From an uncultured Chloroflexia bacterium (lineage in GTDB: Bacteria; Chloroflexota; Dehalococcoidia; DSTF01; JALHUB01), in assembly GCA_963726245.1 (NCBI GenBank), contig CAVSBT010000026.1, positions 1 to 38,969 on the forward strand: a DNA stretch of 38,969 nt, given 5' to 3'. Below, one piece after another: positions 1 to 38,969 of the stretch. The notes under the pieces were generated by a model. The model saw only the letters and a program-made list of their open reading frames with translations. It was not told the origin of the DNA and searched no databases. The position numbers were made by a program, and so were the translations under genes. Each line of letters begins with the position of its first letter. The stretch's first letter is position 1.

Positions 1-1679
1 CGGCCTCCTGTGGAGACAGGGCCGGCCGGTACGGACGGTCGGTGGTCAACGCATCATAGACATCGCAAACAGCAGCGATGCGGGCGACGAGCGATAGCTT
101 CTCGCTCCGAAGTCCCTGTGGGTAGCCGCTTCCGTCAAGCCGCTCGTGATGGCACAGCACGAAATCAAGCACTTCTGGCATCAGGCTGAGGTCTCCCAGG
201 ATTCTGACGCCCAGCAGTGTATGCCCATCCACAACCAGGCGTTCCACATCCGAGAGACCTGCGGGCTTCAGCAGAATGGCGTCGCGAATGCCGATTTTTC
301 CGACATCATGCAAATAGCCGCCGACTCGTAGCGCGTCGAGCGTAATCCCACGCAGTCCGAGCCGCTTACCCATGAGCCGGGCCAACTCACCCACGCGCAT
401 AGAGTCCCCGCAGTATAGGGGTCCCGAGCATCGACCACAGCCGTCAGCGTCTTGATGGTGTTGAAGTGATGCTCGCGGAGTTGGTGGGTACGGGATCGCA
501 GGCTCGCGGTCATGTCATCCAAGGCTTTCGCGAGCACCGCGATCTCGTCCTCCCCCGCGACCGTGCTTCTCGCGGATAGGTTGCCGGAGGCAACCTTGCG
601 TGCTGCTCGGACGAGCCGGCCAACGCGAGCAGTGATGGCGTGCGCCAGCAGGTAGCCGATCACCAGTACCAGCAACATAGCCACGCCGAGCACAGCGCTC
701 ATCTGCCAGCGGGTCACGCCGCCGGCCTCGAAGATAAACTGCGTTGGTAGCGCGACCGAGTATAGACCCACAACCTGGTTGCGGACGATTAGCGGGCCAT
801 AGGCGAGGTCATAGTCGCGCTTCCAAACGCTTCTCCTCTCCCGAATCGTCCCCTCGTGCTTCCCTAGAATGGACTCCACCGTGGAGGAGCCTATCCCAAG
901 GTTCACCTCTTCACTGGCGCTGCCCCCGCCCGCGAAGGTGCTAGTGAGAGGGCGTCCTTTGAAGTCGTAGAATGTCACATCGGCCAGCGCTTCCTCCCGT
1001 GCCTGTCTGGCCAAGCTGTCAAGATATGTCCCAACCAGAGCAACTCCCACAATCTCCGTACCGGAGCGAATGGGCCCAGCGGTGAAGAAGGTCAGCCCCT
1101 CAGGGGTCTCCACGAGACCCGCGAACTTGTCACCCTGCTCATCACTACCGGCTTCAAGCACGCTTTGTACCGGGGGCCATTGGTTCGTGGCGGCTGCATC
1201 GACCGGCCGATATGTTAGGCCAGCCTCCGGCCCTTCCCCGGTCAGACCCAGCAGACGATTGCCGCTCCTGTCAATTATCTCAGCCCGCTCAAGGCCTAGG
1301 TTCGTCATCAAGGGCTCCAGCAGCGTGGTGAGGCTCTGCGTGTCTCCGGCGGCCACGGCCTGTCCCACACCTTCTGTGAAGGCAAGCGTACGCACACCTT
1401 CTAGGTGGTTTCGCTCGTTTCGCACCACAGCATCGGCGGCTACGCGCCCCGCCTCGGCGAGTTGATTGTCGAAGCGCTCCCGAAGCGGCCGGCGACGAGT
1501 GTGGTCACCATGTAGGTTCCGGCGGCACCCAAGAGTACGGTGAGGAGTGCATAGGGACCGATGATCTTCCAGCTAAGGTGCCGGAGGGGCCGGCCCCAGA
1601 GGGATTTCGCCGCATGGGCGAGGGGCGCGATGCTGGCCGCTGGTCTGGGCACTCGCAAGTGATCACGCATCCAGCGCAT
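1..1679 (-). CDS. Membrane-bound sensor-HAMP-HD-GYP phosphodiesterase (3' end outside the window; apparent frameshifts near 1435-1480 and 405)
   Basis: TM helix in ORF 1440..1679. ORF 268..1428 has a second TM and HAMP motif (RVGRLVRAARKVASGNLSAR...EDEIAVLAKALDDM), then DARDPYTAG. Another frame reads GGYLHDVGKIG, HHERLDGSGYPQG and DVYDALTTDRPYR. Start codon uncertain. Confidence 0.85.
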
Positions 1680-1899
1680 ATGTCATTATCGACGACTCAC
1701 CCCAAATTCATCATAGACTCCCTATCAGCATCAGGAGGGCCTCACCTTCATGTGTTTGCAGTGTCACAAACCCGAAGATGGGGAGCGGCGGTGATATGCC
1801 TCGGAGCACTTAGGATTGGGTATCCCTTAGTCGGTGGACCTTTCCGGGCGACGTTGTGCTGAATCTACCGGAGAAAGACGAGGGTATACAGAGTGACGA

Positions 1900-1925
1900 G
1901 TCCCCTGGTCGTGAAACCAGGGGAC
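1900..1925 (-). terminator. 10-bp hairpin downstream of the tRNA cassette, possible terminator
   Basis: GTCCCCTGGT-cgtgaa-ACCAGGGGAC perfect stem; no clear U-tract. Confidence 0.4.
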
Positions 1926-1944
1926 AGATTCGAACTGGGAGCTT

Positions 1945-2019
1945 TGGTAGCAGCGGGTGGGATCGAACCACCGACACGGGGCTTATGAGTCCCCTCCCGC
2001 CGCAGGCGGGTACGCTGCC
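1945..2019 (-). pseudogene. tRNA(CAT)-like copy with the D-arm replaced by a CCCGCC-TGC-GGCGGG hairpin
   Basis: Minus strand reads GGCAGCGTA-CCCGCCTGCGGCGGG-AGGGGACTCATAAGCCCCGTGTCGGTGGTTCGATCCCACCCGCTGCTACCA. It is 75 nt and identical to the tRNA at 2286..2360 outside the 15-nt D-arm segment. Confidence 0.85.
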
Positions 2020-2261
2020 AGCCAGGCCCTTAGCCACTCGCGTCCACGTCCCGATTTCAGGAACCGCTCTCGACGGCGCGCTTCCCCTTCCGACTCATAC
2101 GATTCTTGATGCACCACTTCGAAGGGCCTGTTGCGCGAGGACCATCCCCTGGGATACCCCCGATTATGCTCCTCCAGACGCTGCTCTACAGGACGTGAAG
2201 TGAACCCGACGTAATGCCGCCCGTTCCGGAGACTGCGCAGGACGTAAACCGTGAAGGGCAT
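1983..2261 (-). CDS. Small stand-alone GIY-YIG nuclease (~92 aa)
   Basis: MPFTVYVLRSLRNGRHYVGFT...QRLEEHN...EARRRERFLKSGRGR: VY/YVG motif pair with conserved Arg, His and Glu. Alternative ATG at 2267. The stop codon lies in the anticodon loop of the tRNA-like copy. Confidence 0.9.
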   Translation of the reverse strand: MPFTVYVLRSLRNGRHYVGFTSRPVEQRLEEHNRGYPRGWSSRNRPFEVVHQESYESEGEARRRERFLKSGRGREWLRAWLAAYPPAAGGDS

Positions 2262-2285
2262 GTCCATGGGAGAGGTAAGAGGCTT

Positions 2286-2360
2286 TGGTAGCAGCGGGTG
2301 GGATCGAACCACCGACACGGGGCTTATGAGTCCCCTGCTCTACCACTGAGCTACGCTGCC
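2286..2360 (-). tRNA. tRNA with CAT anticodon, probably elongator tRNA-Met (Ile2 not excluded)
   Basis: GGCAGCGTAGCTCAGTGGTAGAGCAGGGGACTCATAAGCCCCGTGTCGGTGGTTCGATCCCACCCGCTGCTACCA: canonical D-arm, anticodon loop CTCATAA, TTCGA T-loop, encoded CCA. Confidence 0.95.
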
Positions 2361-2371
2361 CCCGTGGCCGC

Positions 2372-2401
2372 AGTATAGGCCATCGCCTCGAATCTGGTCA
2401 A
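2372..2401 (-). promoter_or_regulatory. Putative sigma70 promoter for the tRNA
   Basis: Minus strand TTGACC (2401-2396), 18-nt spacer, TATACT (2377-2372), 11 nt before the tRNA 5' end. Confidence 0.6.
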
Positions 2402-2445
2402 CGAAGTTGAGGGGCGCCGCCCGCCTCTCCTACAATAGAGGTGAG

Positions 2446-4323
2446 ATGGCCACCCGCTTCGCCGACCAGCTACGCGCCCTGCCCGCTCGCCCCGGCGTCT
2501 ACATCATGCGCGACGCCCAGGGCGAGGTCATCTACGTGGGCAAGGCGGCCAGCCTGCGCAGCCGCGTCCGCTCCTACTTCGGCTCGCCCCACAGCCTGGA
2601 GCCCAAGACGCGCCGCCTGGTCGAGCAGCGTGGCCGACTTCGACTACATCGTCACGAGCACCGACCAGGAGGCGCTGCACCTGGAGGCCACCCTGGTCAA
2701 GCGCCACCAGCCCTTCTTCAACGTCCGCCTCAAGGACGACAAGCACTACCCCTACCTGAAGGTGGACCTCAACAACCCCTGGCCCCGCGTCTACATCACC
2801 CGCCGCGTGGAGAACGACGGCGCCCGCTACTTCGGGCCCTACGCCAGCGCCTGCTCGGTGCGCACGACGCTGGACATCGTCAAGAAGCTCTTCCCCTGGC
2901 GCTCCTGCACCAAGACCATCACCGGCAGGGACCCGCGCCCCTGCCTGGACTACTACATCCACCGCTGCATCGCGCCCTGCACCGGCTACTGCACGAAGGA
3001 GGAGTACGACGAGGTCATCCGCCAGACCATCCTCTTCCTGGAAGGCCGCACCGACGAGGTGGTGCGCGACCTCCGCGCCCGAAGATGGACGAGGCGGCCG
3101 ACGCCCTCCAGTTCGAGCGCGCCGCCTCCTGCGCGACCAGATCCGGGCCATCGAGCGCGTCTCCGAGAGGCAGGTGACGGCCTACACCCGGCCCGTGGAC
3201 GAGGACGTCTTCGGCCTGGCCCGCGCCGACGGCGAGGCCTGCGTCCAGGTGTTCTTCATCCGCGGCACGAAGATGATCGGCGGCGACCACTTCACCCTGG
3301 ACGGCACTCAGGAGGAGCCCGACGACGCAGGTCATGGCCAGCTTCCTCAAGCAGTTCTACGAGTCGGCCACCTACGTGCCCCGGCGCATCGTCCTGCCCC
3401 TGGCCGTGCCCGAGCAGCCGCTCATCCAGGCCTGGCTCGCCGAGCGGCGGGGCAGCCCGGTGCAGCTGCTGGTCCCGCAGCGAGGCGAGAAGCGCCGCCT
3501 GGTGGCGATGGCAGACGACAACGCCCGCGAGGCGCTGGCGATGGAGCGCGTCAAGTGGCTGGCCGACACGGGCAAGACGCGGGCCGCCCTGGAGGAGCTC
3601 GCAGGAGGAGCTGGACCTGCCGCCGCTGCCCCGGCGCATCGAGTGCTACGACATCTCCAACATCCAGGGCACCTCGGCGGTGGGGAGCATGGTGGTCTTC
3701 GTCGACGGGCGGCCGCGGCCGGCCGAGTACCGCCGCTTCCGCATCAAGACGGTGCGGGGCGCCAACGACTTCGCCATGCTGGCCGGAGGTGCTGCGCCGT
3801 CGCTTCAAGCGCGCCTCGGCCGCTGAGCCTGTCGAAGATGCCGCCACCGCCTCTGCCGCAGGCGAAGCCCCGTCCGGCGAGGGCGACGGCTGGGCCGCCC
3901 TGCCCGACCTGGTCATCGTCGACGGCGGCAAGGGGCAGCTCAGCGCCGCCCACGACGTCATGCGCGACCTGGCGGTGGGCCACCTGCCCCTGGCCGGCCT
4001 GGCCAAGCGGAACGAGGAGCTCTTCCTGGTGGACGAGGCGGAGCCGATAGTGCTGCCGCGGACCTCGCAGGCCCTCTACCTGGTGCAGCGCGTCCGGGAC
4101 GAGGCGCACCGCTTCGCCATCACCTACCACCGCAAGGTGCGCGCAGAAGGCGGGCATGCGGTCGGCGCTGGACGCGGTGCCGGGCATCGGGCCGAAGCGG
4201 AAGCAGGCGCTGCTGCGCAAGTTCGGCTCGGTGAAGGGCATCCGCGAGGCCGAGCTGGACGACATCGCCGCCACCGTCGGCTTCACGCGCCGCCTCGCCG
4301 AGAAGGTGAAGGAGTACCTTTAG
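2446..4323 (+). CDS. uvrC: Excinuclease ABC subunit UvrC (several apparent frameshifts)
   Basis: PGVYIMRD...[17 protein letters not shown]; [10 protein letters not shown]; YFGPY; [13 protein letters not shown]; [12 protein letters not shown]; [13 protein letters not shown]; [16 protein letters not shown]; C-terminal HhH (PGIGPKR). Pieces lie in three frames. Confidence 0.95.
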
Positions 4324-4353
4324 GGCAGCACTCAGCCGGCCCGTGAGAAGAGA

Positions 4354-4381
4354 AGCAGCCCACCTTCATCGGTGGGCTGCT
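4354..4381. terminator. Intrinsic terminator between convergent uvrC and xerD
   Basis: AGCAGCCCACC-ttcatc-GGTGGGCTGCT 11-bp stem with a pyrimidine-rich tail on the minus strand. Confidence 0.7.
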
Positions 4382-4409
4382 CGGCAAGGACAGACTATCG
4401 AGATGAGTG

Positions 4410-5321
4410 CTAGTGGGCGCGCGGGTGAGCGCCTTCGTAGACCTCGCGCACGTAGTCGGTGGTGATCTTCGTGTACACCTGCGTCGTCGACATGTTGGCG
4501 TGTCCCAGCAGCTCCTGGACGTTTCGCAGCGGCGCGCCGCCGGTCAGCATGTGCGTCGCGAAGCTGTGGCGCAACGTGTGCGGCGTCACCGGCGTGCTGA
4601 TGCCGGCCTGTTTGGCGTAGCCCTTCAGGATGAGCCAGAAGCCCTGGCGGGTGAGCCGGTCGCCGCGACGGTTGACGAAGACGGCGGTGACCCGCCGGTC
4701 GCGCACCATGTGAGAGCGACCGTCCTCCAAGTACGCCTCCAGCGCCTCGAGGGCCTGCCCGTGGAGAGGGAGTGTGCGCTCTTTGGACCCCTTGCCCAGG
4801 CAGCGAACGTGGGCGCCCGACCGGTTCAGGTGAAGGTCCTTCATGTCCAGTGAAACCAGCTCTGTGACCCGCATCCCCGTGGCGTAGAGCGTCTCCAGCA
4901 TGGCGCGGTCCCGTCGCGCCTCGGGGCTGAAGCGACGTGCCGGCTGCTCCAGGAGTTCGTCAATCTCGCGCACCGACAAAGCCTTGGGCAGCGACTTGCC
5001 CACCTTGGGAGAGTTGAGGCCCTCCGCCGGGTTCTTGCGCAGGGTGCCCTCCGCCTGGAGGAAGGAGAAGAAGGATTTGACGGCCGCTACCTTCCGGGCC
5101 ACGGTGGCATCGGCGTAGCGTTTGCGCCGCAGCTCGAGGATGAAGTCTACAAGGGCATCGCGGTCCACTCGGGACCAGAAGGGCCGGTCGCCGTCGACGG
5201 CGAGACCGAGGACGTAGGTTTTGAGTTGCTCAACGTCATTCTTGTAGGCGGCAATGGTGTTGGAGGAGGCTCCTTTTTCTACCGAGAGGAAGTTGAGGAA
5301 GTGGTCGATCTCGTCTTCCAT
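4410..5321 (-). CDS. xerD: Tyrosine recombinase XerD
   Basis: MEDEIDHFLNFLSVEKGASSNTIAAY; RDRAMLETLYATGMRVTEL; GKGSKER; TPHTLRHSFATH; VQELLGHANMSTTQVY. The ATG at 5321 fits a 303-aa XerD. Confidence 0.92.
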   Translation of the reverse strand: MEDEIDHFLNFLSVEKGASSNTIAAYKNDVEQLKTYVLGLAVDGDRPFWSRVDRDALVDFILELRRKRYADATVARKVAAVKSFFSFLQAEGTLRKNPAEGLNSPKVGKSLPKALSVREIDELLEQPARRFSPEARRDRAMLETLYATGMRVTELVSLDMKDLHLNRSGAHVRCLGKGSKERTLPLHGQALEALEAYLEDGRSHMVRDRRVTAVFVNRRGDRLTRQGFWLILKGYAKQAGISTPVTPHTLRHSFATHMLTGGAPLRNVQELLGHANMSTTQVYTKITTDYVREVYEGAHPRAH

Positions 5322-5559
5322 GAGCCATTGACCTCTCGTTCGCTGTGCGGGGTTAACTGACTTGGGGCGGCCCAATTCTACGGACAGGGGGCCGTTGTTG
5401 TCTAGGCGGGCGGCGAGAATCTTGCGATCTTTTTGTTGGTCCTTAACCCAAGCAGCACGTTGCAGGACGCTGCGGCGCCCAGCCATGCGTCCGGCGTGTA
5501 ACGACAAGACTGGGTCGACGTTATCCCTGGTGAAACTGAACGAGCGCTTCCATGCGCAG

Positions 5560-5667
5560 GCTGTTGAGGCCGCTTCGGGCGTAGTCGCTCGCGGAGAGCG
5601 CACACTTTGGTCACCGAAACGCCCCGAAGCCTCCCGTAAGGGAAAGGCCAGTGGTGAAACCGGCAGC
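5560..5667 (+). promoter_or_regulatory. Putative c-di-GMP-II riboswitch aptamer (variant)
   Basis: P1 GCTGTTG/CGGCAGC; unpaired A; P2 GGCC/GGCC; P3 GCTTCGGGCGT/ACGCCCCGAAGC; loop TTTGG-TCACC can pseudoknot with GGTGA in AGT-GGTGA-AACC. This is the class II layout, recognised by eye only. Confidence 0.7.
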
Positions 5668-5690
5668 AGTGGGCTGCCGGTTTGCATTTT
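5657..5690 (+). terminator. Riboswitch expression-platform terminator
   Basis: AAACCGGCAGC-agtgg-GCTGCCGGTTT followed by GCATTTT; the 5' arm is the aptamer's 3' end. Confidence 0.7.
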
Positions 5691-5740
5691 CTTAGAGGCA
5701 AGGATGCCGCCGACGTTGTTCCCCCGCCTTCTGTCTCAGA

Positions 5741-6343
5741 ATGGTCGCACGGATTCGTACCTTCCTTCGGCTTCTGCTTCTGCTGGCCAGCGAGAGTGGT
5801 CAGATCGGCACGGGGCTCGCAGTCATCTCCTTGGTTGGGACCGCGTCCATTCTTGCGACTGTCGTCATCACAAGTGGAGAGCTCGGCACGGAGCAGTTTG
5901 ACCAGGTGTTCCGCAGCAGCATCGGCCGGGTCAGCGGGACAATGGAGGTTCGCGGCTCTGTCGTCGCCATCGCGAGCGGTCAACCGCTGGCGGTCGACAG
6001 GGTTCAGTTCACCATAGGAACCAGCGGGATAGGCGACCCAATATCGCTGGATACGACTTCCACGAGCGATCGACTTGTCGTCGCCTACCTTGACGGCACG
6101 ACTTACGATGCCGATGTGCCGTACACGGCCACGGAGATCGTCGGCAACGGCAACAAGCTCCTCGAGCCCGGCGAAAGCTTCCAGCTCACCGTCAGGCTGG
6201 CCGACATCCGCGGCGAGACAGGCCCGCCGAGCATCGGGCCGAATTCACGGTGGACCTTCGAGCTCCAAGCTCCGGTCGGCGGCACGGTCGAAATCAGCAG
6301 GGTGATGCCGTCTGTGCTCGATCCAGTTATGCCGCTCCACTAG
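5741..6343 (+). CDS. Archaellin-like (archaeal flagellin ArlB/FlaB family) protein
   Basis: Class III signal-like SESG|QIGTGLAV followed by a hydrophobic helix; MEVRGSVVA; GNGNKLLEPGESFQLTV; FELQAPVGGTVEISRVMPSVLDPVMPL C-terminus typical of archaellins. Confidence 0.82.
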   Translation: MVARIRTFLRLLLLLASESGQIGTGLAVISLVGTASILATVVITSGELGTEQFDQVFRSSIGRVSGTMEVRGSVVAIASGQPLAVDRVQFTIGTSGIGDPISLDTTSTSDRLVVAYLDGTTYDADVPYTATEIVGNGNKLLEPGESFQLTVRLADIRGETGPPSIGPNSRWTFELQAPVGGTVEISRVMPSVLDPVMPLH

Positions 6344-6369
6344 CAGCCGGCACGAGCCGGGTGCCCGCG

Positions 6370-7041
6370 CTAGAGAGGGAAGTACTCGACAGGAGCCTCC
6401 GCTTCGGACCAGGCGCCGCGGCCGATGAGAGGCACGAAGCGGCACTCGCCCAGCTTCCGCACCGTTGCCCCACGAGGCGTCCTCGCCACATAGAGGAGCT
6501 GCTGCACGCGACGCTCTCCCACCGGGATGACCAGCCGGCCGTCCATGGCCAGTTGTTGGATCAAAGAGCGCGGCACACGGGGCGCGCCCGCCGTCACCAG
6601 GATGGCGTCGTAAGGGGCGCCCTCCGGCCAGCCGAGGATGCCGCCCGCCGCGTGCACCTCGACGTTCCCGTAGCCCATCTCCCGCAGCCGCTGAGCGGCC
6701 TCTTCGGCCAGCTCCGGGACGCGCTCCACAGTCACCACGTGGGCGGCCAGCTCTGCCAGCAGCGCCGCCTGGTAGCCGGACCCGCTGCCTAGCTCCAGGA
6801 CCCGCTCGCTGCCCTGCAGGTGGAGAGCCTCCGTCATCAGGGCGACCATCAGGGGCTGGGAGATGGTCTGGCCGTGGCCGATAGGAAGCGGCCGGTCTTC
6901 GTAGGCGTAGCGACGGAGGTCGGCGGGGACGAAGTGCTCGCGTGGGACGCGGGCCATGGCCGCCAGGACCCTCTCGTCGTGCACCTCGTAGCCGAGCGCC
7001 CTGACGAGGTTCTCGCGGACGGTGGCGTAGTCAATGACCAT
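6370..7041 (-). CDS. pcm: Protein-L-isoaspartate(D-aspartate) O-methyltransferase
   Basis: VPREHFVP, AYEDRPLPIGHGQTISQPLMVA, VLELGSGSGYQAA, APYDAILVTAGA, RFVPLIG. Confidence 0.95.
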   Translation of the reverse strand: MVIDYATVRENLVRALGYEVHDERVLAAMARVPREHFVPADLRRYAYEDRPLPIGHGQTISQPLMVALMTEALHLQGSERVLELGSGSGYQAALLAELAAHVVTVERVPELAEEAAQRLREMGYGNVEVHAAGGILGWPEGAPYDAILVTAGAPRVPRSLIQQLAMDGRLVIPVGERRVQQLLYVARTPRGATVRKLGECRFVPLIGRGAWSEAEAPVEYFPL

Positions 7042-7193
7042 GGCCCCTCGACATCCTTGAACCTGAGGGCATCCCGCCTCTACCTTAGCACACCACGCGG
7101 GCGCCTCCCAAGAGCGACGCGTGCTATACTCCACACTCGGCCGGCGGCCGCCGGCGCAGGCCGCTCGGATCCGATGGGACAGGGAAGCCGCAG

Positions 7194-7937
7194 ATGGCTC
7201 GTCGCTACTGGGTCGGCACGTCGGGCTGGGTCTACCCCCACTGGCGGGAGGTCTTCTACCCGCCGGACCTGCCGAGCAGCCGCTGGCTCCCCTTCTACGT
7301 AGCCGAGTTCCCCACGGTCGAAGTCAACTCCAGCTTCTATCGCCTGCCTCAGGAGAAGACCTTCGCCGGCTGGCGGAGCAAGGTGCCCGACGACTTCCGC
7401 TTCGCCGTCAAGGCCAGCCGCTTCATCACCCACATCAAGCGCTTGAAGGACTGCCGGGAGCCGGTGGAGACGTTCCTGGGGCGGGCGCGCGCCCTGGACG
7501 AGAACCTGGGGCCCGTCCTCTACCAGATGCCGCCCAACTTCCACCGCAACGAGCGCAACGAGGCCGTGCTGGCCGATTTCCTGTCCGCTCCTGCCGCAGG
7601 ACGTGCGGCACGTCTTCGAGTTCCGGCACGACTCCTGGTTCAACTCGGAGGTCTTCGCCCTGCTGCGCCTGCACAACGTCGGCTTCTGCGCCTACCACAT
7701 GGTGGACCGGCAGACGCCCCTGGAGGCGACCACCGACTTCGCCTACATGCGATTCCACGGCAGCGGCGCCCTCTACGGCGGCCTCTACGACGAGGCGGAG
7801 CTGCGGCGCTGGGCCGGCGACCTCCGCGCTCTCCCCGAGGACGTGAGGACGTCTACATCTACTTCAACAACGACGCCGGCGGCTTCGCCGTCCAGAACGC
7901 CCGCCAGCTCAAGGAGCTACTGGCGCAAGCCTCGTAG
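7194..7937 (+). CDS. DUF72 (YecE) family protein (compensating frameshifts near 7590 and 7840)
   Basis: VGTSGWVYPHW, TVEVNSSFY, FAVKASRFITH, LGPVLYQMPP; alternate frame FEFRHDSW and YMRFHG; YIYFNND. Confidence 0.9.
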   Translation: MARRYWVGTSGWVYPHWREVFYPPDLPSSRWLPFYVAEFPTVEVNSSFYRLPQEKTFAGWRSKVPDDFRFAVKASRFITHIKRLKDCREPVETFLGRARALDENLGPVLYQMPPNFHRNERNEAVLADFLSAPAAGRAARLRVPARLLVQLGGLRPAAPAQRRLLRLPHGGPADAPGGDHRLRLHAIPRQRRPLRRPLRRGGAAALGRRPPRSPRGREDVYIYFNNDAGGFAVQNARQLKELLAQAS

Positions 7938-7996
7938 GGACCTTCTGCCCGCTCTCCTTGTCCCGCGTCTCGCCGCGCCTGTATGATTGTCGCGCG

Positions 7997-8475
7997 ATGA
8001 TGATCTCGGTCGTGGGAGGAGACGCGGCCCCCGACGAGGTGCTGGCCCAGGCCGAGGCCCTGGGCCGCGAGCTGGCGCGTCGCGGCTGCACCGTCGTCTG
8101 CGGCGGCCGCGGCGGCGTCATGGAGGCCGTCTGTCGCGGCGCTCGAGCGGAGGGCGGCCACACGATAGGCATCCTCCCCGGCCTCGACCGCCGCGACATG
8201 AACCCTTATGTCGAGTTCCCCATCGTCACCGGCATGGGCTACGCCCGCAACGTCATCGTCGCCCTCTCCGGCGAGGCCGTCATCGCCGTGGACGGCGCCT
8301 ACGGCACCCTCTCCGAGATCGCCCACGCCCTGGCTCACGACAAGCCGGTCATCGGCCTCGAACACCTGGTCGTTCACCAGCGCGGGCGCCGACGACCGGG
8401 CGATCATTCGCGCCACGGACCCGCAGGACGCGGTCGAAAAGGCTATCGCCGCCGCCCGCGCAACGGCAGCCTTAA
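7997..8475 (+). CDS. TIGR00725/LOG-family nucleotide-binding protein (frameshift near 8360; end approximate)
   Basis: VCGGRGGVMEAVCRGA, GGHTIGILPG, TGMGYARNVIV, GAYGTLSEIAHAL, KPVIGL. Confidence 0.85.
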
Positions 8476-9775
<1,300 letters not shown>

Positions 9776-9971
9776 GCAGCGGAGAGCAGGAGGTCGCGTC
9801 ATCGTTGGGAGACCAGCTACTGGCACCGGTTCCTTACTAGGCGCGCATCGCGTCGTAGGGCGCTTCAGGCCGCTGCCCTTGCAGCGCGGCATGCGACGGC
9901 GTTGCCGTGGCCTCGGCCGCGAGGAGAGCGGTCGCAGTGGGCCATATGTCGGCAGGCCGCGCGGCGGAGCG

Positions 9972-10366
9972 ATGAGGCTCTGGCCTATGCGGCGAGGCTC
10001 CACGCCACTGGGCGACGGCATCCTCATGCTGGGCCTGCTGGAGGCCGCCGATGCCCTGGGCGAGGAGCGCTACGACCTGGGCGCCCGCATGGCTGGACGC
10101 GTCGCCGAGGGCGTGAACCTGGCCGAGGGCGCTCCTGGGACTGGTTGGCGCCCTGCCCCTGCCCGCCCTGGCCCTCTACCGGCGCACGCGGGAAGAGCAG
10201 TACCTGGCCCTCGCCACAGGTCTGCGAGCACATCGCCACCGAGGCCCGTCGCACCGCCGACGGCGCCGTCGTCATCCAGCCGGCCGACAGCAGCTCGTGG
10301 ACAGCAGAAGTCCCCGCCGGTACAGAGAGGCGTCAAGATCGAAAGTATGCAAGGGCGCATGCCTGA
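9972..10366 (+). pseudogene. Degenerate N-terminal fragment resembling a GH88/GH105 (alpha/alpha)6 hydrolase
   Basis: Coding-like stretch GDGILMLGLLEAADALGEERY, then ALYRRTREEQYL and CEHIATEARRTADG in shifting frames; it breaks off after about 100 codons. Boundaries approximate. Confidence 0.35.
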
Positions 10367-10946
10367 GAATCGAGATCGCCAGGCAAGACCCGGCAACTGC
10401 CGCCAGTTGGGCACAGAGCCGTCGAGATGCTGCTACAAGCGTCCACCACCAGTTTGCCCACGTCTCGCTGCCGAGCGCTCTCACCAGTCAATTCTCCTCG
10501 ACGACCAGCGCATGGCCGCAGTGCCGAGCGCAGGGGGCAATGTTCGACCGGACTTCAATGCGAGAACCTGCGCCGCATAGTTCGCGAGGGCAGCCATCGG
10601 CGGAACGTTCGCTCGCGGGCGTAGCTTCAGGGCGCCACGGCTCCCATGCGACGGAATGGGATCGAAGGCAGCGAGCGCTGGTGGCTCGCATTCCGGAAGA
10701 TCTGTGTCCAGATCGGCAGGGCGACCCGCCAAGAGATGCGTAGGCCGCGTCGGACGCGATTCGCCAATCACTCGGCGGGGAAACGTCGAAGACGTGACCT
10801 CCACCTATCCCCGCGGCCTCCCCCATCCCCTTCCCCTCAGGTCCTCATCAATCCTGGGCTCCCTGCCAATCATCCCCTCGGAGCCGGTCGACGGCCGGCT
10901 TCGGCGCTTGGTTGACAGCAGCCAAGCCCTTATCATGGATCGATAG

Positions 10947-12077
<1,131 letters not shown>

Positions 12078-12108
12078 CCAGGAGGCTTCGCCGGCGTGTC
12101 GGCGATTG

Positions 12109-14246
12109 CTAGTCGGGCTCGGCCGGCCCTGCGACCAGGATCCGGTTAAGGCCGGACAGGTCTGTCAGCTCCCTTACTTGCCAGTCCGGCCGATCTGCTC
12201 GAAGTTCCGCCCACAGCGTCCTGGCCGGGAGGCCGTCCATGTCCAGCAGCACCACGCAGCGGGCCTCGGCCATCTTGTCTGACGCCGCCCCGGACGATAC
12301 CTCGTCGTAGCTTACCAACGTCGGTCGATCGTCCGTGAGGCCGTAGATACTAAATATGTAGCGCAGGGCGTCGCTGTGGACTTCTGACACTATGACGTTC
12401 CCGGGACCGTTCCCCGCGCATGGGCCCTCCCTGACCGCCCTCACGGCTACTGTCAAGACATGCGTGGCTTCCAGCGCGGGGGGAATCGACTCCAGAAGCG
12501 GTGTACGTTGAGAGCGAATACCAGAGGCACCAGCACCACCAGAGCCAGGCCGGTCGCGACCGGCCTCAACCTGATCGACGGCGTCAAGTCTTCCACGGTG
12601 ATCAGGATCCGGTCAACGGCGATGCCGGCGAAGGCCGCCATCGCCGAGAAGGACAATGTGCAGCCGGTAAACGCCACCCTGTCGTAGGGTGTAGAACAGC
12701 CCTGTCGCTGTCAGCGCCACGGCGAACCAGATGATGAGAAAGCGATGACGGGCCGCTGCCGATCCTGGAGAGGCACGTAGGAAAGCCCCAACACCGCGAG
12801 CACCGCCGAAGCCGCGTCCATCAGCGAGCCGGCCACATAGTGGCCTACGTCCGGATTGTAATTGAAGGCGAACAGCGCCCGGGGCAGGTTCTCCAGAAGC
12901 TGCTTCCCGAGGGGGTCCACGGACTCCCTGGCGGAGCTGATTCAGCATCATTCCATCACCTCGATCTTGTCGACTGCGAAGATGGGCAGGACGAGCCACC
13001 ACGAAGCCGATGGCGATGGGCACTAGAGAAGGCCGGTCGCCACCATCGGTAGCCCATCGTGAGAACGAACAGCGCTAGTATCACAATGCCGGCTCTGGCG
13101 GAGCCAAACGTTGTAGAATCCCAGACCGGCTGACGGCACCGGCAGCAAAGAGCGCCGTGAGCGCTGGCAAAGCGCCAGCCGATGAAGAAGAGGGAGAAGG
13201 CTGCCGACCACCGGGAAAAGCGCAAAGATGTGGTCATAGCCGGTGTGTGCATACGCGAAGAGGTAGTGAGAGGCGGCAGAGAAACACCGTGGCGAAGACG
13301 GCGGGTCGGGCGCCGAAGGCAAGGCGCATGAGAACATAGAAGGCCGGGATCGCCGCCACAATGGCCAGAAGAGAGGCCATCTTCCAGCCGAAGTAGTTGA
13401 CCCCGAAGACCTTCATCACCATCGCCTGGTAGGCCGAGGTCGCCACCGGACGGTCGCCATACGGCTCCCGCCTGGCTGAAGAGGTTCCAGGTCTTGCCGT
13501 CGATCGATCTCGCGCGCTACGTTGAAGAAGGCTCCCTCATCGCCTATGAACGCATAGCGCCAGCCGTCCAAGTCGCGGACGTTGAGGGCGAAGAACGCCC
13601 CGCACAAGGCTGCCACCAGCAGCGGTTCCCACCAGTGGAAGCGAAACCTGATTCGCAGGCCCGCTGAGAGGTCCAGCCGGGCAAAAGGCGCCAACAACCC
13701 AATCAGAGACAGCCCGAAGAGGAGCGGATAGCTCTCCCCATAGCCGCCCGACCAGAGCCTGGCGACCACATAGCTCCAAAGGGTCGCGCCACCCAGGAAC
13801 AAGCCTAGTGACAGCTTGCCCCACCTTCCCTGCCAGAGCGCCGCTAGGTTGAAAACCGGCCAGCCGCTCCGGTGCCTCGCTGTCGCGCCCCGCGCGCGTG
13901 CTCGCCACAAAGAGCAGGCACGCACCAACGAAGAGCCCGAAAGCTAGAAGCACCGATTGCGGGCGGCCGTAGATGCGGACGAGCTCATCGTCAAGCCGCG
14001 AAAATGGCGACATGAACCCCGGGAGAGGTCGACCAATGGTGTACTGAGCATAGCCGGCCAGGGCCAGCGCGGAAGCGAGGCCGAAGATCAGTGCCGCCCT
14101 AGCGCAACACGGTGTGATCTCCTCCGAGCCGGAGATCGACCAGGGGCGGGCGATCGGGCACGGGTTTCGCGGGCGCAGGCCCCAACTTCGCCAGCCCTAA
14201 TGAGCTGGGTGAGCCTGTCGCGGATACGTTCGTACTTACCCGACAT
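12109..14246 (-). CDS. GT-C fold (ArnT/PMT_2-like) glycosyltransferase A (many frameshifts)
   Basis: Consecutive hydrophobic ORF pieces (13537..14013, 13416..13928, 13234..13446, 12711..12920, 12453..12677, 12109..12456) containing YAFIGDEGAFF and VFGVNYFGWKMAS...AFGARPAVFA. The start at ATG 14246 is inferred. Confidence 0.7.
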
Positions 14247-14251
14247 GCGCG

Positions 14252-15311
14252 CTACTCCGAACGGTTCCCCGGCCCTCCGGCCAGACTCGCCAGCCGTGGC
14301 CACGGGCGCCTCGGTCGGCGTGCGGCCAACGATCCAGAGACGCACCTGCTGCCAGGTGCTTCGTCGGTGCCAGAGATAGACCGCCGCGATGATCAAGGGC
14401 GCCAGGTACATGAAGGCATGCTGCACCAGGGCGTAGCTGGCGGCCTCGCCCTTGCTTACATCGAAGACGTTCTCCAACCCCTTGATGGCCACGAGCTCAA
14501 AAGTGCCGATGTAACCCGGCGATGCGGGCACCAGCATCGCCAGCGAAGTGGTGGCGACGACGAAGGCCGCTGCCTCAAAGCCAGCTCCCAAACCGAAGGC
14601 CTGCTGCACGATGAACATCATCAGCATCGAGCAGAACCAGGAGACGAAAGACCAGCCCACGCCTTGGGCCAGGACAGCCGGCTTGCTGAGGACGCCGAAG
14701 CCCTCCATGACCGACTCCGCCGCTTCGTGCAGGCGCGCGTGATAGCGCGCCGGAAACAGGCGCGCGCAGTAATCCGCCATGCCTATGGCCCAGCGCCTTG
14801 CCATCGACAGCGTGACCAGGAGCGCGGCCAGGACCAGGAAGCCAATCCCGGCGATTAGGGCAGAAGTGGCGGCCCAGGCCGGCATGTCGACGAAGGGAAG
14901 AAGCAGCACGAGCATCAGGACCACTGTCAGCACGTCCAGCACCCTCTCAACCACGATGGTGGAGAGAGCGTGGGCGGCGCTAACCCCTCCGGCCTCGCCG
15001 ATCAGGTAGGCACGGACGAACTCCCCCACGCGGAGGGGCAGCAGGTTGTTCACCGAGTAGCCGACGTTCATGGTGCCCAGGAGATCGCCTGTGCGCAGGT
15101 CGGTGCGCGGGTGGAACAGCACGCCCCAACGGATGGCCCTGAAGTAGAGGCTGAAGAACATCGCGACTGCGGCCGGCAGGAGAAGAAGATAGTTGGCATC
15201 GCGGAGGGCGCTGCCAACCTCCGCCCACTGGAGGCCGCGGAAGGCGAAGAAGAAGGCGGCCAAACTGATCAGGAGCCCTATCCAGAACAGAGGGTTTCTC
15301 AGGAATCGCAT
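14252..15311 (-). CDS. UPF0104/lysylphosphatidylglycerol-synthase TM-domain (flippase-like) membrane protein
   Basis: RAIRWGVL, NNLLPLRVGEFVR, STIVVERVLD, VPASPGYIGTFE. The ORF track runs to 14088; the true stop is probably the TAG near 14252, missed because of an indel. Confidence 0.85.
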
Positions 15312-15504
15312 CGAGTCAATGCCCGAAACAAGGTGCGCTCATTGACAACATGACGTCCCGCTCGCCACCTCCCTGCCGGTGATCCGCTTTGCGGCCACGG
15401 GATATCCTAGGTGATTGTCGGCTGCTGCGCCCGCCATCTAAGCCGCCGCCGAGAGAGGGCCTGAGGCGAGGACCCTGCATCAGGCTGTCCGGACCCACAC
15501 CTCT

Positions 15505-17724
15505 TCATTCCTTGGCTGTAACGCAGTAGAGGTTTGCCTTGTCAGCCAGGTCACCGGGGCCCTCGCAGGTCTCACCCGGCCCGGGAGCGCCCTCTAGGAG
15601 CGCGTACAACGTGAAGGACTTCCCGTCCGAGGCATACCAGTATCCGTACTTGAAAGGGTCCCCGAAGGGGTCCACAAAAGTCTCTTTCCCAAGCTCCGCC
15701 TTGAAACGGCAAAGCACGTCATCTTCTTCGTACACGCACGCCGACTGCAGGTTGCCGCTGGTGCTGGGATAGGACCCGTTCTGCGCCTTGTAGGCGGCCA
15801 GGGCCAAGCCAGACGCGCGAGAGCGGCGCGGCGCTCGGCGTCACGTTCGGCCGCGCCGGGTGGCGGAACGACAGTTGCGGATGGGGTGGGCTGGGCAGGT
15901 GGGCCGGTCGTCGCCGTGGTTCCGCCTGGCACCAGGAGCACATTGGCGATGACGGTCTTGCTGCCATCGGGATAGTAGATATGGTCCAAGGTGGCAGCAG
16001 GGTATTTCGCCCGCAGGAAATCGAACGCCGTCTCGTACTGGGACACGGACTCGATGATGTAGGCGGTGCCGCGGGTAGTTGAAGGCGGGAGTGCCAGCAC
16101 TTCATCGGCGTTGCTAGTGTAGGTGTATCGCCACTGGAAGGGGTCTCCCTTGCCGCTATAGCTCAGGTAAGTAAGGGCATCACGCGGCCAGTTGCCGGCG
16201 ACCAGATGTACCTCGTAGTCGTCGGCTATGGTCTTGACGTATCTGCCAACGCGAGTCGTCTCCGGGTAGAACCCCCACTGAACGCGCCGGTCGGGACCCA
16301 GGTAGCCGTTGAACGTGCTGTATGCTGAGACCGCGAGCACTGCGGCCAGCCCGAGGCTGGAGTACGGCGCGTATCGCGGGAGAGCCTGCTGGAGCCAGCG
16401 CCAGGCCACAACCAGGAACAGCCCGGCGTAGGCGCAGACCGGCAACACCGCGCCCAGACCTCGGTTGCCATTCGGCTCGCTGAGGAAGCCATTGACAAGG
16501 GAGAGGACCAGCATTGCCAGCAGCAGGAAGTGCTCCGGGCGCTTGAGCCGGGTGAGGGAGTAGCCCAGCCCCAGGACGAAGAAGACGGAGACAGGCACAT
16601 CCAGCAAGGGCTCACGTGTGAAGAAGTCGTCGCCATGGGCCCGGAAGTTGAAGATGAGGAGCCCGTCTCCGATGTTCCGCCAGAACGGCTCCCAGCTCCC
16701 TGCCCGCGCGATCTGATCTCCGATCCAGAGGGACCGGCTGCGCCCGATGTAGCTGTCCCAGTTGCCACGGATATACCAGCCGAGGGGGGCGAACGCGACC
16801 AGCGCCGCTACTCCATAGGCAGCGAATCCCCAGAAGTGAGTCCGAATCAGGTTTCGGTTTCGTATCAGCATGTACACGAGAAACACTGCCACGCTGAGAG
16901 GGATGGTCTTGGCCGCATCGTAGGTGTCCAGGCTCAGCCCCACAGCGACGCCGGCCAGCAAGAAGTGCCGAATCTGTCTCGTCTTCAGCGCAAGCAGCAG
17001 AAAGTAGAACGTCAGCGCTTCGAAGAGGGGGATCAGGATGGTGTGCCAGCCTGCCCGGCTGAACGTCATGTGCCAGCCCGAGATGCCGAGGAGCAGGGTG
17101 GCCACCAGCGCAACACGGGTGTCGAACATCCGGCGCATCAGCAGGTAGAACACTACCAGGGTAACGATGCCTATCGAGAGGGAAGCCATCTGGATGGCGA
17201 AGGCGGTGGGGCCGACCAATAGCTGAAAGGCCGCGATGACGTAGTGGAACATCGTCTCGTGGCCCACGGCTCCACAGCAGCTCACAAAGGGGGCGTAGTG
17301 GATGCCCTGAGTAATGCGGATAGCATAAAGGCCGTTCCAGGCAGCATCATGGTTCAAGCCGGGAGGGATGGCGCCGATCCTGTAGAAGCGAAAGAAGACA
17401 CCTACTCCAAGAGCCACCGCCAGGAGCGCAATCTCGGTCCGGCGCGGGAGAGTGAGACTCCTCAGGCCGATCGGCGGCCTCCTCCGACATGCCGCCGTCG
17501 AAGAGAGCGCCTCGCGCCTGCCAGAGGCCGTAGAGGAAGAAGGCGGCAGCGAACGCCCAGAAGACGAGGCCGGTACCTAGATCGACCTGGTTCACCAGGT
17601 ACCACTGCGCGCGAAGCCCCAGCGCAACGGCGATGACCACAGCGGCTATGATCTGGATTCGCCGGGGGATGGGCCACCAGCGGACGTTTTGAAGGGGCAG
17701 CGTCGGTATCTTGATCGCTCTCAC
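15505..17724 (-). CDS. GT-C glycosyltransferase B with a Pro/Thr linker and C-terminal pilin-head-like domain (frameshifts near 17430 and 15810)
   Basis: Joins 17347..17724, 15594..17417 (PPGLNHDAAWNG, GWHMTFSR, many TM helices) and 15505..15807 (ALAAYKAQNGSYPST...DP...GYWYASDG). Confidence 0.8.
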
Positions 17725-17986
17725 GTCACGTCAAACCAGGGAAGGGTGACTGAAGCCTCCAGCACGCAAGATACCGGCACGCCTTGCTGCGTCCAGGTCG
17801 TTGCCGGCCCCTCGTTTCACGTTTCACGGGTCACTAGCATTCTACGTTCCCACTCTTGTAAAGTATAGGCCGCAGTCGCATACCCCCCTCATCCTCTACG
17901 ATGAGGGCTTGCGGGCGGTTCAGTGCCTCGAGTGAGCCTTCCCAGCCGGCCGATATTCTCTTCGGAAGATCGCGAGTAGCCGAAGT

Positions 17987-20761
17987 ATGTCCGCACTTCG
18001 CCAAAACCTGACAACGGCGCTGGCATGGCTGCGGCCTCGTGCCCAGAGCGTGGCGGCCCGTGTGGCGTCGGCGCAGGTAGTCATACGTCTGGCCCTGCTG
18101 GCGGCGGCCTTTGGCATAGCCTATCGCGGCCAGCTCGAAGTCGAGGGCGGGCTCAACCTGAGTGGCGGCCTGTTCTACTTCTGCGTCGCGGCGGTCCTGG
18201 TCATGGTCGCGGCCTTTGGTTTCTCCTGGTCGACCGACGCCAACGAAGACGCGACCTCAGAAGGGTCCCAAGAAGGAAAGCTTGCCGAAGCCGTCCGGCC
18301 GCTGTGGAGGCGCCTGATCCCCCAGATCGGCCGGTACTGGCTGCTGTTCCCCGCGCTGGCGCTGGCGATAGCCTTTCGAGTGTACCGACTGAATACATTC
18401 CCCTTTGGCATCTTCTTCGACGAAGCCCAGAACGGCCTGGTGGCCAAGCGCATCCTGGACGACTCCAGCTTCCGCCCCGTGTTCATTGCAGGGTACAGCC
18501 AGCTCCCGGCGCTCTTCTTCTACGTCTTTGCCTTGGCCATGCGTCTGTTCGGTGTTGGCATCCACACTCTGCGATCGGTGACGACGGTCTCCGGTCTGCT
18601 AACCATCCCGGGCATGTTCTTCCTGGGCCGCGAGCTGTTCAACCGCCGCGTCGGACTGCTGGCGACGTTCTTGCTGGCCGCGATGCGGTGGCACGTGAAC
18701 TTCAGTCGCATCGCCTTCCACGGCATCTTCGCGCCTATGCTCATGGTGTGGGCCTTCTACTTCCTCATTCGGGGGCTCCGCGGCCGGAGCCGCTGGAACT
18801 TCGTAGTCGCCGGCGTCCTTGTGGGCGTGGGCATGCAGAGCTACTACGCGTTCATGGTCGTTCCCATCGTGCTGCTGCTCTATGTAGGGCACCACGTCCT
18901 CTTTGAAGCCCGCCACCGGCCAGCGGTAGCGATAATGGGGACATTCGCAGTTGGCGTCGTGGCCTTGGCGGTCTACGCGCCAGTGCTCAACTACGCCATC
19001 CACAACGGGGAAGAGTTCAACCGCCGCATCGACACCGTCTCCATCACGAAAGGCAAAAGCCCGTCCCAGGCCCGGGAGCTGGTGCTCGCCAACTCCAAGA
19101 CCTATGCCCTGATGTTCAACGCCGTTGGAGACACGAACCCCCGGCACAACCTCTATCGCGAGCCGATGGTGGACCGGTTCACCGGCATCCTGCTGGTACT
19201 GGGCGTGGCGCTCAGCCTGTCGAAACTTCACCGGTCCAGCTACTTCCTCATGATCGTGTGGATGGTGGCGCTGCTCCAGCCCGGAATCTGGTCGATTGAT
19301 CCCGCTCAAGGCTACCGCACCCTGATGGTCACGCCGGCCGTGGCACTGCTGGCTGCGCTGCCCCTGGCGCTGGCCTGGGAACTCGCCGTCCGCTTCCGGG
19401 GCGGCCCGCATTCAGACGGCCCCCCTTCAGATGACGGAGGACGGGGCAGCGGCAGCCCCGTTCTCAGCCGTCTGCTCGCCTTCGGCCGGTCGCTGTGGCC
19501 ATCGACCGCATTGCGGGCGATCACCTTCCTGGGCATAGGGCTGGTTCTTGGCGTGATAGGTTGGAAGAACTACGACATCTACTTCAACAAGCAGGCGCAC
19601 GACGGCCTGGTCTGGATCCACTTCTCTGCCGGTCCCACGGTCGTCGGAAACGAGATAAAGCGATTGAGGCCGGAGAACTATCAGTTCTTCGTCTCCACCA
19701 CGTTTGTCAACGAGCCCACGCGGATCTTCCTCGACGGCCCGGATACGACCGATATCGCCTCCTTCGACGTAGCCAGGCAGATCCCGGTGCACGGTACACG
19801 CCCCACGGACGTGTTCCTCGACACCCTGGAGCGACAACATTTCTTGCGCCTGAAGACTCTGTACCCCAACGGAGACTTCACAGAGCACCGACCGCCCGGC
19901 AGCGCGGACCCCGCCGCTGGGGACGTCGTCACCTACGAGGCCATCCTCGACACCGACGATGTCCGATCGCTGATGGGCATTAACGCCGTCTATACAGGCG
20001 CCGATGGGCAGCGCCTGGAGAGCCAGGAGGGCCAGATCGACGCCGATTGGACCGCGGGCACTCCCCTGGCGCTGCCCTTCAACGCCACCTGGTCCGGCTT
20101 CATCACCATGCGCGACTACGGCGAGTATCTCCTGGGCTTGCGTATCCCCGGCCATGCCCGCATCCTGCTCGATGGCGAGCTCTTCGCCGAGGGAGACGGC
20201 ATTGTAGAGAGTCGGGCTGTCCTGTTCCAGGGACCGCACCAGATCGACATCGAGGCCGATGTCGGCGAGGAAGGACGAGTGCAGCTCTACTGGCAACGGC
20301 CCGCCATGGCGTCGCCGGAGCCCGTATCGGGGGACGATCTCTTCTCTTCGCCGCTGGTCTACTCGGGACTGCGGGCATCCTACTACAATGGCACGAGTTT
20401 CCTGGGGTCACCGGTGCTGGAGCGCCTGGACCCCTTCATCGCGTTCCGCTACGGAGGCGACCTGCCGGTGAGTGGGCCCTTCGGCGTGAGCTGGAAGGGA
20501 AAGCTGCTGGCGCCGACCTCCGGCTCCTACGGCATCCGCCTTTCCACCATCGGTGACGGCAGGCTGATGATCGATGGCCAGCAGATCCTGACCTCAGCAC
20601 AGCAGGTAACCGGCACCGGGAAGGTCTCCCTGGAGGCCGGCCCCCACGATATCCAGGTCATCTTCACCAACAGCATCGGCAGTGCCCAGATCTTCCTCTC
20701 CTGGCAGCCGCCGGACGGCGACTGGGTCGACATCCCGACCCAGTACTTCAGCCTCCGCTGA
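17987..20761 (+). CDS. GT-C glycosyltransferase C with two C-terminal PA14-like domains
   Basis: Intact 924-aa ORF; PFGIFFDEAQNG, WHVNFSRIAF; C-terminal FNATWSGFI...VQLYWQ and GLRASYYNG...FGVSWKGKLLAP...LEAGPHDIQV...LSWQPP. Confidence 0.88.
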   Translation: MSALRQNLTTALAWLRPRAQSVAARVASAQVVIRLALLAAAFGIAYRGQLEVEGGLNLSGGLFYFCVAAVLVMVAAFGFSWSTDANEDATSEGSQEGKLAEAVRPLWRRLIPQIGRYWLLFPALALAIAFRVYRLNTFPFGIFFDEAQNGLVAKRILDDSSFRPVFIAGYSQLPALFFYVFALAMRLFGVGIHTLRSVTTVSGLLTIPGMFFLGRELFNRRVGLLATFLLAAMRWHVNFSRIAFHGIFAPMLMVWAFYFLIRGLRGRSRWNFVVAGVLVGVGMQSYYAFMVVPIVLLLYVGHHVLFEARHRPAVAIMGTFAVGVVALAVYAPVLNYAIHNGEEFNRRIDTVSITKGKSPSQARELVLANSKTYALMFNAVGDTNPRHNLYREPMVDRFTGILLVLGVALSLSKLHRSSYFLMIVWMVALLQPGIWSIDPAQGYRTLMVTPAVALLAALPLALAWELAVRFRGGPHSDGPPSDDGGRGSGSPVLSRLLAFGRSLWPSTALRAITFLGIGLVLGVIGWKNYDIYFNKQAHDGLVWIHFSAGPTVVGNEIKRLRPENYQFFVSTTFVNEPTRIFLDGPDTTDIASFDVARQIPVHGTRPTDVFLDTLERQHFLRLKTLYPNGDFTEHRPPGSADPAAGDVVTYEAILDTDDVRSLMGINAVYTGADGQRLESQEGQIDADWTAGTPLALPFNATWSGFITMRDYGEYLLGLRIPGHARILLDGELFAEGDGIVESRAVLFQGPHQIDIEADVGEEGRVQLYWQRPAMASPEPVSGDDLFSSPLVYSGLRASYYNGTSFLGSPVLERLDPFIAFRYGGDLPVSGPFGVSWKGKLLAPTSGSYGIRLSTIGDGRLMIDGQQILTSAQQVTGTGKVSLEAGPHDIQVIFTNSIGSAQIFLSWQPPDGDWVDIPTQYFSLR

Positions 20762-20769
20762 AACTCGCC

Positions 20770-21504
20770 GTGAGCAGCCAATTCGACCAGCTCTTCGCCG
20801 ACAGCACCTATCTCGAGCTGAAGAACCGCCTGTTCAGTTACCAGTTGCGGAGGCGGCTACTGGCCAACATCTTGCGCGACCGGCCTGCACAGATCCTGCT
20901 GGACCTGGGGTCCGGCATCTCTCCTATCGTGCCACCCTCGCTGTCCACGGTGTACGGGGACATCTCCCCCGCCGCCATGCGCTTTCTCAGCCGACGCGTC
21001 CCGGGGCATTTCGTGGCGCTGGATCTAAGCCGGCTCCCATTCCGTGCCGAGTCGGTGCCGGCGGTGGTCTGTTCCGAGGTGCTGGAGCACGTCGAGAAGG
21101 ACCGCGAGGCCCTGCAGGACATCTATCGCGTCCTCCAGCCCGGCGGTCAGCTCACCATCACGGTGCCGCTCCACCCCTACTACTACACCTTCGACGACCG
21201 CTATGTCGGCCACTTCCGCCGCTACCGCCTGGCGGCGCTTACAGACACGCTGAAGGCGATCGGCTTCCGCCAGCTCGAGATTCGCAAGGCGGCGGGCGTG
21301 CTGGAGAAGGTGGCGACGTACCTGATGGTCCGCCTCTTCGCCTCCATGGAGCGTCGCGGACAGCCGTCCCGAGGGCGTCGCTGGTGGTTCGCGCCCTACA
21401 ACGTCTTCAATGATCTCTGGTCCCACGTCTGCGCCTGGGAGGCCCGCGTCACGCCCATGCCCCTGGTCACCATCATCTGCATCTGCTGCCGGAAACTCCC
21501 CTAA
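20770..21504 (+). CDS. Class I SAM-dependent methyltransferase (Methyltransf_11-like)
   Basis: LLDLGSG, LPFRAES, VCSEVLEHV, RVLQPGG, DRYVGHFRRY. Confidence 0.88.
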   Translation: MSSQFDQLFADSTYLELKNRLFSYQLRRRLLANILRDRPAQILLDLGSGISPIVPPSLSTVYGDISPAAMRFLSRRVPGHFVALDLSRLPFRAESVPAVVCSEVLEHVEKDREALQDIYRVLQPGGQLTITVPLHPYYYTFDDRYVGHFRRYRLAALTDTLKAIGFRQLEIRKAAGVLEKVATYLMVRLFASMERRGQPSRGRRWWFAPYNVFNDLWSHVCAWEARVTPMPLVTIICICCRKLP

Positions 21505-21590
21505 CCGTCTGCACAGCGTGGCCCGGCCAGGCCCCCACGAGCGGGGCCGGCTCACGTTGATCCGTATCCTCGTGCTGCGGGGTGTGCTAC

Positions 21591-22367
21591 CTAACCGGCG
21601 GCGTCGATCTCCTTGAGGCGCGCGCCGATCTGCTCCTTCAGAGCCGCACGCCGGCGCCAGATGACGATTAGGCACACTATCGTCTGAAGGACATACTTGA
21701 GTGACTGATAGATGCTGGCAGAAGAGGAGTCAGTCGCGTATCGGGTCGGGATCGGCACCTCGCGGATCCGGAACTGTCGGCAGGTAACGGCGGTGACAAG
21801 CATCTGGCTATCGAAGACGAACCGATCGGAGAATTCATGGTAGGGGAGGGCCTCCAGGAAGCGGCGGTTATAGGCCTTGAACCCGCTGTGCATCTCGGTG
21901 AACTTCGTGCGCAGGACCAGGTTCTCTATGAAGGTAGTGACGCGGTTGCCGACCCAGCGGTAGAGCGGCATGCCTCCCGTCATGGGATCCCGCCAGCGGC
22001 GCCGGAAGCGCGACCCAAAGGTGAAATCGACCTCACCCGAGACGATGGGCGCCACTAGGTCCGTCACCATCTTGGGGTCGTACTGGTAGTCAGGGTGGAG
22101 GAGCACGACCACGTCGGCGCCACGGGCCAGAGCAGTGTCGTAGCAGGTCTTCTGGTTGCCACCGTAACCCCGGTTCTCCTGGTGCACGATGGTGTGAATG
22201 CCGAGACTTCGCGAGATCTCGGCCGTGTTGTCGGGGCTGGCGTCGTCCACCAGGATGATGTCAGCGATGGACTCCCGCGGCAGGTCGTGGAGAGTCTTCT
22301 CCAGTGTGAGGGCCGCCTTGTAGGCGGGCATGGTAACGATGACCTTCTTGTCGCCGGGCAAGGGCAT
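21591..22367 (-). CDS. GT2 glycosyltransferase, polyprenol-phosphate sugar synthase (DPM1-like)
   Basis: MPAY, ILVDDASPD, NRGYGGNQK, LLHPDYQYDP, FGSRF, HSGFKAY, EVPIPTRY. Confidence 0.9.
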   Translation of the reverse strand: MPLPGDKKVIVTMPAYKAALTLEKTLHDLPRESIADIILVDDASPDNTAEISRSLGIHTIVHQENRGYGGNQKTCYDTALARGADVVVLLHPDYQYDPKMVTDLVAPIVSGEVDFTFGSRFRRRWRDPMTGGMPLYRWVGNRVTTFIENLVLRTKFTEMHSGFKAYNRRFLEALPYHEFSDRFVFDSQMLVTAVTCRQFRIREVPIPTRYATDSSSASIYQSLKYVLQTIVCLIVIWRRRAALKEQIGARLKEIDAAG

Positions 22368-22519
22368 CCCCCTTCGCAATCAGACCCTAGCCTAACACGC
22401 GGAATCGGTGGCAAGCCACCCGTGACTCCTAAATCCAAACGACGTGGCCCGCCCTGCATAACGCCCCGTGGGCATCGTTCCTGGCCGCGCTACAGGATCA
22501 TGGTACAATGCCCGCCAGA

Positions 22520-24962
22520 ATGAGCAACACATACGCTCGGTCCATCTCGTCTTCGATTGCCGCCTTCACCCTTGCCTTGATGGGAGGCGGCCTGAGCTAC
22601 TGGTCGGCCGCCCGCGCGCCTGTCATGCCCGTGTCTCGGCGCCTGGACATCACTATGACCTCGCTGACCGCCCTGTTCGCCGTGTGCTCCGCAATGCTGG
22701 CCGTGGTGGGCATTTGCCACCTACTCGGCATGTGGAGCAGCCGGGCGCCTACCTGGCTCCAGCGGTGCACGAACCTCCTGGAGGGCCTGCCCCTGTGGCT
22801 CCTGGTTCTGCCTGTCGCCTTGTCGGCTTCCTACCTTGCGGCGCGCATCGGCCTGAGTCCGGACGGCAACGCCAACTACTGGCCGGCCTTCTGGCTGTGG
22901 CTCGGCGCCCTGACCCTGCTCCTCGTCTCGTTCGTACCGCGCCGTGGATGGGCCAGGCCACGTCTGGACATGACCAGACCCACGTGGTCCCGCATCCTGC
23001 TGTCCGAAGCCGTTGTCATCGCCCTGGTGGCGGCCGTCAGCCTGACCCTGCGCGCCGTCAAGCTTAATGCGGCTCCGTTCCTCACCAGCGTGGACGAGGA
23101 GGCCATACGACCGGACATCGTCGCGAGTAGTATCAAGAACATGTTCACCACCGGCTGGTGCGAGTGTTCCAGGCACGTATTTCTTCACCGTGGCTGCCGC
23201 GTTCAAAGTGTTTGGCACCGGCGTGGTTGCCGTACGCATGGTGTCTGCCCTGGTGGGCGCGGCGGCGGTGGTAGTAACTTATCTCCTGCTGCGAGAGATG
23301 TTCGGTCGCGGCCAGGGGCTGATCGGCGCCCTGTTCATGGCAGGGTATCATTTCCACCTGCATTTCAGCCGCGCCGGCCTGATCAACGGCTGGGACACGT
23401 TGGCAGCAGCCTCCGCCATGTATTTCGCGTATAGGGCGTCGCGAGACCAGCGGACCTTCGACTTCGCGGTGCTGGGGCTTGTCTGTGGTCTTACCCTCTA
23501 CGCTTACGTCTCGGCCAGTGCCGTTACGCTCATCGTGATCGCCTACCTGATCTACGTCAGTATCTTCCAGAGAGGTTTCCTTCGCGACAACCTCGCAAAG
23601 ATGTCGCTCGCCGCAGTGGCGTTCTGTCTTGCGGCCATGCCTATGGGGGCATATTATCTGACCCATCCGGACGCGTTCACATCGGGACCGACTTCCAGGC
23701 TGCTTTTTCACTCGGCATGGTACGAACAGCAGCTGGAGCTGGGCAGGAGCGTCATATCCATTCTTTGGGATCAGGCCCTTCACGCCTTCGGCGGCTTCGT
23801 CTACTACCCCATGTCTCCTGCTGGCGCAAACCTTTACGATGCGCCACGCCCCCTTATTCCGGGTCTGGCCGCTGTGCCCTTCATAGCCGGCGTCGTGTAC
23901 TCTGTATTCCATATCGAGAAGAAGGAGTATGCTCTCCTCCTGATAGCGCTGGCCGTGCCAACGGTCGCAGGCGGAGCGCTTTCCTATCCACCAATACAAT
24001 GGCAGCGCTTTGTGGGGACCATTCCCGCCATCTCGGGTCTCGTCGCCGTCGGGCTCTGGCAGCTCGCCGACCGCCTGCTCGCGTGGAGGCGGTCGCTCGT
24101 ACCCCTCGTGGCATTCCCGGCGGTGATCTTCCTGGCCGCGCAGAACATCGACCTCTATTTCCAGGCGGCGGTGAATGACGTGAGCTTTGGAGCCCCCATC
24201 CGGTATGTAACAGTCCATTATGTGGACGCTGCCCGAGGACACCCGCGTGTACTGGTTCGGCGCCCCAGACGATTGGGACCAGTTTCGTGGCGCTCTCCCT
24301 CCACGATCGCCAGCTTATTGAGGTGTTCGATCCGCGATCCGAAAGGCGCTACCGCCCGTGGAGCGTCCCTCACCATCCGTCTACTTGTTCATGCCGCACC
24401 GTGAAGCGGAGCTGCCCCTTTTGAGGACGAAATGCCCCGGCGGCGTTGCGAAGAACACTGTCCTTCCAGGGACACGAAGATGCTTGCGGTCTACGAGCTC
24501 CCAGACCCCAACACCTGCATCCCAACGCTGGAGCCGCCGCCCGCAAACGACAAGTTTGCCCACTCTACCGTCGTCGCTTCGCTGCCATTCACCGACACCA
24601 TCAGCACGAAGGCGGCCACCCTGGACCCCGGTGAGCCGCAGCCCGGCTCCACCCGAACCCGGCAACCCGACGCCATGCGGCGGCGTACCCAACACAGCCT
24701 GGTACTCGTTCACGCCGAGCGCAGACATGCGGGTAGTCGCACAAACCACAGGAAGTGCGGCCGACTACGCTGGTGGCAGTCTACGAGGGGAAGCAGCCTG
24801 GGTTCGCTGACTCCCGTTGCCTGCAGCGCCCATCTCCCCGAACGAGACGGCTCGGGTCGAATTCACAGCGCGTCAGGGGTGCCCTACCACTTCCAGGTAG
24901 CGGCGCTGTCCTTCTCCGTTGGGACCGTCACCTTCAGCCTGGCCCAGTCACCATCTCCATGA
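22520..24962 (+). CDS. GT-C glycosyltransferase D with a C-terminal PANDxF/PPC-like beta domain (several frameshifts)
   Basis: Joins 22508..23434 (TSVDEEA), 23067..24404 (FHLHFSRAGL, TM helices) and 24358/24432..24962 (PPANDKFAHS...AWYSFTP...VPYHFQV). Confidence 0.75.
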
Positions 24963-25016
24963 CCATCGCCGGAACTGAATGCGGAGAACCCTGCGAGGAG
25001 CGATGGGGCGAGGGGG

Positions 25017-26102
25017 TCAGGGCACGCACACCTGGCTGAAGTCGCCCAGGACCAGCCGGTAGCTACGGGGGAGGCGGTTGCTGCCGTAGACGGCTACGTT
25101 GCGACCGATGAGGCTGTCCTCGATGCGCTGGCCCATGTTCTCGATGACCGTGTTCTCGAGGATGATGCAGTTGGCCACCTCGCTGTCCCGGATGACGGAG
25201 TGGTGGTAGATGGAGGTGAAGGACCCGACGAAGGAATCGACGATCTCCGTCTCTTCGCCGATGATGGTGGGACCGCGGATAACGCTGTTGACGATGCGGC
25301 AGCCCTTCTCCAGCACGACGACGCCATGAAGCTTGCTGCTCTCGTCCACGCACCCGTCGATGCGACTCTCGAGGGTCTCCAGGATGAGACGGTTAGCCTC
25401 CAGGATGTCCTCCATCTTGCCGGTGTCGATCCACTGCTCGCCCACCAGCCGGTGGCGTACGTCGTACCCTTTGTCGATGAGGTACTGGATGGTGTCGGTG
25501 ATCTCCAGCTCGCCGCGGGCGGAGGGCTTGATGGTGTTGACCGCCTCGAAGACCTGCCGGTCGAACATGTATATGCCGATGACCGCCAGGTCGCTGGGAG
25601 GCCGCTTCGGCTTCTCCACCACGCCCGCCACCCGGCCATCCACCAGACGCGCCACGCCGAAGTCCTGGGGGTTGGGTACCTGGCGCAGCATTATGAGGCA
25701 TTGAGGGGACGAGCGCCGGAACTCCTCTACGAAGGGAACGATACCGCCGCGCAGGAAGTTGTCGCCCAGGTAGAGGACAAAGGGGTCGCTCTCCAGGAAG
25801 CTCTCGCTAATCTTCACGGCCTGCGCGATGCCCAGGGGCGCCGGCTGATCGATATAGGTGATCTCCAGGCCAAAGCGCCTGCCGTCGCCGACGGCCGCCA
25901 TCACCTGCTCCCGCGTGTCGCCGACGACGATGCCGACGCGGTGGACGCCGGCTTCGGCCAGGCTCTCCAGGGCGTAGAAGAGGATAGGCTTGTTGGCGAT
26001 GGGCATCAGTTGCTTGGCGCCCGTGTAGGTGAATGGACGGAGGCGGGAGCCCTTACCCCCGCTGAGGATGAGACCCTTCAGCTCGCGGTGGCTCTTGGTC
26101 AT
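25017..26102 (-). CDS. rfbA: Glucose-1-phosphate thymidylyltransferase, long form
   Basis: GLILSGGKGSRLRPFTYTGAKQL, LYLGDN, VEKP, PSARGELEITD, WIDTG, and a C-terminal left-handed beta-helix. Confidence 0.93.
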   Translation of the reverse strand: MTKSHRELKGLILSGGKGSRLRPFTYTGAKQLMPIANKPILFYALESLAEAGVHRVGIVVGDTREQVMAAVGDGRRFGLEITYIDQPAPLGIAQAVKISESFLESDPFVLYLGDNFLRGGIVPFVEEFRRSSPQCLIMLRQVPNPQDFGVARLVDGRVAGVVEKPKRPPSDLAVIGIYMFDRQVFEAVNTIKPSARGELEITDTIQYLIDKGYDVRHRLVGEQWIDTGKMEDILEANRLILETLESRIDGCVDESSKLHGVVVLEKGCRIVNSVIRGPTIIGEETEIVDSFVGSFTSIYHHSVIRDSEVANCIILENTVIENMGQRIEDSLIGRNVAVYGSNRLPRSYRLVLGDFSQVCVP

Positions 26103-26254
26103 AGCTGGTCGTTCGGAGGCAGCATATCACAGGCAGCCGCTCGCGACCACCGCGGGCATACCCTAACGCTTGAGATGCTGGGCGGACCCGAAGTAGGAGT
26201 TAAACGTCCGGCGGGCTATAATGGCGACGGCTTGCGCAGACGAGCGTACGGCTG

Positions 26255-29200
26255 ATGGAAGAAACACAACCGCTGGGCTTGCCTAGCTGGGCCGGAGGCC
26301 TGGTCGCGGCGGCGCGCCGCGGCCTGAGCCTGGTTCAGAAGCGGCTCTCTCCCCGCGCTCTGACCGGCCTGACCCTGGCGGGGATCCTGATAGCCGCCCT
26401 CGTTTTGCGACTGGTCAACGTCAACTGGGACGATGGAACTCACCTCCACCCGGACGAGCGCCACATCACTTCCGTCTCCGCCGGCCTGCGGGTGCCTTCG
26501 AGCCTCAGCCAGTACTTCGATACCAGCTCCTCGCCGCTGAACCCCTACAATCGCGATTCGCCCAGCTTTGTCTACGGCACGCTGCCCATCTTCCTCAACA
26601 AGGTCGTCTCAGAGAGCCTGGACTGGTCCTCCTCCCAGCCTGTCCTCGACAAGATCGTCCCGCCGGGAAGCGTCGACAAGGTGTCGTATGATCAGACGCA
26701 CCTGGTGGGCCGCGGCCTGGCCGCCTTCTTCGACGCCGGCACGGTGCTGCTCATCTTTCTCATCGGCCGGCGGCTCTACGGAAAGCGGGTAGGGCTTCTG
26801 GCAGCCCTCCTGCTGGCCACGGCCGCCTTCCCCATCCAGCAAGGGCACTTCTTCGTCGTCGATCCCTTCCTCGCCTTCTTCACCACGCTCACCCTCTACT
26901 ACTGCGTGCGCATAGCCCAGCAGGGAGGCGGCTGGAACTACGCCCTGGCAGGGCTGGCCCTGGGCTTCGCCACGGCCTCGAAGGTGACGGGTGTCGCGAT
27001 GGCCCCCATCATCTGCCTGGCCGTTCTGATCCGCCACTGGCCGACAGTGGTCCAACTGGGACGCCGCTTCTACCTCCTGCCCGTCTCCAGCGAGCGCCCT
27101 GAGGATAAGAGCTGGAGCGAGGCGCTAAGGCTCCTGATACCGCCGGCCCTTGGCCTACTGCTGGCCTTCTTTGTCGCCTTCTCCGCCTTCCGGGTCGCCC
27201 AGCCCTACGCCTTCAACGCGCCGGGGTGGTCAGACCTGAAGTTCTGGTCCATACGTTTGAACCCGCAATGGGTGGCCGACCAGCGCAACCAGAACAACCT
27301 GCTGAGCGGCGACGGTATGTTCCCGCCTTCGGTGCAGTGGATTGGCCGCATGCCCTACCTGTTCCCCTTGCAGAACATGGTGCTCTGGGGCATGGGCCCG
27401 GCGCTGGGCTTGGCGGCCTGCGCCGGCTTCCTCTACGTGCTCTGGCGGACCGTGTTTCGACGCGAGGCGTTTCACCTGCTGCCGGTTTTCTGGGTAACCA
27501 TCTATTTCCTGTTCATGGGACGCCAGTTCTCCCTGTACATGCGCTACTTCTTGCCGCTCTACGCACCCCTGGCCCTCTTCGCCGCCTATCTGCTGCTCGA
27601 CGTGTGGAGAGCAGCCCAAGCGGGGAGCTTCGGCCGGCTGACCGCCCTCTGGCCCAGGATCAGGCCCGGCCTGTCGCGGGCGGCCAAGACGGCTGTCGTC
27701 GCCGTGGTCGTCCTCACCGTCCTCTGGGGTTTAGCCTACGCCAACATCTACCGCCGACCGGTGAGCCGCATCGAGGCCAGCCGCTGGATCAACGAGAACG
27801 TTCCCGCTGGCTCCGTCTTCGCCGCCGAGGAATGGGACGACCCTGTGCCACTGGGTCTGCCCGGCGGCAACAGCTACCAGATCGTGAACCTCAACGTCGT
27901 GGAGGATGACAGCCTCCAGAAGCTGGCCCGCTTCGCCGACTTCCTGGACCAGGTCGACTACATCTCGATAAGCAGCAACCGCGCCTACGGCTCCCTGACC
28001 CGCGTGCCCGCCAGGTACCCGATGATGGTCCGCTACTATGATGCCCTCTTCGCTGGAGACCTGGGCTTTCGCAAAATCGCCACCTTCACGTCTTACCCGG
28101 GATTCTTCGGCATCGGCATCCCGGACACCTCAGCGGAGGAGTCCTTCACCGTCTACGACCACCCCAAGGTGATGATCTTCCAGAAGACAGAGGACTACTC
28201 CCGCGACCATCTGGTCTCGGTACTCACGAATGGTCCCATCGACACCGTCTCGGGGCTGACGCCGGCCGATGCGGGCCAAAATGCCCTCCTGCTGCGGCCC
28301 AACGACCTGGAGAAGCAGATCTCCGGCGGCACCTGGACCAGCCTCTTCGACCCCGATAGCCTGACCAACCGGTTCCCACTGGTAACCTGGCTCCTGGTGG
28401 TGGAGTTGGCGGCCCTGTCTCTCGTGCCCCTTGCCGCCGTCCTGTTCCGCCGCCTTCCCGACGGCGGCTACCTGCTGACGAAACCCCTGGGGATCCTGGC
28501 CCTGGCCTATCCCGTCTGGCTGGGCACCAGCCTCAAGGTCTTCGACTTCACACGGGGCTCGTCACTGGCTGTCCTTGTGCTGCTGGTAGTGGTTGGCGGC
28601 CTGGCAGCCTACCGGATGCGCGACAGCCTGCGCGAGTACTTCCGAGAGCACCGGCGGCTGATCCTCTTCAGCGAGGCGCTGTTCCTCGTCGCTCTCCTAG
28701 CCTTCTACTTCATCCGTCTGAACAACCCCGACCTCTGGCACGCCGCTCGCGGCGGCGAGAAGCCGATGGACTTCGCCTACCTTAACGCCATTACCCGCAG
28801 CAGCACTCTCCCTCCCTACGATCCCTGGTTCAGCGGCGGCTACATCAACTACTACTACTTCGGCCACTTCATGACGGCAAACCTGCTTGAAGCTCACGGG
28901 CATCCTGCCGGAGGTGGGCTACAACCTGGCGGTGCCCCTCTTCTTCGCTGTCGCCGTGGCGGCGGCCTTCTCGGTCGGGTACAACCTGGCAGAGGCGGCG
29001 CGGAGGCTCGTCAGATGGCGACCGGGCCGGCTCCCGATTCCGCCCTGGACGGCGGTGCTGGCGGGGCTCCTGGCGGCGTTCCTGGTGACGCTGGCGGGCA
29101 ACCTCAAGGGCGCCGGCCTCATGGCCGACCAGTTGTCGGCGGTCAGCCCCTGGCATATCGGAGTGCCCGTTCTGAATCCCGTGCTGACCATCGTCGGCGG

Positions 29201-31082
29201 CGGCGCGAAGGTCCTCTTCCGAGCCGCCGATCTGCCCCGCTACGACTACTGGGGGCCCAGCCGCGCCATCGACACCCACCCGGGGAACAACGCCATCACC
29301 GAGTTCCCCTTCTTCACCTTCCTCTTCGCGGACCTGCACGCCCACCTGATGTCTATCCCCTTCACGATCCTCTCCCTGGGCGTCGGCCTGGCCCTGGTCT
29401 TGAACGCCAGGTCCGGAAAGTCGGAAGGAGGCGGGTCGTCCACTTCGCGCACCGGGCTGTACACGACGCTGGGGCTGGTCGCTCTGTTGGCGTTGGTGGT
29501 GGGTGCCCTGCGCTGGATAAACTCCTGGGACTATCCCACCTTCCTAATCATGGCTTTGGTCGCCGTATTCATCGCCGAGCGGGCACGCAGAGGCCGCGTT
29601 GACATGGCGATGCTCCGGCGCACCATCCTCCTGGGCGCCTTGCTGACGCTGCTCAGTTGGCTCTTCTTCCAGCCCTTCAGCCACAACTACGCCCTGCCCG
29701 CCACCGGCTTCCAGGGCATGCCTGACCCCAGCGAGTTGCCGCGCACGCCCTTCAACCAGTACCTATCGCACTTTGGGGTGTTCATCTTCCTGGCCGGCTC
29801 TCTGCTGACGTTCCTGGCCTATCGAGCCGTGCGGCGGCGAGGACCCAAGCCGTCCTTCATAGCGCTGGTGGCGACGGGCGTGGGCGTCTTCGTGCTGGCA
29901 ACGGCGGTGGTTGGCTTCGCCGGGCCGGTTTCCGAGCTGATACCCGGCATCTCCATCACCGATCTCTCCGCCGGCAACTTCCTGACCGAGATCTTCACCA
30001 ATACCATCCCTGTGGCCGCCTTCTCGTTCTTCGCCCTGGCGGTAGTGGCCCTCCTGGCCTGGGAGGAGTCCCGCAGCCACCGGCCGGACAGCTTCCTCCG
30101 ACTGCTTGTGATGGGCATGATCGCCATGGCCCTGCTCCTGAGCGCCGGCGTCGAGATCGCCGTCCTCAACCCCGACATCGGCCGCCAGAACACCGTCTTC
30201 AAGTTCTACCTCCAGATCTGGATCCTGCTGGCCCTGGCCTCGTCCTTTGCCGTGTGGTACCTGGCGGCGGCCCTGGCGCCCCGGTGGGTGGCGCCCCGTT
30301 GGGACTCGCTCCGCCAGCGCCTCCGGGCGGTGCGACGTGAGCCTCCGGACGGCGCGCCGGCACCCCGCTGGGACTCGCTCCGCAAACAGCTCCAGGCCCT
30401 CGAACGTAGGCGTTCCGCCAGTGTGGTGCGAGCGGCCTTCGCCGCCGGCGTAGTGCTGATGCTCCTGGCGGCCCTCGTCTACCCGATCCAGGCCACCCGT
30501 TGGCGCGTGCGGATGGACGACCGGTTCCCGGACCCGAACGCGCAAGGAGCGGCTCAGGTCGCGGCCGGCGGATTCACGAACAACGGCATGGACTTCATGC
30601 AGAAGGCCGTCTACCAGGACGACAAGGGGACGATCGATCTGAAGTACGACTACGACGCCATCATGTGGATGCGCAACGAGGTGGTGGGCTCACCCACGAT
30701 CATTGAGGGCCAAATGCCTCTGTACCGTTGGGGCTCCCGCTTCTCGATCTACACGGGACTACCGACGGTCCTGGGATGGGACTGGCACCAGACGCAGCAG
30801 CGCGGGCAGTTCGCCAACCTGGTGCAGGAGCGGCTGCAAGACATCAACTCTTTCTACTCCACACCGAATGCAAGCACAGCGGAGGCCATCCTCCAGAAGT
30901 ACGGCGTGAGCTACGTCATCGTCGGACAGGTAGAGCGCTACTACTACCCCGCCGAGGGCATCGCCAAGTTCGAGTCCATGGCGGGGAGCTCTCTGGAGCC
31001 CGTCTACGCCAACGCCCAGACGGTCATCTACCACGTAGCGGGCACTCCGGGCTCCCCTCGCCTGGCCCTCGCCGGCCCCTAG
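26255..31082 (+). CDS. Large GT-C/PMT + DUF2298 (Chlor_Arch_YYY) membrane protein (one frameshift near 28888)
   Basis: N-terminal HLHPDERHI and FVYGTLP; GGEKPMDFAYLNA...PPYDPWFSGGYINYYYFG; the second frame has ITEFPFFTFLFADLHAH, NSWDYPT, NTVFKFYLQIW, TGLPTVLGWDWHQ. Confidence 0.9.
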
Positions 31083-31154
31083 CCGTCGGGCGGCTGGCGT
31101 GCGGGCCTGATTCGCCAAGTGGAAGACAAATGGCGCAGGAGTTAACATAGGTCC

Positions 31155-31814
31155 GTGGATGAGTCAAAAGGCCCACCAAAGCCGGCGGAGTTGATCGCGC
31201 GCTTGCGGCAACCGCGAACGCAGCTTGCGCTTCTTGCTGGGCTCCTGGGCGCAGTCGTGCTCTTCATCCTCCTCACCGACGTAGCCACTGGCGGCGACAC
31301 AAAGCCGCCGCCCGCTCTCGGCTTCAGCATCCAGGGGACGCCCGGCGCTCGACAAGTCATCGTCCCCACGCTCGCCCCCCTCGATACGCCGACGCCGGCC
31401 GCCGGACCCACGGCCACACCCTCGAGCCAGACTGACGCCCTGGCCCGCGATGCCGAGCGCCTCCAGGACCTGGCTCTGATCGAAGCGGCTCTGGCGAAGT
31501 ATCGCGACCGCTTTGGTGAATATCCAAGCACGGGCGGCAACACACAGACCATGTGCGCCTACAAGGACCTGGACAAGGGCTGCGACCTGAAGAAGGTGCT
31601 GGACAAGAACCAGGAGGGAATCCTGGAAGACCCCCTCGGCGAACCCGTGGGCAACGGCTACTGGTACTCCTCGGACGGGAAGAGCTACTACACCATATGG
31701 ATGCTCCGCGAAGGTCCCGGCAACCCTGGCGACCCAGTCTGCCCAAAGGCGACCCCTCACCTGGAGAATAAGGGCGCCCTCTTCTGCGTCACCGAGGGCA
31801 GCGCCCCTCAGTAG
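31155..31814 (+). CDS. Membrane-anchored protein with a Pro/Thr linker and GspG/type IV pilin-head-like domain
   Basis: One TM helix, PTPAAGPTATP linker, then ARDAERLQDLALIEAALAKYRDRFGEYP...EDP...GYWYSSDG with four Cys; paralogous to the C-terminus of 15505..17724. Confidence 0.75.
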   Translation: MDESKGPPKPAELIARLRQPRTQLALLAGLLGAVVLFILLTDVATGGDTKPPPALGFSIQGTPGARQVIVPTLAPLDTPTPAAGPTATPSSQTDALARDAERLQDLALIEAALAKYRDRFGEYPSTGGNTQTMCAYKDLDKGCDLKKVLDKNQEGILEDPLGEPVGNGYWYSSDGKSYYTIWMLREGPGNPGDPVCPKATPHLENKGALFCVTEGSAPQ

Positions 31815-31961
31815 CTGTGCTCTGCGCTCTTCGCCTTGAACCAGTCGCAACTATCGCCTGAGGGCGAGGCGCCTGGTATAATCCGCTGGGCCGGATCGAT
31901 GGCGGGAGGTTCGCGCCTCTTCCCACAGGTCCTTCACGCCAAGTCTCGGAAAGGAGCGCCT

Positions 31962-32060
31962 ATGTCCTCAGTCGTCAAGAAGAGGCGCAAGAAGATCCGC
32001 AAGCACAAGTACGACAAGATGCGGAAGAAGACGCGCTGGCAACGCATGCACAAGAAGTAG
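31962..32060 (+). CDS. Small basic bS22/AURKAIP1-COX24 (DUF1713) ribosomal-type protein, 32 aa
   Basis: MSSVVKKRRKKIRKHKYDKMRKKTRWQRMHKK, preceded by an AAGGAG Shine-Dalgarno. Confidence 0.88.
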   Translation: MSSVVKKRRKKIRKHKYDKMRKKTRWQRMHKK

Positions 32061-32226
32061 GCAGCCTGTCGATCTGCTCCCGCCACACCGTGGCAGGATG
32101 CCATGAACCGCGTCACCCACCTCATCGGCACTGACATCGAAGAGCTACGCCTCGGGCGGAGACCTCCCTATCTCGCCGCCCGCTCCGTGCAACACAGGGA
32201 GCTGCACAGGCTCCCAGCGTGACGCC

Positions 32227-32725
32227 ATGCCCGTCGAACTGCGTCTGCAGCCGGAGCAGGCCAGGCTCGTCTTCCTGGCCATCGCCTATCACCTGGCGCG
32301 GCCGGGCTCGGAGCTCGATCCGCACACGAAGGCGCCGGTGGAGCACGGCCTGGCCGAGGTGAGCAGCGCCCTCCAGCCCCAGCTTCGAGAGGCTGTCGCG
32401 AGCATCACCCTCAGCGCCTTCCAGCTCGAGCGGCTCGGCTCCGGAATCCTGGGCGTCATCAACGAGCTGAAGGTCTACCCCATGCTGGAGCCGCGCCCGC
32501 CGGAAGAGGGCGGCGGCCGGCGTAGCAGCGTCCCCGGCTTCGACCGGACGCTGCGCCACCTCTTCCCGGAGGTGGAGGAGGACCCGGACGCCGCCACGGC
32601 GCTGATCGAGCCCCTCATGGCGCTGAAGCGCCGCCTGGACGGCGCCCTGCGCCAGGCGGCGGAGGAGGAACAGCCGGCAGGCCCCGCCGCGGCGCTGGTG
32701 GCAGGTGTGGCGGCGGGGGCGATAG
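32227..32725 (+). CDS. Hypothetical protein (frameshift near 32685)
   Basis: Strong GC3 codon bias. An alternate frame gives a natural RRWWQVWRRGR-stop terminus at 32723-32725. Confidence 0.65.
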
Positions 32726-32799
32726 GGCCGAACCCAGCGCCGAGTCTCAACACCCGCCCCTCAGCTCCCCCCTCAGCGTGGTACACTAGCCCCGCGCCC

Positions 32800-33324
32800 A
32801 TGCCGAGCCTGCACCTGCTGATATCCCGCCGCCGCATCCAGGGGCGCGTACGCGCCCTGGCGGCCCGCCTCAGCCGCGACTACCGCGGCCGGTCGCCCCT
32901 CTACCTTGGCGTCCTCAAGGGCGCCTACATCTTCCTCGCCGACCTCACCCGCCGCCTCGAGGAGCCGCCCGAGGTCGACTTCCTCCAGCTCTCCACCTAC
33001 GGGCTGCGGGGCACGGCCGGCGGCCGCGTGCGCATCTCCCTCCACCCCAGCGCCGACCTCGCGGGCCGGCACGTCGTCGTCGTGGAGGACATCATCGATA
33101 GCGGCCGGACGCTGCGCTATCTGCTAGACTATGTAGACCGGCGAAAGCCGGCCAGCCTGCGCGTCTGCGCCCTCCTGGCCCGCCAGAGCGTCCTCGACGA
33201 GCTGCCCAGGCCTATCGACTACCTGGGCCTCACCGTCGGCGACGGCTGGCTGGTGGGATACGGGCTGGACCGGGGCGAGCAGTACCGCACGCTGCCCGAC
33301 GTCTACGTCATCGAGGGGGAGTGA
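32800..33324 (+). CDS. hpt: Hypoxanthine phosphoribosyltransferase
   Basis: GVLKGAYIFLADL, VVVVEDIIDSGRTL, WLVGYGLD, YRTLP. Its TGA overlaps the ade ATG. Confidence 0.92.
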   Translation: MPSLHLLISRRRIQGRVRALAARLSRDYRGRSPLYLGVLKGAYIFLADLTRRLEEPPEVDFLQLSTYGLRGTAGGRVRISLHPSADLAGRHVVVVEDIIDSGRTLRYLLDYVDRRKPASLRVCALLARQSVLDELPRPIDYLGLTVGDGWLVGYGLDRGEQYRTLPDVYVIEGE

Positions 33325-35088
33325 TGGGCAGGCAGGACCTCATCGCGGCCGCCCGGGGCGACATCCCCGGGGACCTGCTCTTCCGCAACGCCCGCGTCGT
33401 CAACACCTTCACCGGCGAGGTCGAGGAGACGGACGTCCTCGTGCACGAGGGCCGGGTGGCCGGCCTGGGCTCCGGCTACCAGGCGCAGCAGACCATCGAC
33501 CTGCACGGCGCCTACCTCCTGCCCGGCCTCATCAACGGCCACACCCACATCGAGAGCTCCATGCTCTGGGTCGGCGAGTACGCCCGCGCCGTGGTGCCGC
33601 ACGGCACGGCCGTCGCCGTGAGCGACCTGCACGAGATCGCCAACGTCGCCGGCCTGGCCGGCATGCAGCAGGCGGTGGAGGCGGCGGCCGGCCTGCCCCT
33701 GGAGCTGCGCCTGATGGTCGCCTCCTGCGTGCCCGCCACCGACCTGGAGACCTCCGGCGCCACCCTGGGGCCCGAGGACATCGCCCAGGCCCTGGCCCTG
33801 CCGGGCGCCATCGGGCTGGGCGAGATGATGAACTTCCCCGGCGTCATCGCCGGCCACAGCGCCTGCCTGGACAAGATCGACGCCGTAGGCGACCGGCCCG
33901 TCGACGGCCACGCCCCCGGCCTGGGGGGCAAAGCCCTCAACGCCTACCTGGCCGCCGGCCCCCGCTCCGACCACGAGACGACCCGCCTGGAGGAGGGGCG
34001 CGAGAAGCTCCGCCGCGGCATGTACCTGATGATCCGCGAGGGCACCACCGAGAAGAACCTGGAGGAGCTGCTGCCCCTGGTCACCGACCGCACGGCCTCC
34101 CGCTGCCTGCTGGTGGTGGACGACCGCTCCTGCCGCGACCTCCAGCAGGACGGCGACGTGGACGCCGTGGTGCGCAAGGCCATCGCCCTGGGGCTGGACC
34201 CGCTGCGGGCCATCCAGCTCGCCACCATCAACCCGGCCACCTACTTCGGCCTGCGCGAGCTGGGCGCCGTCGGCCCCGGCTACCGCGCCCACCTCCTGGT
34301 CTGCGATGACCTGGAGCGCCTGCGCATCCGGCAGGTCTACCACAACGGCCAGCTCGTGGCCGAGGACGGCCGCCCCCTCTTCGAGGCGCCCGAGACGCCC
34401 ACGCTGGCCCTCACCCACACCTTCCACGTCCGCGGCCTCGGCCCTCGCTCCTTCGCCCTGCCCGCCGCCGGCCTGCCCGCCGCGGCCCGCCCATCGGCCC
34501 CAGGGCGTGCGCTACCCGGTCATCGAGGTGGTGCCGGGCCAGATCGTCACCGGCTACAGCGTGGAGGAGGTCCGCGTCGAGGACGGCCACATCGCCGCCG
34601 ACCCGCAGCGCGACATCCTGAAGCTGGCGGTGGTGGAAAGACACCGCGGCACAGGGAACGTCGGAGTCGGCCTGGTGCGCGGCTTCGGCCTGCGGCGGGG
34701 CGCCCTCGCCTCCTCCTACGCCCACGACTCCCACAACATCGTCGTCGTCGGCACCAACGACGAGGACATGCTTCGGGCCGCCGTCCAGGTGGCCTCTCTC
34801 CAGGGTGGACTGGTCGTCGCCGCCGACGGCCGGGTGGTGGCCTCCCTGCCCCTGCCGGTGGCCGGCCTCATGTCGCCGCGGCCCATCGACGAGGTGGTGC
34901 GCGACTTCGACGCCGTGGAGGAGGCGGCGCGCTCGCTGGGGGCCACGGTGCCGGCGCCCTTCGCCGTCCTCTCCTTCCTGGCGCTGCCCGTCATCCCCAC
35001 GCTGAAGCTCACCGACCGCGGCCTGGTGGACGCCGAGAAGGGGCAGTTCGTCGACCTTGCCCGACTGGCCGCCGGCGCGTCTGGTTAG
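33324..35088 (+). CDS. ade: Adenine deaminase (frameshift near 34490)
   Basis: PGLINGHTHIESS, HEIANV, LGEMMNFPGV, DGHAP, SDHE, IREG, ATINPA, AHDSHN, LSFLALPVIP. Confidence 0.94.
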
Positions 35089-35274
35089 AACAGCCGGCCG
35101 CCTTCCTCCGCCAGCTTCACCGCCATGCGCAGCTGCCCACGAAGTTTCTCCACTTGCATCAGCTGATTGCTTACTAAACCCCTTGCGCGCCCACTCACCC
35201 TCGCTGTAGCATCGAGCTGATTCCCGGAAGCCGGGCCGCCGTGGAGCCCATCTCAGCGCGGGAGGATTGACTTT

Positions 35275-35562
35275 ATGACCTACGCCATCACCGAGCCCTG
35301 CATCGACGTTCTGGACAAGTCCTGCGTCGAGGTCTGCCCCGTCGACTGCATCCACTATGACGAGGGCGAAGACCGCATGCTCTACATCGACCCCGATGAG
35401 TGCATCGACTGCGGAGCCTGCGAGCCGGCCTGCCCCGTGACGGCCATCTTCGCCGAGGACGACGTCCCCGACGGCATGAAGGACTACACTGCTCTCAACG
35501 CCCAGTGGTACAAGGACAAGGCGGCCGCCCGGGCCAAGGTCAACCAGCTAAAGCCGGCCTGA
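35275..35562 (+). CDS. fdxA: 7Fe ([3Fe-4S]+[4Fe-4S]) ferredoxin
   Basis: CIDVLDKSCVEVCPVDC and CIDCGACEPACP motifs; GGAGG Shine-Dalgarno. Confidence 0.9.
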   Translation: MTYAITEPCIDVLDKSCVEVCPVDCIHYDEGEDRMLYIDPDECIDCGACEPACPVTAIFAEDDVPDGMKDYTALNAQWYKDKAAARAKVNQLKPA

Positions 35563-35666
35563 CGCGCTATAGCCGAGAGGGAATGAGCTGCGCCGGCGTC
35601 GCGACCCCTGGGCCGCGGCCGGCGCAATCCGTTTCTCCGCTGACGGGTCGGCGGACGCCGGCTGCC

Positions 35667-37263
35667 TCAGCCCAGGTGGATAGGCTGGCCGTACTCCGGC
35701 ACCACCACCTCGATGTCGCTGTCCGCCAGCGCCTCCCGGAAGTAGCCCGGGCTCTCGGTGTGCACCGGTATCAGCGTCTTCGGCGCCACCTCGCGCACGA
35801 GGCGTAGCAGCTCATCGGCGCAGGCGTGGCCGGAGGTGTGCAGGCCCGCCTCCTCCGGAAGGGGCTTGCCACCCAGCTCGCGGCGCGGCAGGCCCACTCC
35901 CTCCATGCCGAAGTGCTCGAGCCAGTTCTGCAGCCGGTCGACGTCGATCATCTGCTCCTCGCTGAAGGCCTCGCTGGTGGAGTAGATGTAGCGCCCGCCC
36001 GAAGGCTGGATGTCGATGAGGTTCTTGATGTCCCAGAAGCTGAAGCAGAGGACGAAGTCGCCCGGCGCCCGCCCGACCTCGGCCGGCGTCACGAACCGTC
36101 CGGCGTAGCGGTCGCGCACCCGCTGCTCCCACAGGGCGGGCTGCGCCTTCGGGTCGCTGTAGAGGCGCAGGCAGGGGTGGGACGAGATATCGGGCAGGCT
36201 CGGCATCGACCAGGCGCATGGCGTCCAGCAGGTAGGCGTCCTTGGCCAGGATCACCAGTTGCCGTCCCACCTCCTGGCAGATCGACAGGAAGCTGAGGAG
36301 CCTCTCGATGTTGCGCGGCCCGAAGTCGGCGATGACCAGGCCGGCGCCCGCCGCGCGCACCTCGCGCAGGGCGTTCTCACGCACCTGCTCCTCGCCGACC
36401 GGCGTCTCGGCCGGCTCGCCGGGCTTCGGCGCCCGCGTCCCCTCGCAGAGCAGCGCCCGCGGCCGCAGGGCGCGCGCCGCCTCGATGAAAGCCTCGCTAT
36501 CGCCGGCCCGGGCGCCTGTGCCGAGGCGGATGTCGCCGGTGTACACCACCCAGCCGGCGGAGGTCTCCACGCCCCAGGCGCAGGCCCCGTACACGGAGTG
36601 GTCCACCGGGAAGTGGCGCACGGGCAGCCCGCCGGCCAGGGAAGGGCGCAACGTGAAGGTCCGCCGCCAGGAGAGGCTTCTTGGCGCGGCGAGCCGTTCC
36701 AGAAGCCGAGGGCCTCGTCAGCCAGACGGCCGGCATCCACAAGGGCGAAGGGGCGGCCCTGGTAGCCGCCGCCTCTGGTTACCCTCAGCACGCCCTCGCC
36801 GCCGCGGCTCGCTGGCTCAGTAGACGACCTCCCGCTCGAAGTCCGAGCCCGACGAGTCCTGCACGGCCTTGGCGATGAAGGCGGTCATGGCGGTGGCGAA
36901 GACGGGTATCTCCGGCCGCAGGAACGAGATGTAGCCGGTGTGGTCCAGGTGGGCGTGCGAGGCGAGGACGGCATCGACGGGCGGTAGCGCCCGGTAGTGC
37001 GGGTGCTCGCGGTAGCGGGCCCAGACGTCGCCGGGGGGCGACAGGTCCGGCCGGTAGAGACCCTCCAGGGGAGGGAGGAGCCCCATCTCCAGCAGGTCCA
37101 GCAGCCCCTGGCCGGAGCGAGGGGCCAGGAACTCCTCGAAGTACTTGCCGCGCTTGTCGTAGTCGGTGCCGAAGTCGAAGAAGAGGCGGCTATCGCCGTC
37201 CTCCAGGAGGGCCTTCGTCCCCCCGATGACGCCTACGCCGCCGTACAGGGTGAGAGTGACCAT
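35667..37263 (-). CDS. MBL-fold/beta-CASP hydrolase, RNase J-like (several frameshifts)
   Basis: LYGGVGVIGG...FDFG; SHAHLDH; PVDHSVYGA; VYTGDIR; LLCEGTR; LHTSGHA; LIPVHTE, spread over three ORFs. Confidence 0.85.
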
Positions 37264-37313
37264 CACGGTCCCTCCCGCGAGGCGCTGCGGCCCGCCGACC
37301 GTCGGGACAGGTC

Positions 37314-37339
37314 GTAGGGACAGAGCTTCAGCTCTGTCC
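37314..37339 (+). repeat. GTAG-family REP palindrome (left)
   Basis: GTAG-GGACAGAGC-TTCA-GCTCTGTCC. Confidence 0.88.
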
Positions 37340-37363
37340 TCCTCTGTCCTCGACGTGCAACCG

Positions 37364-37819
37364 CTATACGTCCGCCATCGCCTCCCGCGGGCCCGAGTAT
37401 GGGTATGCCAAGACGTTCTCCACCATCCCCGCCCGCACCGGATTCGCCCAGATGTAGCGTGCTACGTCCTCAAGGTCCTCCTCTTGCCGGAGGATGTGGT
37501 CATAGTAGCTCCGCTGCCACAGACCGGGGTGACGGTGGCCCGTCGCCTGCTTGAAGTGCTGAACAAAGCGGACGAGGGGTGCGTCATCATCTCCGGCCAC
37601 GAGGAGGTGAACGTGATCCGGCATGAAGCAGTAGGCAACGACCTCAAACCCATAGCGAGAGGCGCTCGCCGCCAGGCGGTCGAGGCAGAAGGCGACAAGG
37701 CGCCCGTCCTCAAACGACGGCAATCCGCCGCGAGTGTTGAGAATCAGGTGATAGGCGTAGCTCCCCTGGTAGTCGAACGAGGGAAGTCTGGGAGACGATC
37801 GGCGGGGTTTGAACCTCAC
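37364..37819 (-). CDS. REP-associated tyrosine transposase (RAYT/TnpA-REP, Y1 HUH family)
   Basis: RLPSFDY, YHLILNT, YCFMPDHVHLL (HUH), LWQRSYYDHILR, RYIWANPVRAG. Confidence 0.92.
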   Translation of the reverse strand: MRFKPRRSSPRLPSFDYQGSYAYHLILNTRGGLPSFEDGRLVAFCLDRLAASASRYGFEVVAYCFMPDHVHLLVAGDDDAPLVRFVQHFKQATGHRHPGLWQRSYYDHILRQEEDLEDVARYIWANPVRAGMVENVLAYPYSGPREAMADV

Positions 37820-37836
37820 GATAGGCTCCAGGACTA

Positions 37837-37863
37837 GGACAGAGCTTCAAGCTCTGTCCCTAC
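37837..37863 (-). repeat. GTAG-family REP palindrome (right, inverted)
   Basis: Minus strand GTAG-GGACAGAGC-TTGAA-GCTCTGTCC. Confidence 0.88.
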
Positions 37864-37895
37864 GAGGTCTGCACCTCGCCTTCGCCGATGACAGC

Positions 37896-38969
<1,074 letters not shown>

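Follow-up and report, generated by a model that had tools for sequence, protein, structure and literature searches.

A stand-alone GIY-YIG nuclease gene between an intact tRNA and a palindrome-bearing tRNA relic: a candidate minimal selfish cassette of bacterial tRNA genes

Characterised GIY-YIG homing endonucleases, such as I-TevI and SegB, read a long target through a DNA-binding module, and SegB is a multi-domain, phage-borne protein with a DNA-binding part. The catalytic positions of the GIY-YIG domain are the Tyr of GIY, the Tyr of YIG, an Arg, a His or Tyr and a metal-binding Glu, and the stand-alone UPF0213/Slx1-like proteins have, to our knowledge, no assigned function. Very small units with one enzyme gene and short hairpin palindromes as its cis site are known from REP/RAYT, IS200/IS605 and integron attC cassettes, whose enzymes are HUH or tyrosine recombinases acting through covalent intermediates, whereas GIY-YIG enzymes are hydrolytic. 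In the accessible parts of two reports, SegB is described as a free-standing GIY-YIG homing endonuclease of the tRNA cluster of T4-type phages, which cleaves the tRNA region of SegB-less genomes and thereby promotes its own inheritance, and the 2026 paper adds that SegB drives segmental amplification of its locus (PMC2330249, PMC13096335).

Here, we describe a locus in a 38,969-nucleotide stretch of DNA from an uncultured Chloroflexia bacterium (the window, analysed as a whole) that resembles the SegB case in having a GIY-YIG nuclease gene among tRNA genes, but differs from it in that the protein is a bare catalytic domain, is chromosomal and is accompanied by palindromes and a tRNA relic. The nuclease shares with UPF0213/Slx1-like proteins its single-domain size and the Tyr, Tyr, Arg, His and Glu positions, while its subfamily has a C-terminal motif of its own, ERFLKSGxGR; the accessible text of a 2006 survey of these proteins mentions neither adjacency to tRNA genes nor palindromes nor mobility (PMC1564403). 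As in tRNA-targeting integrative elements, an intact tRNA and a displaced partial copy form a direct repeat, but the present unit measures about 0.3 kb instead of kilobases, carries no integrase, occurs with relics of either tRNA end and has tRNA arms replaced by palindromes. The very small size and the pairing of one enzyme gene with hairpin palindromes also recall the REP/RAYT, IS200/IS605 and integron attC systems; however, the partner here is a GIY-YIG and not an HUH enzyme, and the motif is not a genome-wide repeat at tRNAs, the palindromes being confined to tRNA relics beside the gene whereas REPs are dispersed in many extragenic copies. A literature search, with subscription journals and supplements outside its scope and an earlier description there possible, found no account of tRNA-adjacent stand-alone GIY-YIG genes with palindromes, and the element is apparently both widespread and undescribed. 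We put the probability that this locus belongs to a widespread class of minimal selfish nuclease cassettes in tRNA transcription units at roughly 60%.

Table 1. Features of the locus, with positions in the window
Feature	Position	Strand	Details
Sigma-70-like promoter site	2372..2401	(-)	TTGACC, 18 nt, TATACT; directly 5' of the intact tRNA
Intact tRNA, anticodon CAU (copy A)	2286..2360	(-)	ARAGORN; Rfam tRNA, 62.1 bits; cloverleaf fold; CCA encoded
Trailer AAGC and pyrimidine-rich leader up to the start codon	2262..2285	(-)	Read from the sequence
Stand-alone GIY-YIG nuclease gene	1983..2267	(-)	Pfam PF01541; PDB profile matches; dN/dS
Relic tRNA (copy B)	1945..2019	(-)	Alignment to copy A; Rfam; cloverleaf fold
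Perfect 15-nt palindrome CCCGCC-N3-GGCGGG, replacing tRNA positions 10-24	1996..2010	(-)	Belongs to the family-wide palindrome class
Repeated 4-nt trailer AAGC, 3' of copy B	1941..1944	(-)	Alignment of the copies
11-bp stem-loop without T run, 3' of the relic	1900..1925	(-)	Fold z-score -4.66

The whole unit lies on the minus strand, in the order promoter-like site, tRNA(CAU), GIY-YIG gene and second tRNA copy (Table 1). ARAGORN made a single tRNA call in the window, tRNA(CAT) at 2286-2360 (-), and did not call copy B, for which the Rfam tRNA model gave 37.5 bits at 1948-2019 (-), above the gathering score of 29. Alignment of the two copies, spaced 341 nt apart, showed 9 identical bases (the 5' acceptor strand plus positions 8-9), then 15 bases that differ (the wild-type D arm in copy A and CCCGCC-TGC-GGCGGG in copy B), and then 55 identical bases running from position 25 through the CCA and the 4-nt trailer AAGC. 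A chance origin of copy B is excluded because this exact 55-nt repeat is the sole such repeat of the tRNA in the window. ARAGORN, Rfam, Pfam and the alignment thus bear out the first-pass annotation, which had described an intact tRNA(CAT), a GIY-YIG gene and a second copy 341 bp away that differs only in the 15-nt D arm and shares the AAGC trailer. Comparison of the three CAU tRNAs of the genome leaves Met or Ile2 as the identity of copy A. Functional tRNAs have a canonical D loop with conserved purines that dock on the T loop, whereas in the cloverleaf fold of copy B the D arm consists of a 6-bp stem and a 3-nt loop; to judge from its sequence, this copy is tRNA-like in shape only.

The promoter site matches the consensus at 10 of 12 positions, compared with an average of 0.2 sites in shuffled sequences, and is the sole promoter-like site on the minus strand between 1700 and 2600; the same scan found none between the intact tRNA and the nuclease gene. 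TTGACA/TATCAT-type sites occupy the equivalent place in syntenic relatives, and relatives also have leaders homologous to that at 2262..2285, where inspection by eye revealed no Shine-Dalgarno-like purine run. The stem-loop beyond the relic is likewise found 3' of this tRNA or its relics in relatives, and it recurs in the same genome at a third partial tRNA copy (on contig C27).

The nuclease gene has 94 codons when read from the ATG at 2267, or 92 from that at 2261, and ends at a TAA at 1985-1983. As had been stated earlier, there is no integrase in the unit, this gene being the only ORF between the repeats. The order of gene and second copy given in the same annotation also holds, but not their separation: the ORF runs through the first 38 bases of the relic to the TAA of the anticodon loop, placing codons 81-92 and the stop within the relic tRNA, so that the C-terminal tail of the protein is a read-through of the relic. 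With a wild-type D arm, the nuclease frame would hit a TAG at tRNA positions 8-10, and the D-arm swap (G10 to C) therefore makes the ORF 9 codons longer, from T8-A9-C10 through position 35.

The encoded protein is a single Pfam domain of 92-94 residues that matches GIY-YIG PF01541 over residues 5-71 (E 2.2e-11, 44.3 bits against a cut-off of 22.6). In alignments of 19 and 82 homologues, the catalytic positions Y7, Y18, R29, H33 and E66 either do not vary or reach a conservation of at least 90%. Its best PDB profile matches are the UPF0213 structures 1zg2 (BH0048, E 8e-12) and 1ywl (EF2693, 2e-9) and SLX1 (3e-8), with I-TevI reaching only E 0.19, and Pfam, NCBIfam and PDB profile searches detected no domain beyond the catalytic core, including any DNA-binding module; these features place it in the stand-alone Slx1-like/UPF0213 branch. 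NCBIfam returned just a sub-threshold match to a group I intron endonuclease, PHROGs a weak similarity to phage endonuclease families (E about 1e-3), and a tblastn search of phage and plasmid collections with one family member (P0046) no homologue at E 1e-6. Among close relatives, the median dN/dS of the protein core is 0.115 (60 of 66 pairs), which indicates strong purifying selection, and judged by these sequence features the nuclease looks functional.

The association with tRNA genes extends well beyond this genome. Of 41 related genomes, 25 contain homologues, at most 5 copies per genome, and 16 of 19 loci in related genomes have a same-strand tRNA 8-243 nt upstream of the gene; about 1.4% of the genome studied here lies within 300 nt of a tRNA. 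In a cross-phylum sample, a same-strand tRNA was found within 200 nt in 60 of 80 loci, representing 15 isotypes, and all tRNA neighbors recorded within that distance (23 upstream, 43 downstream) lie on the strand of the gene. The scan of species-representative genomes confirmed at least 553 loci. Cultured bacteria carry some of the loci, for example Epilithonimonas pallida DSM 18015 (L120) and Spongiimicrobium sp. (L115). Adjacency to tRNAs of varied isotypes had been predicted from the present locus, and so had relic copies of the adjacent tRNA, which flank the gene in most cases: 18 of 26 upstream-tRNA pairs and 20 of 44 downstream-tRNA pairs beat all shuffles by more than 8 score units, and in Ile, Val, Asn and Ala loci the 3' part of the relic shows 100% identity with the intact copy. 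Besides the arrangement seen here there is a second architecture, with the intact tRNA downstream of the gene and a 5' relic upstream.

Occupancy varies between relatives. At the syntenic tRNA(CAU) site the gene is absent from G011 and G012, the relic stands alone in G009 and both relic and gene are present in G002, with further tRNA-only sites in G006 and G008; the empty sites that the first-pass annotation had suggested looking for are therefore found, and one conserved site displays the presence/absence polymorphism by which homing endonucleases are recognized. Copy number varies as well, since close relatives contain 0, 1, 2, 6 or at least 8 units of the 5'-relic kind, and tandem arrays occur with a 334-nt period in G004 and also in Bacteroidota. 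In G003, whose genome is about 97% complete, there are palindrome-bearing relics with no gene nearby and no homologue was detected with this query.

Strong purifying selection would also suit a host gene with a tRNA-linked role (for example in processing, surveillance or repair where tRNA loci are heavily transcribed) or a role in defence, the duplications and palindromes then being by-products of recombination or hairpins that regulate or stabilize the mRNA. The isotype is indeed kept within clades, for instance Arg-ACG in Acidobacteriota and Met in Bacteroidota, the gene is always on the tRNA strand and seemingly without a promoter of its own, and the accessible part of the 2006 superfamily survey reports a prokaryotic Slx1-like domain fused to a tRNA methyltransferase and suggests a role in RNA metabolism (PMC1564403). 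We nevertheless consider a host gene unlikely, because the distribution is patchy even within a genus, with the gene missing from the syntenic site mentioned above and 16 of the 41 relatives giving no match, and because copy number varies, tandem arrays form and the associated isotype differs between lineages. In addition, a generic stabilizing hairpin needs no CGCC core conserved across phyla and GC contents, and PADLOC defence models gave no match for three family members.

The palindromes form a class of 15-nt sequences with a perfect 6-bp stem and a CGCC/GGCG or AGCC/GGCT core around a 3-nt centre. Of 98 loci, 75 have such a palindrome no more than 160 nt from the gene, and the density of these palindromes is about 120-fold higher near the gene (149 in 38.8 kb) than in the far flanks (6 in 189.9 kb), an enrichment also seen in AT-rich genomes of 33-45% GC. 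The stems covary, with both outer pairs complementary in 149 of 158 cores and six recurrent stem variants. The palindrome first seen in the relic is a hallmark of the whole family, but it is not specific to the D arm as first described: other lineages have it in place of, or within, the anticodon arm, the D loop or the T arm. The suggestion that it is a REP-like motif repeated genome-wide at tRNA genes did not survive, as this genome holds 16 exact copies and 118 of the broad motif, the latter against about 32 in shuffles, and just 2 lie within 300 nt of a tRNA. Taken as a whole, the earlier interpretation is partly supported: most of the comparisons that it proposed came out in its favor, and the mobility of the unit and the recognition or deposition of the palindrome by the nuclease are hypotheses. 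A 95-nt "tRNA-Cys" that seemed to carry a hairpin proved to be a false ARAGORN call inside GC-rich coding sequence, as did two further long calls in this genome.

The relic itself might act as a tRNA-like RNA, serving as a processing signal, as a protective 3' or 5' end of the nuclease mRNA or as a decoy, its sequence then being conserved because of a function in RNA, which would be compatible with a selfish cassette. Copy B does exceed the Rfam tRNA threshold and fold as a cloverleaf, and among relatives the 36 tRNA-derived nucleotides of the relic are 97% identical where ORF cores are 80% identical, while in close metagenome relatives the 3' part of the relic follows the lineage-specific T-arm changes of the intact copy. 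In both architectures, moreover, the hairpins stand at the presumed transcript end that is not covered by the intact tRNA, and stems with a single mismatch comprise 10 G.T, 4 A.C and 10 other cases, although the G.T excess is not significant. We regard such a function as distinctly unlikely: many relics lack one acceptor strand or most of the tRNA and no common tRNA-like fold is kept, and an RNase P cut at the relic or at a downstream tRNA would take away the stop codon, which 18 of 34 loci have within the tRNA.

It is very unlikely that integrase-driven islands targeting this tRNA left the repeats behind as attL/attR scars and the nuclease gene as remaining cargo. Copies truncated at the 5' side from about position 23, as is typical of att scars, do occur in this genome (C27), G004 and G007, and the window contains a tyrosine recombinase gene at 4410-5687, but that gene is about 2 kb off on the 5' side of the tRNA, beyond uvrC, and none lies between or beside the repeats. 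The nuclease is the sole gene at the tRNA in 60 of 80 loci from many phyla, 5'-part and 3'-part relics both occur, about 265 nt separate the repeats, and att sites contain nothing equivalent to the palindromes.

Least probable of all, to the point of being almost negligible, is that faulty assembly or binning of a strain-mixing MAG produced the second copy. Although contamination is 6.28%, contig C26 has frameshifted genes and, in its first 1.9 kb, 97% identity to part of C27, and the short public Logan contigs break at the 55-nt repeat, none spanning all of 1941-2360, the same arrangement is found in the independent assemblies L138, G005 and G007, with the D-arm-swapped relic in 13 of 14 close metagenome relatives. 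L138, an independent metagenome contig with 95% amino acid identity, carries uvrC, tRNA, gene, D-arm-swapped relic, stem-loop and the same downstream sequence, and Logan contigs of run X1 (over 1979-2169) and run X3 (over 1979-2210) show 0 differences and cross from the palindrome into the gene. The worry about misassembly that accompanied the first annotation can be set aside, and on the evidence of these contigs the arrangement is not an assembly artefact.

The selfish cassette that we favor would consist of three parts: a stand-alone Slx1/UPF0213-type GIY-YIG gene of about 80-92 codons that codes for the catalytic domain only; one or more 15-nt GC palindromes; and a duplicated piece of the host tRNA, of which one copy stays intact and functional and the other is a relic with palindromes in place of, or inside, an arm. 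The nuclease gene is probably co-transcribed with the tRNA. Its product would break or nick tRNA-gene DNA, after which host recombination, acting on the tRNA homology, would place copies of the cassette in tRNA genes not yet occupied, in a homing-like manner, the same recombination being able to yield tandem arrays, solo relics and losses. The palindromes may accompany the gene as a cis element, for example as the nuclease's binding or structure site, and would at the same time leave the relic non-functional. Several points speak against this model. A bare catalytic domain, unlike the characterised GIY-YIG homing endonucleases, leaves site-specific targeting unexplained; the intact tRNA next to the cassette should stay a target; simple homologous repair into a new isotype would give a chimeric, dead tRNA; and there are the gene-less palindrome relics of G003 and the lack of a phage or plasmid homologue with one query. 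Near-identical cassettes at different isotypes were not found among 122 copies, and since the closest cross-isotype pairs are 70-76% identical in protein sequence, isotype jumps, if any, must be rare; many cassettes may have been inherited vertically.

More tentatively, and with clearly less confidence, the unit could be a new autonomous mobile element of about 330 nt, built on a structure-specific, domain-minimal GIY-YIG nuclease with the palindromes as its own cis sites. Its cuts in tRNA-gene DNA would fall at arm or loop positions laid bare in hairpin or cloverleaf form, and the gene together with its palindrome-bearing tRNA-like module would be copied via tRNA homology in either permutation. 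Gene-less units of relic and palindromes would then be non-autonomous derivatives, mobilised or amplified in trans.

If the selfish cassette is real, a nuclease of about 85 residues and a 15-nt palindrome would suffice to occupy tRNA genes in phyla ranging from Patescibacteria to Bacteroidota and Chloroflexota, and the large UPF0213/Slx1-like family, so far without function, would gain a testable biology. It would also explain a class of pseudo-tRNAs, assembly breaks next to tRNAs and the extended ORFs annotated as "GIY-YIG nuclease family protein", and would offer biochemistry a compact nuclease with a defined palindromic partner. The cassette is also relevant to the duplication and rearrangement of tRNA genes, and it can be tested directly in cultured carriers such as the Bacteroidota isolates with such loci. 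Should the reading as an element of about 330 nt prove true, the tRNA genes of many phyla would be home to the smallest self-propagating DNA element known.

All features of the cassette, which comprises a tRNA, a stand-alone GIY-YIG nuclease gene and a palindrome-bearing relic tRNA, lie on the minus strand of the window. ARAGORN made a single tRNA call in the window, the intact copy A, and the relic copy B scored above the gathering score of the Rfam tRNA model (29). In pairwise alignment the two copies share their first nine 5' bases, and the D arm of copy A corresponds to a 15-nt perfect palindrome, CCCGCC-TGC-GGCGGG, in copy B. The 55 bases 3' of the palindrome are again common to both, spanning the anticodon arm, the variable loop, the T arm, the 3' acceptor strand, CCA and the 4-nt trailer. 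Copy B takes a cloverleaf fold, its D arm formed by a 6-bp stem and a 3-nt loop. The product of the ORF between the copies matches Pfam GIY-YIG (E 2.2e-11). The tRNA calls, the alignment and this match therefore bear out the first-pass annotation, which had described an intact tRNA, a GIY-YIG gene and a near-identical second copy with a swapped D arm.

Features of the cassette and its immediate surroundings in the window
Feature	Position	Strand	Basis or note
Promoter-like site (TTGACC, 18 nt, TATACT)	2401-2372	minus	directly 5' of copy A
Copy A, intact tRNA(CAT)	2286-2360	minus	ARAGORN; Rfam tRNA model, 62.1 bits
Copy B, relic tRNA	2019-1945	minus	Rfam tRNA model, 37.5 bits at 1948-2019
11-bp stem-loop	1925-1900	minus	fold; 3' of copy B

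The nuclease ORF, present once in its own genome by tblastn, enters copy B and stops at the TAA of that copy's anticodon loop. In its frame, the codon at tRNA positions 8-10 would read TAG with a normal D arm and reads TAC with the swapped one, so the protein is nine codons longer. The leader of the ORF is about 24 nt long and rich in pyrimidines, and no promoter-like site was found between copy A and the ORF. Judged by its sequence, the protein belongs to the stand-alone Slx1/UPF0213 branch of the GIY-YIG superfamily; its closest solved relatives are UPF0213 BH0048 and EF2693, both without assigned function, followed by SLX1. Alignments of 19 and of 82 homologues show conservation at the five positions that correspond to the GIY and YIG tyrosines, the arginine, the histidine and the metal-binding glutamate. 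No DNA-binding domain was found in the protein. For its catalytic core, the median dN/dS among 12 close relatives is 0.115 (dS was usable in 60 of 66 pairs).

In a pattern search of species-representative genomes, at least 599 stretches turned up, and at least 553 of these were confirmed relatives. The top 80 loci are drawn from Dehalococcoidia, Omnitrophota, Patescibacteria, Acidobacteriota, Planctomycetota, Bacteroidota, Gammaproteobacteria and others, cultured isolates included. The expectation that homologues would lie beside tRNAs of varied isotypes was confirmed: in 60 of these 80 loci a tRNA lies no further than 200 nt from the gene (23 upstream, 43 downstream, some both), always on the strand of the gene, compared with about 1.4% of the window's own genome lying within 300 nt of a tRNA. 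Fifteen isotypes were counted among 122 gene copies, each labelled by the nearest same-strand tRNA within 450 nt. The relic with its palindrome also recurs, but in some loci it is the anticodon arm that is replaced, so the expected D-arm replacement holds only in part. Where the tRNA is upstream, as in the window, the order is intact tRNA, gene and relic; in its 3' part, and often in the trailer too, the relic matches the intact copy exactly, and a palindrome replaces its D arm or anticodon arm. Where the tRNA is downstream, a promoter is followed by a relic of the first 13-28 bases of the tRNA, one 15-nt palindrome or two that abut, a brief leader, the nuclease gene and finally the intact tRNA. 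The stop codon then falls within the intact tRNA in 18 of 34 loci, at exactly positions 8-10 in nine of them, and in most of the other 16 it lies at most 10 nt before the tRNA. Multiple copies occur as well: in the related genome G004 a 334-nt unit (leader, gene and a pseudo-tRNA with one 15-mer in both the anticodon arm and the T loop) is repeated three times after tRNA-Asn, and Bacteroidota loci hold arrays of three or four copies. Some cassettes sit within ribosomal RNA operons downstream of 16S, after tRNA-Ile (L011, L018) or after tRNA-Ile and tRNA-Ala (L013), with a 23S gene after the cassette in L013 only. Locus L089, which has the gene together with palindromes of both types, comes from a MAG that is Woesearchaeota (a DPANN archaeon) by filing only.

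The palindrome count took in perfect stems of 6 bp around a 3-4-nt centre, with CGCC/GGCG or AGCC/GGCT as the core. By this definition 75 of 98 loci have a palindrome no more than 160 nt from the gene ends. This near zone of 38.8 kb yields 149 hits, compared with 6 in the distant flanks (189.9 kb, over 400 nt from the gene), or about 120-fold, and the enrichment extends to genomes of 33-45% GC. Both outer stem pairs are complementary in 149 of 158 cores near the gene, and six variants of the stem are found repeatedly (outer dinucleotides TC, CC, GT and CT, plus two AGCC-core forms), indicating that compensatory changes flanking an invariant core preserve the dyad symmetry; the centre shows no conservation. 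The blocks occupy recurrent tRNA positions (8/9, 9/25, 17/18, 25 to 38-45, 28/29, 37/48 and 63/64). The proposal of a genome-wide REP-like motif did not hold: in the window's own genome the motif occurs at only about 3.7 times the level of shuffles and is not concentrated at tRNAs, and we therefore rejected a general REP. The conserved core and symmetry argue for a putative cis site read by a co-travelling protein, or for a required hairpin; direct recognition by the nuclease is a tentative suggestion. The palindrome also disables the relic tRNA.

Of 41 related genomes, 25 contain homologues, and a single genome has up to five. Within one genus, a syntenic locus consisting of a membrane-protein gene, a promoter, tRNA(CAU) and a downstream gene exists in three states: the tRNA alone (G011 and G012), giving the gene-free site that had been predicted, a palindrome-laden pseudo-tRNA without the gene (G009), and pseudo-tRNA plus gene (G002). 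A third, 5'-truncated copy of the window's tRNA lies on another contig of its own genome (C27:63104-63216; L039 3104-3216, minus strand), where a palindrome plus 9 nt replaces the anticodon loop and the window's stem-loop follows the copy; it has no nuclease gene beside it, and in G007 a complete unit of gene and relic occupies the homologous site. The G005 cassette has the window's form, with additional GC hairpins placed in both the anticodon loop and the T arm of its relic, and holds at least eight tandem 37-nt units between promoter and intact tRNA, each equal to tRNA positions 1-38 with swapped D arm; close relatives have 0, 1, 2, 6 or at least 8 such units. Arrays of 32-37-nt units in this place were seen in L040 (3100-3420, from G005), L147, L148, L141 and L037 (from G010), the units comprising the tRNA 5' part and swapped D arm and running as far as position 33 or 38 in the anticodon loop. 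A second copy of the gene lies 3' of the relic in L148. In L141 (201-600) the ORF match takes 400 nt for 93 residues, and an insertion seems to interrupt the gene.

The cassette is a conserved three-part unit within tRNA transcription units, patchy at syntenic sites, changing in copy number, forming arrays and encoding a nuclease under selection, and we are highly confident that it is real and recurrent. We favour a selfish, mobile element (probability about 0.6). The nuclease gene would be transcribed from the tRNA promoter, and its product would break or nick tRNA-gene DNA; host recombination across the tRNA homology would then carry a copy of the unit to unoccupied alleles, and arrays, solo relics and deletions could stem from unequal exchange between intact copy and relic. 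The two architectures may be regarded as circular permutations of a single unit that runs from the tRNA 5' part through palindrome and tRNA 3' part to leader and gene, a formal description that is no evidence for a circle; exchange in the tRNA 3' part would give the window's form and exchange in the 5' part the other.

Several observations speak against the selfish, mobile reading, the missing DNA-binding domain among them. Among the 122 gene copies, cross-isotype cassettes are at most 76% identical and near-identical ones are absent, the intact neighbouring tRNA has no evident immunity to the nuclease, and G003 keeps relics, yet no homologue was found there with the window's query. A host function tied to tRNAs is unlikely. 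In the 12 close relatives, the 36 tRNA-derived bases at the ORF end are 97% identical versus 80% for the core, so this part is under constraint, or undergoes homogenisation, as nucleotide sequence; a role of the relic at the level of RNA, compatible with the selfish reading, seems slightly less probable still. That the relics are integrase att scars is very improbable. The window has a tyrosine recombinase (4410-5687, minus strand) of XerC/D-like architecture, with Phage_integrase and N-terminal SAM-like domains and an N-terminal extension of about 120 aa, which lies outside the cassette, on the far side of uvrC. An artefact is next to negligible, the cassette being confirmed independently of the window's contig.

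This contig is not clean. It belongs to a MAG whose 46 contigs total 2.68 Mb, with a completeness of 82.8% and a contamination of 6.3%. The uvrC gene beside the cassette (2446-4346, plus strand) is split over at least three reading frames, first near 2620-2630 within its own GIY-YIG domain, with its RNase H-like domain in another frame, reflecting either sequencing indels or a decaying gene. Positions 1-1888 are 97% identical to C27:64718-66610 (L039), and a dCache/HAMP/HD gene intact there (615 aa) is in three pieces in the window, which points to a second strain in the bin or to a contig rich in errors. The MAG also has two genes for tRNA-SeC as well as duplicate Cys/Leu(UAA) tRNA pairs located on separate contigs, consistent with a mixture of strains. 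ARAGORN also made false tRNA calls of 87-95 nt within GC-rich coding sequence (C17, C25, C15). Misassembly of the second copy is contradicted by the metagenome contig L138, which encodes a protein 95% identical to the window's nuclease and carries uvrC, tRNA, gene, D-arm-swapped relic, stem-loop and the window's downstream sequence. The ORF ends in a relic of the window's kind in 13 of 14 close metagenome relatives (79-95% identity), and two stretches, 1979-2169 and 1979-2210, are matched with zero differences by Logan contigs of two other runs; no single public contig spanning both tRNA copies was found.

Closest by behaviour, in the accessible passages on it, is phage T4 SegB, an endonuclease in a tRNA cluster, although SegB has another domain make-up, is phage-borne and lacks palindromes and relic. 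The cassette does not show the defining traits of integrase islands or of REP/RAYT systems, and characterised homing endonucleases possess a DNA-binding module that its nuclease lacks. The arrangement was not found described in the full-text literature searched, a scope outside which most subscription journals fall, nor in the available passages of the 2006 GIY-YIG superfamily survey. A distinct class of mobile element is a doubtful assignment; on these grounds, we rate the cassette as a probable free-standing selfish nuclease gene, a known kind of element in a new form.
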